Below are positions 1 through 64,000 of a stretch of 64,000 bases of DNA, in pieces (the first letter of the stretch is position 1; the number at the start of each line of letters is the position of its first letter). The stretch is from Myxococcota bacterium (GTDB lineage Bacteria; Myxococcota_A; UBA9042; PHBI01; JAWLBL01). The DNA lies in assembly GCA_041687695.1 (NCBI GenBank), contig JAWLBL010000007.1, positions 160,001 through 224,000 on the forward strand. The letters run 5' to 3'. The notes below the pieces were generated by a model. That model made no database searches, had not been told where the DNA came from, and worked only from the letters and a program-made list of their open reading frames with translations. Made by a program: the position numbers and the translations under genes.

Positions 1-276
1 CGTGTCCACGCCGGCGGTGTGCGCGGTCACCGACTCGGGCGGGTGGTGGACCTGGACGTCGCACCGCACCAGGGGCGGGTCGTCGAGCACGCCCTCGAGC
101 CCGACCTCGACCGTCGGGGCGCCGTGGGGCCGGCGCTCCTCCCAGGACGAGGTCGACACGCCGCCCGCGCCGGAGAGGTGGAGCAGGCCCTGGGTGGTCG
201 CGCAGCCGGCGGCGAGCGCGGTCAGGGCGACGGTCAGGCTGGCTCCGAGGAGCGGAGCGGAGCGGGGGCGCGGCAC
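1..276 (-). CDS. Putative lipoprotein, 5' part only (runs off window edge)
   Basis: GTG at 276 preceded by AGGAGG; reads MPRPRSAPLLGASLTVALTALAAGC (lipobox LAAGC); frame open to position 1; not in the ORF track. Confidence 0.6.
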   Translation of the reverse strand, partial: MPRPRSAPLLGASLTVALTALAAGCATTQGLLHLSGAGGVSTSSWEERRPHGAPTVEVGLEGVLDDPPLVRCDVQVHHPPESVTAHTAGVDT

Positions 277-368
277 GAGGGCCTCCTGGGCAGGTCCGGG
301 AGGCGCGTCGACGCGGCGAGCGGGCGTCGCATTCAACGTCGATGGGTCACGGCGGCACGTCGGGTCGC

Positions 369-1046
369 TCAGTTCAGCGGCAACCCCGCGACACGGCTGA
401 GGAAGTTCGCCAGCAGGCGCCGCCCGGCGGGGTCGGGGACGGCGCAGTCGCGCTCGGGGTGGCACTGCAGGCCATACAGCGGACGGTTGTCCGCGCGGAT
501 GATCTGGATGTGGCAGGGGTCGCCCAGCGCGAGCAGCCGGAAGCCGCGTGGGAGCGTCTTGACCTCGTCCACGTGCGAGGCGACCAGGGTGATCTCGTCG
601 GGGAGGTCGGCGGTGAAGGGGTCCGGGTCGCCCAGCAGCCGGACGCGGACGTCCGCCTTGACCTTGGGCATGCCGGCGTAGCTGGTCGTGGCGGCCGGGA
701 CGCGGTGGACCGGGGCGACCGGCGCGCCGTGGGCGAGCGCCAGGGCCTGGTGGCCGCCGCAGATGCCCAGGGTGGGCCCGCGACGTCGGCGCACCCACCC
801 GAGGAAGGCGTCGAACGCGGCGGGGTAGGCCGGGAAGGGCGTCTCGTTGGGGCCGAGGATGACCGCGTCGGGGCGTAGGCGCCGCACCACGTCGGGGGCC
901 TCGGGCCAGGGGTGGATGGGCGCGTCGAGCCCCGGGACGAGCTCGCGGGTGACCCGCTGGATGTCGTGGCAGCCGTCGAGCATCCGCGGGTCGAGGTTGA
1001 TGTTGACGATGACGACGCGGGGGGCGCGGCGCGGTCGGTCGCTCAC
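369..1046 (-). CDS. Class I glutamine amidotransferase-like / gamma-glutamyl hydrolase-like protein
   Basis: LGICGGHQ nucleophile elbow, QCHPE His-Glu motif, SHVDEV; GTG start at 1046 with AGGAGG upstream. Confidence 0.75.
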   Translation of the reverse strand: MSDRPRRAPRVVIVNINLDPRMLDGCHDIQRVTRELVPGLDAPIHPWPEAPDVVRRLRPDAVILGPNETPFPAYPAAFDAFLGWVRRRRGPTLGICGGHQALALAHGAPVAPVHRVPAATTSYAGMPKVKADVRVRLLGDPDPFTADLPDEITLVASHVDEVKTLPRGFRLLALGDPCHIQIIRADNRPLYGLQCHPERDCAVPDPAGRRLLANFLSRVAGLPLN

Positions 1047-1324
1047 GGGTGTCCTCCTCGTGGGGGCCAGGAACACGCCAGCGCGGGTGGTGAGTCCCGG
1101 GCCCGAGGCCTGGCGAGCGTGGGCCGCGGGCGGGCGCGGTGTCAAACCGCTGAAGCGGGAGCGGGCCGAGACGGTGGCGTGTGCCCCCGTGCGGCTCCGA
1201 GTGTCACCATTTGTGACGTGTTGTCACGAGGTGGTGCGCTCGGACGGCCCGCGCGTGCGTCGCAGGGTGGGGCGGGTCGGCGGGAGGCGTCGCAAGTCCG
1301 CGGAACCCGAGGCGCTCTGGGCGT

Positions 1325-1340
1325 TGGCATGGGGCGTGCT
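1325..1340 (+). promoter_or_regulatory. Sigma54 (-24/-12) promoter
   Basis: TGGCATGGGGCGTGCT: GG-N10-GC, ~80 bp upstream of the ATG at 1420. Confidence 0.6.
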
Positions 1341-1419
1341 TTGGGGCGTGGCAGGGATGGGGCGGGCGGGTCCGGGCCGAGGCGGCGCGGACGGCGGCGG
1401 CCGGCAGCGGAGGACAGCG

Positions 1420-3324
1420 ATGAAGACCAGAGGCGACGGGATCATGACGCGAGGGGCTGGGTGGGCCGCGCTGTTGCTGGCGCTGGGGGCTTCGGCCCCG
1501 AGCCTCGCGACGGAGCAGGTGCCGGTGTGCGGCGACGGCTTCAAGGCCAGCGGCGAGGGCTGCGACGACGGCAACACGCAGGACGGCGACGGCTGCGGGG
1601 CCGACTGCGAGGTCGAGGCCGGCTGGGCGTGCGCGACCTTCGACGAACAGCCCAGCACCTGCGAGGACTGCGCGACGTCCGCGGACGGACACTGCGACGG
1701 CTGCGACGGCCCGTGCCCCAGCCCGCTCGGCGAGCAACAGTACGCCATCGCCTACGACCCGGCGGTCTGCGGCGGCGGCGGGCCGCTGTGCCCGGACGGC
1801 GAGGCCTGCGCGGCGGCCGACGACTGCATGAGCGGCGTCTGCTGGAACGGCTGGTGCGCCATCCCGAGCTGCTCGGACGGCGTGCCGAACGGGGACGAGA
1901 CGGACCTCGACTGCGGCGGGTCCTGCGCGCCGTGCGAGGCGGGGTTCGGGTGCCTCGGGGCGGACGACTGCGCCAGCGGGGTGTGCGAGGACGGGCTGTG
2001 CGGGGCGGGCGCCTGCGACGACGGCGTCGAAAACGGCGACGAGACGGACGTCGACTGCGGCGGGTCGTGCGCGCCTTGTGGGGTCGGGCAGGGGTGCCAG
2101 GTCGGGGCGGACTGCGACAGCCTGGTGTGCCTGAACGGCGCGTGCCAGCCGGCGAGCTGCGTCGACGGGGTGATGAACGGCGCCGAGACGGACACCGACT
2201 GCGGCAACGGCTGCGGGCCGTGCGCGGCGGGGCAGGCCTGCGGGGGGGCGGCGGACTGCGGCAGCGAGGTCTGCGCGGGCGGCGTGTGTCAGGCGGCGGG
2301 CTGCGGCGACGGCGTGCAGAACGGGGCCGAGACGGGCCTCGACTGCGGCGGCGGGTGCGCGCCCTGCGCGGACGGGGCGGCGTGCGGGGAGGCGAGCGAC
2401 TGCCAGAGCGGCGTGTGCGTGGGCGCGCGGTGCCAGGCGGCGAGCTGCGGCGACGGGGTCGCCAACGGCGACGAGGCGGCGGTCGACTGCGGCGGAGCCT
2501 GCGCGCCTTGCGCGACCGGGCAGACGTGCGCGGCGGACGCCGACTGCGACAGCGGCGTGTGCCAGGGCGGCGGGTGCGTCCCGGCGAGCTGCGAGGACGG
2601 GGTGCTCAACGGCGGCGAGAGCGACGTGGACTGCGGCGGCGCCTGCGGGCCGTGCGGCGACGGGGCCGGCTGCGTGTTCGCGGCGGACTGCGGCAGCGGC
2701 GTGTGCGTGGCGGGCAGCTGCGCGGCGCCCAGCTGCGGGGACGGGGTCGTCAACGGCGGTGAGGCTTGCGACGACGGCACGAGCTCGCTCGAGGCCGGCC
2801 CCGAGGGCGGCGACGGGTGCAGCGCGAGCTGTGAGGTGGAGGCCGGCTGGACCTGCGCGAGCGACGGGGCCCTGGGGAGCAGCGTGTGCGTGGCCGAGTG
2901 CGGCGACGGTGTGCGCGTCGAGGGCGTCGAGGAGTGTGACGACGGCAACGGCGCGGCCGGGGACGGGTGCGCGGACGACTGCGTGGTCGAGACGGGCTGG
3001 AGCTGCGCGCCCGGCGCGGAGGGCGTGGACGTCTGCGAGCCCGCGGCGGCCGGTGCGGAGGGCGGCGACCGCGCGGCGATGAAGCGGCGGAGCGAGCGCT
3101 TCCGGGGCGGCGAGTTCGCCGACGACCCGCGGCGCGACGGCCGGCCGGCGGCGACCCCGCCGAGCGCGACGGCGGGTGTGGTGGCCCCCCACGTCCCCGT
3201 GGCGGGCGAGCTGGGTCAGGCGGCGGCGACGGGCTGCGCGGGCGGCGGCCAGGGACAGCACGGCGCGTGGGTGGTGGTCCTGCTGGTCGCCGGGTGGCTG
3301 CGGAGGCGGCTGACGGCGGCGTGA
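1420..3324 (+). CDS. Secreted cysteine-rich repeat surface protein (Myxococcus-type Cys-rich repeats, MYXO-CTERM-like C-terminus)
   Basis: GGAGG SD; signal peptide; three CGDG..ECDDG..GDGC..C.VE.GW.C units; six 48-aa C.DGV.NG.E.D.DCG units; C-terminal GC + hydrophobic stretch + RRR. Confidence 0.8.
   Translation: MKTRGDGIMTRGAGWAALLLALGASAPSLATEQVPVCGDGFKASGEGCDDGNTQDGDGCGADCEVEAGWACATFDEQPSTCEDCATSADGHCDGCDGPCPSPLGEQQYAIAYDPAVCGGGGPLCPDGEACAAADDCMSGVCWNGWCAIPSCSDGVPNGDETDLDCGGSCAPCEAGFGCLGADDCASGVCEDGLCGAGACDDGVENGDETDVDCGGSCAPCGVGQGCQVGADCDSLVCLNGACQPASCVDGVMNGAETDTDCGNGCGPCAAGQACGGAADCGSEVCAGGVCQAAGCGDGVQNGAETGLDCGGGCAPCADGAACGEASDCQSGVCVGARCQAASCGDGVANGDEAAVDCGGACAPCATGQTCAADADCDSGVCQGGGCVPASCEDGVLNGGESDVDCGGACGPCGDGAGCVFAADCGSGVCVAGSCAAPSCGDGVVNGGEACDDGTSSLEAGPEGGDGCSASCEVEAGWTCASDGALGSSVCVAECGDGVRVEGVEECDDGNGAAGDGCADDCVVETGWSCAPGAEGVDVCEPAAAGAEGGDRAAMKRRSERFRGGEFADDPRRDGRPAATPPSATAGVVAPHVPVAGELGQAAATGCAGGGQGQHGAWVVVLLVAGWLRRRLTAA
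1870..2733 (+). repeat. Six in-frame tandem 144-bp (48-aa) Cys-rich repeats
   Basis: Unit-initial TGC codons at 1870, 2014, 2158, 2302, 2446, 2590, next at 2734: exact 144-bp period. Confidence 0.85.
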
Positions 3325-3402
3325 GACGCGCGCCCGGGGGCGGTCGACGGGGCCGGGTCCGACGAGGGTCGGGTCCGGCCTCGTCGTGTACGGGGCGTGG
3401 GG

Positions 3403-4275
3403 TCAGGCGGCCAGGAAGTCGGCGAGGAGCGTGGCGACGCGCTCGGGCTGCTCGTGGTGCAGGTTGTGGGCGGCGCCGGGGACGGTGATGACGCGGGCGT
3501 CCGGCAGCTGGGCGGCGCGGGCGTCGGCGTCGGCCGGCTTGAGGGGCGTCAGCTCGCCCCAGACCACCAGCGCGGGGCACTGGACGCGCCGCAGGAAGTG
3601 CGCGAAGCGGTCGGGGTCGAAGGGCATGGGCGCCGTCGTGCGGTGCAGCGGGTCGAACTTCCAGCGGAACAGGCCGTCGGCGCCAGGGGCCGAGGCGTGG
3701 GGGGCCAGCTCGAGGGCGAGCGCGTCGTCCATGTGCGGCGAGAGCTTCTTGAGGCGGCGGGCGACCCCCGGCAGGTCGGCGACGCCCGGCGGGGCGTGGC
3801 GGTCGCGGCGGACGACCTCTTCGACCCAGCGGCGGACGCGGTCGGGGGCGCCTTCGGCCGGGGAGGCGGTGGGGCCCAGGCCCTCGAGCAGGACCAGGCG
3901 CGAGACGCGCTCGGGGAAGGCGCCGGCGAAGTAGCTGGCGATGGAGCCGCCCATCGAGTGGCCGACCAGGGCGGCGCGGTCGAGGCCGGCGGCGCGCCAC
4001 AGGGCGTCGAGGTCGAGGACGTAGTCCGGGAAGTGGTAGTAGCCGCCCGGGCCGACGTGGCCGCTGTCGCCGTGGCCGCGGTGGTCGGGGACGATGACGC
4101 GGTGGCGGTGGGCCAGCCGGCGCGCGATGGGGGCGAACGACATGCCCTGGTCGAGGAAGCCGTGGAGCAGGACGACCGGGGGGCCGTCGGGCGGGCCCCA
4201 CTCGCGGGCGACGAGGGGGAGGTCGAGGGTGCGGTAGGCGAGCCGGCGCGGGGTGAGCGGGTCCGAGGTGGGCAT
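3403..4275 (-). CDS. Alpha/beta-fold hydrolase
   Basis: LLHGFLD, DHRGHGDS, GHSMGG nucleophile motif, C-terminal AHNLHHE. Confidence 0.85.
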   Translation of the reverse strand: MPTSDPLTPRRLAYRTLDLPLVAREWGPPDGPPVVLLHGFLDQGMSFAPIARRLAHRHRVIVPDHRGHGDSGHVGPGGYYHFPDYVLDLDALWRAAGLDRAALVGHSMGGSIASYFAGAFPERVSRLVLLEGLGPTASPAEGAPDRVRRWVEEVVRRDRHAPPGVADLPGVARRLKKLSPHMDDALALELAPHASAPGADGLFRWKFDPLHRTTAPMPFDPDRFAHFLRRVQCPALVVWGELTPLKPADADARAAQLPDARVITVPGAAHNLHHEQPERVATLLADFLAA

Positions 4276-4280
4276 GGGCC

Positions 4281-5654
4281 TCAGATGATCTCGAAGTAGC
4301 GGGCGAGCTCCCAGTCGGTGACGGCCGCGCGGGCCTGGCGCACCTCCCAGCGGCGGGTCGCGACGTAGTGGTCGACGAAGGCGTCGCCGAAGAGGGCGCG
4401 GGCCGCCTCGGAGCGCTCGAGGCGATCGGTGGCGTCCGACAGGCAGCGGGGGAGCGCGACCAGATCCTGGCCGGCGTAGGCGTCACCCGAGACGGGGGGC
4501 GGCAGCTCGAGCGCGTGCTCGATGCCCCACAGGCCGGCGCCGAGGCTGGCCGCGAAGGCCAGGTGCGCGTTCATGTCGGCGCCGACGAGGCGGTTCTCGA
4601 CGCGCATCGCCTTGGGCGAGCCGCCGCGGATGACGCGCAGGGCGGCGGTGCGGTTCTCGAAGCCCCAGGTGGCGGTGGTCGGGGCCCACAGGCCGGGGAC
4701 CGTGCGCTTGTAGCTGTTGACCGTGGGGCAGAACAGGGCCATCAGCTCGGGCAGCAGGTGCACGAGGCCGGCCAGGTAATGCCGGAAGGTCTGAGACATC
4801 CCGTCGGGGTCGTCGGGGTCGGCGAACACGGGGACGCCGTCGCGCCATAGGCTCTGGTGGACGTGGCCCGAGCAGCCGGGCAGATCCGAGGCGACCTTGG
4901 CCATGAAGGTGGCCATGACGCCCTGGCGCACGAGCAGCTCCTTGACGGCGGCCTTGAACAGGGCGGCCTTGTCGGCGGCGGCGAGGGCCTCGTCGTAGCG
5001 GATGGCGGCCTCGTAGACGCCGGGGCCGGTCTCGGTGTGGATGCCCTCGATCTCGAGGCCGAAGGCGTCGAGCTGGTCGAGCAGGTCGTGGACGAGGTGG
5101 CCGTGGGTGCTGGCGCGCAGGGCGCTGTAGCCGAACATGCCCGGGGACAGGGGCGTGAGGTGGCGGTAGCCCTTGGCGCGGACGGAGTGGCTGTCCTCCT
5201 TGAAGAGGAAGAACTCGTACTCGCCGGCCATGGTGGCGGAAAAGCCCATGTCGGCGGCGCGGGTGACCACGCGCTGCATGACCTGGCGCGGGCTGGCGGG
5301 GTAGGGCGACCCGTCGGGCAGCCGGAAGTCGAGCAGGAAGAAGGGGATGTCCTGGTCCCAGGGGACGCGGCGGAAGGTGCTGGGGTCGATGGTGCAGTCG
5401 AGGTCGGGGTAACCCGAGTGCCAGCCGGTCACCTGGACGTTGTCGTACAGCACGTCCGCCGAGTCCCAGCCGAAGACGACGTCGCAGAAGCCCATGCCGC
5501 CTTCGAGGGCCGAGGCGAACTTCTCGAAGGTGACGTACTTGCCGCGCAGGACGCCGTCGATGTCGAACCCGCCCAGGCGCACGCGGCGCGTGCCGTGGCC
5601 CTCGAGCTCGTGGAGGAGGTGATCGATGCGGACGTCGCGTCGCTGGGGGTCCAT
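4281..5654 (-). CDS. Glutamine synthetase-family protein (gamma-glutamyl-amine ligase-like)
   Basis: DIDGVLRGK, EYEFFL, HTETGPGVYE, SGHVHQS, NSYKR, ENRTAALR, RVENR; likely start MDPQ at 5654, the longer ORF upstream is a GC artefact. Confidence 0.85.
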   Translation of the reverse strand: MDPQRRDVRIDHLLHELEGHGTRRVRLGGFDIDGVLRGKYVTFEKFASALEGGMGFCDVVFGWDSADVLYDNVQVTGWHSGYPDLDCTIDPSTFRRVPWDQDIPFFLLDFRLPDGSPYPASPRQVMQRVVTRAADMGFSATMAGEYEFFLFKEDSHSVRAKGYRHLTPLSPGMFGYSALRASTHGHLVHDLLDQLDAFGLEIEGIHTETGPGVYEAAIRYDEALAAADKAALFKAAVKELLVRQGVMATFMAKVASDLPGCSGHVHQSLWRDGVPVFADPDDPDGMSQTFRHYLAGLVHLLPELMALFCPTVNSYKRTVPGLWAPTTATWGFENRTAALRVIRGGSPKAMRVENRLVGADMNAHLAFAASLGAGLWGIEHALELPPPVSGDAYAGQDLVALPRCLSDATDRLERSEAARALFGDAFVDHYVATRRWEVRQARAAVTDWELARYFEII

Positions 5655-5822
5655 GGAGCCTCCGGGTGGGGCGTGCGTGCGTGGGCGGTCGGTGCGTGGA
5701 GCGTAGCAGGTGCGCGCCTCGTGACAAGCGAGCGCCGGATCCCGTGCAATAACGCGGCCCTTGCAAGCGGGGGCCGGATCGGGGAGATAGGGAGGGCCCG
5801 CGCGGGCGAGGAGGACGACGAG

Positions 5823-6446
5823 ATGGGCGAGCCGACAGAGCAGGACAGCGTCAGCGCCCGCGCGTCGGCCGCGGACGGGGCGGGGGGGCGCGCCGTGGGC
5901 CGAGGCGGCTCGGGCGGCGAGGGCGCCCCGGCGGCCCGGGCGCCGTCCGCCTCGGGGATCGAGATGAACCAGCTGGTGCTGCCGCCCGACACGAACGTGC
6001 TCGGGACGGCCTTCGGCGGCGTCGTCATGTCGTGGATCGACATCTGCGCGGCGATGGCCGCCCAGCGGCACGCGCGCTCGGTGGTGGTCACGGCGTCGAT
6101 GGACCAGCTCGACTTCATCGCGCCCATCCGGGCGGGCCACATCGTCAACCTGCGGGCGATGGTGAACTACTGCGGGCGCACGTCGATGGAGGTCGGGGTG
6201 CGCGTCGAGTCCGAGGACCCGCTGACCGGCGAGCGCGCCCACGCGGCGAGCGCCTACCTGACCTTCGTGGCGCTCGACGCCGCCGGCCGCCCGCGCCCGG
6301 TGCCGCCGGTCGCGCCGGAGACGCGCGAGGAGCGGCTGCGCTTCGAGGAGGCGCGCGCCAGGCGGCAGCAGCGGCTGGCCCTGGCCGCCGAGCGCCGGCG
6401 CCTGGCCGAGGTCCATCGCGCTGCGCTGGAGGGCGCCGATGCGTAG
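5823..6446 (+). CDS. Acyl-CoA thioesterase (HotDog fold, YciA-like)
   Basis: VLPPDTNVLGTAFGG..MSWID, VVTASMD, GRTSMEVGV, YLTFVALD; GAGGAG SD. Confidence 0.85.
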   Translation: MGEPTEQDSVSARASAADGAGGRAVGRGGSGGEGAPAARAPSASGIEMNQLVLPPDTNVLGTAFGGVVMSWIDICAAMAAQRHARSVVVTASMDQLDFIAPIRAGHIVNLRAMVNYCGRTSMEVGVRVESEDPLTGERAHAASAYLTFVALDAAGRPRPVPPVAPETREERLRFEEARARRQQRLALAAERRRLAEVHRAALEGADA

Positions 6447-6482
6447 CCGCGCCGCTCGCCGACCCTCCGAGGGGGCTCGCCG

Positions 6483-8666
6483 ATGCTCTCGCTGACCCCC
6501 TTCATCGGCTCGCTGCCGCCGGCCAGCCTGGCCACGACGGATCTGGCCCGCTTCGTCACGCGTGCGCTGGGCCGCCGCACGCCCGACGAGCTGGTCGCCG
6601 TGCGCGAGCTGCTGGCGGACAAGGCGCTCGCCGGCTACCCGGACGAGCTGCGGCCGGCCCTGCTGACGGTCGTCGAGCGGCTGCTCGCCGAGGCGGTGCC
6701 GCCCGACGAGCTGGATCCCGAGCGCGTCGAGCGCCTGCTGGCGAGCCGCGCGTTCCTGACGGCGATGGACCGCCGCCTCAAGCTGGGCCGGCAGCCGCTG
6801 CGCCCCGGGACGCCGGTGTCGAGCCCGCTGCGCGCCACCCTGGGGCGGGCGCTGCACGTCCTGCCGGGGCACGGGCCGCAGCTGGTGCTCGTCGCGCCCG
6901 TGGATCTGTTGCGCATCGGCCAACTCGGCTGGTCGTGCCTGCGCGCGCCCGCCCTGGCCCGGCCCATGGACGGCGACCAGGCCGAGGTCGTGCGCGAGAC
7001 CTGGGCGCTCATCGAGGAGCGCTGGGGGTGGGACACGGCCGAGGGGCTGCCGCTGCGGGCGCGCTTCATCAGCGTCGCGTCGCGCCAGGACTTCGACGCG
7101 GCGCGGGTCGTGCAGGCGCTGACGGGGCTCGAGGTCGAGGCGCGCGTGGCCTTGTGGGACGCGGTCCTCGAGCACCTGCGCGACCAGGAGCTGGGCGAGG
7201 CGCGCCGCCCCGGGTGGAAGGGGCTGCACGCGCGGCTGGCGGGGCTGGGCCTGGAGGTGCCCGACGCGGAACTGCGGCCGCTGGTGGCCATCGCCGAGGC
7301 GGCGTTCCGCGCCTGCGCGCCGAGCGTCGCCGTGGCCGAGGGCCGGTGTCCGTGCACCCCGGCGGATCTGCGGGCCTTCGCCGAGTGGGCGGACGTGCCG
7401 GACGCGACCCGCGCGCGGCTGACGGCGCTGGCGCCCGAGGTCGTCGAGCACCACCTGCGGATCCTGGCCGAGCTCGAGGCCGGCCGGCTGGACGTCGCCT
7501 TCGACGACGACCTGCGGCGCGAGCTGCGCATCCTGCGCGACGCGCTGCTGCGCCCGCGGTATGGCCGCGACGCGGACGCGCTGTTCGGCGCCGACCCGCT
7601 GCTGAGGGCGCGGGCGCTGCTGGCGGCCGGTCACGACCGCGCGTGCATCGTGGCGGATCTCCGGACGCTGGCCGAGGAGGCGCGCGAGGCCGCCGAGCGG
7701 CGCCGACCCGAAGAGCGGGAGGCGACGCCGCCCGAGGTGACCGACGTGGAGCCGGGCACCGAGGCGGAGCCTGCCCCGACGCCGCCCGTGAACCCGTTCG
7801 CCGGGATGGGTGACGAGCCGCGCGCCCCGACCTCGCGCCCGATCACCGGCGGCGAGGGCGTCGCGCCGAAGAGCCCGTTCGCCGAGCCCGAGGCGCCGGC
7901 GGCCGCGCTGCCGCCGATGCCCCGTCCGCCGCCGCGCTCCCGGCCCATCACGACCCGCCGCATCGAGCTGCCGCCGATGCCCGAGCCGCCCCCGCCGAAC
8001 TGGGCCGCGACGGGCCGCGCGCGCGCACGGACCCACACCCGCCCCGCCGGCGCGCTGCCGCCCCTGGGCGACACCCCGGTGCACGGCGCGACGCCCCCGC
8101 GTCCGCCCGCGACCCCGACCGCCCGGACCTCGCCCGCGGTGCCCGCGCCCGCCGTGGCGCCCACGCCGAAGGCGCCCCCGGCGGCCCGCCCGCGCACGAC
8201 GCCGACGGTGCCGCTGCCGCCGGGCAGCATCCTGGACGGGCCCAACGCGCCGCGGCCGCGCCCGGCGACGGCCCCGCACCTGGTCACGCCGTCGCAGGCC
8301 AGCGCGTTCTACGAGTCGGCCTTCCGCGAGCTGCAGATCCTCGAGCGGGATCTGCTCGAGCGCGGCCCATGGAAGGCGGCGGTGGCGCGGGTCGCTACGC
8401 TCGAGCGCGAGGCGGACGGGCTGGCGGTGGCGCTCGGGCCGTCGGCGCGCTCGGGGGACCGGGACTTCCGGGTGGCGCTGCAGCGCGTCCAGCTGGTCCA
8501 GTCGTACCTCGGGCGCATCAAGCCGCTGCTCGAGGCCAGCCCCGAGCCGCCGCCCGCGACGCCCGATCCCACGGTGGACGAGCCGCCAGAGCCGTCGCCG
8601 GGCCCGGGTGTGTTCGGGCGCCTGGGGCGGCTGCTCAAGAAGGAGCGCGCCAAGGCCGACGACTGA
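6483..8666 (+). CDS. Hypothetical protein: helical N-terminal region, long Pro-rich linker, small C-terminal helical domain
   Basis: 727-aa ORF with genome-typical codon use; no recognisable motif. Confidence 0.65.
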   Translation: MLSLTPFIGSLPPASLATTDLARFVTRALGRRTPDELVAVRELLADKALAGYPDELRPALLTVVERLLAEAVPPDELDPERVERLLASRAFLTAMDRRLKLGRQPLRPGTPVSSPLRATLGRALHVLPGHGPQLVLVAPVDLLRIGQLGWSCLRAPALARPMDGDQAEVVRETWALIEERWGWDTAEGLPLRARFISVASRQDFDAARVVQALTGLEVEARVALWDAVLEHLRDQELGEARRPGWKGLHARLAGLGLEVPDAELRPLVAIAEAAFRACAPSVAVAEGRCPCTPADLRAFAEWADVPDATRARLTALAPEVVEHHLRILAELEAGRLDVAFDDDLRRELRILRDALLRPRYGRDADALFGADPLLRARALLAAGHDRACIVADLRTLAEEAREAAERRRPEEREATPPEVTDVEPGTEAEPAPTPPVNPFAGMGDEPRAPTSRPITGGEGVAPKSPFAEPEAPAAALPPMPRPPPRSRPITTRRIELPPMPEPPPPNWAATGRARARTHTRPAGALPPLGDTPVHGATPPRPPATPTARTSPAVPAPAVAPTPKAPPAARPRTTPTVPLPPGSILDGPNAPRPRPATAPHLVTPSQASAFYESAFRELQILERDLLERGPWKAAVARVATLEREADGLAVALGPSARSGDRDFRVALQRVQLVQSYLGRIKPLLEASPEPPPATPDPTVDEPPEPSPGPGVFGRLGRLLKKERAKADD

Positions 8667-8681
8667 CGGCCGCGGCCGGGC

Positions 8682-10451
8682 TCACGGCGTGACGCGCGCC
8701 CAGCGGCCCAGCCAGTAGGCGATGCGGAAGTCGACGCCCGGCAGCAGCACGTCGCCGTCGCCGTCCAGGTTCGGCTGATAGGGGTTGGTGCGCCAGTGAT
8801 AGTTGCTGGGGCCGCGGGTGCGCATCGGGACGGGCTCGGCGGCGACCAGGGCGCAGCCGCGACCGACGCAGCCGAGGACGGTCAGCGGCGTGCCGTCGAG
8901 CGCGACGCACCCGGGGGCGTCGACCTGGGGCGCGTCGCAGCCGCACTGGGCCGCCGGGCAGTTGACGACGCCGTGGCTCCAGTAGGGGGCCTCGGGGAAG
9001 TCGGCCAGGGTCTCGAGGCCCCGCGCGACGGCGGCGGCGTCGACGGGGTGGGGCGCGGCGCCGCCCGGGCTCAGGCCGGCGAGGCCGGCCGCGTAGATGA
9101 AGTCGAAGTAGGACTGCTTCATCTCGACGGGCTGGCGGGTGTCGCCCGGGATGGCGTACAGGCCGTGGGCCAGGGCGTCGCGCAGGACGGCCGCGGCTGC
9201 GGGGTCGTCCAGGTAGCGCAGGGCCAGCCACGCCGAGCCGAAGGCCATGTTGTAGTTGGAGAAGTTGGTCTCGAGGCCGAAGGAGACGAACAGGTTGTCG
9301 CGGGCGAGCTCGTGCAGGCGGCGCTCGCCGATGAGCTCGCCCTGCAGCCAGGCGTCCAGCTCGGGGTCCTCGGTCAGGTAGACCCAGGAGGCGACGAACC
9401 CCAGGGCCATCAGGGCGTGGAACCCGTTGCCGAGCCCGTCGAGGTAGAGCTGCCCGTCCAGGTTGTTCTCGTTGAGCCAGCCGTGGAGCGTCGTGCGGCC
9501 GTCGGCGTCGGGGATCTCGAGGTCGTAGCCGCTGGCGCGCACGACCTTCAGCTCGCGGGCGAGCGCGAGGCCGTCGGCGCGCAGGCGCTGCTTGACGGCG
9601 TCCGGGACGCTGGGGTCGTCGCGGGTGACCTCCCAGACGCTGACGAAGGCCGTGACCCAGCCCAGCATCATGTCGCGGCTGACCGAGTCCTCCCAGAGGT
9701 AGCCGGGGTGCTCTCCGGAGAGGTCCTCGCGCCAGGTGCCGTTGTTCTTGACCGCCGGCAGGGGCTGGCCCTGGTCGTCGAACAGCGGCAGGGGCTGATG
9801 GTGCTCGCCCCCGGGCAGGTCGGTCCGGGCATACCCGCGCGCGATGACGCCCGGCGTCCCGGTGATCGCGACGGCCCGGCGCAGCCCCTCGAGCCCGGCC
9901 AGCAGGTGGGCCCGCGCGCGGTCGACCTCGGCGGCCGGGTACCCCTGGTCGCGCAGCACGCCGTAGCGGAAGGCGTCGGCCGCGAGGCCCACCCCGGCGT
10001 ACAGGCCGGCGACCTTGTGCTGCGCCGTGACGACGTCCAGCGCCGGCTTGCCGGCGAAGGCCTCGAAGTCCCAGGCGTCGTCGGCGGCCGCGAAGGCTTC
10101 GACCAGGGCGCGGTCCGCGGCGCGGTCGAGGGCTACCGACACGTCCGTGTTCACGCCCGTGGCGGCCGCGTTGAAGGCGCGCCAGACGCGCTCGTAGCGG
10201 GTGGCCTTCGCCTCGAGCACGGCGTCGAAGCCAGGCTCGCAGGGACCCGGGACGAGGTAGGTGCCGGCGTAGGCGCAGGTCGGCCCGGCGTCGGCGGCGT
10301 CGGCCACGTCCAGCTCGGCCGCGGCGTCCGCGTCCTCCTCGACGGCGCCGTCGGGTTGCGTCACGGCGTCGGCGTCCAGCCCGACTGCGGGTTCGGCGCC
10401 GCAGCCGCTCGACAGCACCCACAGACCCATCCCGACCACGAACGCTCTCAC
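8682..10451 (-). CDS. Hypothetical lipoprotein
   Basis: Lipobox LSSGC, acidic linker, then ~520-aa aromatic-rich globular region. Confidence 0.7.
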   Translation of the reverse strand: MRAFVVGMGLWVLSSGCGAEPAVGLDADAVTQPDGAVEEDADAAAELDVADAADAGPTCAYAGTYLVPGPCEPGFDAVLEAKATRYERVWRAFNAAATGVNTDVSVALDRAADRALVEAFAAADDAWDFEAFAGKPALDVVTAQHKVAGLYAGVGLAADAFRYGVLRDQGYPAAEVDRARAHLLAGLEGLRRAVAITGTPGVIARGYARTDLPGGEHHQPLPLFDDQGQPLPAVKNNGTWREDLSGEHPGYLWEDSVSRDMMLGWVTAFVSVWEVTRDDPSVPDAVKQRLRADGLALARELKVVRASGYDLEIPDADGRTTLHGWLNENNLDGQLYLDGLGNGFHALMALGFVASWVYLTEDPELDAWLQGELIGERRLHELARDNLFVSFGLETNFSNYNMAFGSAWLALRYLDDPAAAAVLRDALAHGLYAIPGDTRQPVEMKQSYFDFIYAAGLAGLSPGGAAPHPVDAAAVARGLETLADFPEAPYWSHGVVNCPAAQCGCDAPQVDAPGCVALDGTPLTVLGCVGRGCALVAAEPVPMRTRGPSNYHWRTNPYQPNLDGDGDVLLPGVDFRIAYWLGRWARVTP

Positions 10452-10518
10452 GCGACCCCCTTGTCCGGCGGGCGGAGCATAGCCTCCCGTGCTCCCGCTG
10501 AGAACGCGCGTCGGCGCC

Positions 10519-12226
10519 TCAGGAGCCGACCACGACCACGACGCGCGTGCGGGTCGGGTCGCCGGGATCGCGATACAGGCCGATGCCGATGCGGGCGTGC
10601 GGCGTGTCGACGATGGGCGCCGGCGCGTCGAAGGCCTCGAGATCGCTCACGGTGATGACCCAGGCCGCCGCGCCCCGGCGCGTCAGGCCGCGCTCGTCGG
10701 CCAGATCCAGCGCGTCGCGTGGGGCGGCGTCGGTCAGGGCGGCGGCCTGGGTCGCGACGCGCTCGAGGCGCGCGTCGGCGACGAAGCGCGCGTGCCCGGC
10801 GGCCGCGCGCGCGGCGTCGAGGCGCTCGAGGAGCTGGGCTCGCGCCGCCGCGGGATCGAGCGGGGCCGGGATCCGCGCGAAGACCTGGGTGAGCAGCCAG
10901 ACGCGGTGGCCGTCGCGGCGCTGCTCGGCGACGCCCACGCCGACGTGGGTCATCGAGGGCGACAGCACGTTCCGGCGGTGCCCCAGGCTGTGCATCAGCG
11001 TGGCCTGCGCGTCGACCAGGCTGCGGTTGCCGGCCAGGTTCTCGGCCCAGGCGATGGCCGGATAGCCGGCGCGCCCGATGCGGTCGGTCAGCGATCCGGT
11101 GCGCGGCGAGTGGTGGCCGAAGAAGCCGCCGTCGCGCATGTCCTCGCTGTGGGCGCGGGCGATGTCGGCCAGGGCGGAGTCGTGGCGCAGCTCGGGCAGG
11201 CCGAACCGGGCCCGGTCCCGGTTGAGCCGATCCAGCGCTTCGGCCTCGGCGTCCCAGGCGTCGGCGATCTCGCGCTCCTCGGGGGGCCAGGCGCCCTCGA
11301 AGCGGTCGGGTGGGTCCTGCCCGACGTACAGCGCCAGCTGCGTCAGCGGCGACGGCCCGTGCGGGCCGGTGCCCAGGACCTCGACGTCCAGCCGCCCCTC
11401 GGCGCGAGGGGCCACGACGGTCGCCGAGAAGCGGGCGCCGCGCGCGGCGACGTCGGGCTCGACGATGGCGAGATCCGGCCCCATGGTGACGACGCGCGGC
11501 TCGCGCCAGCCGGGCGGCAAGCGCCCCGACACACGCACGCGCTGGCCGGGGGCCACGCGGCGCGGGACGGGGTCCAGCGCGAGGGCCGTGCGGCCGACGA
11601 CGACCGCGATGACGCGCTCGGGCTCGGGCCCGAGGGCGTAGGCCTCGCCGACCCCGACCCGGGGCGCGCCGCCGCGGGCGTCGGAGCGGCCCATCAGCTC
11701 GCGGACCCGCGCCAGGATGGCCTCGGGTTCGAGCGAGCGGGTGACCACGAAGGCCTGCAGCACGCCCCACTCGGTGGCGCCCCGCGCCGTCGAGCATGAA
11801 CTGCAGCGCGTCGCTGGGCGCCATGCGGCCGTGGGTCGAGTAGAAGACGGCCAGCTCGCGCGCGGCGCGGCCGAGCGCCGGGTCGAACCTGGCCTCGGCG
11901 ATCGGGGCGAGAAGGTCGCGGTAGCGCTCGTCCGAGGGCGTCCAGCGCGGGTCGGCGTAGGCCTCGGCCGGCGGCTCGATCAGCTCGTGGAAGTAGGTCG
12001 CAGCGTCGGGTCCGGCGAGGTCGGAGGCCTCGTCAGCGTGTGCGGGCTGGGTCCCGGGGGCGGCCGTCGGCGTGGTCGCCGGTGGGAGCCTCGCGCCGGC
12101 GGTGGAGGGGGGGCGTCGGACGCGGTCGCCGTCAATGGCCGTCCAGGTGACCAGCGCACCCAGACCCAGAGCCAGCAGCCCCAGGGGCGCGCGGCGGAGT
12201 CGGGACCTGGAGCGAGGCGCGGACAT
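10519..12226 (-). pseudogene. CAP/SCP-domain membrane-anchored protein with a one-base frameshift (pseudogene or sequencing error)
   Basis: N-terminal part (MSAPR..TM..DGAG) and C-terminal part (..ATEWGVLQ..AHSEDM..FFGH..AENLA..LMHSLGHRRNVL) are in different frames; removing one base of the C4 run at 11780-11783 joins them. Confidence 0.75.
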
Positions 12227-12252
12227 GATCACCGTGGCGCAGTGTCGAGGCC

Positions 12253-12299
12253 TTCGAAACGAAGGAGCCCTCGCCACCAACCGGTGACGAGGGCCCTTC
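12253..12299 (-). terminator. Intrinsic terminator-like hairpin after the RRM gene
   Basis: Minus strand GAAGGGCCCTCGTCACC-GGTT-GGTGGCGAGGGCTCCTTC followed by GTTTCGAA. Confidence 0.6.
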
Positions 12300-12345
12300 A
12301 TTCATGCATGGCATGCGTTCGCGGCGCGAGCGCCGCGCGCGGGGA

Positions 12346-12693
12346 CTACCAGCGGCCGCCGCCGCCACCGTAGCCGCCGCCACCGCCGCCGCCGCCGTAG
12401 CCGCCACGGCCACCGCGACCACCGCCACCACCGCCGCCGCCACCGGAGCGCTCCTGCGCCTCGTTGACGTTGAGGGTGCGGCCGTCGAGCATGGCGCCGC
12501 TCATGCGGGTCATCGCCGTCTGGGCGTCGTCCGAGTTCGCGAACGTCACGAACCCGAAGCCGCGGCTGCGGCCCGTGTCACGATCGGTGATGACCTTGGC
12601 GTCGGTCACCTCGCCGTGCTCCTCGAACGCGGCGCGCAGGCCGTGATCGTCCGTGTCCCAGCTCAGGCCGCCGACAAAAAGCTTCTTCGACAT
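12346..12693 (-). CDS. RRM RNA-binding protein with glycine-rich tail
   Basis: RNP2 LFVGGL, RNP1 RGFGFVTF, C-terminal GGRGG/GGYGG tail. Confidence 0.92.
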   Translation of the reverse strand: MSKKLFVGGLSWDTDDHGLRAAFEEHGEVTDAKVITDRDTGRSRGFGFVTFANSDDAQTAMTRMSGAMLDGRTLNVNEAQERSGGGGGGGGGRGGRGGYGGGGGGGGYGGGGGRW

Positions 12694-13010
12694 CTCTCGT
12701 CTCACTTGCGGCGCGCCGTAGCGGCGCCGACTTCGCACACTGCTCGCGGGGGGAGCCCACGAGCTCCGGCGGCCCCAATGGCCGCACGGGATCCGACATC
12801 CAGGTAGGCTGCCGGACGCCTCTCCGGGCGCAGCGCGTTCTTGCGCGACCCGTCGAGATCAACGAACCCAAGCAGAGGCACCTGGTTTTCCGTCGAGGGG
12901 CGTACCCTACGGACCTCGGCAGCGATTGCAAGGCGTCGGGCCCATATTTCTTTTGACGACCCCGCGACGGGCGGCCCATGGTCACCCCGCACTTCGCGAC
13001 GGAGCCGCGT

Positions 13011-13343
13011 ATGTCCTGGGTCCTCCTCGTCCTCGCCGGGCTACTCGAGACCGGCTGGGCCATCGGCCTCAAGTACTCCGAGGGCTTCACGCGCCCGCTG
13101 CCGACCGCCCTCACGGCCGTGGCGCTGATCGGCAGCATGTGGCTGCTGGGGCTGGCGGTCCGGGACCTGCCCATCGGCACCGCCTACCCCATCTGGGTCG
13201 GCATCGGCGCGACCGGCGCCGCGATCCTCGGCGTCGTCCTGTTCGACGAGCCCCTGACGACCGCGCGGGTCGTCTTCATCCTGATGCTGGTCGCGGCGAT
13301 CGTCGGCCTGAAGCTGACCAGCGGGCCCTCGACGCCCGTGTGA
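13011..13343 (+). CDS. sugE: SMR/DMT family transporter, SugE/Gdx type
   Basis: LAGLLETGWAIGLKYSEGF, LPIGTAYPIWVGIG; four TM helices; GGAG SD. Confidence 0.85.
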   Translation: MSWVLLVLAGLLETGWAIGLKYSEGFTRPLPTALTAVALIGSMWLLGLAVRDLPIGTAYPIWVGIGATGAAILGVVLFDEPLTTARVVFILMLVAAIVGLKLTSGPSTPV

Positions 13344-13376
13344 CGGACGAGGGCGGTCCTGTTAGGCTGCCGCGCC

Positions 13377-14540
13377 GTGGACGCCAACGCTCCCCACCGC
13401 CCGAACGCTTCCCCGGGATCCGCCGGAGGAGAGGTCAGACCGTCGGACCCGCCGGACGCGCGGATCGGACGCGTCATCGCCGGGCGCTTCGAGATTGTGG
13501 CGCTGCTGGGGCAGGGCGGGATGGGCTCCGTCTACCGGGCGCGGCAGCTGAGCGTCGGCCGCGAGGTCGCCCTGAAGCTGGTCCGCGCCGACGCGGTCGG
13601 GGACGCCCGGATCGCCAAGCGGTTCGCACGCGAGATGGAGGCCACGACGCGGGTCGCCCATCCGAACACCGTGCGCCTGTTCGACGTCGGGACCACCGAC
13701 GACGGCGAGCCCTTCCTGGCGATGGAGCTGGTGCCGGGCGAGCCGCTGTCTGCGGTGCTCGAGCGGCACGGGCGGCTGCCGCCGGGGCGCGTCGCCTGGA
13801 TCGGCCTGCAAGTGGCGCGCTCGCTCGAGGCGGCCCACGCGCGCGGCGTCGTCCACCGCGATCTGAAGCCCGCCAACCTGATGATCGGCGACCTGCCCGG
13901 GCAGCCCGATCACGTGACGGTGCTGGACTTCGGGCTCGCGCGCTTCCTCGAGGGCGGCGTGGACGGGCAGGGCACCGTGCTGACGCGCAGCGGCGCCGTC
14001 CTGGGCACCGCCCGCTACATGGCGCCCGAGCAGGCGCAGGGCCAGGCGGTCGACCACCGGGCCGATCTCTACGCCCTCGGCGTCATCCTCTACGAAGCCG
14101 CCACCGGCCGCCCGCCGTTCACGGCCGGGACGCCGATGGCGCTGATGTACATGCAGGCGCACGAGCCGCCGGCGCCGCCGCGCGCGCTCGCGCCCGATCT
14201 CCCGCGCTGGCTCGAGGCGCTCGTCTTGCGGCTGCTCGCCAAGGACCCTGCCGGACGCCCGCAGCGGGCCGACGAGGTCGCGACCTTCCTGGCGGCCCAT
14301 TGCGGTGTCGGCCCCGACGGGCGCCCGACGATCGCTCACCGGCGTCGACCCGGCGCCTGGCGGAGCTGGCTGCTGGGCGCCGCCGTGGCCGCAGGGGTCG
14401 TGGGCCTGGGCCGCCTCGTCTGGCCGCTGCTGGCGCCCGAACCGCCGGCCACGCCGACGCCCGTCGAGCCCCGCTCGGCCATCGTCGACGAGCCCGCGCC
14501 TGCGTCGGTGGCTCCACAGGCGCCGGCGCCGCGGCCCTGA
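13377..14540 (+). CDS. Ser/Thr protein kinase with C-terminal TM helix
   Basis: GQGGMG, VALK, HRDLKPAN, DFG, GTARYMAPE, DLYALG. Confidence 0.9.
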   Translation: MDANAPHRPNASPGSAGGEVRPSDPPDARIGRVIAGRFEIVALLGQGGMGSVYRARQLSVGREVALKLVRADAVGDARIAKRFAREMEATTRVAHPNTVRLFDVGTTDDGEPFLAMELVPGEPLSAVLERHGRLPPGRVAWIGLQVARSLEAAHARGVVHRDLKPANLMIGDLPGQPDHVTVLDFGLARFLEGGVDGQGTVLTRSGAVLGTARYMAPEQAQGQAVDHRADLYALGVILYEAATGRPPFTAGTPMALMYMQAHEPPAPPRALAPDLPRWLEALVLRLLAKDPAGRPQRADEVATFLAAHCGVGPDGRPTIAHRRRPGAWRSWLLGAAVAAGVVGLGRLVWPLLAPEPPATPTPVEPRSAIVDEPAPASVAPQAPAPRP

Positions 14541-14547
14541 CCGGCCC

Positions 14548-15600
14548 TCAGCCGCGCCTGCGCCAGCCGAACAGCCGCGCGAGCAGCCCCGGCGTCGCGG
14601 GCGGCACCCGCCCGGGCAGCGGCGGTGGCGGCGCCCCCAGCGCGCGCAGCGCCTCGGCCATGGCCCTGGCGGTCGGGTAGCGCTCGCCCGGCGCCTTGGC
14701 GGTCGCCCGCTCGGCGATGGCGCGCAGCGGGTGGCGCTGGAGCGGCCGCGGCCACGCGGGCAGCGGCTCGCGGAAGTGGCCCTTGACGATGGCGGGCAGA
14801 TCGCCGCGGAAGGGCACCCGCCCGGTCAGCAGCTCGTGCAGCAGGACGCCGACCGAGTACACGTCGGAGCGGGCGTCGACCGGCAGGGCCTGCAGCTGCT
14901 CGGGGCTCATGTAGAAGGGGGTGCCGCCGGTGGTGCCCTCGACCGTCAGCTCCGAGACCTCGCGCGTCTCGGTCGGCTGCACCTTGGCGTAGCCGAAGTC
15001 GCACAGGCGCACGGTCAGCCCGGAGAGGTCGCGCCAGACCTCGTTGGTCGGGGGCGGGACGCCCAGGCGCCGCGCGACCTCGCCCGCGTCGGCCGGCGGG
15101 ACCAGGGCCTCGGCCGGCGCCTCGACGAGGACGTTGCCCGGCTTGACGTCGCGGTGGACGATGGCCCGCGCGTGGGCGGCCTCGAGGCCGTCGAGGACCT
15201 GCACCAGCAGCGCGGCGGCCTCGCTGGGGCTCAGCGGGCCGCGGGCGTCGAGCAGCGCCTCGAGGGACAGGCCGCGCACCAGATCGAAGACCAGGTAGGG
15301 CACGTCCGGGCGCCCGTCGAACGTGGTCTCGCCGTAGGCCCGCAGCGGGACGACGTTCGGGTGGGCGACCTCGACGCAGGCCTGGGCTTCGCGCCGCAGG
15401 CGCTTTCTGAACTCGGCCATGGCGGCCGCCGACGGCAGCAGCACCTTGAGCGCCAGGCGCTCGTCGGTCTCGAGGTCTCGGGCGCGCCAGACGCCGCCGA
15501 AGGCGCCCTCGCCGATGGCCGCCTCGAGCGCGTAGCGGCCGTCGACGATCACCTCGTCGCCCGCTCCCGACGCCGCCCGAACCGCCCGTGACCGCTCCAT
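14548..15600 (-). CDS. Cytoplasmic Ser/Thr protein kinase
   Basis: GEGAFG, LALK, HRDVKPGN, DFG, GTPFYMSPE, DVYSVG. Confidence 0.88.
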   Translation of the reverse strand: MERSRAVRAASGAGDEVIVDGRYALEAAIGEGAFGGVWRARDLETDERLALKVLLPSAAAMAEFRKRLRREAQACVEVAHPNVVPLRAYGETTFDGRPDVPYLVFDLVRGLSLEALLDARGPLSPSEAAALLVQVLDGLEAAHARAIVHRDVKPGNVLVEAPAEALVPPADAGEVARRLGVPPPTNEVWRDLSGLTVRLCDFGYAKVQPTETREVSELTVEGTTGGTPFYMSPEQLQALPVDARSDVYSVGVLLHELLTGRVPFRGDLPAIVKGHFREPLPAWPRPLQRHPLRAIAERATAKAPGERYPTARAMAEALRALGAPPPPLPGRVPPATPGLLARLFGWRRRG

Positions 15601-15664
15601 CGTCCCCTCCTCACGCCGAGGCTAACACGACCGCCCGCGGCCCAGCAGCGGCAATCGTGGGGCC

Positions 15665-16480
15665 TCACCACAGGTGCTCGACCCGCCACAGCAGGGCCTG
15701 GACCTGCTCGGGCGTCTTCGCCGCGCACAGCTCCGGCGCCAGATCGTGCGTCGCCAGGCGGGCGATGCGGGCCAGCGCCTCGAGGTGATCGGGGCCGGCC
15801 TCGGCGTCGACCAGCACCACGGCGACCCGGACGGGGCGGTCGTCGGGCGTCACCAGCGGCAGGGGCTCGGCGAGGGTGACCAGCACCGCGGCGTCGGTGA
15901 CGCCGGGCTGGGTGGCGTGCGGGACGACGAAGCCCGAGCCGACGAAGGTCGTCGCCTCGCGCTCGCGGGCCTGGAGCTGGCGGACGAGGGCGTCGCGATC
16001 GACCCCGGTGCCGTCGGGCCAGCGCTCGGCGGCGAGGTGGATGAGCTCGTCCATGTCGCGGCAGCGGGCGCCGAGGACCATGTGGGCGGGCGGCAGCAGC
16101 TCGAGCAGGCGGCGGCCGCGAGGGCGCGCGGTGTCGTCCGGCGCGGGGAGCTCGGCGTCGATGAAGGCCTTGATGCGCGCGATCTGGACCGCGTTGAGGT
16201 CGCGGCGGGCGATGTCGAGGAAGAGCGCGCCGGCCGCGGGGACCCGCTCGACGTAGCCGGTCACGGCGGGGCCGGTCTGGCGCGCCAGCTCGATGATGAT
16301 GCGCCGGGGCAGGCCGAGGGCGTCGGCGATGGAGGCCAGCCGATCCGGCGTGGGAGAGGCGTCGCGGCCGGTCTCGATGCGGCTCAGGTAGGCGCTCGAG
16401 ACCCCCACGCGCGCGGCGAGCTCGCGCAGGCTCAGGCCGGCCTCGGCGCGGAGCAGCTTGAGGGTCGATCCGAAGTGCAT
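15665..16480 (-). CDS. XRE-family HTH regulator fused to a PTS EIIA (fructose/Ntr-type) domain
   Basis: N-terminal LSLRELAARVGVSSAYLSRIETG; C-terminal RERE..TFVGSGFVVPH and HLEALARIARL; AGGAGG SD before ATG 16480. Confidence 0.85.
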   Translation of the reverse strand: MHFGSTLKLLRAEAGLSLRELAARVGVSSAYLSRIETGRDASPTPDRLASIADALGLPRRIIIELARQTGPAVTGYVERVPAAGALFLDIARRDLNAVQIARIKAFIDAELPAPDDTARPRGRRLLELLPPAHMVLGARCRDMDELIHLAAERWPDGTGVDRDALVRQLQAREREATTFVGSGFVVPHATQPGVTDAAVLVTLAEPLPLVTPDDRPVRVAVVLVDAEAGPDHLEALARIARLATHDLAPELCAAKTPEQVQALLWRVEHLW

Positions 16481-16503
16481 GGGGCCTCCTGTCTGACAAG
16501 TGG

Positions 16504-16517
16504 TAAGTGAACACTTA
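16504..16517. promoter_or_regulatory. Candidate operator palindrome
   Basis: TAAGTG-AA-CACTTA, AT-rich perfect inverted repeat 24-37 bp upstream of the XRE gene. Confidence 0.55.
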
Positions 16518-16582
16518 GCGCCGTGGGGGCCTTCCCCCAAGGCGGCGGTCTGGAACGCCACGGTTCGGGGGTGTTGCCGGTC

Positions 16583-16710
16583 GCCGGGGCCGTGGCCGGG
16601 GCCGTGGCCGAGAGCGTGGCCGTGGCCGTGGCCGGGACCGTGGCCGAGAGCGTGGCCGTGGCCGAGAGCGTGGCCGTGGCCGTTGGTCGTGGCCGAGAGC
16701 GTGGCCGTGG
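16583..16710. repeat. Hexamer-based tandem repeat (CGTGGC with CGAGAG/CGGGGC variants)
   Basis: Directly visible, roughly 20 hexamer units, intergenic. Confidence 0.8.
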
Positions 16711-16766
16711 AGGGGCCCTGGGACCGGGGCGTTTCCGGCCGCCGGGTCGGGCGCTACAGTCGCGGC

Positions 16767-17264
16767 ATGCATCCACTCATCGCGCAGTATCGCGACGCCG
16801 TCGCCGCGCCCCAGGTCTCCGCCGAGGCGCAGCTGGAGACGCTGCGGACGCGCGACCGGCTGGCGCGGCTCGAGGAGGGCTTGAGCGCCGATGAGCGGGT
16901 GGCCCTGGCGGAGGCCGACGTCGCGCTGGTGAGGGCGGCCCGGACGGTGGTGGCGCGGCTCGAGGGGCTGGCGCCTCTGTCGCGGCTGCGCCCCGAGGGG
17001 GTCGAGCCCCGGCGCTGGTGGTGGTGGCTGGACGTCGTGGCGCACACGCCGCTGGCGGCCGTCGAGTCGGGCCGCGCGCCCGCCCGACCCCCGCGGGGCA
17101 GGCGCGCGTCGGGCCCCGGCGAGGTGCGTCCTTCGCCGCGGTACTTCTCGATCGAGCGCTCGTTCCACGTGGGGGCCACGGGCGAACGGCGGCCGCGGCG
17201 GTGGCGCATCAGGGATGCGCGGAGCCGGTCGCCGGGGGCTCCGGGGGCGCCTCGTCGAGGGTGA
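16767..17264 (+). CDS. Hypothetical protein with a WWWWLD motif
   Basis: ATG 16767 six nt after TACAGT; helical N-terminal ~95 aa with typical codon use; low-complexity tail overlaps the convergent antiporter gene by 56 bp. Confidence 0.6.
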   Translation: MHPLIAQYRDAVAAPQVSAEAQLETLRTRDRLARLEEGLSADERVALAEADVALVRAARTVVARLEGLAPLSRLRPEGVEPRRWWWWLDVVAHTPLAAVESGRAPARPPRGRRASGPGEVRPSPRYFSIERSFHVGATGERRPRRWRIRDARSRSPGAPGAPRRG

Positions 17265-19005
17265 CCTCCGGCTCGGAGGGCGGGTCCGGAGGCCTCGGCA
17301 GAAGGCGCAGGCGCTTGACGCGGCCGTCGCGCAGCTCGGTGACCTCGAGGGTGTAGCGCGGGGTCTGTAGGCGCGTCCCGACGTCCAGCGGGGCGTCGGA
17401 CAGGGCGTGGCGCAGCCAGCCGTCGAGGGTGTCCTCGCACGAGGGGGGCAGCTCCGGGCACAGGTCGAGGCCGTACAGCTCGGCGAGGTCCGAGAGGATC
17501 GCGCCGCCCTGGAGCTCGACGCCGTGCTCGGGGACGCCGGGGGTGCCGCGGCCCGAGAAGAGGCGGTCGACCAGCGGGCGGAGCTCGGGTCGGACGACGA
17601 CGAAGAGGTGGTCGTCGGCCTGAAGGCGCGTGCTGCCGCGCGGCGGGATGAGCCGCTGGCCGCGGGTGACGAGCGCGACGAGGGCCCCGTCGGGGAGGTT
17701 GAGGTCGCGCACGGCGCGGCCGACGAGGCGGGTGTTCGGGTCGACGCCGTAGTCGATGATGTCGCCCTCGACGTGCTTGAGCGACGAGATCTCGAGCGAG
17801 ATGGGTGGGGCGACGCGCTTGGGGCCGAGCAGGCGCAGCTTGCGGGCCAGCCAGCCCAGGGTCGAGCCCTGCAGGATGGCCGAGACGAGGACGACGAAGA
17901 AGATGATGTCGAACAGGCGGTGGCCGCCGGGCAGGCCGAGCAGCAGCGGGAAGGTGGCCAGCAGGACGGGGACGGCGCCCTTGAGGCCAGCCCAGGAGAT
18001 GAAGACGAGCTCGCGGGCCGAAAAACCGAAGGGGGCGGTCAGGCCGAAGACGGCGAGCGGGCGGGCGAGCAGGATGAGGCCGGCGGCGACCAGCAGGCCC
18101 TCGGGGGCGGCGTCCATGAGGCGCGAGGGGAAGCTGAGCAGGCCGAGCACGACGAACATGGCGATCTGGCCGAGCCAGGCCATGCCGTCGTGGAAGAGGA
18201 AGATGCCGCGGCGGAAGACGAGGGTGGGGCTGTTGCCGACGACGATGCCGGCCAGGTAGATGGCGAGGAAGCCGCTGCCGCCGAGGGCCGCGGCGAGGCC
18301 GAAGGCGAACAGGCCGGTGGCGGCCGTCAGGACGGGGTAGAGGCCGGCGGAGTCGAGGCTGATGCGGTTGATGAGCAGGGTCGCGCCCTTGCCGACCGCG
18401 AGGCCGACGGCGGTGCCGACGCCCATCTGCATGAAGAAGAGCCCGAGCAGGCCGACGCCGAGGTCGGATTGGCCGAGCAGGACCTCGATGAGCCCGATGG
18501 TGAGGAAGATGGCCATCGGATCGTTGGACCCGCTCTCGACCTCGAGCGTGCGGGTCAGGCGCTCGTCCAGGTTCATCCCCTGGCCGCGGAGGACGGCGAA
18601 GACGGCCGCGGCGTCCGTGGAGCCGACGATGGCGCCGAGCAGGAGGCCCTCGAGGACCGGGAGGCCGAGCAGCCAGGCGGCGAGCAGGCCGGTGGCGAGC
18701 GTCGTGACGAGCACGCCGACCGTCGCGAGCAGGGCCGCGGGCCTCCAGACGAGGCGGAAGGCCGAGTAGCTGGTCCCGAGGCCACCGTCGAAGAGGATGA
18801 TGGCGAGGCCGACGGTGCCGACGGCGTGGGCGAGCGCGTAGTTCTCGAACTCGATGCCGCCGACGCCCTCGGAGCCGGCGAGCATCCCGACGCCGATGAA
18901 CAGGACCAGCACGGGCATGCCGAGCCGGGACGCGAAGCGGCTGAAGGCGATCGCGAACAGGGTCAGGACGCTGGCGAGCAGGATGAGGTTGTCGATGAGG
19001 AACAA
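17209..19005 (-). CDS. cvrA: K+/H+ antiporter (NhaP2/CvrA family, CPA1) with RCK-C and C-terminal CorC-like domains
   Basis: ILFDGGL, STDAAAVF, LEVESGSNDPMA, SWAGLKGAVP; many TM helices; IPPRGSTRLQADD. Confidence 0.88.
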   Translation of the reverse strand: MFLIDNLILLASVLTLFAIAFSRFASRLGMPVLVLFIGVGMLAGSEGVGGIEFENYALAHAVGTVGLAIILFDGGLGTSYSAFRLVWRPAALLATVGVLVTTLATGLLAAWLLGLPVLEGLLLGAIVGSTDAAAVFAVLRGQGMNLDERLTRTLEVESGSNDPMAIFLTIGLIEVLLGQSDLGVGLLGLFFMQMGVGTAVGLAVGKGATLLINRISLDSAGLYPVLTAATGLFAFGLAAALGGSGFLAIYLAGIVVGNSPTLVFRRGIFLFHDGMAWLGQIAMFVVLGLLSFPSRLMDAAPEGLLVAAGLILLARPLAVFGLTAPFGFSARELVFISWAGLKGAVPVLLATFPLLLGLPGGHRLFDIIFFVVLVSAILQGSTLGWLARKLRLLGPKRVAPPISLEISSLKHVEGDIIDYGVDPNTRLVGRAVRDLNLPDGALVALVTRGQRLIPPRGSTRLQADDHLFVVVRPELRPLVDRLFSGRGTPGVPEHGVELQGGAILSDLAELYGLDLCPELPPSCEDTLDGWLRHALSDAPLDVGTRLQTPRYTLEVTELRDGRVKRLRLLPRPPDPPSEPEVTLDEAPPEPPATGSAHP

Positions 19006-19097
19006 GGGACGGGGCTCGTCGGCGGCGAGGTGAGGCTAGAGGCGAGCCATGGTGCACCAGGCGCGGCGGCCCGTCGCCGAAATGCGGCGATCGGACC

Positions 19098-20816
19098 CTA
19101 GCATGAAACGCTGGCGCGGGGCGTGGGCTCGGAGCGGCCGGGGACGAGGGGCTCGAAGAGGAGGGCGAGGCCAATGACGCCGGCGCAGCCGATGACGTTG
19201 AACCAGAGATAGCCGATGTCGGTCGTGGCGTAGAGCGCGAGCACGCTCGCCTGGGAGGCGACGGCGGCGAGGAAGACGGCGTGGCCGCGGACGTGCTTGA
19301 TGAAGAAGGCGACCAGGAACAGGCCGAGCACGGTGCCGTAGAAGAGCGAGCCCAGGATGTTGACGGCCTGGATGAGGTTGTCGAGGAGGCTCGCGAAGCT
19401 GGCGAAGGCGAGGGCGACCAGGCCCCAGAACACGGTGAAGAGCTTGGAGGCGACGAGGATGTGGCGGTCGGAGGCGTCGCGGCGGAAGACGCGGCGGTAG
19501 AAGTCGCTGGTGGTGGTGGCGCCGAGGGCGTTGAGCTCGCTGGCGGTCGAGCTCATGGCGGCCGAGAGGATGACGGCGATGAGCAGGCCGACGAGGCCGG
19601 CGGGGAGCCAGTCGGTCACGAAGGAGATGAAGATGTAGTCGGAGTCCTTGGTCTCGGCCCCGGGGATGGCCTTGGCGATGACGCCCTTGGCCTGGGCGCG
19701 CAGGGCGTCGGTCTGGCCGGCGGAGGCGACGAGCGCGGCGCGGGCGGTCTCGAGGGCGGCCTCGTCGCCGGTCTGTCGCGCGGCGAGGAAGGCGTCGACG
19801 TGGGCGCGCTTCTGGGTCTGCGCGGCGTCCCAGGCCGACTCGAGGGCGGTCAGCTCGCCGGCGTGGGCGGTCTGGTGGACGCGGTCGACCAGCGGCTGGT
19901 TGAAGACCATCGGGGGCGTCGTGAACTGGTAGAAGACGAAGACCAGGACCCCGATGAGCAGGATGACGAACTGCATCGGGATCTTCAGGACGCCGTTGAA
20001 GAGCAGGCCGAGGCGGCTCTCGGTGATGGAGCGGCCCGTGAGGTAGCGGCCGACCTGGGACTGGTCGGTGCCGAAGTAGGACAGGGCGAGGAAGAGGCCG
20101 CCGGTGATGCCCGACCAGAAGTTGTAGCGGTCGTCGAGGTCGAACTCGAAGTTGACCACGTTCATGCGGCCGAGGGCGCCGGCGACGTCCAGGGCGCCGC
20201 CGAAGGAGACGTGGTCGGGCAGGTGGAAGACGATGACGAAGGCGGCGACGACCATGCCGCCCATCATGACGACCATCTGCTGCTTCTGGGTCTGGGCGAC
20301 GGCCCTGGAGCCGCCCGTCACCGTGTAGAGGATGACGATGACGCCGATGGCGAAGATGGTCGGCTCGAGGGGCCAGCCGAGGACGGCCGACAGGATGATG
20401 GCGGGCGCGTAGATGGTGATGCCGGCGGCGAGCCCGCGCTGGATGAGGAACAGGAACGCCCCGAGCAGGCGGGTCTTCATGTCGAAGCGGCTCTCGAGGT
20501 ACTCGTAGGCCGTCGTGACGCGCAGGCGGTAGTAGATGGGGACGATGAAGGCGCTGATGATGACCATCGCGATGGGCAGCCCGAAGTAGAACTGCACGAA
20601 GCGCATGCCGTCTTCGTAGGCCTGCCCCGGGACCGACAGGAAGGTGATGGCGCTGGCCTGCGTCGCCATGACCGACAGGCCGATGGTCGTCCACGGCAGG
20701 TCGTAGTTGCCGCGCAGGTAGCTCTCGGCGGTCGCGGCGCCGCGCGTCTTCCAGATGCCCAGCGCGACGATGGTCGCGATGGTGCCGACGAGGACGGTCC
20801 AGTCGAGCCCGGTCAC
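19098..20816 (-). CDS. Sodium:solute symporter (SSS family)
   Basis: SVMATQASAITFLSVPGQ, TAYEYLESRF, YFGTDQSQVGRYL, AAMSS..SELNAL; many TM helices. Confidence 0.9.
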   Translation of the reverse strand: MTGLDWTVLVGTIATIVALGIWKTRGAATAESYLRGNYDLPWTTIGLSVMATQASAITFLSVPGQAYEDGMRFVQFYFGLPIAMVIISAFIVPIYYRLRVTTAYEYLESRFDMKTRLLGAFLFLIQRGLAAGITIYAPAIILSAVLGWPLEPTIFAIGVIVILYTVTGGSRAVAQTQKQQMVVMMGGMVVAAFVIVFHLPDHVSFGGALDVAGALGRMNVVNFEFDLDDRYNFWSGITGGLFLALSYFGTDQSQVGRYLTGRSITESRLGLLFNGVLKIPMQFVILLIGVLVFVFYQFTTPPMVFNQPLVDRVHQTAHAGELTALESAWDAAQTQKRAHVDAFLAARQTGDEAALETARAALVASAGQTDALRAQAKGVIAKAIPGAETKDSDYIFISFVTDWLPAGLVGLLIAVILSAAMSSTASELNALGATTTSDFYRRVFRRDASDRHILVASKLFTVFWGLVALAFASFASLLDNLIQAVNILGSLFYGTVLGLFLVAFFIKHVRGHAVFLAAVASQASVLALYATTDIGYLWFNVIGCAGVIGLALLFEPLVPGRSEPTPRASVSC

Positions 20817-20977
20817 GAATAGGCCTCGGTCATCAGCCAGAACAGGACGACCAGGGCGGCGAGCGTGCCGAGGACGACCAGGTAGATGTTGCGCCAGCTG
20901 CCGAGCAGCGGCGGGGCGTCCTCGAGCTCGGGGCGGGGCTCGGGCGGCGGGGCGTCGGGCTGGGGCAGCGTGCTCAT
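20813..20977 (-). CDS. 54-aa single-TM protein, likely small SSS partner
   Basis: MSTLPQPDAPP...PPLLGSWRNIYLVVLGTLAALVVLFWLMTEAYS; ATGA overlap with the upstream stop and GTGA overlap with the SSS start. Confidence 0.75.
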   Translation of the reverse strand: MSTLPQPDAPPPEPRPELEDAPPLLGSWRNIYLVVLGTLAALVVLFWLMTEAYS

Positions 20978-23478
20978 TGGCTCAGCAGGTTGGCGAGGAG
21001 GCGGTAGGCCCCCGGGACGCCGGCGGGGAGCTGCCTGAAGAACGACAGCCCGGTGTAGACGAAGGTGCCCTTGCCGTGGCGCGCGACGAGCAGGGCGCCG
21101 CGCGACGGCTCGTCCCCCGCGTCCTGCAGCTCGAACACGGGCCGGTACCGCGCATCCCAGGTGGTCGCGAAGTACAGGCCGCGCTCCTGCACCCAGCCGT
21201 CGAAGTCCGCCGGGCCCAGCGCGTTGGGACCGGCGAGCAGCCCGTCCTTGGGATCCACGGGCGTCATGGCGGCGGCCTCGTCGGTCACGCGGTCGCGTCC
21301 GATCTCGATGGGCCAGGGCCCGAGCGGCGCCTTCAGCGGAGCGATGTGGTTGTTGGTCATGTACTGCACGACCAGGCGTCCGCCCTGCTCGACGTACTTC
21401 ATCAGGCGCTCGTGGTGCGAGGCGAGGCGCGGGTTGGTGTTGTAGGCGCGGACGCCCACCAGGATGGCGTCGAAGCGCTCGAGCGGCTCCTTGGCGAGGC
21501 GCTCGTCGGGCAGCAGCGTGACCTCGAAGCCGACCGCGGCGAGGTCCTCGGCGACCGTGTCGCCCGGGCCCGGGATGTAGCCGATGCGGCGGCTGCGCGT
21601 CTCGAGCTGCAAGGGCACCAGATCCGCCTGCGCCGCCTTGCGGACCGTCAGCGGCGGGATGTGGTCGTAGGCGATGCCACGCATGGCCCAGGAGTCCTTG
21701 CGGCCGTTCAGCTCGACCACGGCGCGCACCGACGCCCGCTCGGAGGCCCCCTTGGGGGGCGTCACGCGGAAGGCGACGCTCGCCTCCGCGCCCTTGCTGG
21801 CCAGCTCGAAGGGGCGCTCGGCCGGCTCGGCGCGCCATCCGTCGGGCAGCTCGAGCCGGACGACCCCCTCCGCCGCGTCGCGGCCGGCCGCCAGCGTGAC
21901 GCTGACGTCGCGCGTCTGTCCGTTCGGGAACATCACCACCGGGCGGTCCAGGTTGGCCGTGACGGCCGGGACGATCTCGAGGTCGCGGTACAGCTCGCCG
22001 CGCACCGGGTCGACCCAGGCGTACACGACCGGACGCGTCGTCACGAAGCGCTCGCCGCCCACCTCCCAGGTGAAGGCGACGGCCAGCGCCGGATCGCCCG
22101 ACGGCCGGCCGACCAGCGCGCGATCGGCCACCGAGAACAGGCCGCCCTGCTGCGGGTCCCTCAGCCAGTAAGGCGTCGAGACCGGCGCCTCGGCCGGCAC
22201 CGCGACGGTCGGGCTCTGCCCCACCGGCACGTTGTGGCCCAGCGCGGCGTTCACCTCGAGCACGTCGCCGCCGGGAAGGGTGACGCTGACGAGGCGGAGC
22301 GCGGCCGGCGAGCGGTTCAGGGCCGACACGCGCAGCTGCACGGACCCGCCAGGGACGGCCGCCGGCTCGGCCGCGCGCGCCTCGAGGTGCAGGCCCGCGC
22401 ACGCCGCGATGAGGGCCTCGGTGTCGGCCAGCTTGGACGCCTTGAACGGGTTGTCGTCCGGCAGCGCCCTCAGCGCGGCGCGCACCTTCAGCAGCGCCGG
22501 GATGCTGGCGTGCGGCGCTTTGGCGTCGAAGCCGTCCCAGGCGGCCTTGGTCGCCTTCGCCACGGCGGCGGCGGCGCGCGCGTGCTTCGGCTCGCCCTTG
22601 GCGAAGCGTCCCCACGACAGGTCCAGGCCCTCGAAAGGCTCGGCCTTGGGGCGGGTCCCCGCGACGGGCGAGAAGTACTCGTGGCTGGTGCCGCGCTGCG
22701 CGGCGACGCCGAAGCCCTGGCTCTTGTGCTGGCTGCGGCTGTCGGCGGCGATCTCGCCCCACGAGCGGCCGACCAGCGGGTCGTAGCCCCCGACGTCCAC
22801 CTTCAGGTAGCCCGACATGTCGGCGTCGGGCCCCAGGCGCCAGGTCGAAACGTTGTACAGCAGGCGATCGACCTTCCAGGTTCCGTACCGGGCCACCTGC
22901 TCGGGGAAGCGGCTAGGATCGGCGGCGGCCTCGAAGGCCTCGCGCGCCAGGATGGCCGACGCCGTGTGGTGGCCGTGGTTGGGCGGGCGCTCGTTGAAGC
23001 GCGTCAGGATGACGTCCGGCTTGAAGCGGCGGATCGCCAGGACCACGTCCTCGAGCACGGCCTCGTGGCCCCAGATCTGCAGCGACTCCTGCGCGCTCTT
23101 GGAGTAGCCGAAGTCGCGCGCCCGCGTGAACAGCTGCTCGGCCCCGTCGATGCGGCGCGCGGCGAGCAGCTCGTGCGTGCGGATGAGCCCCAGCAGCTCG
23201 CTCTGCTCGGTCCCGATGAGGTTCTGGCCGCCGTCGCCCCGCGTCAGCGAGAGGTATCCAGCGCGCACCCGTTTTTCGCCCACCAGCCACGCGAGCAGCC
23301 GCGTGTTCTCGTCGTCCGGGTGCGCCGCCACGTACAGGACGTTGCCGACCACGCCCAGCTTGCGCAGCCCCTGGGCGATTTCGCCCGCGTGCATCGGGCG
23401 CTGGGCCTGCGCGGAGGCCGGCGAGGCGGTGGCGATCATGATGGAGAGAGCCAATCCAAGCAGGGTCGTCGTTCGCAT
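20974..23478 (-). CDS. Secreted PIG-L/LmbE family deacetylase/amidase with Ig-like and C-terminal GATase-like domains
   Basis: Signal peptide MRTTTLLGLALS..AQA; AAHPDDE, TRGDGGQN, HGHH motifs; 834 aa. Confidence 0.85.
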   Translation of the reverse strand: MRTTTLLGLALSIMIATASPASAQAQRPMHAGEIAQGLRKLGVVGNVLYVAAHPDDENTRLLAWLVGEKRVRAGYLSLTRGDGGQNLIGTEQSELLGLIRTHELLAARRIDGAEQLFTRARDFGYSKSAQESLQIWGHEAVLEDVVLAIRRFKPDVILTRFNERPPNHGHHTASAILAREAFEAAADPSRFPEQVARYGTWKVDRLLYNVSTWRLGPDADMSGYLKVDVGGYDPLVGRSWGEIAADSRSQHKSQGFGVAAQRGTSHEYFSPVAGTRPKAEPFEGLDLSWGRFAKGEPKHARAAAAVAKATKAAWDGFDAKAPHASIPALLKVRAALRALPDDNPFKASKLADTEALIAACAGLHLEARAAEPAAVPGGSVQLRVSALNRSPAALRLVSVTLPGGDVLEVNAALGHNVPVGQSPTVAVPAEAPVSTPYWLRDPQQGGLFSVADRALVGRPSGDPALAVAFTWEVGGERFVTTRPVVYAWVDPVRGELYRDLEIVPAVTANLDRPVVMFPNGQTRDVSVTLAAGRDAAEGVVRLELPDGWRAEPAERPFELASKGAEASVAFRVTPPKGASERASVRAVVELNGRKDSWAMRGIAYDHIPPLTVRKAAQADLVPLQLETRSRRIGYIPGPGDTVAEDLAAVGFEVTLLPDERLAKEPLERFDAILVGVRAYNTNPRLASHHERLMKYVEQGGRLVVQYMTNNHIAPLKAPLGPWPIEIGRDRVTDEAAAMTPVDPKDGLLAGPNALGPADFDGWVQERGLYFATTWDARYRPVFELQDAGDEPSRGALLVARHGKGTFVYTGLSFFRQLPAGVPGAYRLLANLLSQ

Positions 23479-23669
23479 CGGGGCGGACCTTAACAGAACG
23501 ATTGGGCAGGTGGGACCTTTGGCGCACCCCTCGGTGGAGGGCCGCCGGACCCCCACCAACGCGCGGTCCCTCCCGCGGGTTCACCGGGACCGGGTTTTCC
23601 GTGGTCGTGTCCTGAGGCCTTCACCCAACGTGGACCCGCCCCTTCGCTTACTGCTATGAGTCCGCGGCG

Positions 23670-25295
23670 ATGGCCACCTCCTTCGCTGCCTCCTGGCTCT
23701 CGGGCGCTCCCAACGCCCACGCCTTCCTCCCCGACCGCTACCGCCACCCGGACGCCCGCGCCGCCGCCGCGGCCGCCGCCGCCCAGCGCGCGCCCGACCC
23801 CGCGCTCGTCGCCGCGCTGGTCCGCCAGAACGCCGCGCTGCCACCCAGCCCGGCCCGCGACCGCCACCTCGACGACCTCGCCCGCCCCGGCACCATCGCC
23901 GTCGCCACCGGCCAGCAGGTCGGCCTCTTCCTCGGCCCGCTCTTCACCGTCTACAAGGCCGCCGCCGCGATCGCCGCCGCCCGCGCCCTCTCCCGCGAGA
24001 CCGGCCGCCCCTGCGTCCCCGTCTTCTGGCTGCAGACCGAGGACCACGACCGCCCCGAGATCGACCACGTCCTCGTCCCCCGCGCCACCGGCGCCCCGCT
24101 GCGCCTCGCGCTGCCCCCCGACGACCTCGACCCGCGCGTCCCCGTCGCCCACCGCCGCCTCGGCCCCGGGGTCCAGGCCGCCCTCGACACCCTCGACGCC
24201 GAGCTGGGCCACGAGCCCCACGCCCGCGCGCTGCTCGACCTTCTCTCCGCCGCCTACACCCCCGACGCCACCTTCCACGACGCCTTCGCGCGCACCCTCG
24301 CCGCCGTCTTCGCCGACGACGGCCTCGTCTTCCTGAACCCCCGCGACCCGGCCATCGCCCGCCTCGCCGCCCCGCTGCACCGCCGCGCCCTGCTCGAGGC
24401 CGGCCCGCTCTCCCAAGCCCTCGCCCAGCGCGCCCGCGCCCTGACCGACGCCGGCTTCGCCGCCCAGGTCCACATCCGCCCCGGCGCCCCGCTGGCCTTC
24501 TTCTCCCCCGACGCCGTCGACGGCCCCCGCTACCGCCTCGACCCGACCGCCACCCCCGACCGCTGGGCGCTCGTCGGCCACCCCGCCGACGCCACCGTCA
24601 CCACCGCCACCCTGCTCGACGCCCTCGACGCCGATCCCCTCCGCCTGACCACCTCGGCCCTGCTGCGCCCCCTCCTGCAGGACACCCTCCTGCCCACCGC
24701 CGGCTACGTCGGCGGCCCCGGCGAGATGGCCTACTTCGCCCAGCTCGGCCCGCTCTACGACGCCCTCGATCTCCCGATGCCGCTGACCATCCCGCGCGCC
24801 CGCTTCCGCGTCGTCGACGACCGCGCCCGCGGCCTGCTGGCCAAGCTCGACCTCACCCCGGCCGACCTCGCCCAGCCCCGCGAGGCCCTGCTGACCCGCC
24901 TCGCCGCCCGCGCCGCCGACGACGGCTTCGACCCGCCGGACGCCGTCCACGACCGCCTGCTCGCAGCCCTCGCCCCCGAGCTCGCCCGCCTCGGCGCCCT
25001 GATGACCGCCCTCGACCCCAACCTGGCCAAGGCCGTCTCCCGCACCGAGGACGGCGTGCGCGACGCGCTCTCCAAGCTGGTCGCCAAGTACGGCCGCGCC
25101 CTCGGCCAGCGCGATCACGTCGCCCTCGAGCGCCTCGACCGCGCCCGCGCCTTCCTCCACCCCGACGACGCCCCTCAAGAGCGCGTCCTGGGCCTGCCCT
25201 ACTTCGCCGCCCGCCTCGGGACGAAAACCTTCGCCCGGCTCGTTGTCGACGCCTGCGTCCCCTTCTCCGGCGAGCTGCGAGACCTCACCCCGTGA
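23670..25295 (+). CDS. bshC: Bacillithiol biosynthesis cysteine-adding enzyme BshC
   Basis: [56 protein letters not shown]. Confidence 0.9.
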
Positions 25296-26095
25296 CCGTC
25301 ACCCCCGCCTACGGCTTCGACCTGGTCGCGTTCGGGCCCCACCCGGACGACGTCGAGCTGTTCTGCGGCGGGCTGCTCATCCGCCTGAGCGATCTCGGCT
25401 ACCGCGTGGCCGTGGTCGACCTCACGCGTGGCGAGATGGCCACCCGCGGCACGCCCGAGACCCGCGCCGCCGAGGCCGAGGCCGCCGCTGCCGTCCTGGG
25501 CCTGTCGCACCGCGAGAACCTGGCGCTGCCCGACGCCGGCCTGCTGCCGAACGACCCCGACCAGGTCGCCGCCATCGTCGCCGCCCTCCGCCGCCTCCGC
25601 CCCGAGCTGGTCGTCGCCCCCTGGTCGCGCGAGCGCCACCCCGACCACGAGGCCGCCAGCGCCCTGGTCACCCGCGCCGTCTTCCTGGCCGGCCTGCGCC
25701 GCTGGTCCCCCGGACGCCCACGGGATCCCGGCGCCCTGGACGCGCCGCCCTTCACGCCGCGGCAGGTCCTGTACTACCCGATGCGCCACCTGGCCGAGCC
25801 CACCTTCATCGTGGACACCACCGAGGCCGCCGAACGCAAGCTCGCCGCCATCCGCTGCTACGCGAGCCAGGTCGGCCCCGCCCCCGGCGCCCCCGAGACC
25901 CTCGTCGGCTCGCCCCTGTCGCTCACCTCCATCGACGCGCGCGACCGCTTCTACGGCGCCCAGATCGGCGTCGCCCACGGCGAGCCCTTCGTCTCGCCCA
26001 GCCCCGTCGGCCTCGTCGACCCCGTCGCCCACTTCCGGGCCAACGCCCCCGCGCCGGCCGGCGCTCGCCCCCTCCTGTTCCCCGAGCGCCGATGA
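25292..26095 (+). CDS. bshB1: GlcNAc-malate deacetylase BshB1
   Basis: [33 protein letters not shown] overlap with bshC. Confidence 0.88.
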
Positions 26096-27285
26096 CCCCT
26101 CCGCCGCTGCCCCCGCTGCCGCCCGGGCGCCTCAACATCGCCATCACCTGCTTCCCCACCTTCGGCGGCAGCGGCATCGTCGCGACCGAGATCGGCCTCG
26201 CCATGGCCAGCCGCGGCCACCGCGTCCACTTCGTCGCGCGCGACCTCCCGGTGCGCCTCGGCCGCTGCGTGCCCAACGTCCTGTTCCACGAGGTCTCCGA
26301 GAGCGACTACCCCGCGCTCCACCACAGCGGCACCTACGCCATCGCCCTGGCCAGCAAGCTGGTCGAGGTGGCCGGCTACGAGCCCCTCGACGTCCTGCAC
26401 GTCCACTACGCGGTCCCCCACGCCACCGCCGCCTGGATGGCCTCCGAGGTCCTCGGCCCCGCCAGCCCCGCCATCGTCACCACGTTGCACGGCACCGACA
26501 TCACCCTGGTCGGCGCCGACCCCGGCTACCTGCCCATCACCCGCCTGTCCATCCTCAAGAGCCACGCCGTCACGGCCCCCTCCGAGTTCCTGCGCGCCGC
26601 GACCCACGAGCGCCTGCACATCGACCCGCTGTTCCCCATCGACGTCATCCCCAACTTCGTCGACACCGCCCGCTACGCCCCCGACCGCGCCGACCGCGCC
26701 CGCCTCGACGCCCTCTTCCCCGCCGCGCCGTCGTCCGACCCGGTCCTCTTCCACGTCTCCAACTTCCGCCCCGTCAAGCGGGTGTGCGACGTGCTCCGCA
26801 TCTTCCAGCGCCTGCACGAGCAGCACCCCAGCCGCCTGGTCCTCATCGGCGACGGGCCCGAGCGCTCGCCCGCCGAGCGCCGCATCCGCGAGCTCGGTTT
26901 GGCCGACCGCGTGGCCTTTCTGGGCAAGCAGGACACCTTCGCCCCCTTGCTCGCCGCCTCGGACGCCTTCCTGCTGCCCAGCGAGACCGAGTCCTTCGGC
27001 CTCGCGGCCCTCGAGGCCCTGTCCTGCGGCGTCCCGGTGATCGCCAGCGACGTGGGCGGCCTGCCCGAGGTCGTCGACCACGGCCAGACCGGCTACCTCG
27101 CGCCGGTCGGGGACGTCGCGGCCTTCGCCGGGTACACGCTGGACCTGTTGACCCGACCCGATCGCCGCGCCACCTTCGGGGCGCTCGCCCGCGCGCGTGT
27201 GCTCGAGCGCTACCAGCTCGACCCCGCCATCGACCGGTACGAGCGCCTCTACCGGCGCGTCACCGCAGGCCGCCGCGCCCCCTGA
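26092..27285 (+). CDS. bshA: N-acetyl-alpha-D-glucosaminyl L-malate synthase BshA (GT4)
   Basis: TCFPTFGGSGIVATE, HVHYAVPHA, TTLHGTDITLVG, HVSNFRPVKR, ESFGLAALEA; ATGA overlap with bshB1. Confidence 0.92.
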   Translation: MTPPPLPPLPPGRLNIAITCFPTFGGSGIVATEIGLAMASRGHRVHFVARDLPVRLGRCVPNVLFHEVSESDYPALHHSGTYAIALASKLVEVAGYEPLDVLHVHYAVPHATAAWMASEVLGPASPAIVTTLHGTDITLVGADPGYLPITRLSILKSHAVTAPSEFLRAATHERLHIDPLFPIDVIPNFVDTARYAPDRADRARLDALFPAAPSSDPVLFHVSNFRPVKRVCDVLRIFQRLHEQHPSRLVLIGDGPERSPAERRIRELGLADRVAFLGKQDTFAPLLAASDAFLLPSETESFGLAALEALSCGVPVIASDVGGLPEVVDHGQTGYLAPVGDVAAFAGYTLDLLTRPDRRATFGALARARVLERYQLDPAIDRYERLYRRVTAGRRAP

Positions 27286-27309
27286 TCCCTCGCCATCGCT
27301 GGAGCCCCC

Positions 27310-28902
27310 GTGAACCTACCCAAGCCCGGGGCGGCGCGCGCGTGCGCCTTCGTCCTGCTCGCGACTTCCGCTCTGCTCGCTGCGTGCGGCTCCGACGGCC
27401 CCGGCGCGCCCACCTCCGACGCCCCAGGCTCGGACGCCGACACCTCCGCGCCCGACCCGGACGTCCCCGACAGCGCGGACGACGCGGCGGACGCGACCGA
27501 CGCGACCGACGCCGCCGAGGTCGACGACGGCGACGCGATCGGCTGGACCTCCGGCGACTTCGACGCCGACCTGTGCGCCCCGCTCGCCGCGCTGGCTTGC
27601 GCCCAGTCGGTGCCCTGCGCGTGCCCGCAGGCCCCCGAAGCCGACTTCGACGAGGCGGCGTGCCGGCTCGACTACACGGCGCGATGCCTCGAAGACGTGG
27701 CCGTCCTGGCCGGACACGTCGCCTCGGGGGCGCTGCTGTTCGACGGCGCCGCCGCGCAGGACTGCGTGGCCGAGGTGGCCGCCGGGCTCGGACCCTGCGA
27801 GCCGCCGAGCCTGTGGATGGGCGGCGTCGCCTGCGGGCGCATGCTCTCGACCCCGACGCCGGTCGGCCAGCCGTGCCAGGGGCCGGTCTGCGCCAGCTTC
27901 GCGGGCGAGTGCTTCGAGGGCACCTGCCGCCCGCTGCCGAACGCCGGGCAGGCCTGTCAGGGCGCGTGCGCGGGCGGGGCCCTGTGCCTGGGCGGCGTCT
28001 GCGGTGACCGGGTCGGGCAGGGCGGCGCGTGCCAGGCGGACGGGCAGTGTCAGCCCCCGCTCCGATGCCTCGCGGGCAGCTGCGAGCCGCTCGGGGGCCC
28101 CAGCGCGGCCTGCCAGGAAGACGCCCAGTGCGCCTCGGGTCACCGCTGCGAGGGCGGCGCTTGCGTCCGGGTCACCACCGCCGACTGCTCGAGCGACGCC
28201 GTCTGCGGCAACGCCGGCGTGTGCGTCGGCCAGGCCGGGCGCACGTGCGACCCGCTGGCCGCCGAGGGCGAGGCCTGCGAGTACGCCGAGCACTGCGATC
28301 CGGCGCTGTGGTGCGTGCCCGACAGCAAGACCTGCGCGCCCCGTCCCGGCCAGGACGAGGCCTGCGCGGACGGTGTGTACTGCGCGCCGGGCCTGGGCTG
28401 CGCCGAGCTGGACCACACCTGCCAGCCGCTGCCGGGCGACGGCGAGATGTGCGCCTTCGGCCCCGGCGGACCGCTCTGCGCCGAGCCGCTGGCCTGCGTC
28501 GACGGGCAGTGCGCGCCGCTCCCCGGCCTGGACCAACCCTGCGCGATGGACAACCGCTGCGCCGCCCCCTACGGCTGCGACTTCACGCCCGAGGGCAGCG
28601 TCTGCAAGGCGCGCCGGCCCGCGGGTGGCGCCTGCGAGGCCGACTGGATCTGCGACGACGGCCTGTTCTGCGACCACACCCAGAGCCAGTGCGCGCCGCA
28701 CTACGCGACCGGCGCGGCGTGCAGCCAGGGCGGCGAGTGCGGCCCCGCCGGATCCTGCCTGCCGGACGGGCAGGGGGCCTTCGCCTGCGCGCCGCTGCCC
28801 GGCCTGGGGGACGGGTGCCTGTTCGACTGCGCCGAGGGCGCCTGCCGGTTGCACGTCGCCTGGTCGGCCTGCGCGCCGGCGGTCTGCGGTGCCATCGACT
28901 GA
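27310..28902 (+). CDS. Cysteine-rich lipoprotein
   Basis: Lipobox LLAAC, Asp-rich linker, repeated G..C....C...L.C....C modules; GGAG SD. Confidence 0.75.
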   Translation: MNLPKPGAARACAFVLLATSALLAACGSDGPGAPTSDAPGSDADTSAPDPDVPDSADDAADATDATDAAEVDDGDAIGWTSGDFDADLCAPLAALACAQSVPCACPQAPEADFDEAACRLDYTARCLEDVAVLAGHVASGALLFDGAAAQDCVAEVAAGLGPCEPPSLWMGGVACGRMLSTPTPVGQPCQGPVCASFAGECFEGTCRPLPNAGQACQGACAGGALCLGGVCGDRVGQGGACQADGQCQPPLRCLAGSCEPLGGPSAACQEDAQCASGHRCEGGACVRVTTADCSSDAVCGNAGVCVGQAGRTCDPLAAEGEACEYAEHCDPALWCVPDSKTCAPRPGQDEACADGVYCAPGLGCAELDHTCQPLPGDGEMCAFGPGGPLCAEPLACVDGQCAPLPGLDQPCAMDNRCAAPYGCDFTPEGSVCKARRPAGGACEADWICDDGLFCDHTQSQCAPHYATGAACSQGGECGPAGSCLPDGQGAFACAPLPGLGDGCLFDCAEGACRLHVAWSACAPAVCGAID

Positions 28903-28911
28903 GCGGTCGTC

Positions 28912-28958
28912 TTCGAAAGGCCGAGGCCCCCGCGAGCGACGCTCGGCGAGGGCCTCGG
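28912..28958 (-). terminator. Terminator-like hairpin between convergent genes
   Basis: CCGAGGCCC..GGGCCTCGG stem followed on the minus strand by CCTTTCGAA. Confidence 0.55.
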
Positions 28959-28979
28959 GGCGTGGTCACCCGAGGGCGA

Positions 28980-29852
28980 CTACTTCTTGTTCTTCCAGTC
29001 GGCCAGGGCCTTCTCGACCTGCGCCTTGTAGAAGAAGTACGAGTCCTTCTGGCCCAGGTCCCAGGCGACCTGGGCGAACTTGCGGGCGTCCTTGTACTTG
29101 CCCTGGCGCGCCAGGATGTCGGCCTTGATCCAGTTGTTGAACCAGGTCGACTTGATGGCGATCGACTGCTCGGCGTACTTGAGCGCGGTCGGCAGATCGC
29201 CCGCCGTGTCGGCCATGTAGCGGGCGGCCGCCAGGTGGTTGCGCCAGGCGTTGTTCAGGGCGGCGTCGATGTTCGCCTTGGCCTGCTCGGAGGTCTGGGC
29301 GAGCACCGGGACCGAGACCTTGAGGGTGGCCCACTCGAGGTCCAGCGTCGTGGCGTCGTCGGTCGTGTTCGAGAACAGGAAGGTCAGGCGCTCGCGGGCG
29401 GGGATCTCGGTCGCCGTGACCTCGACGCGGGCGGCGTCATCCTTGGGGTCGTACTGCTTGCCGCCCGAGTACAGGTCGGTGGCCTTCGAGAGGATGACCG
29501 TCCAGGTCTTCTGGCCGGGGATCGAGACGATCGCGTAGGTGCCGGCCGGGACGGGCTTGCCGCCGAAGGTCACGTCCTTGCTGAAGGTGATCTTGGTGGA
29601 CGCGTTCGCGCCGGTGCGCCAGGGCTTGTCCCAGGGGACGAGGCCGCCAAAGATGGCGCGGCCTTTGACGCCCGGGCTCGAGTACTCGACCGTGACGTCG
29701 GTCAGGCCGACGCGCTGCTTGACCATCGCCGGCGGGCTGGCGGCGGGGAGCTCGAGCTGCTGGGCCGCCGCGGGCACGGCCGCGAGCAGGCAGAGGGCCC
29801 CGAGGGCGCTGCGGAGGGCTACCTTGTTCATCTTCGGCACGTCCTTGGACAC
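28980..29852 (-). CDS. DUF2911-like secreted protein with C-terminal TPR
   Basis: Signal peptide; SPPA.VKQRVGLTDVTVEYSSP..KGR.IFG.LVP....WRTGAN; start could be ATG 29831. Confidence 0.8.
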   Translation of the reverse strand: MSKDVPKMNKVALRSALGALCLLAAVPAAAQQLELPAASPPAMVKQRVGLTDVTVEYSSPGVKGRAIFGGLVPWDKPWRTGANASTKITFSKDVTFGGKPVPAGTYAIVSIPGQKTWTVILSKATDLYSGGKQYDPKDDAARVEVTATEIPARERLTFLFSNTTDDATTLDLEWATLKVSVPVLAQTSEQAKANIDAALNNAWRNHLAAARYMADTAGDLPTALKYAEQSIAIKSTWFNNWIKADILARQGKYKDARKFAQVAWDLGQKDSYFFYKAQVEKALADWKNKK

Positions 29853-29876
29853 GAATGGGGGTGGAAAATCGATGGG

Positions 29877-29904
29877 AGTCTATGAAGGCGGACGGCCGTG
29901 TCAA
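29877..29904 (-). promoter_or_regulatory. Sigma70-type promoter
   Basis: TTGACA-N16-TAGACT upstream of the DUF2911-like gene. Confidence 0.5.
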
Positions 29905-29922
29905 TGCAAGGGCAGGGCGGGA

Positions 29923-30993
29923 TCACACACCAGCGAGCCGCACCGGGGTCCGCTTGGCCCCCCACGCCCCCGGAGGCCCGTCGAAGACGCCCGCGAGCGC
30001 CTCGCCGCAGCCCTGGCACCGCCCGGCGGCGTCCAGTCGCCAGCGCTCGAGCTCGTACCAGTCGCGCTGGATGACCACCTCGCCGCACCCGTGGCACAGG
30101 GTCGCGTCGCCTTCGGGATCGTGCACGTTCCCCGTGTAGACGTGCCGGAGGCCGGCCTCGCGGGCGACGCGTCGCGCGCGCTGCACGGTCGCCAGGGACG
30201 TCGCCGGAACCTCGCGCATCCGGAAGTCCGGGTGGAAGGCGCTCAGGTGCAGCGGCACGTCCGGGCCCATGTGCTCGGCCAACCACCCGGCGAGCTGGGC
30301 CACCTCGGCGTCCGAGTCGTTGAGCCCCGGGATGAGCAGGGTGGTGACCTCGACCCAGACGTGCGTCTCGCGGGCCAGGTACTCCAGCGTCTCCAGCACC
30401 GGCCCCAGCTTCGCGAAGCAGATCCTTTCGTAGAACCCCTCGGTGAACGCCTTGAGGTCCACGTTGGCGGCGTCCATCGCCCCGAAGAAGTCCGCCCGCG
30501 CCGCCTCGCCGATGTACCCGGCCGTGACCGCGACCGTCTTGATCCCTCGCGCGCGGCAGGCCGCCGCCGTGTCGATGGCGTACTCCGCCCAGATGACGGG
30601 ATCGTTATAAGTAAAGGCGACGCTCCGGCAGCCCAGCCGGCCCGCGGCGGCCGCGATGGCCTCCGGGGTGGCCGCGTCGCTCATCCGCTCGACCTCGCGA
30701 GACTTCGAGGTCTCCCAGTTCTGGCAGAACTTGCACCCCAGGTTGCAGCCGGCCGTGCCAAAGGACAGCACCGGCGTGCCCGGCAGGAAGTGGTTGAGCG
30801 GCTTCTTCTCGATGGGGTCGACGCAGAAGCCCGTGCTGCGGCCCCAGGTGGTCAGGACCAGGCCGTCGCCCTCGCGGGCGCGCACGAAGCAGAAGGCGCG
30901 CTGCCCGTCGTGCAGGCGGCAGTGGCGCGGACACAGGTCGCACTGGATGCGTCCGTCGTCCAACGCGTGCCAGTATCGGGCTGGATGGTTCAT
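29923..30993 (-). CDS. amrS: AmmeMemoRadiSam system radical SAM enzyme
   Basis: CDLCPRHC, DPIEKKPLNHF.PG, GCNLGCKFCQNW, FTYNDP, NVDLKAF, YTGNV. Confidence 0.88.
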   Translation of the reverse strand: MNHPARYWHALDDGRIQCDLCPRHCRLHDGQRAFCFVRAREGDGLVLTTWGRSTGFCVDPIEKKPLNHFLPGTPVLSFGTAGCNLGCKFCQNWETSKSREVERMSDAATPEAIAAAAGRLGCRSVAFTYNDPVIWAEYAIDTAAACRARGIKTVAVTAGYIGEAARADFFGAMDAANVDLKAFTEGFYERICFAKLGPVLETLEYLARETHVWVEVTTLLIPGLNDSDAEVAQLAGWLAEHMGPDVPLHLSAFHPDFRMREVPATSLATVQRARRVAREAGLRHVYTGNVHDPEGDATLCHGCGEVVIQRDWYELERWRLDAAGRCQGCGEALAGVFDGPPGAWGAKRTPVRLAGV

Positions 30994-31030
30994 GCGTGAC
31001 CCCGTAGGCTCCCGGGTCGGGAGCGAGGCC

Positions 31031-31882
31031 ATGAAGACAAGCACCATGCGTCGTGAGACCACCCCCCAGCGACCGCAGCGTGCCACCACCGACGCGCCGC
31101 CCTGGGACGCCTTCCATCCCCGCTGGCTCGGGCCGCACCCTCAGGCGGGCGACGCGGGCGTCGTCGTGGTCCACGGCTTCACGGGCTCCGTGTGGGACGT
31201 GCTGCCCCAGGCCGAGGCCCTGGCCGACGCCGGCCATCCGGTCGTGGTCCCCTGCCTGCACGGCCACGACCGCGGCCCCGGCGGCATCCAGGGCGCGCGC
31301 CTGCACGACTGGCGCCGCGACGTCCGCGCGCCCGCCGAGGCGCTCTACGAGGCGACCGGCCGCCCCATCCTGGTCGTCGGCCTGTCCATGGGCAGCCTGC
31401 TCGCCATCGATCTGGCCCTGTCCGGCGCCGTCCCCATCGCCGGCCTGGCCCTGCTGGCTTCGCCGCTGGCCATCGGCCGCCTCTCCAGCGCCGTCGCCGC
31501 CCTGTCGGTCTCGCCCCGCACCCCCTGGGCCGCGTCCGTCCACTGGCCCAAGCTCGGCGGCTCCGACATCTCGAACCGCGCCCCGACCCCCGGCGCCCGC
31601 GCGACGCCCCTGCGCGCCGCCCACGAGCTGTTCCAGCTGCGCGACCACGTCCGCGCCGGCCTCGGCCGCCTGACCGTGCCCCTGCTCGTCGTCCACGGCC
31701 GCCAGGACCACACGGCGCCGGTCGCCGGCGCCTACGAGCTGGCCCACGCCGCCGTCGCCGCCCCGTCGCTGCGCCTCGTCGTGCTCGACGAGGGCTGGCA
31801 CGTCATCACCCGCGACGTCAGCGCCGCCCGCGTCACCCTCGAGGTGCTCGCCTTCGCCGCCCGCGTGGCCCCGGCCCGCTGA
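31031..31882 (+). CDS. Carboxylesterase / monoacylglycerol lipase-like hydrolase
   Basis: VHGFTGS, GLSMGS, HGRQDH, GWHVIT. Confidence 0.8.
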   Translation: MKTSTMRRETTPQRPQRATTDAPPWDAFHPRWLGPHPQAGDAGVVVVHGFTGSVWDVLPQAEALADAGHPVVVPCLHGHDRGPGGIQGARLHDWRRDVRAPAEALYEATGRPILVVGLSMGSLLAIDLALSGAVPIAGLALLASPLAIGRLSSAVAALSVSPRTPWAASVHWPKLGGSDISNRAPTPGARATPLRAAHELFQLRDHVRAGLGRLTVPLLVVHGRQDHTAPVAGAYELAHAAVAAPSLRLVVLDEGWHVITRDVSAARVTLEVLAFAARVAPAR

Positions 31883-31899
31883 GCCCGCTCGTCCGGGCC

Positions 31900-31968
31900 T
31901 TCGAAACGACCGAGGGCGGGTGCCCGTGACCTCCCGGTCCCGGGCCGCCCGCCCTCGGCGCGTCACCT
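31900..31968 (-). terminator. Terminator-like hairpin after the small Cys protein gene
   Basis: CCGAGGGCGGG..CCCGCCCTCGG stem followed by TCGTTTCGAA on the minus strand. Confidence 0.55.
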
Positions 31969-32010
31969 CGGCGGCCGCCCTCCGTCAGCTCGGGGGCCGC
32001 GCGCGTCGGG

Positions 32011-32196
32011 TCAGGACTTGGCGAACACGACCCGCGCCTCCTGGCCCTGCGCGCACTTGAAGCAGGGCTTGTCCTTCTGGTTGAGGGCGTTGGCGTCCAC
32101 GAACTTCGCCATGCACTCGAAGATCGGCATGCGGCGGGCGAAGGCGCGGCAGTAGAACGTGGTGGGGTTCTCGAACGACTTGGGCTGCAGCTGCAT
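32011..32196 (-). CDS. 61-aa protein with four Cys (possible metal-binding)
   Basis: GAGGAGGT SD, strongly biased codons, own terminator; C-x11-C-x16-CxxC. Confidence 0.72.
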   Translation of the reverse strand: MQLQPKSFENPTTFYCRAFARRMPIFECMAKFVDANALNQKDKPCFKCAQGQEARVVFAKS

Positions 32197-32624
32197 GGTG
32201 TGAACCTCCTCGCGACGGGTCCGGGTCTGGGATGGAGATGCGACCCGTTGCGGGCCGCCGGACCCTGCGTCAAGGTGAGCGGTTTGGGGGTCGTCCCTGT
32301 TGGAAGGGGCGGCGCTGAATAACCAATCAATTCTTTCGTTGCAAGGGGCCCCGCCGGGCTTTTCGCGATAACGCTCGGCTATACGCCGACGCCCCGCACG
32401 GCAGGCCGTCCTTGACGCGACGGGTCATGAAACCGGCCCCGCATGGCAGCGCCCGTCGCCGCGTCCATGACGCGCGTCAAGGCCGCGTCATCGCGCCGTC
32501 GTGATCGCGCCGCGGGGGCGTCACGGCCGACGCCCGGCAAACCGGAGCTTGCCCAGCCCCGCCGCCGGGACTATCTAGGGCGACCATCCCGTCCAGCACC
32601 CGGGCGGGCGCCGAGGCCAGCACC

Positions 32625-34603
<1,979 letters not shown>

Positions 34604-34607
<4 letters not shown>

Positions 34608-35902
34608 CCCGACCCCTGTCCCACGACAAGTCCGCCGAGGCCTTCGAGGCCGCGCGCGTCCGCATGCCGGGCGGCGTCAACAGCCCGGCGCGCGCCTGCC
34701 GCTCCGTCGGCGCCGACCCCATCTTCGTCGCCGGCGGCGCCGGGCCGTGGCTGGTCGACGAGGACGGCAACCGCTACCGCGACTACGTCGGCGCGTTCGG
34801 CCCGCTCATCCTCGGTCACCGTCACCCCGAGGTCGTCGCCGCCCTCGAGGCCCAGCTCGCGCGCGGCTGGGGCTACGGCGCGCCGACCGTGGGCGAGACG
34901 GCCCTGGCCGAGCACATCGCCGCCGTCGTCCCCGGCATCGAGCGCCTGCGCCTGGTCAGCTCGGGCACCGAGGCCACCATGAGCGCCCTGCGCGTCGCCC
35001 GCGGCTTCACCCGGCGCGATCGCATCCTGAAGTTCGAGGGCTGCTACCACGGCCACGCCGACGCCCTGCTGGTCAAGGCCGGCAGCGGCGCCTTGACCCT
35101 GGGCGCGCCCGACTCGGCCGGCGTCACGCGCGGCGCGGCGGCCGACACCCTGGTCGCCCCCTACAACGACCTCGACGCCGTCCGGGCGCTGTTCCAGCAG
35201 CACCCGGACGAGATCGCCGCCGTCATCCTCGAGCCGGTCGTCGGCAACATGGGCGTCGTCCCGCCGCTGCCCGGCTTCCTCGAGGGGCTGCGCGAGCTGA
35301 CGCGCGACCACGGCGCCCTGCTCATCTTCGACGAGGTGATGACCGGCTTCCGCGTCCACATGGGCGGCGCGCAGGCCCTGTACGGCGTCACCCCCGACCT
35401 CACGTGCCTGGGCAAGATCGTCGGCGGCGGCCTGCCGACCGGTGCCTTCGGCGGGCGCGCCGACGTCATGGGCGTGGTCGCCCCCGAGGGGCCGGTCTAC
35501 CAGGCGGGCACGAACTCGGGGAACCCGCTCAGCGTCGCCGCCGGCGCCAAGACGCTCGAGGTCCTCGAGCGCGACCGCCTGCACGAGTGGCTCGAGACCC
35601 TCGGCGCGCGCCTTCAGGCCGGCCTCGAGGACGCGCTGGCCCAGACGGGCGTCACGGGCTGCGTGCAGCGAGTCGGCTCCATGCTGACGCTCTTCTTCGC
35701 CGAGGGGCCCGTGCGCCGCCTCGACGACGTCCCGCCCGACGCGCCGGCCCGCTTCGGCGCCTTCTTCCGCGGCATGAGAGAGCGCGGCGTGCTGTTGCCG
35801 CCCAGCCAGTACGAGGCCTGGTTCATCTCGGCGGCCCACGAGACCGCCGACATCGACGCCACGGTCGAGGCCGCCCGAGAGGTCCTCTCGGCCATGGCCT
35901 GA
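34604..35902 (+). CDS. hemL: Glutamate-1-semialdehyde 2,1-aminomutase
   Basis: [55 protein letters not shown]. Confidence 0.93.
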
Positions 35903-36008
35903 ACCCCCCGGACGGGCCCGTCCGGCCAGCGCGCGCGAGCGCGATAGCCTTGACTGCCCGGGGGCTTGGTGATAACCCCCGCTCGCGACTTGGCGAGGTG
36001 GTAAGCAG

Positions 36009-36392
36009 ATGCTCGAGCACTACGAGCCCTATGTCCCAATCCTCCTGCTGACGCTCGTCGTCGCGGGCATGGCGGCGGTCATCCTGCTGCTGAACTACAT
36101 GCTCGGCCCCAAGCGGCCGACGCGTGAGAAGGGCATCCCCTACGAATCCGGCGTGGACCCGGTCGGCTCGGCGCGCCATCGCTTCAGCGTCAAGTTCTAC
36201 CTGACCGCCATCCTGTTCCTGGTCTTCGACCTCGAGGTGGTCTTCGTGCTGCCCTGGGCGGCGAACTACCGGGGCTTCCTGATGGACCCGGAGTTCGCGG
36301 GCGTGGCGTTCTGGGGGATGGGCTTCTTCGTGCTCGTGCTGGCCCTGGGCCTTCTGTACGAGTGGCGCCGCGGCTCCCTCAATTGGGAATGA
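36009..36392 (+). CDS. nuoA: NADH-quinone oxidoreductase subunit A
   Basis: PYESG, FSVKFYLTAILFLVFDLE, YEWRRG.L.W. Confidence 0.93.
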   Translation: MLEHYEPYVPILLLTLVVAGMAAVILLLNYMLGPKRPTREKGIPYESGVDPVGSARHRFSVKFYLTAILFLVFDLEVVFVLPWAANYRGFLMDPEFAGVAFWGMGFFVLVLALGLLYEWRRGSLNWE

Positions 36393-36453
36393 CCCCGCAC
36401 CCGCACCCGCACCGGTACCCGCGCTCGCGGCCTGTCCGGATGGAGTCGAATCG

Positions 36454-36957
36454 ATGAGCCAAGCGGTCGTGCAGGCCATCAAGGCCCGTTTCCCCGACGC
36501 CGTGGTCGCCACCCACGCCTGGCGCGGCGACGACACCGTCATCTTGAAGCGCGAGTCCCTCGTCGACGTGTGCCGGTTCCTCAAGACGGACCCCGCGATG
36601 GACTTCAACCTGCCGGTCGACGTCTGCGGCGTCGACTACCTGGGCAAGAAGGAGCCGCGCTTCGAGGTGGTCTACCACTTCTACAGCATCGACAAGCGGC
36701 ACCGCATCCGCCTCAAGGTCGAGGTGGACGAGGACGACTGCTGGGTCCCCTCGGTCATCGGCGTCTGGAAGGGCGTCGATTGGTTCGAGCGCGAGGCCTG
36801 GGACATGATGGGCATCCGCTTCGAGGGCCACCCGGATCTGCGCCGCATCCTCATGTACGAGGAGTTCGAGGGGCACCCGCTCCGCAAGGACTACCCCCAG
36901 CGCGGCTACCAGCCCCTCATGCCGATGCCGACGCTCGCCAGCGAGACGCCGGAGTAG
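36454..36957 (+). CDS. nuoC: NADH-quinone oxidoreductase subunit C
   Basis: RFEVVYH, WFEREAWDMMGIRFEGHPDLRRIL, GHPLRKDYP. Confidence 0.93.
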   Translation: MSQAVVQAIKARFPDAVVATHAWRGDDTVILKRESLVDVCRFLKTDPAMDFNLPVDVCGVDYLGKKEPRFEVVYHFYSIDKRHRIRLKVEVDEDDCWVPSVIGVWKGVDWFEREAWDMMGIRFEGHPDLRRILMYEEFEGHPLRKDYPQRGYQPLMPMPTLASETPE

Positions 36958-36969
36958 GCGGAGAAACGC

Positions 36970-38178
36970 ATGACCAACATCGTGCTCAAGCAGAAGGGCG
37001 ACGACCTCCTCCACACCGAGTACATGACCCTGCACATGGGCCCGTCGCACCCCGCGACCCACGGCACCGTGCAGTTCGTCCTGACGCTCGATGGCGAGAC
37101 GGTCGTCGACTTCGACGCGAAGATCGGCTACCTGCACCGCGGCTTCGAGAAGATGAGCGAGGTCTGCACCTACAACCAGGTGCTGCCCTATACGGACCGG
37201 CTCAACTACGTCTCGCCGCTGTGCAACAACGTCGGCTGGTCCCTCGCGGTCGAAAAGGCGCTCGGCATCGACGTGCCCGACCGGTGCAAATACATCCGGA
37301 TGATCATCAGCGAGATGAGCCGGGTGACCGACCACCTGACGGCCATCGGCGCCGGCGCGCTCGAGCTCGGCGGCTTCACGCCGTTCTTGTACGCCATCCA
37401 GGCGCGCGAAGAGCTGTGGGACGTCATCGAGGAGCTGACCGGCGCCCGCCTGACGACGAACTACACCCGCGTCGGCGGCCTGCGTCACGACCTGTACCCG
37501 CACTTCCCCGAGCGCTTCGCCAAGACGCGCGCCGAGGTCGAGCGGCTCATGGTCGACGTCGACAAGCTCCTCACCCGCAACCGCATCTTCTACGACCGCA
37601 TGGCGGGCACCGGCGTCATCACCGCCGCCGAGGCCATCGAGCACAGCTGGACAGGGCCGTGCCTGCGCTCGACGGGCGTCGACTACGACGTCCGCACGCA
37701 CGCGCCGTACCTCTTCTACGACCGCGTCGAGTTCGACGTCCCGGTCGGCACGCGCGGCGACAACTACGACCGCTACCTCGTGCGCCAGGAAGAGATCCGC
37801 CAGTCCTTCCGCATCATCGAGCAGTGCCTGGCCCAGATGGAGCCGGGCCCCATCAACGTCGATGACTGGACGGTGGTGCTGCCCCCCAAGGAGCAGGTCT
37901 ACAACTCCATCGAGGGGATGATCGCCCACTTCAAGATCATCATGGAGGGCGTCCACGTCCCCTCGGGCGAGGTCTACAGCTACACCGAGGCCGGCAACGG
38001 CGAGCTCGGCTTCTACATCGTCTCGGACGGCTCCGGCCGGCCCTGGCGCGTGAAGTGCCGCCCGCCGTGCTTCGCCATCATGCAGGCGCTCAAGCCCATG
38101 GTGGTCGGCTCGCTGCTCGCCGACATCATCCCGACGTTCGACACCATCAACATGATCGGCGGCGAGATCGACCGCTGA
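36970..38178 (+). CDS. nuoD: NADH-quinone oxidoreductase subunit D
   Basis: MGPSHPATHG, GYLHRGFEK, DRLNY, GELGFY, GEIDR. Confidence 0.94.
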   Translation: MTNIVLKQKGDDLLHTEYMTLHMGPSHPATHGTVQFVLTLDGETVVDFDAKIGYLHRGFEKMSEVCTYNQVLPYTDRLNYVSPLCNNVGWSLAVEKALGIDVPDRCKYIRMIISEMSRVTDHLTAIGAGALELGGFTPFLYAIQAREELWDVIEELTGARLTTNYTRVGGLRHDLYPHFPERFAKTRAEVERLMVDVDKLLTRNRIFYDRMAGTGVITAAEAIEHSWTGPCLRSTGVDYDVRTHAPYLFYDRVEFDVPVGTRGDNYDRYLVRQEEIRQSFRIIEQCLAQMEPGPINVDDWTVVLPPKEQVYNSIEGMIAHFKIIMEGVHVPSGEVYSYTEAGNGELGFYIVSDGSGRPWRVKCRPPCFAIMQALKPMVVGSLLADIIPTFDTINMIGGEIDR

Positions 38179-38209
38179 TGCGGTCCCTCGCCCTGTTCGG
38201 GAGCTGCCG

Positions 38210-39811
38210 ATGCCGACCCTGAAGATCGATGGCCAGGAGATCACGGTCGACCGCGGGACGACGATCCTGCAGGCCGCGATGCAACTCGGCATCGACGTCC
38301 CCACCTTCTGCTACCACCCCGGTCTCAGCATCGCGGCCAACTGCCGCATGTGCCTGGTCGAGACGAACAAGGCCCCCAAGCCGCTGCCGGCGTGCCACGC
38401 GCAGGTCATGGACGGCATGGAGGTCCAGACCCAGAGCGAGCGCATCAAGAAGGTGCGCGCCGCGGTGCTCGAGTTCATCCTGCTCAACCACCCGGTCGAC
38501 TGCCCCATCTGCGACCAGGCGGGCGAGTGCGTCCTGCAGGACCACTACTTCAAGTACTCGGCGGAGCCCAGCCGCCTGACGATGAAGAAGGTCCACAAGG
38601 CCAAGGCCAAGATCCTCGGGCCGGACGTCATCCTCGACGCCGAGCGCTGCATCCTGTGCACGCGCTGCATCCGCTTTTGCGACGAGGTCGCGAAGAACAG
38701 CCAGCTCGAGATGATGCAGCGGGGCGAGAAGACCGAGATCACGACCTTCCCCGGCAAGCAGCTCGACAACCCCTACGCGGGCAACACCGTCGACATCTGC
38801 CCGGTGGGCGCGCTGACCAGCCGCGACTTCCGCTTCAAGACGCGCGTGTGGCTCTTGCAGTCGGCCGAGAGCGTCTGCCCCGAGTGCGCGCGCGGCTGCA
38901 AGATCCGCATCGACACCTTCGAGAACGTGCCGCGGCGCTACAAGCCCGTCTACAACCCCCAGGTCAACGACTGGTGGATGTGCGACAAGGGCCGCCTGAG
39001 CTACCGCGACTACCTCGACGGCCGCATAGAGGGCCCGCTCGCCACCGTGAACGGCAAGCGCGCCCTGTCGACGGTGGCCCAGACGGTCGAGGCCGCCGCC
39101 GACGCCCTGCAGCAGGCCGGACCCAGCGGCGTGGCGGTCATCGCCAACCCGTGGTGGACCAACGAGGACGCCTTCCTGGTCGCGCAGCTGCTGACCGGCC
39201 CGCTCCGCGGCGCCAAGGTGTACCTGGGCGGCCGCGCCGAGGGCGAGGGCGACGACATCCTCATCCAGCCGGACAAGAACCCGAACACCCGCGGCGTCCG
39301 CACCATCTTCGAGGCCGCCGGCGTCCCGCTCCAGCCGCTGGCCGCCTTCACCGGCCAGGGCGTCAAGGCCGCGCTCGTCTTCGGCGACGAGCACGCGCTG
39401 ACCGAGGCGCAGCTGACGGCCCTGTCCAAGGTCCCGAACCGCCTGGTCGTCGGGCAGTTCAAGCGGCCCGTCTGGGAGCTGGCGACCGTCTTCATGCCGG
39501 GCCGCCTGCACTGGGAGAAGGCCGGCACCTTCACCAACTTCCAGGGCGTCGTGCAGCGCATGGACCAGGCGGTCAAGGCCGCCGCCACCTGCAAGAGCGA
39601 CGGCTGGTACGCGATGAAGATCGCCCAGCGCCTGGGCTCCCAGGTCGCCTTCTCCAGCCCGCTCTCCATCTTCACGGCCCTCGCCAAGGCCGTCCCCGCC
39701 TTCGCCGGCATGGACTGGGGCCGCCTCGGCGCCCACGGCGTCCTGCTCGGCCACGGCGTAGCCCCCTCCACGCCCGGTGACGCTCCGGTGTCGCCCCCGC
39801 CCGTCCCCTAG
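38210..39811 (+). CDS. nuoG: NADH-quinone oxidoreductase subunit G (short form)
   Basis: FCYH..CRMC..C, HPVDCPICDQAGEC, CILCTRC..CPVGAL, CPECARGC..CDKGR Fe-S motifs; 533 aa. Confidence 0.85.
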   Translation: MPTLKIDGQEITVDRGTTILQAAMQLGIDVPTFCYHPGLSIAANCRMCLVETNKAPKPLPACHAQVMDGMEVQTQSERIKKVRAAVLEFILLNHPVDCPICDQAGECVLQDHYFKYSAEPSRLTMKKVHKAKAKILGPDVILDAERCILCTRCIRFCDEVAKNSQLEMMQRGEKTEITTFPGKQLDNPYAGNTVDICPVGALTSRDFRFKTRVWLLQSAESVCPECARGCKIRIDTFENVPRRYKPVYNPQVNDWWMCDKGRLSYRDYLDGRIEGPLATVNGKRALSTVAQTVEAAADALQQAGPSGVAVIANPWWTNEDAFLVAQLLTGPLRGAKVYLGGRAEGEGDDILIQPDKNPNTRGVRTIFEAAGVPLQPLAAFTGQGVKAALVFGDEHALTEAQLTALSKVPNRLVVGQFKRPVWELATVFMPGRLHWEKAGTFTNFQGVVQRMDQAVKAAATCKSDGWYAMKIAQRLGSQVAFSSPLSIFTALAKAVPAFAGMDWGRLGAHGVLLGHGVAPSTPGDAPVSPPPVP

Positions 39812-39820
39812 GAGCTCTCC

Positions 39821-40918
39821 ATGAGCGCTCTCGAAGTGGCCCTGTGGTCGCTGCTCAAGTTCGCGGTCATCGTCCTCGGCTTCGTGATGATCGTCGCGAC
39901 GCTGCTGACGATGATCGAGCGTAAGCAGTCCGCCTTCATCCAGAACCGCGTCGGCCCCAACCGCGCCTTTCTGTGGGGCAAGGGCTTCGCGCCGCGCCTG
40001 AGCGCCTTCGTCGGGCAGATCATCGCCGACGCCTTGAAGGTCCTCGTCAAAGAGGACTTCGAGCCGCCGATGGCCAACAAGTGGCTGCACCGCATCGCGC
40101 CGGCGCTGGCCCTCATCCCGGCCATGCTGGTCTGGCTGGTCATCCCGTTCGGCCCCGGCCCGGTCCCGGGCGCCGAGGGGCACAACTACTTCCTCATCGC
40201 GGACCTCAACGCGGGCGTCCTGTTCATCTTCGCCATCGCCTCGCTGGGCGTGTACGGCGCCACCATCGGCGCCTGGGCCTCCAACTCGCTGTACTCGCTG
40301 CTCGGCGGCCTGCGCACCGCCGCCCAGATGATCAGCTACGAGGTCACCCTCGCCCTGAACCTCGTCGGCATCTTCATGATCTTCGGCTCCTTCCAGATCA
40401 ACGACATCATCTGGGGGCAGGGCCACCACATCGGCGGCTGGCTGCCGATGTGGGGCATCTTCGTCCAGCCGCTCGGCTTCATCCTCTTCCTCACGGCGGC
40501 CATCGCCGAGACCAAGCGCCCGCCCTTCGACCTCCCCGAGGCCGAGAGCGAGCTGGCCGCGGGCTACTTCACCGAGTTCTCGGGCATGCGCTTCGCGGTC
40601 TTCAGCCTCGGCGAGTTCATCGGCATCATCATGACGGCCGCCATCGCGGCGACGCTCTTCCTCGGCGGCTGGCAGATCCCCTGGGTCGAGACCCCGGTCG
40701 ACGCGACCGGCAACCCCGTCCTCGGCTGGATCACCGTCGCTCAGGTCGGATTCTTCCTGCTCAAGGTGCTGTTCATGGTCTGGCTGCAGAACCAGATCCG
40801 CTGGACGCTGCCGCGCTTCCGCTACGACCAGCTGATGAAGCTCGGCTGGGTCTACCTCCTGCCGCTGTCGCTCGCGAACCTGTTCATCACCGCCGCCGTC
40901 ATGTACGCGCTCGCTTAA
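39821..40918 (+). CDS. nuoH: NADH-quinone oxidoreductase subunit H
   Basis: ERK..A.IQNRVGP, AQMISYE, PFDLPEAESEL, PRFRYDQLM. Confidence 0.94.
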   Translation: MSALEVALWSLLKFAVIVLGFVMIVATLLTMIERKQSAFIQNRVGPNRAFLWGKGFAPRLSAFVGQIIADALKVLVKEDFEPPMANKWLHRIAPALALIPAMLVWLVIPFGPGPVPGAEGHNYFLIADLNAGVLFIFAIASLGVYGATIGAWASNSLYSLLGGLRTAAQMISYEVTLALNLVGIFMIFGSFQINDIIWGQGHHIGGWLPMWGIFVQPLGFILFLTAAIAETKRPPFDLPEAESELAAGYFTEFSGMRFAVFSLGEFIGIIMTAAIAATLFLGGWQIPWVETPVDATGNPVLGWITVAQVGFFLLKVLFMVWLQNQIRWTLPRFRYDQLMKLGWVYLLPLSLANLFITAAVMYALA

Positions 40919-40931
40919 CGAGGTCCCCGCC

Positions 40932-41450
40932 ATGGCAACCATCACCGTCAAGCGCCCGGACCTGAACACGGCCGAGAAGGTCTTCCTCCCCGAGGTCGCC
41001 AAGGGCGTCGCCCTGACCACCCGGCAGCTGGTCAAGAACCTCTTCGGCCGCAAGAAAGACATCGCGACGCGGCAGTACCCCGAGGTCAAGAAGCAGTACC
41101 CCGACCGCTTCCGCGGCCGCCACCGCCTCATGCGCCGCGAGGACGGCCAGGTCCGCTGCGTCGCCTGCATGCTCTGCTCGACCGCCTGCCCGGCCAACTG
41201 CATCCACATCGTCGCCGGCGACCACGACGACACGGGCATCGAGAAGTACCCGGTCTCCTTCGAGATCGATCTCCTCGTCTGCATCTACTGCGGCCTGTGC
41301 GAAGAGGCCTGCCCCTGCGACGCCATCCGCATGGACTCGGGCAAGCACCCCATGCCCTCCTTCAGCCGCGACAAGCAGCGCATCCGCAAGGTCCAGCTGC
41401 TCGACGAGGGCTCGCTCTCCATCGCCAAGCAGGGCGGCACGCACAAGTAG
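40932..41450 (+). CDS. nuoI: NADH-quinone oxidoreductase subunit I
   Basis: CVACMLCSTACP and CIYCGLCEEACP. Confidence 0.92.
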   Translation: MATITVKRPDLNTAEKVFLPEVAKGVALTTRQLVKNLFGRKKDIATRQYPEVKKQYPDRFRGRHRLMRREDGQVRCVACMLCSTACPANCIHIVAGDHDDTGIEKYPVSFEIDLLVCIYCGLCEEACPCDAIRMDSGKHPMPSFSRDKQRIRKVQLLDEGSLSIAKQGGTHK

Positions 41451-41578
41451 GGCAGGCAGCCCCGGGCCTTGCCCTGGGCCCCTCGGCACCCGAGCACTCG
41501 AGCTGCCGTGGGTGCGCTTCGTAGGCGGGCTAGACTCCCAGGGTTGGGTCGGGCTCAGGCACAGGTAGCCTCCGCTCC

Positions 41579-42461
41579 CGGCGGCCTCGAGGGTTTTCTC
41601 CCCCTTGGCCGACCTGGCGGCCGGCCAATTCCTCGCGGACGAGAAAACCCTCGACCCCGCCGTCCGCTTCGGCTGGGGGGCTGATACGCCCGGAAGGGGA
41701 CCTTCCGGGCCGCAACGCGTCCCGGTCGGCAGCCCACGCCCTTGGCGAGGCTGATAGCCCAGGGCTATCAATCGCTCGCCAGCCTGACCTTCCCGCAGCC
41801 GCCTCAGCCCACCCAGTCCCGGCCGTCCGCCCCGGGACGGAGACCCTAGCGCCGGTTCTACTTTCCGCCCCGGGACGGAGACCCGAACGTCGCTTCTACT
41901 CTCCGCCCCGGGGCGGAAACCGGAATGCCGGTTCTGCTTTCCGCTCCGCAGCGGCACCAGGGCCGGTCCGCCATCATCCCGGTACGAGAACCCGGATTCA
42001 ACTTTCCGCCCCGAACGCCGGTTCTACTCTCCGCCCCGACGGCCCTTCGGCCGGCCCGTCCGTCGTCCCGGTACGAGAATCCGGATTCTGGTTTCCGCCC
42101 CGGGGCGGAAACCCGGACGCCGGTTCTGCTCTCCGCCCCGGGACGGAAACTGGGCCGCCCCGTCGTCCCGGTACGAGAACCCAGGTTCTTTTTCCGCCCC
42201 GGGACGGTTGCTCCAGGGCAGCCCGCCATTGCGGGCCCCATGACAATCTCCGGTTATCACGTAGCCGCTGACGAACAGCGACCATCCGTGCGCCTGGCCG
42301 CTCGACGACGACCGGGACGCCCAGCGGCCCGGAAGGTCCCCTTCCGGGCCGATATCGGCCCCCCAGCCGCAGCGGGCGGCGGGGTCAAGGGCTCTCTTGT
42401 CCGCGAGGAATTGGGCCGCCCGCAGGGCGGACCAAGGGGAAGAGAGCCCTTGAGGCCGCCG
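41579..42461. repeat. Composite non-coding element: ~150-bp imperfect inverted arms (41579-41728, 42309-42461) around a palindromic repeat array; MITE/REPIN-like
   Basis: Reverse complement of the right arm aligns with the left arm throughout; internal TCCGCCCCGGG(A/G)CGG units. Confidence 0.8.
41826..42207. repeat. Array of palindromic repeats (38-bp period initially) with a second motif CCCGGTACGAGAA
   Basis: TCCG cores at 41826, 41864, 41902, 41940; perfect 24-bp palindrome 42090-42113; second motif three times. Confidence 0.8.
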
Positions 42462-42604
42462 ACCGCGTAGGCTCCCCTGCATCTGCCCACGCCCGCGGGC
42501 CTGCGCCACGCCCGCGCCTGCCCAGACCCCGCGCCTGCCCAGACCCCGCGCCTGCCACGCCCCCACCGCGCCTTCACGCCCCACCGCGCGACCGCGCCCT
42601 CGCC

Positions 42605-43018
42605 TCAACACCCCCTCGGCCACCCCTCCGGCTCGGCCGAGATCGTCACCACCAGCTCGTCGCCCTCCTGAACGAACGCCAACGGCTCCAACCGCCGCCC
42701 CACCACCGGGCCCATGAAGCACTCGCCGCTCTCGGGCAGGAACATGGCGCCGTGGCTCGAGCAGATGAGGAACTTGCCGGTGCGGTCCTTGACGCGGCCG
42801 TCGCCGATGTCGAGCGAGTAGGGGACGTGCGGGCAGCGGTTGACGTAGACGAACCACTCGCCTTCGTGCTCGACCACGAGGCCCGTCAGCGCCTGGCCGG
42901 CGCGCCGAAAGGGGAACAGGCGCGCTTGTCCCGCCGACATTCCGGCCACCGAGACACGCACCTCGGGCGTGTCCGGCAGGACCTCGTCGTCTTCCCAATC
43001 CAGCTCGTCGAAGGCCAT
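42605..43018 (-). CDS. Rieske [2Fe-2S] ferredoxin
   Basis: NRCPH and CSSHGAMF..G.C..GP. Confidence 0.88.
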   Translation of the reverse strand: MAFDELDWEDDEVLPDTPEVRVSVAGMSAGQARLFPFRRAGQALTGLVVEHEGEWFVYVNRCPHVPYSLDIGDGRVKDRTGKFLICSSHGAMFLPESGECFMGPVVGRRLEPLAFVQEGDELVVTISAEPEGWPRGC

Positions 43019-43021
43019 CGG

Positions 43022-43957
43022 CTAAAGGCGCTGCAGCTCCAGCCACTTCTCGCAGTCCATCGCCGCCTGGCAGCCCGTGCCCGCGGCGGTGATGGCCTGC
43101 CGGTAGCGGGTGTCGGCCACGTCGCCGCAGGCGTAGACGCCCTCGACGCTGGTCTCGGTCGGGCCATGGAGCTTCACGTAGCCGTGCTCGTCGAGCTCGA
43201 TCTGCCCTTCGAGGAAGCCCGTGTTCGGGACGTGGCCGATGGCGATGAAGATGCCCTCGACGTCGATGGCCTCGCGCTCGCCAGTCAGCGTGTTCTCGAG
43301 CAGGGCCCCGCTGATGGTGCGCTCGTCCTTGGACAGGTACTCGGCGATGGCCGAGTTCCACTTGATGTCGACCTTGGGGTTCTCGAGCACGCGCTCCTGC
43401 ATGATCTTCGAGGCCCGGAAGCTGTCGCGGCGGTGCACGACGGTCACCTTCGACGCGAAGCGGGTCAGGAAGTTGGCCTCCTCCATGGCGGAGTCGCCGC
43501 CGCCGACGACGATGATCTCCTTGTCCTTGAAGAAGAAGCCGTCGCAGGTCGCGCAGGTCGACAGGCCGCGGCCCTGGAAGCGCTGCTCGTTGGGCAGGTT
43601 CAGCCAGCGGGCCGAGGCGCCGGTCGCGATGATGACCGAGTGGGCCTTCAGCTCGCGACCGCCACTCCACACGGTGAAGGGCCGGCGCGAAAAATCCACG
43701 CGGTCGACGAGCTCGTACTCCTGGTGCTGGCTGCCGAACCGCTGGGCCTGCTTGCGCATGAGATCCATCAGCTCGGGCCCCATGATGCCCTCTGGGAAGC
43801 CCGGGAAGTTCTCGACCTCGGTCGTGATCGTCAGCTGGCCGCCGGGCTGCAGCCCCTCGAAGACGAGCGGCGCCAGGTTGGCGCGGGCGGTGTAGAGGGC
43901 CGCCGTCAGGCCGGCAGGGCCCGAGCCGATGATGATGACCTTGTGGACGTCCGTCAT
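43022..43957 (-). CDS. trxB: Thioredoxin-disulfide reductase
   Basis: GSGPAG, GGQL.ITTEVENFPG, CATCDG, GGGDSAMEEA, RQAITAAG. Confidence 0.95.
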   Translation of the reverse strand: MTDVHKVIIIGSGPAGLTAALYTARANLAPLVFEGLQPGGQLTITTEVENFPGFPEGIMGPELMDLMRKQAQRFGSQHQEYELVDRVDFSRRPFTVWSGGRELKAHSVIIATGASARWLNLPNEQRFQGRGLSTCATCDGFFFKDKEIIVVGGGDSAMEEANFLTRFASKVTVVHRRDSFRASKIMQERVLENPKVDIKWNSAIAEYLSKDERTISGALLENTLTGEREAIDVEGIFIAIGHVPNTGFLEGQIELDEHGYVKLHGPTETSVEGVYACGDVADTRYRQAITAAGTGCQAAMDCEKWLELQRL

Positions 43958-44061
43958 GCGCCGCTCCGAGGCTGAGGGGCCTGTCTGGCCCAAGGCGAGC
44001 CCCGTTCTATGTCAGCGCGGCGCCGGGGCGCAAGCTATAGCGGCCTCGCCGCTGCCTCGCC

Positions 44062-44535
44062 TCAGGAGGCCCGCGACTCGTGGCGTCCGGGGCCGCCCTC
44101 GAGGCGGTCCTTGAGGCCGAGGCGCCAGTGCTCGCTCATGATGCACCGGTCGTCGACCACGGCCACGCCGCGCTGGGCCAGCCTGCGCGCGACGCCGTCG
44201 TGGCGAAGGCCCGCCTGCAGCCAGACGACCCTGGGAAGCGGCTCCATCGCCAGGATGTCCGCGACATGGTCGGACAAGGCGTCGACGCGCCGGAAGACGT
44301 CCACGATGTCGACGCGCTCCGGGATTTCGGCGAGGCGCGCGTGGACGGGCTGGCCCCACAGCGTGCGTCCGACGAACAGCGGGTTGACCGCGATGACCCG
44401 GTAGCCCTGCTGGCTCAGGTAGTACGGCACGTAGCTGGCGGGACGCGTCGAGTCGGGGTGTCCCCCGAGCACCGCGATGGTGCGCGCCTGCGTCAGGATC
44501 TCGCGGAGCTCGTCGTCACGGGTGGTTGCGTGCAT
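44062..44535 (-). CDS. CoA-binding protein (YccU-like)
   Basis: TIAVLG, GYRVIAVNP, VDIVDVFRR, VWLQAG, DRC. Confidence 0.85.
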   Translation of the reverse strand: MHATTRDDELREILTQARTIAVLGGHPDSTRPASYVPYYLSQQGYRVIAVNPLFVGRTLWGQPVHARLAEIPERVDIVDVFRRVDALSDHVADILAMEPLPRVVWLQAGLRHDGVARRLAQRGVAVVDDRCIMSEHWRLGLKDRLEGGPGRHESRAS

Positions 44536-44567
44536 GGCCGTGCCTCGGTAGGTGGGGGTCGGAGCGG

Positions 44568-45815
44568 CTATCGCTTCAGGCAGGACCAGACGGTCGCCCG
44601 ATACTGCCGGATGTTGAACGGCTTACGGATGCAGGGGCGCTGCGCCCAGGCCAGGAACTCCTCGAGCTCGGGGCTGACCACGTCGGCCGTGCTGAAGACG
44701 ACGCGTTCGGCCATCTGCGGCCGCTCTTGCAGGAGCCATCGGTACAGGCCCATGCCGTCGAGCGCGCCCGGCATCCACACGTCCGTGATGATGAGGTCGA
44801 CCTCGCCCTCGCCGAGCAGCTCGATGGCCTGCTCGGCCGACGTGGCCGTCAAGATCTGCCCGAACGAGCCCAGCACCCGGCGACTCAGCATCAGGAACAG
44901 CGGAGCGTCGTCCACGACCAGGATGCGCGCGTGTCCGGGGATGGCGCGCGGCGCCTCCTCGGGGCGTCCGCGCGGGGCGATCGGCGCCTCGGCCGCCTCG
45001 GGCGCGGGCGCGGATCGCAAGCTGATGGTGAGGCACCCGCCCATGGGCGTGTTGGTGACCCGCAGCTCGCCCCCGGCGTCACCGATGATGGCGGCCGCCA
45101 CGGCCAGCCTCAGGCTCATCCAGTCCAGCCCCGGCCGCACCCGGCTCGGCTCGAAGGCCTGGTCCGACTCGGGATAGCCGGGGCCCGTGTCGCGCAGGCG
45201 GATGACGACCTCGTCGTCGTGTCGCGCGGCCTCGACGGTCAGCTCACCGCCGCCGTGCAGATCCAGCATCCTCAGCGCCGCGTCCATCAGGTCCATCAGC
45301 GCGTGCCGGAGCCGCCCGGGATCCGCCCACGCGACGAGGGCGCTCGACGGGCGCGGCATCACCAGACGCACCCGCTGTTCGCGCAGCTCGGCCTCGCGGT
45401 AGCGGCCGACCTCGACGATGAGCCGCCCGACGTCGACGGCCTGCGGGTGGACCGGCTCGACGCGCACCAGCGCCAGCAGGCTGCGCACCAACATCGCGCA
45501 GGTCTGCGAGTATTGGCGGATCTTCTCCGCGGCCGGCTGCACGTTCGGCGGCAACGGCGCGCCCTCGACGAGGATGTCGGAGTAGCCGATGACCGCCTGC
45601 AGGGTCGTGTTGAGGGCGTGAACGAGGCTCGCCGTGACGTACCCCATCGGCTCTTCGCCGCCACCGGCCGGCTCGGAAGTCGCCGGGTGGACCGCGCTCG
45701 CCGCACGGCCGCGCTCCTCCGTACGCTTGCCCGCGCCCTCCGAGGAGGCCTTGCCGCGCTCCCGGCCGCCCTCATCGCCCGGGCCGCGGCCCTTGTGCTC
45801 CCACTTGTCCGACAC
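44568..45815 (-). CDS. Hybrid histidine kinase-like / receiver protein (degenerate kinase core)
   Basis: H-box-like VHALNTTL, DTGPG; receiver LVVDD..DVWMPG..STA..KPF; start uncertain. Confidence 0.75.
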   Translation of the reverse strand: MSDKWEHKGRGPGDEGGRERGKASSEGAGKRTEERGRAASAVHPATSEPAGGGEEPMGYVTASLVHALNTTLQAVIGYSDILVEGAPLPPNVQPAAEKIRQYSQTCAMLVRSLLALVRVEPVHPQAVDVGRLIVEVGRYREAELREQRVRLVMPRPSSALVAWADPGRLRHALMDLMDAALRMLDLHGGGELTVEAARHDDEVVIRLRDTGPGYPESDQAFEPSRVRPGLDWMSLRLAVAAAIIGDAGGELRVTNTPMGGCLTISLRSAPAPEAAEAPIAPRGRPEEAPRAIPGHARILVVDDAPLFLMLSRRVLGSFGQILTATSAEQAIELLGEGEVDLIITDVWMPGALDGMGLYRWLLQERPQMAERVVFSTADVVSPELEEFLAWAQRPCIRKPFNIRQYRATVWSCLKR

Positions 45816-46126
45816 GACGCCTCCTCCGGGGCGCGTCGGCCAACGCGCCCACGCGCCGACCGCGCCCGCGACCCTGCGGCCCTACGGCGCGCGCGCCTGG
45901 CCGGATGCGGGTCATGTGGCGGGGAGCGAGGCTGGCCAGCCTCTCGTCCGAGGCTGCACTCGCTCGCCGTTCGTCTCAAGCTTCTGGCGGCAGACCTGGG
46001 GAAGCCGAGGCCCCTCGCCGGCCGCCTCGCGGCCCGGGAGCGTGGTCTCCAGCTCGTCGTCCATGTCGAACAATGTCGCGCACAGGCGTGACATTCCCCG
46101 CACTTAGGTGACTTCGACCCGGCGGC

Positions 46127-46798
46127 TCAGTCGACCAGGGGCGTCCAGAGGCGCCGCGCGACGGCCGCCGCCCGCGGCGGGTCCGTCACCAGCGGCCCAG
46201 ACAGGTGGACCGAGATGCGCTGCCCGTCGTAGGTCAGACCGCCGAAGGCGCGCGGGTGGTCGCGCATGGTCGACAGGACGGCGCCCAGGAGATCCGAGTC
46301 GAGCGCGAACGTCGCCTCCGTGTCGCTGGCATCGACCCGCAGGGTCCCGCCGACGCGCTGCTCGACCTCGTGCCGTCGGGTCACCGGGGGACCGCCCAGG
46401 GACGCGCCGTCCCTGCCCATCCCCGGCGCCTGCTGGTCCCTGGGCCACACGCGCCAGGCCATCGGGGCCTCGTGCCCGGGCGTCTGGATGATGGCGTGCA
46501 GCACGTCGCCCTGCCGGCCGAGGCGCACGACCAGCGGCTGCATCCCGTCGTGCACCAGCACGCCGTCGCCCTCGACCACGGCGCCGGGCAGCTCGGCCCA
46601 GGTGGCCACCAGCCCCCGCACCACGGCGCGCGGGCCTCGGCGGTCGTACCAGGCGCTGACCCAGACGCCGACCAGGGCCAGGGCGCCGCTGGCGATGAAC
46701 CAGGGCGCCACGTCCGGCGGCGCGCTCAGGGCCGCGAGCGCCAGCGCGCCCAGCGCGACGCCCAGGATGACCCGCTGTCGCCGCTGCGCCCCGCTCAC
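46127..46798 (-). CDS. Hypothetical membrane protein (two N-terminal TM helices)
   Basis: GTG 46798 overlaps the upstream stop (GTGA); two hydrophobic segments then a soluble domain. Confidence 0.65.
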   Translation of the reverse strand: MSGAQRRQRVILGVALGALALAALSAPPDVAPWFIASGALALVGVWVSAWYDRRGPRAVVRGLVATWAELPGAVVEGDGVLVHDGMQPLVVRLGRQGDVLHAIIQTPGHEAPMAWRVWPRDQQAPGMGRDGASLGGPPVTRRHEVEQRVGGTLRVDASDTEATFALDSDLLGAVLSTMRDHPRAFGGLTYDGQRISVHLSGPLVTDPPRAAAVARRLWTPLVD

Positions 46799-48465
46799 TG
46801 CCAGGCGCTCTCGGCCGACAGGGTCGCGCCTATGGGGTCGGGCGAGAACGGCACGGGCAGGTCGATGAACCCCTCGGCGCCCGTAGTGCCCTTGGTCAGC
46901 AGCAGGGGGCCGTCCCCAGGCTCGCGGTCGGGGACCGCGACGAAGAGCTCGACCGTGACGTTCGGCAGCGCGGCCCCGTCGGGGCCGACGATGGTCAGCC
47001 GCGACAGCGAGGGCTCGGGCAGCGCGATGTCCAGGGTCGCCCCGGCGGTCGCGTCGTGATCGTGCACGGTCAGCGGCGGGGCGCCGGTGGCCGGATCGGG
47101 CGTGACGCGCAGGTCGTAACGGCCGGGGTCGACGCGCAGTTCGAAGGCGCCCCCGGGGCCGAGGGTCGTCTGGTAGGGCCCGCTGGGGATCGCCAGCGCG
47201 GACGCGCCCCCCTTGTCGCTGCGGCGCGTCGCGACGACCAGCCCGGTCTCGACCGGCGCCCCGTCGGCGTCGCGGACCAGGCCCGCGATGGGGGCCCGCA
47301 GCGGGAGGATCACCGAGATGGGCGCCACCAGCCCGCTCTCCTTGTCGGCCCCGGCGAGGTTCAGCTTGCCGTGCCACGAGGACCAGGGCAGGCCGGGCGT
47401 CGGGCTGACCAGGCACTCGTAGCCGCCGGGCAGCGCCGTGAAGGTGGCCAGCCCCTGCGCGTTCGTGGTGGCCGAGCGGCGCAGAGAGCCGCCCTCGAGC
47501 GTGCCGACGCAGGTCACGGACGTCTCGGGCATGGGCTCGAGGCCGCCGCCGTCGACCGCCGTGCGCTGGACGCTCAGCGTCGCCGGGAACTCGGCCGTGC
47601 CGGCGGGCAGGCTCGGGACGGTGACGTCGAGGCCCTTCTTCGGCGCGAGCGGCTCCGTCGTGTAGTCGGGGAACAGCGGCCCCTCGGCGGGCGCCTGCAC
47701 CTTCAGCCGGACCTCGGCGACGTGCTTGGGCAACGTCATCTCGAAGCGCCCGTACTGGCTCTCGGTCGTGACCGTCGGCCCGGGCTTTCCGTCCGGCATG
47801 ATGGCCGTCACGCGGGCGCCGCCGACGGCCTTGTAGTCGCTGAAGCGCACGAACCCATCCACCGTGGCGACCTCGCGCGGCAGCACGAGATCCACGACCT
47901 CCTCGGACTCGACCAGCTGCGACGGCTCGAGGATGAAGGTGTGCGAGGGCGTGTCCTTCCAGTCCGGTCGGAACGTCACCTCGTAGCGCCGCGCGGGGAG
48001 CAGGAGCAGCTCGTAGCCGAAGCCGTCGGTGTTCAGGCCATCGTGCGAGCGCGACGTGAACCGGTAGTCGAGCCCGGGGATGTCACCCAGGGCGCGGGCG
48101 TCCAGCTCGCCGGGGACGTTGACGGTGAAGGCGTCGTTCTCGAAGCGGACGAGGCCACGCAGGCGGACCGGCTCGAGCAGCTTGATGGTGACCGAGGGGC
48201 CCTGCGACAGGTCCAGGCTGGGCACCTGCTGCTGGACCAGCCCCGACCCGGCCGGCGGCGACAGGCGGACCTGGACCTGGAGCTGGTTGACCCCGGGCGC
48301 GACGCAGTGGCCGAAGGTGCACTGCCGCTCGGAGGGGCACTGGGAGTCGGTCGTGCAGGCCGGCGCGTCGTCGGTCTCGGCCTCGTAGCAGGCCGTCAGC
48401 GCCGCCGTCGCCAGGACGACCACGGCCGCCAGACCGGTCAGCGAGCGGATCGGCGCGCGCCTCAC
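46795..48465 (-). CDS. Lipoprotein with small Cys module and repeated beta-sandwich (carboxypeptidase-regulatory-like) domains
   Basis: Lipobox LTAC; CTTDSQCPSERQCTFGHC; repeated G.V..../T...G.F/PG.Y.L patterns. Confidence 0.7.
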   Translation of the reverse strand: MRRAPIRSLTGLAAVVVLATAALTACYEAETDDAPACTTDSQCPSERQCTFGHCVAPGVNQLQVQVRLSPPAGSGLVQQQVPSLDLSQGPSVTIKLLEPVRLRGLVRFENDAFTVNVPGELDARALGDIPGLDYRFTSRSHDGLNTDGFGYELLLLPARRYEVTFRPDWKDTPSHTFILEPSQLVESEEVVDLVLPREVATVDGFVRFSDYKAVGGARVTAIMPDGKPGPTVTTESQYGRFEMTLPKHVAEVRLKVQAPAEGPLFPDYTTEPLAPKKGLDVTVPSLPAGTAEFPATLSVQRTAVDGGGLEPMPETSVTCVGTLEGGSLRRSATTNAQGLATFTALPGGYECLVSPTPGLPWSSWHGKLNLAGADKESGLVAPISVILPLRAPIAGLVRDADGAPVETGLVVATRRSDKGGASALAIPSGPYQTTLGPGGAFELRVDPGRYDLRVTPDPATGAPPLTVHDHDATAGATLDIALPEPSLSRLTIVGPDGAALPNVTVELFVAVPDREPGDGPLLLTKGTTGAEGFIDLPVPFSPDPIGATLSAESAWQ

Positions 48466-49039
48466 TGGGCACCCACCGGCAGCGAACAGCAGCCCTCACC
48501 GACCGGGATCATCCAGTACATGCGCCGCAGATCGCCGTCCTCTGAGACCTGCCGGGCGCCGTCCGGGTTGAAGGCCACGGGGGGCCGGTCCATCATGAAG
48601 ACCTCGATCTCGTTGAGCCCCTCGCGCGAGTTCAGCGTCTGGCAGGGCACGAACGTGAACTCTTCGACGTCCGACGCGCTGATGGGGACGCTCTGGCCTT
48701 CGATGTAGTTGACGTACCAGAACACGAAGACGCGGTCGCCCTGGGGGTCGTCGACCGCGTTGGAGATGTCGAGGGTCACCGAGTCGCCCGCGCAGACCTG
48801 GGTCAGCAGATCCGGCGGCGGCTGCGCGAGCCGCTCGTCGACGAGCAGCGGGAGATTGACGTTTTCCTGCGGCTCCCAGTCGGGCAGCGGGCAGGCGGAG
48901 AGCGCCGAGGTCATCAACGTCATGGCCACGGGGTAAAGCAATCGGCGTGCCAGACCGGGCGAGCGCCGCGGCGCCGCTTGAACGGTGGCCGCGCCCCTGC
49001 GAGGGGCGTCGCCGCCGGTGCCCGACCCTGACAGCCGTG

Positions 49040-49043
<4 letters not shown>
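48462..49043 (-). CDS. Putative lipoprotein with Ig-like domain
   Basis: LSAC lipobox; DDPQGD..F.FW; start ambiguous (GTG 49043 coupled to the bEBP stop, or ATG 48923). Confidence 0.65.
48937..48952 (-). promoter_or_regulatory. Sigma54 (-24/-12) promoter, perfect consensus
   Basis: Minus strand TGGCACGCCGATTGCT = TGGCAC-N5-TTGCW. Confidence 0.65.
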
Positions 49044-50833
<1,790 letters not shown>

Positions 50834-50968
50834 GTCGCTCGCTTGGACGGTCGTGCTGCGGTCGCAGATGATACGTGCGTTGGCCCGGGGCGTCCACGAG
50901 GCTCGTCGCCGGACCGCCGGCGCACGGGCCGGCTGGGCCTCAACACGAGGCGAACCGCCGCCTATGCC

Positions 50969-51877
50969 TCAGAAGGTCGCGCCGACGCCCAGCCCGAGGT
51001 CGCCCGGGCCCGGCATCAGCCGCAGGGTCACGCCGGGGGCCGGCAGCTCGCGCGGGACCTCGTCCGGGCTCTCGAAGGGCTCGACCCGCTCCTCGACGCT
51101 CCGCGCCGGCGGCCGGTTCGTCAGCCCGTCGACGACGCTGTAGCCCCACGCGCCGACGAACACGGCGGTGCCGCCCCACCACAGCCCCTCGAGCAAGCTG
51201 GCCTGGCCCTGGTCGCGGTCGCTGACCTGGTTGGTGCCCGGGATGAGGTTGGCCTGCAGCCCGAAGTAGCTGGCGACGTTGACGGCGAGGCCGATGCCCT
51301 GCAGGACCGCGACCACCGTGCCCGTGGTGCGGTCGTCGTTGGCGAACTGGCCCACCCCGAAGGGGGCGAAGTAGGCGATGAGCGGCGCGCGGCGCAGGGT
51401 GACCGTGCGCACGAGGCGACCGGCCGGGGGGCCGTTGTCGGGGTCGGGGGGCACGTCGGGCGGCCGGCCGATGACGCCCTCGTCCTTGAGGAACTGCCGG
51501 TGCTCGTCGAAGAAGCGGACCAGCTCGGGCGGGTAGTACAGCTTGTCGAGCGGGTAGTTGGGCTCGATGCGCAGCAGGGCCGTGAAGGTGCGGCGCGCCG
51601 ACCCGTACAGGCCCAAAAACCACTGGCTCGCGCCGAGGCGCTCGAGGATGGTCAGGCGCATCCGTGGATCCTGGATGCGCGCGTCGTCGACCAGCGGCTC
51701 GAGCAGCTGGATCGTGCGCTCGAAGTTCTGGAAGCGGAAGGCCTCGTTGGCCTGCTCGAGGCGCTGCGCGACGTCCGACGTGACCGTCTGGGCGCGGGCG
51801 GGCCGGGACGACGGCGCGTCGAGCAGCGCGACCGCGGCGGCGAGGGCCGCGGCGACCCACGCGTGCCGAGGCCTCAC
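50969..51877 (-). CDS. Secreted TPR-like protein with hydrophobic C-terminal half
   Basis: Signal peptide, helical repeats, PFGVGQF motif, ends LGVGATF; GTGA coupled to the kinase. Confidence 0.65.
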   Translation of the reverse strand: MRPRHAWVAAALAAAVALLDAPSSRPARAQTVTSDVAQRLEQANEAFRFQNFERTIQLLEPLVDDARIQDPRMRLTILERLGASQWFLGLYGSARRTFTALLRIEPNYPLDKLYYPPELVRFFDEHRQFLKDEGVIGRPPDVPPDPDNGPPAGRLVRTVTLRRAPLIAYFAPFGVGQFANDDRTTGTVVAVLQGIGLAVNVASYFGLQANLIPGTNQVSDRDQGQASLLEGLWWGGTAVFVGAWGYSVVDGLTNRPPARSVEERVEPFESPDEVPRELPAPGVTLRLMPGPGDLGLGVGATF

Positions 51878-53661
51878 TCGAGCCTCAATACGAGCTGCGC
51901 CTTGGGCTTGATGATGAACGAGCGGTTCAGCAGGGTCTGCCCCGTGGCCGACGTGACCTTGATGAGCCCCGTGCGGGCCTCGTGCGAGGTCACCGGGATC
52001 TCATAGGTGCGGCCACAAGGTCCATAGGTCTTGTCGTTGATGATGACCGTGCCGTCGGCGCAGTCGATCTTCACGCGCGCCGGCGGGTAGCGATAGACGA
52101 AGTGAAATCGCTGCTTGTCGGCGGCCTTGACCTCGAAGCCCTGGACGTCGACGGCGTCGGTGAACTCGGGGTGGACCAGCTGGACCTTGTAGCGGCCGGG
52201 GCGCAGCGCCAGATCGCTGCCGGGCTGCACGGCCTTGCCCTCGACCCGCAGGCGCACGGCGGGCGGCTCGGCGCTGAGCCGCACCGGCACCGGCGGCTCC
52301 TTGATCTCGGGGGGCTTGGGGCGCTTGGGCGTGCGGAGCTGGGCCTGCCGGGCGACGACCTGGGCCGCGGCGACCACCATCACGGGCCCCGTGGCGCGGC
52401 CGGCGGTCGTGGGCGCCGGCGTCGGCGGCGTCTCGACGGGGGCGACGACCCGCTCGAGCCGCGGCGGCGTGACCGGCACGGGGCGCAGGGCCAGCGCGCG
52501 CCCCGACGCCCAGGGGGTCGGCTCGGGCTCGGGCATCAGCACGATGACCGCGACGGCGGCGGCGACCCCGACCAGCAGCCCTCCGGAGATGGCGAGCCCG
52601 CGCCGGACCTTCATCCCGGTGCTCAGCCGGCGGACGCGCTCGGCGGCCTCGTCGTGGTCGGGGTCGAGGGTCAGGACCCGGCCGTAGGCCTCGAGCGCCT
52701 TGTGGACCTGGCCGTCGGCGGCGAACTCGTGGGCGTTGGCCATGAGCGCCGCCACCAGCCGCTCGCCCAGGCGCCGCTGGTAGCCGTCGCGGTCCGCCAT
52801 GAACTGGGCCAGCTCGCCCTCGTAGTCGCGCAGGCCGCGCGCGGCGAGCCAGGCCTCGAGGTCGGCCGCGAGCGCCTCGATGGACGGGTAGCGCAGCTCG
52901 CGCTCGACCTGCAGGCAGCGCCCGATGATGCGCGCCAGCTCGGCCTCGACGTGCTCGTTGAGGCGCCGCGGGTCGTCGTAGCGCCCCTCGAGGATGCGCT
53001 TGAGGACCGCGTGGGGCGTGGTCGCGTCGAAGGGCAGGGCGCCGCCCGTCGCGACGACGAACAGCACCGTCCCGAGCGCCCACACGTCGGCCCGGAAGTC
53101 GAGCACGCGCGCGCCCTCGATCTGCTCGGGCGACATGTGGGCGGGCGAGCCGACCAGCGTGCCGGTGATGGTCATCGACTCGAGGCCGACGATCTGCGCG
53201 ATGCCGAAGTCGGTCAGCTTCACGACGCCGTCGCGGCCGACCAGGATGTTCTCGGGTTTGACGTCCCGGTGGATGATCTGGTGGGCGTGGGCGTGGGTCA
53301 GGGCCTGGGCCACCGCCACCACGATCATCGCGCCCACCTCGGGCAGCATCCGCGGCTCGGACCGGACCAGCTCCGACAGCGGCGCCCCCTGGACCAGCTC
53401 GGTCACCAGGTAGCTCAGCTCGGGCTCGTCGGCCGAGAAGTCGTAGATCTCGGGGATGTTGTGGTGCGTCAGGCGCGCCACGGCCCGCGCCTCGCGCGCG
53501 AATCGCTCGCGCGCGTCGGGATCTCGCGCCAGGTGGCGGTGCATGACCTTGATCGCCACGTCGCGGTCCAGGTTCTCGTCGTGACCGCGATACACGACGC
53601 TCATGCCGCCGTGCCCGATCTCCTCGAGGACCCGGTACTTCTCGATTCGTTCCCGCATCAT
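51874..53661 (-). CDS. Membrane Ser/Thr kinase (kinase, TPR, TM, PEGA-like extracellular domains)
   Basis: GHGGMS, VAIK, HRDVKPEN, DFG, GSPAHMSPE; TM helix; C-terminal beta domains. Confidence 0.88.
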   Translation of the reverse strand: MMRERIEKYRVLEEIGHGGMSVVYRGHDENLDRDVAIKVMHRHLARDPDARERFAREARAVARLTHHNIPEIYDFSADEPELSYLVTELVQGAPLSELVRSEPRMLPEVGAMIVVAVAQALTHAHAHQIIHRDVKPENILVGRDGVVKLTDFGIAQIVGLESMTITGTLVGSPAHMSPEQIEGARVLDFRADVWALGTVLFVVATGGALPFDATTPHAVLKRILEGRYDDPRRLNEHVEAELARIIGRCLQVERELRYPSIEALAADLEAWLAARGLRDYEGELAQFMADRDGYQRRLGERLVAALMANAHEFAADGQVHKALEAYGRVLTLDPDHDEAAERVRRLSTGMKVRRGLAISGGLLVGVAAAVAVIVLMPEPEPTPWASGRALALRPVPVTPPRLERVVAPVETPPTPAPTTAGRATGPVMVVAAAQVVARQAQLRTPKRPKPPEIKEPPVPVRLSAEPPAVRLRVEGKAVQPGSDLALRPGRYKVQLVHPEFTDAVDVQGFEVKAADKQRFHFVYRYPPARVKIDCADGTVIINDKTYGPCGRTYEIPVTSHEARTGLIKVTSATGQTLLNRSFIIKPKAQLVLRLE

Positions 53662-53827
53662 CCCCGGGGCCAGCCGTCACCCCCGACTCGCGATCGCGAC
53701 GGCTTGCATCGAGCCGCCGTGACCGCAATGATACCGGATGGTTTCAGGCTTTGGCCCCGGTGTAAAGGAGGCGAAGCCCCGCGTCCCGCCTTTCGAACGG
53801 GCCGGGCGGCCGCCGCCTCCCTCCGGC

Positions 53828-55618
53828 TCAGGTCGCCGCGGGCTTGCGCACCGCGACGTGCAGCTCCTGGAGCTGCGCCGGATCGACCTCGTTGGGCGCG
53901 TCCGTCATCAGGTCGGTGGCCTTCTGCGTCTTGGGGAAGGCGATGACGTCGCGGATCGAGTCGACCCCAGCCAGCATCATGATGAGGCGGTCCATGCCCA
54001 GGGCCAGCCCGCCGTGCGGGGGCGTGCCGAAGCTCAGCGCCTCGAGCAGGAAGCCGAACTTGGCCTCGGCCTCGTCGTGGCCCATGCCCAGCAGCTCGAA
54101 GATGCGCCGCTGCACGTCCTGGTCGTGGATTCGGATGGACCCGCCGCCCAGCTCCGTGCCGTTGAGCACGACGTCGTAGGCCAGCGCGCGCACCTCGCCC
54201 GGGGCGCTCTGGAGCTTGTCCATGTCCTCGGGCGCGGGGCTCGTGAAGGGGTGGTGCTTGGAGAAGTAGCGCCCGCCCTCGGTCTCCTCCTCGAACAGCG
54301 GGAAGTCGGTGACCCAGACGAAGGCCAGCCCCTCGGGGTCGATGAGGCCCAGCTTGTCGCCGACCGCCAGCCGCAGGTGGGCCAGCGCGTCGTTGGTGAC
54401 CTTGAAGCTGTCGGCGACGAAGCACAGGAGGTCGCCTTCGGCGAGGTCGCAGCGCTCGGTCAGCTCGGCCTTGACCGCGTCCGAGAAGAACTTGGCCGCC
54501 GGCCCCTGCCAGGCGTCCTTGAGGATCTTGACCCAGGCCATGCCCTTGGCGCCGTAGCGCGTCGCGACCTCGCCCAGCTTGTCGATCTCGGCCCGGCTCA
54601 GCGCCGCCCCGCCGCCCTTGGCGTTGAGCGCCTTGACCAGGCCGCCCGAGGCCAGGACGGACTTGAAGACCTGAAAGTCGCTCTTGGCGACGATGTCGCC
54701 GACGTCCTTCAGCTCGAGCCCGAAGCGCAGATCCGGCCGGTCGATGCCGTACTTGTCCATCGCCTCGCGGTAGGTGATGCGCGGGATCTCGGCGCCGATG
54801 TCGACGCCCTTGGCCTCGCGCCAGCAGGCCCGCAGCAGGCCGCCGACCAGGCTGAAGATGTCCTCGGGCGTGACGAAGCTCATCTCGAGGTCGATCTGCG
54901 TGAACTCGGGCTGGCGGTCGGCGCGCAAGTCCTCGTCGCGGAAGCAGCGGCAGATCTGGAAGTAGCGGTCGTAGCCCGCGACCATGAAGATCTGCTTGAA
55001 GGTCTGGGGCGACTGCGGCAGGGCGTAGAACTGGCCCGGGTGGACGCGGCTCGGGACCAGGTAGTCGCGCGCGCCCTCGGGGGTGCTCTTGGTCAGGATC
55101 GGCGTCTCGAGCTCGAGGAAGCCGTTGTCCGACAGGTAGTTGCGCGTCAGCTGCGCGACGCGGTGCCGCATGACCAGGTTGTCCTGGAGCGGGCGCCGGC
55201 GCAGATCCAGGTAGCGGTACTTCAGCCGCAGGTTCTCGTTGGCGTCGGTGTGCTCGCTGATCTGGAACGGCGGCGTCTTCGAGGAGTTGAAGATCTCGAG
55301 CTGGCTGGCCTCGAGCTCGATGGCGCCCGTCGCGAGGTTCGGGTTGGTGTTCGAGCCGCGGCTGGCGACCTTGCCGCGCACGGCGACGACCCACTCGGCG
55401 CGCAGGCGGTCGGCGCGCGCGTGGGCGTCGGCGTCGACGGCCGGGTCGAACTTGACCTGGGTGATGCCGAAGCGGTCGCGGAGGTCGACGAAGATGCAGC
55501 CCCCGTGGTCGCGGTAGTTCTGGACCCAGCCCATCAGCACGGCGGTCTCGCCGACGTGCGAGGCGCGGAGCTCGCCGCAGGTGTGGGTGCGCTTGAACTG
55601 GCTCAGGAACTGGCTCAC
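53828..55618 (-). CDS. aspS: Aspartate--tRNA ligase
   Basis: RTHTCGEL, LRLKYRYLDLRR, STPEGARDY, LPQSPQ, FRDEDLRADRQPEF, PPHGG. Confidence 0.96.
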   Translation of the reverse strand: MSQFLSQFKRTHTCGELRASHVGETAVLMGWVQNYRDHGGCIFVDLRDRFGITQVKFDPAVDADAHARADRLRAEWVVAVRGKVASRGSNTNPNLATGAIELEASQLEIFNSSKTPPFQISEHTDANENLRLKYRYLDLRRRPLQDNLVMRHRVAQLTRNYLSDNGFLELETPILTKSTPEGARDYLVPSRVHPGQFYALPQSPQTFKQIFMVAGYDRYFQICRCFRDEDLRADRQPEFTQIDLEMSFVTPEDIFSLVGGLLRACWREAKGVDIGAEIPRITYREAMDKYGIDRPDLRFGLELKDVGDIVAKSDFQVFKSVLASGGLVKALNAKGGGAALSRAEIDKLGEVATRYGAKGMAWVKILKDAWQGPAAKFFSDAVKAELTERCDLAEGDLLCFVADSFKVTNDALAHLRLAVGDKLGLIDPEGLAFVWVTDFPLFEEETEGGRYFSKHHPFTSPAPEDMDKLQSAPGEVRALAYDVVLNGTELGGGSIRIHDQDVQRRIFELLGMGHDEAEAKFGFLLEALSFGTPPHGGLALGMDRLIMMLAGVDSIRDVIAFPKTQKATDLMTDAPNEVDPAQLQELHVAVRKPAAT

Positions 55619-55778
55619 GCGTGGTCTCCCGGGTCGGGGCAGGGGTGGGGCAGGGGGCGCAGGCGGCCGGTGACGCTATCGCGGACGCCTCGGGAGGTCA
55701 CGCCTTTTGACCTTACGGCGGAATGGTGGCCGCGGCTCGGCCGTTGCGCGCGTCACCCCGTCCACCCCAGGAGCCCCC

Positions 55779-56969
55779 GTGTCCGCACGTCGCCTCGCCG
55801 TCGCCGCGCTCGCGCTGACCCTCACGGTCGCCGCCCCACGCGTCCAGGCCGCGCCCGCGCCGCGCCCGCACGCCGTCTTCACCGAGGGGCGGTCGGGCCA
55901 GGGCCAGCTGCGGATCGAGCGCGGCGTGCCCGTCCTGACCTTGCGTGGCACGCCGCGCGAGATGGGGCGCCAGCACGGCGAGCTGCTGAAGGACGAGATC
56001 CGGACCCTGTACGACGACTACCTGGTCGCCTTCGTCGGAGGGCCCGCCATGGCCCGAGTCGCTTCGGCGACCGCCTCGGCCACCCTGATGACGCACGTCC
56101 CGGACCGCTTCCGCGAGGAGATGGAGGGTTTGGCCGAAGGCGCCGGCCTGCCGATGGCGGCCGTCGTGCTGGCCCAGGCCTTCTTGGACCTGAAGAAGTC
56201 GGTGCAGTGCAGTACCCTCGCCGCGACCGGCCCGGCGGCGGCGGACGGAGAGCCGCTGCTGGCGCGCAACCTGGACTTCCCGTCGCTGGGGCTGGCCCAG
56301 CGCTACAGCCTGGTCATCGTGCGCGAGCCGGACCGCGGCCCCCGCACGGTCACCGTCGGCTGGCCGATGCTGCTCGGCACCCTGTCGGGCCTGAGCGAGC
56401 GCGGGCTGGCGCTGGCCATGATGGAGGTCTACGACGGCGGCACCTCGACGCTGTCGGGGATGCCCTACGCGCTGCTCTACCGGCAGACCCTGGAGGAGGC
56501 GACCACCGTCGACGAGGCGCTGGCCCACCTGGGCCGGGCGCGCCGGACCACGACGAACAACGTCACGCTGGTCGACGCGGCCGGGGGCGCCGCCGTGGCC
56601 GAGCTGTCGCCCGAGCGGGTCGCGATCCGGCGACCCAGCCAGGGCGTGGTCATGGCGACCAACCACTTCCGCGCCGAGCCCCACCGTCACGGCGAGGCCT
56701 GCCCGCGTTACGCGCGGCTGCGGCGGGACGCCCGCGAGCGGGCCCGCCCCTACACCGCGGCCGATCTCGAGGGCCTGCTGGCCGAGGTCGCCCTCGGCCG
56801 CGACAACCTGCAGGCCATGATCCTGATGCCCCGCGCGCGCGCCCTGAGGCTGGCCATCGGCCGGGCGCCGGCCGCCGCGGGGCCCTACGTCCTGCTCGAC
56901 CGGGGCCTATTGTTCGGACAGCCGCGGCCCTCGCCGCCGCGCTCCGACACCGCTGCCCCCGCGAGGTGA
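55779..56969 (+). CDS. Secreted C45-family Ntn-hydrolase (acyl-CoA:6-APA acyltransferase-like)
   Basis: Signal peptide, L.GTPREMG.QHG, autoprocessing QCST, ARNLDF, ATNHF; AGGAG SD. Confidence 0.78.
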   Translation: MSARRLAVAALALTLTVAAPRVQAAPAPRPHAVFTEGRSGQGQLRIERGVPVLTLRGTPREMGRQHGELLKDEIRTLYDDYLVAFVGGPAMARVASATASATLMTHVPDRFREEMEGLAEGAGLPMAAVVLAQAFLDLKKSVQCSTLAATGPAAADGEPLLARNLDFPSLGLAQRYSLVIVREPDRGPRTVTVGWPMLLGTLSGLSERGLALAMMEVYDGGTSTLSGMPYALLYRQTLEEATTVDEALAHLGRARRTTTNNVTLVDAAGGAAVAELSPERVAIRRPSQGVVMATNHFRAEPHRHGEACPRYARLRRDARERARPYTAADLEGLLAEVALGRDNLQAMILMPRARALRLAIGRAPAAAGPYVLLDRGLLFGQPRPSPPRSDTAAPAR

Positions 56970-56973
56970 CCCG

Positions 56974-57774
56974 ATGCCCGCCGCCAACGCCTGGAGCCCC
57001 GAGCAGTACGAGCGCTTCCGGAGTGAGCGCGAGCAGCCGTTCCACGACCTGGTCGCGCTGATCCGGCCGCACTCGCGCCCGGGCGAGCGCATGACCATCG
57101 TGGACCTCGGCTGCGGGACCGGCGCCTTGACGCGGCAGCTGCACGATCGCTTCCACGCGCTCGAGACCGTCGGCGTCGACAGCTCGCCCGCGATGCTGGC
57201 CACGGCGCGCGAGCGGGCGACCGACGGCGCCAGGGACCTGCACTTCGCCCAGGGGGACATCACGGCCTTCGCGCCCGAGACGCCCTTCGATCTCGTGTTC
57301 TCGAACGCGGCCCTGCACTGGCTGCCCGACCACCCGCGGCTGTTCGCGTCACTGACCTCGGCCGTGGCGCCGCACGGGCAGCTGGCCGTGCAGATGCCCG
57401 CCAACGACGACCACCCGGCCTGGCGTCTGGCCGCGATCCTGGCCCGCGAGGAGCCCTTCACCTCGGCGATGGACGGCTGGTTTCGGCAGAGCCCCGTCCT
57501 GCCACCCGAGCACTACGCGCTGCTACTGCGAGACCTCGGCTACGCCCAGCAGCAGGTCCGCCTGCAGGTCTACCTGCACGAGCTGCCCGACCGCGACGCG
57601 GTCATCGAGTGGGTCCGCGGCGCGCTGCTGACCGCCTACCAGGAGCGGATGCCGGTCGATCTCTTCGCCGAGTTCCTCATCGAGTACGGCCGCCGCCTAC
57701 GCCAGGCCCTGCCCGACACGCGGCCCTACCTGTTCCCGTTCAAGCGTCTGCTGTTGTGGGCGCGCAAGCCCTGA
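56974..57774 (+). CDS. tam: Trans-aconitate 2-methyltransferase-like SAM-dependent methyltransferase
   Basis: W.PEQY.RF..ER..PF.DL, DLGCGTG, FSNAALHWLPDH, AVQMP.N, FPFKRL. Confidence 0.85.
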   Translation: MPAANAWSPEQYERFRSEREQPFHDLVALIRPHSRPGERMTIVDLGCGTGALTRQLHDRFHALETVGVDSSPAMLATARERATDGARDLHFAQGDITAFAPETPFDLVFSNAALHWLPDHPRLFASLTSAVAPHGQLAVQMPANDDHPAWRLAAILAREEPFTSAMDGWFRQSPVLPPEHYALLLRDLGYAQQQVRLQVYLHELPDRDAVIEWVRGALLTAYQERMPVDLFAEFLIEYGRRLRQALPDTRPYLFPFKRLLLWARKP

Positions 57775-57853
57775 GCGGGCAGCCTCCGGGCGACGCGCCG
57801 CCTTTCGAAAGCGAAACAGGCGGCCCCGACCGAAGTCGAAGCCGCCTGCGTCG

Positions 57854-57930
<77 letters not shown>

Positions 57931-58031
57931 ACGGGGCGCTCACTCTATCGGGGCCGTCTGCGCAGGACGACGCCCGTCGTTCGAAAGAGAAACAGGTGAC
58001 TTCGACCGAAGTCGAAGCCACCTGTTCCAGG

Positions 58032-58108
<77 letters not shown>

Positions 58109-58129
58109 ACGAACGATTCGGTTTTTCAG

Positions 58130-58202
58130 TGGGCGAAACAGGGTTCGAACCTGTGACCCCCTGCTTGTAAGGCAGGTGCTCTCCCGGCTGAGCTATTCGC
58201 CC
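58130..58202 (-). tRNA. tRNA-Val (UAC), CCA not encoded
   Basis: GGGCGAATAGCTCAG..CCTTACAAG..GGTTCGAACCCTGTTTCGCCCA followed by CTG. Confidence 0.94.
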
Positions 58203-58232
58203 GCAGAGGGCTCCCCGGCGAGGGCGAGGCGG

Positions 58233-58261
58233 GTTATGACACCGGCTCTCCGGGGTGTCAA
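58233..58261 (-). promoter_or_regulatory. Sigma70 promoter of the tRNA operon
   Basis: TTGACA-N17-CATAAC. Confidence 0.65.
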
Positions 58262-58406
58262 CGGAAAAAACGACAGGGGACCGTCACGTCCGGCGACGGG
58301 TCCGACCGGGCCCGGGCGACCGACGAGAGGCCAGGGGGGCTGGATACACGAAGACCCCGCCGAAGCGAGGTCCCCGAGGGCGCGGGCCGGTCCCCGCGAG
58401 GATGTC

Positions 58407-58773
58407 TGGTGGAGGCGCGGGGAGTCGAACCCCGGTCCGAAAGCGATCCGTACTCGAGCGTCTACGTGCGTAGGTTCCGTGATTTAATCTGAGCTCCGGG
58501 ACTCCCACGGGCAGGATTCTCGGCGCCGATCCTCAGTGTATCTCGTCCCTGGCTGCTGAGGCGCCGGTCAGGGACCAGCCTGCTTTTAATATAGCAGTCG
58601 CATCCGTCGCCACAGGCAGGCTACGAAGTGACCGCCTCGCTAGGTTTTTTAGGCCGCGAGGGCAAACGCGTTGTCGTTGGCGTTTGTAGATCCCTACCGT
58701 TTTTGACCGGGTCGATAGGATCCCGGGCACGCAACTCGGACTTCAGCACCCCCGTCGAAACCTGTTCGCCCCC
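58407..58773 (-). ncRNA. ssrA: tmRNA
   Basis: 5' GGGGGCGAACAGGTTTCGAC, 3' GGGGTTCGACTCCCCGCGCCTCCACCA; tag ORF ANDNAFALAA* at 58649-58681. Confidence 0.95.
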
Positions 58774-58791
58774 ATAGCGAACGACTCGCCA

Positions 58792-58819
58792 ACTATAGGG
58801 CGCGCGGCCCGGCGGTCAA
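58792..58819 (-). promoter_or_regulatory. Sigma70 promoter of ssrA
   Basis: TTGACC-N16-TATAGT. Confidence 0.6.
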
Positions 58820-60192
58820 GGGCCCCGGTCGCGACCGCGCGGTTCGGCCCGCAGCGTGGGCGGCGTGACGCGCGGCCCGGCGTCGAGGGCGAGCACGTTG
58901 AAGACGGCGCGGGCGCTGCACTTCATGCCGGCCGGGAAGCGGTAGGCGGCGATGCGGTCGCGCAGGCAGCGCTCGGCCGGCGCGGCGCGGGCCTGGGCGT
59001 CCTGGGGCGAGGGACGGACGCGCCCCCGCTCGATGCGCAGCGTCACGATCTGGCGCGCGGAGCCCGGCCCGTCGAAGCAGGGCTCGGCCGTCGCGGCGGC
59101 CTCCCGCAGGCGCTCGAGCACGGCGCCGCGCTCGCAGCTGCCCTCGATGTTCAGGCTCTCGACCCGCACCCGCCCGGTGGCCGCGCGCCGCGGCGGCGCC
59201 ACGGTCGGGATCTGCGCCGGGGTGACCGTGTCGGGCGCGCGTGGAGGCGGGCTCGGTGCCTCGGCGGCCAGCCACCGGACGAAGGCCCCCGCGTCGGCCG
59301 TCGTGAGGTGCAGGCCCGTGGTCCGCCGCGCGTCGCCCCCGCCGAAGACGTGCGGCAGCACGGTCCGCGCGATCTTCGCGAGATCGCGCGCCCGCTCGGG
59401 ATCGCGCTCGCGCCAGGCGGCGATCGCCCGTCCCCAGGCCGCCCACGCCTGCCGGGGGTTGCGCTCGAGCAGCACGTCGAAGGCCTCGATGGCCGCCCGC
59501 GTGCGGTCGGCGGCCAGCAGGGCGTAGGCGCGGGCCAGCGCGAGCTCGTCGTCCTCGGGGCGCGCGGCGGCCGCCCGCTGCAGTAGCTCGAGGGCCCGCA
59601 TGGGGTCCCCCGGTCGCCGACGCTCCAGCAGCATGAGCCCGACGTCGGTCTGGATGCGCACGTCTCCGGGGGCCAGCTCCAAGGCCCGCTCGCCGTCCTC
59701 GGCGGCGGCCTCGACGTGCCCCAGCCGGTACTGGATGATGGCGCGATCGTGGCGGTAGCCGGCGTCGTCGGGGGCCAGCGAGACGGCGCGGGTCGCGGCG
59801 ATGAGCGCCTCCTCGTAGCGACCCTGCCACTCGTGCAGCGCCGCCAGGTTGCCCCAGGCGGGGGCCAGCTGGGGGTCGGCCTCGGTCGCCTTTCGGAGGG
59901 ACGCCTCGGCGGCGCCGCGTTGGCCGCCCTCGCGGTACAGGACCCCCAGCATCAGGTGGATGCGGGCGTCCTCGCGGAAGCGCTCGCGCGCCGCCTCGAG
60001 CACCTGGATCGCCCGGCGCCGGTTGCCCGAGTCGGCGAGCGCGGACGCCTGCGCCCGCGCCCGCTCGGGGTCCGTGGCCTCTCCGGCCGGCGGCGCCTGG
60101 GCGCGCCCCAGCCCCGGCCCGACGAGCAGCAGCGCCGCGACCAGCGCCGTGGCCAGCCCGGCGAGCCCTCGGGTGGACGCGGCGCCGGTCAA
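58816..60192 (-). CDS. Secreted TPR protein with C-terminal TonB-C/AgmX-PglI-like domain
   Basis: Signal peptide, multiple TPRs (AWGNLA, LELAPGD), Pro linker, C-terminal L.IE.G.V..ERCL..I...RFP; TTG start overlapping the SDR stop is inferred. Confidence 0.7.
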   Translation of the reverse strand: MTGAASTRGLAGLATALVAALLLVGPGLGRAQAPPAGEATDPERARAQASALADSGNRRRAIQVLEAARERFREDARIHLMLGVLYREGGQRGAAEASLRKATEADPQLAPAWGNLAALHEWQGRYEEALIAATRAVSLAPDDAGYRHDRAIIQYRLGHVEAAAEDGERALELAPGDVRIQTDVGLMLLERRRPGDPMRALELLQRAAAARPEDDELALARAYALLAADRTRAAIEAFDVLLERNPRQAWAAWGRAIAAWRERDPERARDLAKIARTVLPHVFGGGDARRTTGLHLTTADAGAFVRWLAAEAPSPPPRAPDTVTPAQIPTVAPPRRAATGRVRVESLNIEGSCERGAVLERLREAAATAEPCFDGPGSARQIVTLRIERGRVRPSPQDAQARAAPAERCLRDRIAAYRFPAGMKCSARAVFNVLALDAGPRVTPPTLRAEPRGRDRGP

Positions 60193-60980
60193 GCGCGCCC
60201 GCGAGCGCCGTCGGACTTGGCCCGACGCAGGGCGCGGTCGTACAGCCACAGCGGCATCCGGCGCACGGCGCGCATGATGAAGGCCAGCTGCCAGGGGAAG
60301 TCGATCTGGGCGCGGCGCCGCTCGAGCCCGTCGACGACCACGCGCGCGGCGGCCTCGACGGGCATCAGGAACGGCATCGGGAAGCGGTTCTTGTCGGTCA
60401 TCGGGGTCTTCACGAACCCAGGGTGGATGGTCGTGACCGACACGCCGCGCCGCGCCAGATCGAGCCGCAGCGACTCCATCAGGGCGGTGACGGCCGCCTT
60501 GCTGGCCGAGTAGGCGGCCGAGTCAGGAAGGCCGCGCCAGGCCGCCAGGCTGGACACCGCGGCCAGGAAGCCCTCGCCTCGCTCGAGCAGCCCCGGCTGC
60601 ACGGCCGCGAGGCTGTTGACGACGCCCATCACGTTGACGTCGAACAGGCGGCGCTCGCGCTCGGGGCGCAGGATGCCGCCGGTCGTCGGATCCCCGACGC
60701 CCGCGTTGGCGACCAGCCCGTAGACCGGACCGAGCCGCTCCTCGAGACGCCCCACGGCCTGGGACAGCGCCTCGAAGTCGCACACGTCCGCCGGCTCGCG
60801 GGCCGCGCGGCCGCCAGCCGCCTCGATGGCTCGCGCCACCTCGTCGAGCTGCTCGGGGCGCCGCGCCACGAGGCCCACGTGGGCGCCGCGGCGGCCGAGC
60901 TCGACCGCGATGGCGGCGCCGATGCCGCTCGAGGCGCCCGTGACGACGACGTGGTGTCCCTCGAGATCGAGTCTCGCCAT
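60189..60980 (-). CDS. Short-chain dehydrogenase/reductase
   Basis: TGASSGIG, ANAG, YSASK, PGFVKTPM. Confidence 0.9.
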   Translation of the reverse strand: MARLDLEGHHVVVTGASSGIGAAIAVELGRRGAHVGLVARRPEQLDEVARAIEAAGGRAAREPADVCDFEALSQAVGRLEERLGPVYGLVANAGVGDPTTGGILRPERERRLFDVNVMGVVNSLAAVQPGLLERGEGFLAAVSSLAAWRGLPDSAAYSASKAAVTALMESLRLDLARRGVSVTTIHPGFVKTPMTDKNRFPMPFLMPVEAAARVVVDGLERRRAQIDFPWQLAFIMRAVRRMPLWLYDRALRRAKSDGARGRA

Positions 60981-60987
60981 GGAGGCC

Positions 60988-62139
60988 TCAGCCGCGCTGG
61001 TGCAGGGGGGTGAAGGGGCGCTCGCGGTGGCCCTCGTAGACCTGGGTCGGGCGGAAGATGCGGTTGCCCTGCAGCTGCTCGACCCAGTGCGCGAGCCAGC
61101 CGGCCACGCGCGCGATGGCGAAGATGGGCGTGAAGAGGTCGGGCTCGATGCCCATCTTGGCGTAGACGATGCCCGAGTAGAAGTCGACGTTGGGATAGAT
61201 GCCCTTGGGCCCGAGGCGCTCGGCGGCCAGATCCTCGACCTTTCGGGCGATCTCGTAGCGGCGGTCGGTCCCGAGGTGGTCGAACAGGCGCATCGCCAGG
61301 CCCTGCAGGATGGTCGCGCGGGGATCCTTGGTCTTGTAGACCCGGTGGCCGAGGCCCATGATCTTCTGCTTGTTGGCGATCTTGGCGCCGATGACCTCGT
61401 CGACCCGGTCGGGCGACCCGATGGCGTCGAGCATCACCAGCACCTCTTCGTTGGCGCCGCCATGGAGCGGACCCGACAGGGTGCCGACGGCCGACGAGAC
61501 GACCGTGAAGGGGTCGGCCAGGGTCGAGCCGACGACGCGCGCCGAGAACGTCGAGGCGTTCATGGTGTGCTCGGCGTGCAGGATGAGGCACACGTCCATC
61601 GTGCGGGCCGTGACGGGGTCGGGCTCGGCGCCGGTCAGCATGTACAGGAAGTTGGCCGCGTGGCCGAGGTCGTCGCGCGGCAGGACGGCCTCGTCGCCGC
61701 GACGCAGCCGGGCGAAGGCGGCCACCAGGGTCGGCAGCTTGGCGATGAGGCGGATGACGGCCTCGCGCTGCACCTGCGCGTCCAGCACGGCGCGCGCCGG
61801 ATAGAACATGCCCAGCGCGGCGGTCGCGGCCTGCAGGGCGTCCATCGGGTGGCCGCCTTCGGGCAAGCACTCGAGCAGGTCGACGATCTTGTACTTCAGG
61901 CGCCGGTGCTGGCGCAGCTCGGCGTCGAAGGCCTGCAGCTGGGCGCGCGTGGGCAGCTCGCCGTAGACCAGAAGGGCGGCGACCTCCTCGAAGGTGCAGT
62001 GCTCGGCCAGGTCCTCGATCGAGTAGCCCCGGTAGTAGAGCTTGCCCAGCTGTCCGTTGATGGACGAGACCTTGGAGGCGGCGCAGGGCACGCCCTCGAG
62101 GCCGGGGATGAGCGCGGGCTTGGGGGTCGCTTCGGGCAT
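60988..62139 (-). CDS. gltA: Citrate synthase
   Basis: GLEGV, HPMD, LHAEHTMNAST, GPLHGGAN, GLGHRVYK..DPR, YPNVDFY. Confidence 0.92.
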   Translation of the reverse strand: MPEATPKPALIPGLEGVPCAASKVSSINGQLGKLYYRGYSIEDLAEHCTFEEVAALLVYGELPTRAQLQAFDAELRQHRRLKYKIVDLLECLPEGGHPMDALQAATAALGMFYPARAVLDAQVQREAVIRLIAKLPTLVAAFARLRRGDEAVLPRDDLGHAANFLYMLTGAEPDPVTARTMDVCLILHAEHTMNASTFSARVVGSTLADPFTVVSSAVGTLSGPLHGGANEEVLVMLDAIGSPDRVDEVIGAKIANKQKIMGLGHRVYKTKDPRATILQGLAMRLFDHLGTDRRYEIARKVEDLAAERLGPKGIYPNVDFYSGIVYAKMGIEPDLFTPIFAIARVAGWLAHWVEQLQGNRIFRPTQVYEGHRERPFTPLHQRG

Positions 62140-62239
62140 GGGCGGCGGCTCCTCGCGTCGTCGGGCCGGTTGGCGCGGCGCGCGGAGGCTAACAAAGGCC
62201 TCGGAGCCTTGGCAACGCGGGGGTCCGGCCGGCGGGCCC

Positions 62240-63121
62240 TCAGGGGGCCGGCTCGGGCAGCGTCCAGCCGATGACCTCGAGCTGCGGGCGGCAGTAGTGC
62301 GACAGCGCCTGCTTGACCACCCGCGCCTGGACGCTGAGCGCGACGTCCCGGTGGAGCGCGACGAAGTCCATCAGCGCGCGCGCGGCCGGCGTGCGCGGCA
62401 CGTAGGCGTGCGCGAAGTCGCCTTTGGCGTTGTGCAGGCGCAGGGCGTAGTGGGTGCGGTCGGCGCCCTTGAAGACGCAGTGGTAGGCCGTGTCGAGGCG
62501 AGCGCCCGCGGTCAGCTGGACGTGGGCGCCGACCTCGAGCCCCTCGGTCTCGACGCCCGCGTGGCGGCGCTTGCGCCCCATCAGGCCGTCCCACAGCTCC
62601 TTGTCGGCCGAGGCGTCGAGGCCCGCGTGGCGGGGGCCGACCGTCGGGTCGGGGCGGCCGGGCGGGAGCGACCCGTCGGGGTACTGCCAGCCCTGCGACC
62701 ACTTGAGGATGTCCACCTGGTCGGGGCACAGCTCGCTCAGACGCGCCGGATCGAAGCGGACTTGCACCGTGATGGGCGCCCAGGGGTCGCGCTCGAGCGA
62801 GTCGGCCAGGATGCGGCCGAGCTCGGTCGGCATGTAGCCGGTCAGCGTCTCGAGCGGGCCGCCGAGCAGGGTGAAGGCCATCAGCTGGCCCTCGGTGCCG
62901 CGGTAGCCGCAATTGTAATAGGAGGTGCGGCGGGCGTGGACGCGCAGGGTGACCACGCGGCCGGCCTGCTCGAAGCGGTCCTGGACGAGGCGGGTCACGG
63001 TCGGCCAGTTGCGCGGGTCGCGGCTGGGCGCGTCGGAGGCCTGGGCGGCCGCGTCGCCGGCCGGATGGGCCAGCGCGAGCGCGGCGAGCAGGGCGACGAG
63101 GGCGAGGGCGGGGCGTGACAC
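62240..63121 (-). CDS. Secreted hypothetical protein with two homologous ~90-aa domains
   Basis: Signal peptide; internal duplication; start uncertain. Confidence 0.65.
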   Translation of the reverse strand: MSRPALALVALLAALALAHPAGDAAAQASDAPSRDPRNWPTVTRLVQDRFEQAGRVVTLRVHARRTSYYNCGYRGTEGQLMAFTLLGGPLETLTGYMPTELGRILADSLERDPWAPITVQVRFDPARLSELCPDQVDILKWSQGWQYPDGSLPPGRPDPTVGPRHAGLDASADKELWDGLMGRKRRHAGVETEGLEVGAHVQLTAGARLDTAYHCVFKGADRTHYALRLHNAKGDFAHAYVPRTPAARALMDFVALHRDVALSVQARVVKQALSHYCRPQLEVIGWTLPEPAP

Positions 63122-63219
63122 GGGCGGCACTATCGGGCGCCGGGTTCGGGGAATCAAACAATTTGCCGTAGTCTGGCGCCGCTGGTAGGTGTTGCGGCCA
63201 CTCCGGGGGAAACCAACAC

Positions 63220-64000
63220 GTGAACGGAAGCGAGGCGGTTCGGGGCGGCTCGTCGCGGGGCGGCCGCGGGAGGCGCGGCGCGGTGGCCGGGCTGCTGATG
63301 GGCGCGGTGGCGCTGCTGGCGTCGTGGGCGCCGGAGGTGGCGCGGGCCAGCGAGGCGCCGGGCGCGACCGGCCACGGGCTGCAGGCGGCGGCGCCGGCGG
63401 CGCTGGCGACGGGGATGCGGCGCCTCGTGCCGAACCTGGTGACCATGGCGGCCCACGCCGAGGCGGACGGCGCCTGGCTCCAGGCGCTGGACGCCGCGCT
63501 GGGAGAGGCCGACGACGCGGTGCGGCAGGCCTACCGGGGGCGGACCGAGGCGCTGTTCGCCGGTGACGAGGGCCTGACGGCGGCCGGAGAGGTCGCGCTG
63601 GCGTGGCTGAAGCGGGCCGACGCCCACGTGGCGGACCGGGCGATCCCGTGGGCGCGCCGCGCCGTCGAGGGCGCCGAGCGGCCGGCGGAGGGCGAGCGAC
63701 GGCGAGGCGCGCCGGCCATCGAGGTGACGCGCGAGGCGTTGCTCGAGGCGTGGCGGGGTTCGGATGGTCAGGAGCGGCGCCTGCTCGAGGCGGCGCGGCG
63801 GCTGGGGCGGCAGGGGCCGATGCGGGCGGCGGTCGAGGCGCTTGCGGCGCACCTGACGGCGTCGAGCCGCGCGAGGGCCGAGCTCGAGGTGGCGCTGGCG
63901 AGCGGCCTGGCGGCGCTGGTGGCCGACGTTCGGCCGCGGCCGCGGACGACCGGCGTGCACGTGGACGCCGACGGCTACTACGCGTCGCCGGACACGCTGT
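63220..64000 (+). CDS. Secreted protein, 5' part only (possibly L,D-transpeptidase scaffold-like)
   Basis: GTG 63220 after GGGGGA; frame open to window end; signal peptide; AY.GR...LF...GLT.AG...L..AD.H resembles an LdtD-type scaffold; catalytic domain not in window. Confidence 0.5.
   Translation, partial: MNGSEAVRGGSSRGGRGRRGAVAGLLMGAVALLASWAPEVARASEAPGATGHGLQAAAPAALATGMRRLVPNLVTMAAHAEADGAWLQALDAALGEADDAVRQAYRGRTEALFAGDEGLTAAGEVALAWLKRADAHVADRAIPWARRAVEGAERPAEGERRRGAPAIEVTREALLEAWRGSDGQERRLLEAARRLGRQGPMRAAVEALAAHLTASSRARAELEVALASGLAALVADVRPRPRTTGVHVDADGYYASPDTL

Follow-up and report, generated by a model that had tools for sequence, protein, structure and literature searches.

A predicted exported PIG-L enzyme and sodium symporter linked to the bacillithiol genes of Myxococcota: a candidate thiol recycling module

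Organization of the locus

We analyzed a 64,000-nucleotide stretch of a Myxococcota bacterium genome (the window; contig JAWLBL010000007.1, positions 160,001 to 224,000), which carries the following features.

19098-20816, minus strand: sodium:solute symporter (SSS/SLC5), 572 aa (PF00474, TIGR00813)
20813-20977, minus strand: single-TM peptide, 54 aa, with a PPLLGxW motif (read from the translation)
20974-23478, minus strand: PIG-L/LmbE zinc amidohydrolase, 834 aa, predicted to be exported (PF02585, PF10633)
23479-23669: divergent intergenic region of 191 bp between the PIG-L gene and bshC
23670-25295, plus strand: BshC, cysteine-adding enzyme of bacillithiol (BSH) synthesis (TIGR03998, 442.6 bits, cutoff 265.8; PF10079, PF24850)
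25292-26095, plus strand: BshB1, cytoplasmic GlcNAc-malate deacetylase (TIGR04001, 273.6 bits, cutoff 182.5)
26092-27285, plus strand: BshA, GlcNAc-malate synthase (TIGR03999, 489.2 bits, cutoff 273.7)
27310-28902, plus strand: Cys-rich lipoprotein-like ORF, 530 aa with 60 Cys, between bshA and the DUF2911 gene
28980-29831, minus strand: DUF2911 protein, 283 aa, predicted to be exported (PF11138, E = 2e-50)

The genes bshC, bshB1, and bshA are translationally coupled on the plus strand through 4-nt overlaps (GTGA/ATGA), and each product scored above its own NCBIfam equivalog cutoff. The genes for the PIG-L enzyme, the 54-aa peptide, and the symporter overlap likewise by 4 nt in a second operon on the minus strand, 191 bp away; both operons were recovered as the initial annotation had described them. 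The DUF2911 gene lies outside the coordinates of that annotation, beyond the Cys-rich ORF, and was missed there. The result is a seven-gene BSH cassette: bshA, bshB1, bshC, and the PIG-L, peptide, SSS, and DUF2911 genes. Two neighbors were rejected as members, namely, the Cys-rich ORF, which was not recurrent among 50 cassette loci, and the K+/H+ antiporter gene after the symporter, which was ruled out by comparison of cassette loci. No sigma-70 consensus was found in the 191-bp divergent gap; a sigma-70-like promoter of the DUF2911 gene's own lies at 29904-29877. GC3 was uniformly 0.95 to 0.99 across the locus, ruling out an island of foreign composition. In the sections of PMC12719100 drawn on here, BSH in the Myxococcota is a genome-level prediction only.

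The predicted exported PIG-L enzyme

The 834-aa protein had been described as a PIG-L enzyme with a signal peptide and AHPDDE and HGHH motifs, and this description held. PF02585 scored 55.4 bits (cutoff, 28.2), AAHPDDE and HGHH are both present, and the signal peptide, judged by eye from the sequence, resembles the N termini of essentially all of the listed homologues of the symporter-associated (SSS) type. From these features we infer that the enzyme is exported. An upstream TTG start (861 aa) was rejected, as the homologue N termini fit the ATG at 23478. The signal peptide is followed by the PIG-L domain (residues ~42 to 290), a helical linker, two Ig-like/NEW3 domains (~363 to 624), and a Cys-less GATase1/ThuA-like domain (630 to 834). 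The fold of this last domain (Z = 16.6 to 2GK3) fits a class I glutamine amidotransferase, but the catalytic Cys is absent, and activity as such an enzyme was ruled out; the sole Cys of the protein, residue 360, lies outside the domain.

In the AF2 model (pLDDT 89.4, pTM 0.88), the Rossmann-like PIG-L fold matched LnmX (Z = 20.4, rmsd 2.9, 203 residues aligned) and MshB (Z = 19.6), the latter being the top Foldseek match. A single-sequence search of the PDB with the protein gave no matches, and a profile search returned small PIG-L proteins only. The family is large, with 3,298 clusters at 50% identity (E up to 1e-30). The zinc motif HXDD+H (H53-P-D55-D56...H171) is invariant in the alignment and has a spacer of about 115 residues; the PIG-L range given in the portion of PMC4101496 consulted is 97 to 148 residues. 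R100, D122, and H168 align with the glucosamine residues R68, D95, and H144 of MshB, and the active-site residues are common to MshB and to both homologue branches (SSS type and plasmid catabolic type). Other active-site positions differ: Arg109 of BshB, which contacts malate and precedes His110, corresponds to N167 (G or Q in homologues), and MshB Tyr142 and Asp146 are replaced. The protein scored under the equivalog cutoffs of BshB1 (TIGR04001, 22.5 against 182.5 bits) and Mca (TIGR03446, 37.7 against 277 bits) and had no match to BshB2 (TIGR04000) at an E value of 0.01.

With Bca/BshB2 and Mca, the enzyme shares the PIG-L fold, the zinc site, and the conserved glucosamine residues. In the parts of PMC4101496 and PMC5790435 drawn on here, Bca/Mca amidases cleave S-conjugates and free GlcN-malate for reuse, as we propose for the locus enzyme. 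However, Bca/BshB2 and Mca are small and cytoplasmic, whereas the locus enzyme has 834 aa, a predicted signal peptide, three extra domains, and a coupled importer gene. It differs from BshB1 and MshB, too, in its predicted export, and the true BshB1 is encoded separately at the locus.

Symporter and membrane peptide

The symporter scored over both cutoffs (PF00474, 131.9 against 22.8 bits; TIGR00813, 224.7 against 184 bits). Its closest solved relatives were the anion carriers SMCT1, NIS, and SMVT (also 5NV9), with E values of 1e-46 to 1e-43, compared with 1e-28 or weaker for the sugar SGLTs. It is a putative importer of GlcN-malate. The 54-aa peptide matched nothing in Pfam or NCBIfam. Its homologues sit between the PIG-L and SSS genes in most relatives, and of the 85 loci in which the SSS gene lies directly downstream, 69 have a small hydrophobic ORF that starts with ATG, although some of these are other small ORFs. 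In the SSS carrier pairs YjcH-ActP and MctB-MctC, a short single-TM gene, encoding the small membrane partner, is likewise translationally coupled just upstream of the SSS gene; by analogy, the peptide is likely an accessory subunit. The locus differs from these pairs in that its peptide falls in no family and its symporter is nearer to SMCT/NIS/SMVT.

Linkage of the module to BSH synthesis

Across 301 genomes of the phylum, the PIG-L enzyme was found in 36 and BshC in 35 (one of these matches being a fragment at 6e-4), and 34 genomes had both. The two genes lay on the same contig in 31 of the 34 and within 7 kb of each other in 30, in both divergent and tandem orders and with varying flanking genes; only 2 of the 36 PIG-L genomes had no bshC match. 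Within the phylum, the trio is thus neither common where bshA and bshC are lacking nor rarely adjacent to them. The DUF2911 gene was found in 34 of the 301 genomes, all PIG-L positive, and is the fourth gene of the module. In a single genome (G150), a 36% PIG-L homologue occurs with no bsh, SSS, or DUF2911 match. Among 61 closer relatives, PIG-L was found in 27, BshC in 26, and SSS in 26, with every SSS genome PIG-L positive; the control gene GshB did not track the module, being present in 26 of 27 module-positive and 17 of 34 module-negative relatives. The genes also co-occur where the cassette is split: the SSS gene lies on a separate contig in G021, G040, and G056, and bshC is 20 kb off in G040. 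These results indicate that the linkage of the module and the bsh genes is not chance and goes beyond the adjacency from which it was first proposed. Much of the co-occurrence nonetheless reflects a single physically linked cassette among kin. In 50 compared loci, we found no further recurrent gene beside the cassette, no exporter in it, and no recurrent glycosidase, TonB-dependent receptor, kinase, or deaminase.

The DUF2911 protein is built of a beta domain and a TPR part, with a signal peptide seen by eye. Its model (pLDDT 95) gave a fold match for the TPR part only; the TPR part filled the match lists, so the lack of a match for the beta domain is not evidence of a new fold. DUF2911 is missing from the BSH producers Bacillus subtilis, Thermus thermophilus, and Deinococcus radiodurans, used as controls; the module is therefore not required for BSH.

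Repeated loss of bshB1

Among the 46 genomes encoding the long PIG-L enzyme, BshB1 was over the cutoff in 32 and had no match in 13; bshC and bshA are direct neighbors in 9 of the 40 regions fetched and in 6 of the 78 loci from metagenomes. A quick BshC tree requires 10 changes in the presence of bshB1, gains and losses together, of which well-supported branches force at least 5. With shuffled labels, 10 changes were reached in about 6% of runs, so that the bshB1 label is barely clustered. Five genomes (G021, G035, G040, G056, and G148; 92 to 95% complete and all of one family) encode BshA and BshC over their cutoffs, with the exported enzyme as the only PF02585 match; other PIG-L proteins exist in G006, G011, G020, and G022. 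The repeated loss suggests that the exported enzyme can also act as a biosynthetic deacetylase, beyond recycling; in genomes that have lost bshB1, the enzyme may take the place of BshB1.

Homologues in low-GC loci and plasmid lyase clusters

In low-GC metagenome loci, likely from Bacteroidota, bshA and bshC were found in 0 of 60 within the fetched flanks (27 of the 60 loci were at least 15 kb). Beside the module in metagenome loci, we found GGT in 11 loci and a DinB-like DUF1572 gene in 7. Plasmids from alphaproteobacteria and from one Bacillus also carry full-length homologues, with only about 30% identity, and there an ArgH-like lyase gene lay within ~6 kb of the long homologue in 22 of 22 records (9 of them from Aminobacter). 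The six clusters opened all contained a ROK regulator, an ABC importer, and a sugar kinase, with nagB in one; by gene content, these are predicted amino-sugar uptake and breakdown clusters, the catabolic counterpart of the module. A GH9 gene lies near one lyase cluster.

The plasmid lyases, which lie outside the window, resemble argininosuccinate and EDDS lyases in their SSIMPQKRNP signature and Lyase_1 and ASL_C2 domains. They scored 277 to 352 bits on TIGR00838 (4 of 5 over the 279.5 cutoff), compared with 546 to 576 for housekeeping ArgH, and more distant paralogues lie in unrelated contexts; the 46 genomes with SSS-type homologues had at most one ArgH-family match each, at housekeeping-level identity. 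ArgH-type lyases free fumarate from X-succinyl substrates. The plasmid enzymes differ from argininosuccinate and EDDS lyases in lying in sugar ABC operons and in their proposed leaving group, a glycosyl oxygen; going by the chemistry of the superfamily, fumarate elimination would fit an O-malyl glycoside substrate. The repeated absence of bshB1 and the lyase neighbors both point to malyl-glucosamine as the substrate of the PIG-L enzyme, which we consider probable.

Proposed recycling loop and alternatives

A functional tie between the module and BSH is very probable. We propose that the exported zinc hydrolase would remove an N-acyl group outside the cytoplasm, either acetyl from GlcNAc-malate or cysteinyl from BSH or its S-conjugates, and that the sodium symporter, together with the 54-aa peptide, would return GlcN-malate to BshC; the substrate could reach the periplasm by efflux or leakage or from lysed neighbors or prey. 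We place the probability of this whole deacylate-and-reimport loop at about 0.6. Counting against it are the lack of an exporter among the cassette genes, the replacement of the malate-contacting Arg of BshB, and the low-GC copies found apart from bsh genes. The initial annotation had offered BSH, its conjugates, or GlcNAc glycosides as substrates of such an enzyme and importer; the BSH link gained from the co-occurrence (34 of 36 genomes), while GlcNAc oligomers came out as the weakest option. Periplasmic glutathione is cleaved by gamma-glutamyl transpeptidase and the pieces are reimported. The proposed loop resembles this salvage in that an extracytoplasmic hydrolase and an importer would recover a low-molecular-weight thiol, although the enzyme fold, the transporter class, and the thiol are all unrelated. 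A wider reading, held tentatively and at somewhat less than even odds, is that in outer-membrane producers the periplasmic loop can fully replace cytoplasmic BshB, while rhizobia and roseobacters would take up BSH or GlcNAc-malate and deacylate it by means of a cytoplasmic copy of the PIG-L enzyme; the GlcN-malate formed would then be cleaved by a misannotated "argH," a glycoside C-O lyase yielding glucosamine and fumarate as food.

It is unlikely that the exported enzyme is mainly biosynthetic, with GlcNAc-malate sent out, deacetylated in the periplasm, and reimported as a normal step and BshB1 as a backup. Its retention in 34 of 34 clear bshC genomes while bshB1 was repeatedly lost, and its standing as the only PIG-L protein found in five genomes, would fit such a route; however, BshB1 is over its cutoff in 32 of 46 genomes, the cassette has no exporter, the round trip costs energy, and the large accessory domains, like the catabolic homologues, suggest that the substrate is external and bulkier. 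Another extracytoplasmic role is likewise unlikely, in which the enzyme would cut BSH off conjugates or modified proteins of the envelope, and the solute taken up by the symporter would be intact BSH, GlcNAc-malate, or a cysteine product. The same co-occurrence data would support it, as would the DUF2911 TPR domain, which could bind proteins, and GshB in 26 of 27 module genomes, so that BSH may be a specialized extra thiol there. The GGT and DinB-like neighbors also fit, but they come from related loci and may reflect shared ancestry, and import of a cysteine product leaves the loss of bshB1 unexplained.

We regard it as improbable that the trio scavenges generic GlcNAc glycans or peptidoglycan fragments and sits near the bsh genes only via a common amino-sugar supply. 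Chitobiose deacetylases are found among PIG-L enzymes, glycosidases, too, can carry Ig-like/NEW3 and GATase1-like domains, the low-GC trios are unlinked to bsh, and GH9 accompanies one lyase cluster; yet the cassette has no recurrent gene for a glycosidase, a TonB-dependent receptor, a kinase, or a deaminase, the trio is absent from all but two of ~265 phylum genomes without bshC, and a fumarate lyase would have no place in chito-oligomer breakdown. Finally, hitchhiking of two unrelated operons on one transferred block is largely refuted and very improbable: on a quick tree, the BshC of this genome clusters with Archangium and not with same-order relatives, and its PIG-L enzyme is 68% identical to that of Archangium against ~53% for those relatives, consistent with block transfer, but the genes were kept together through several orders and splits while the flanks changed.

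Implications for BSH biology

Among the low-molecular-weight thiols of bacteria, BSH may be the most widespread (PMC6282198), and a 2018 review, in the portion drawn on here, calls it unclear whether BSH is imported or exported (PMC5790435). Our literature search found no BSH transporter, extracytoplasmic BSH enzyme, or catabolic route and no paper on a PIG-L/peptide/SSS/DUF2911 module. The locus offers candidates for an importer and for an amidase or deacetylase acting outside the cytoplasm, and the plasmid clusters of its homologues add a candidate GlcN-malate lyase. If the recycling loop is true, the module would fill a known gap in BSH transport and recycling, the pathway would not be broken in genomes with bshA and bshC but without bshB, and a group of genes labeled argH would need reannotation.

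Organization of the two operons and anatomy of the encoded proteins

The six genes that the initial annotation had read as a bacillithiol (BSH) operon and a divergent PIG-L/peptide/importer operon were borne out as described. BshC, BshB1, and BshA passed their NCBIfam cut-offs, and neighboring bsh ORFs overlap by four bases. The minus-strand operon lies 191 bp away and comprises genes for an 834-aa PIG-L protein, a 54-aa single-transmembrane peptide, and a 572-aa sodium:solute symporter (SSS), also joined by four-base overlaps. DUF2911, a fourth envelope gene, is found past bshA, on the far side of a Cys-rich ORF; we refer to these four envelope genes as the module. The nearest named homologues were myxobacterial (Archangium, Stigmatella, and Myxococcus, 65 to 69%).

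Features surrounding the two operons (window coordinates)
17209 to 19005, minus strand: K+/H+ antiporter, directly after the SSS gene, without recurrence beside the cassette
27310 to 28902, plus strand: lipoprotein-like 530-aa ORF between bshA and DUF2911, with 60 cysteines and Dickkopf_N/DUF7107-like repeats
28980 to 29831, minus strand: DUF2911
29923 to 31089, minus strand: AmmeMemoRadiSam radical SAM gene beyond DUF2911, without recurrence beside the cassette

The AlphaFold model of the PIG-L protein (79 sequences, pLDDT 89.4, pTM 0.88) runs from a low-confidence N terminus through the PIG-L domain, a helical linker, and two Ig-like domains to a C-terminal domain with a predicted class I glutamine-amidotransferase (GATase1)/ThuA-like fold (Z 16.6), in which sequence inspection found no cysteine. 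LnmX (Z 20.4) and MshB (Z 19.6) were the top fold matches of the PIG-L domain. Passages of PMC4101496 describe an N-acyl-glucosamine core as common to all substrates of the family and Arg68, Asp95, and His144 (MshB numbering) as its conserved substrate-binding side chains. The zinc motif (H53-D55-D56/H171) and the equivalents of the three MshB residues are kept; BshB Arg109 and MshB Tyr142 and Asp146 are not conserved in the alignment. Because it scores far below the BshB1 and Mca NCBIfam cut-offs, the protein belongs to the PIG-L family without being orthologous to any enzyme studied so far. It carries a putative signal peptide (judged by eye), with similar N termini across SSS-type homologues. 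Among SLC5 structures, those of anion carriers are closer to the SSS than those of glucose carriers, a weak hint at a carboxylated solute. The predicted DUF2911 model combines a beta domain without a fold match and a TPR.

Co-occurrence and linkage with bacillithiol genes

Among 61 relatives, PIG-L was found in 27 genomes, BshC in 26, and the SSS in 26, the three sets being identical save for one fragmented genome each. The initial annotation had cautioned that adjacency alone proves no link; the link went beyond adjacency in 301 phylum genomes (≥90% completeness, overlapping the 61 relatives), where PIG-L occurred in 36, BshC in 35 (one a 6e-4 fragment), and both in 34, counts that are inflated by kinship and physical linkage and come from scans that scored 3 to 4 candidates per genome, so that weak copies could escape. 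DUF2911 was present in 34 of the 301, every one PIG-L positive. The exceptions to the pairing were G002, a genome in 280 contigs, and G150, in which no bshC, SSS partner, or DUF2911 match was found. G150 is the one clear exception: its long PIG-L (L146), 36% identical, follows an acetoacetate-CoA ligase gene and stands by itself. PIG-L and bshC shared a contig in 31 of the 34 genomes (≤1 kb apart in 20, ≤7 kb in 30), in both divergent and tandem orders, and ORF clustering of 50 cassette loci yielded no further recurrent gene and, in particular, no exporter. Separately, the long PIG-L match was split in two pieces in three genomes (G040, C62:58364-60535; G148, C100:11402-13657; and G008); in G040 and G148 the break falls just before the GATase-like domain, by natural split or sequencing error.

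As a control, GshB was present in 43 of the 61 genomes, with a profile unlike that of the module. It exceeded its cut-off in 26 of the 27 module genomes (G000:C27:54459-55373 and relatives), so BSH there is probably an additional thiol; two thiol systems appear to be encoded in the same organism.

Beyond the phylum, we considered 78 metagenome loci, from the best 80 of 700 confirmed in 3 of the 64 parts of the collection. Within this set, an SSS lay ≤2.5 kb downstream of PIG-L in 50 of 78 loci. Of the 18 high-GC loci, 8 had bshC or bshA next to PIG-L; among the 60 low-GC loci none did, and one had a weak BshB1-like match 10 kb off. The low-GC loci are probably mostly Bacteroidota, the Atlas listing Bacteroidota and Acidobacteriota clusters. 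Since a recent survey (PMC12719100) assigns a complete BSH pathway to 2,111 species of Bacteroidota, unlinked co-occurrence with bsh is plausible in the genomes behind these loci. Recurrent metagenome neighbors included DUF2911 in 21 loci, gamma-glutamyl transpeptidase in 11, and a DinB-like protein in 7. In low-GC loci (L033, L036, L046, L052, L058, L062, L063, L077, and others), genes for gamma-glutamyl transpeptidase, an M14 carboxypeptidase, and DinB-like DUF1572 recur upstream of the long PIG-L; in some of them the SSS is also preceded by a second small hydrophobic ORF.

Recurrent absence of bshB1

Of 46 PIG-L-positive genomes, 13 gave no match to the BshB1 model TIGR04001 and one more gave weak matches alone; bshC abuts bshA directly in 6 metagenome loci as well as in 9 of 40 fetched regions. 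A quick BshC tree (45 rows, 15 without bshB1) requires 10 changes in the presence or absence of bshB1, at least 5 of which are imposed by branches supported at ≥95. In a PF02585 search of nine bshB1-less genomes, the exported PIG-L was the sole match in five (G021, G035, G040, G056, and G148; 92 to 95% complete, two genera of one family), and the other four carry extra PIG-L proteins. All five encode BshA and BshC over cut-off and keep the signal-like PIG-L N terminus. bshB1 is dispensable in a number of module cassettes.

On the simplest reading, the exported enzyme and importer can deliver GlcN-malate (the BshC substrate), either from the cell's own GlcNAc-malate (the BshA product) or from external BSH. 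A cytoplasmic deacetylase outside the PIG-L family may instead replace BshB1 in these genomes. That biosynthesis obligatorily passes through the exported PIG-L in the periplasm is unlikely; the five genomes above would suit such a route, and 32 of the 46 genomes retain a BshB1 over cut-off.

A possible plasmid-borne catabolic counterpart

A long PIG-L homologue occurred in 22 plasmid records (21 alphaproteobacterial and one Bacillus; 11 genera, with 9 records from Aminobacter). The Aminobacter homologue aligns across residues 34 to 832 at 30%, and 59 near-invariant positions are common to it and the SSS-type proteins. A signal peptide was absent from the alphaproteobacterial N termini inspected and present in the Bacillus homologue. 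An "argH" gene lay within ~6 kb of the long PIG-L in 22 of 22 records, and all six loci opened (L109 to L112, L119, and L120; plasmids of Aminobacter, Thalassospira, Bacillus F19, Loktanella, Qingshengfaniella, and Parasedimentitalea) encode a ROK regulator, an ABC importer, an ArgH-like lyase, and a sugar kinase, to which the Loktanella locus adds a true nagB.

The lyases of these loci score 277 to 352 bits on the argH model, versus 546 to 576 for housekeeping ArgH; they look like divergent paralogues and are candidate GlcN-malate lyases. The ArgH-lyase superfamily eliminates fumarate from X-succinyl compounds. Among metabolites known to us, GlcNAc-malate or BSH would fit glucosamine N-deacylation, fumarate elimination, phosphorylation, and NagB together; we infer one of these as the plasmid-cluster substrate, on evidence independent of bsh adjacency. 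To our knowledge, alphaproteobacteria lack BSH. No second ArgH-like match was found in any of 46 module genomes, as expected if producers re-use GlcN-malate rather than destroy it.

We opened eight of 15 further lyase-bearing records. Those of Roseomonas (L115) and Paroceanicella (L180) combine a ROK regulator and an ABC importer with the lyase, a kinase, and a glucosamine-6-phosphate deaminase but no PIG-L, and those of Bosea, Shinella, and Terrarubrum hold an ABC importer and ArgH-like lyase. Such operons without the long PIG-L (L115, L180, L113, L114, and L118) would be suited to importing GlcN-malate that has already been deacylated. A Deinococcus wulumuqiensis plasmid (L116:6983-16584) carries ROK, ArgH-like lyase, sugar ABC, and kinase genes with two PIG-L genes, one small and MshB-like, the other encoding a 707-aa protein with a related catalytic domain and a differing C terminus. 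The Haladaptatus and Bacillus N5-665 lyases lie in unrelated contexts.

A proposed salvage loop

We propose that the exported PIG-L would act outside the cytoplasm and cut the N-acyl bond in GlcNAc-malate, BSH, or BS-conjugates, that the SSS and 54-aa peptide would bring GlcN-malate into the cell, and that BshC would add cysteine back onto it. We put the probability of this loop as a whole at roughly 60%. The single S. aureus BshB offers a precedent for a dual deacetylase and amidase role, according to passages of a 2018 review that also call BSH import and export unresolved (PMC5790435).

Other extracytoplasmic BSH roles of the module would fit the pairing with bshC equally and are doubtful, marginally more so than obligatory periplasmic biosynthesis. 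Glycan scavenging by the PIG-L/peptide/SSS trio is improbable, given its genomic pairing with BshC and the plasmid lyases. Hitch-hiking of unrelated operons is very improbable beside the recurrence in both gene orders.

We found no description of the module, a BSH importer, or BSH catabolism in the open-access full-text literature (subscription journals lie largely outside it), in line with the initial statement that no such system was described. BSH distribution is covered by PMC6282198 and PMC12719100, the latter mentioning neither PIG-L nor symporter; within the same literature, one paper (PMC4666044) mentions DUF2911.

The proposed loop would resemble another thiol system: periplasmic glutathione salvage follows a parallel logic. 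The module is built from an unstudied enzyme family.
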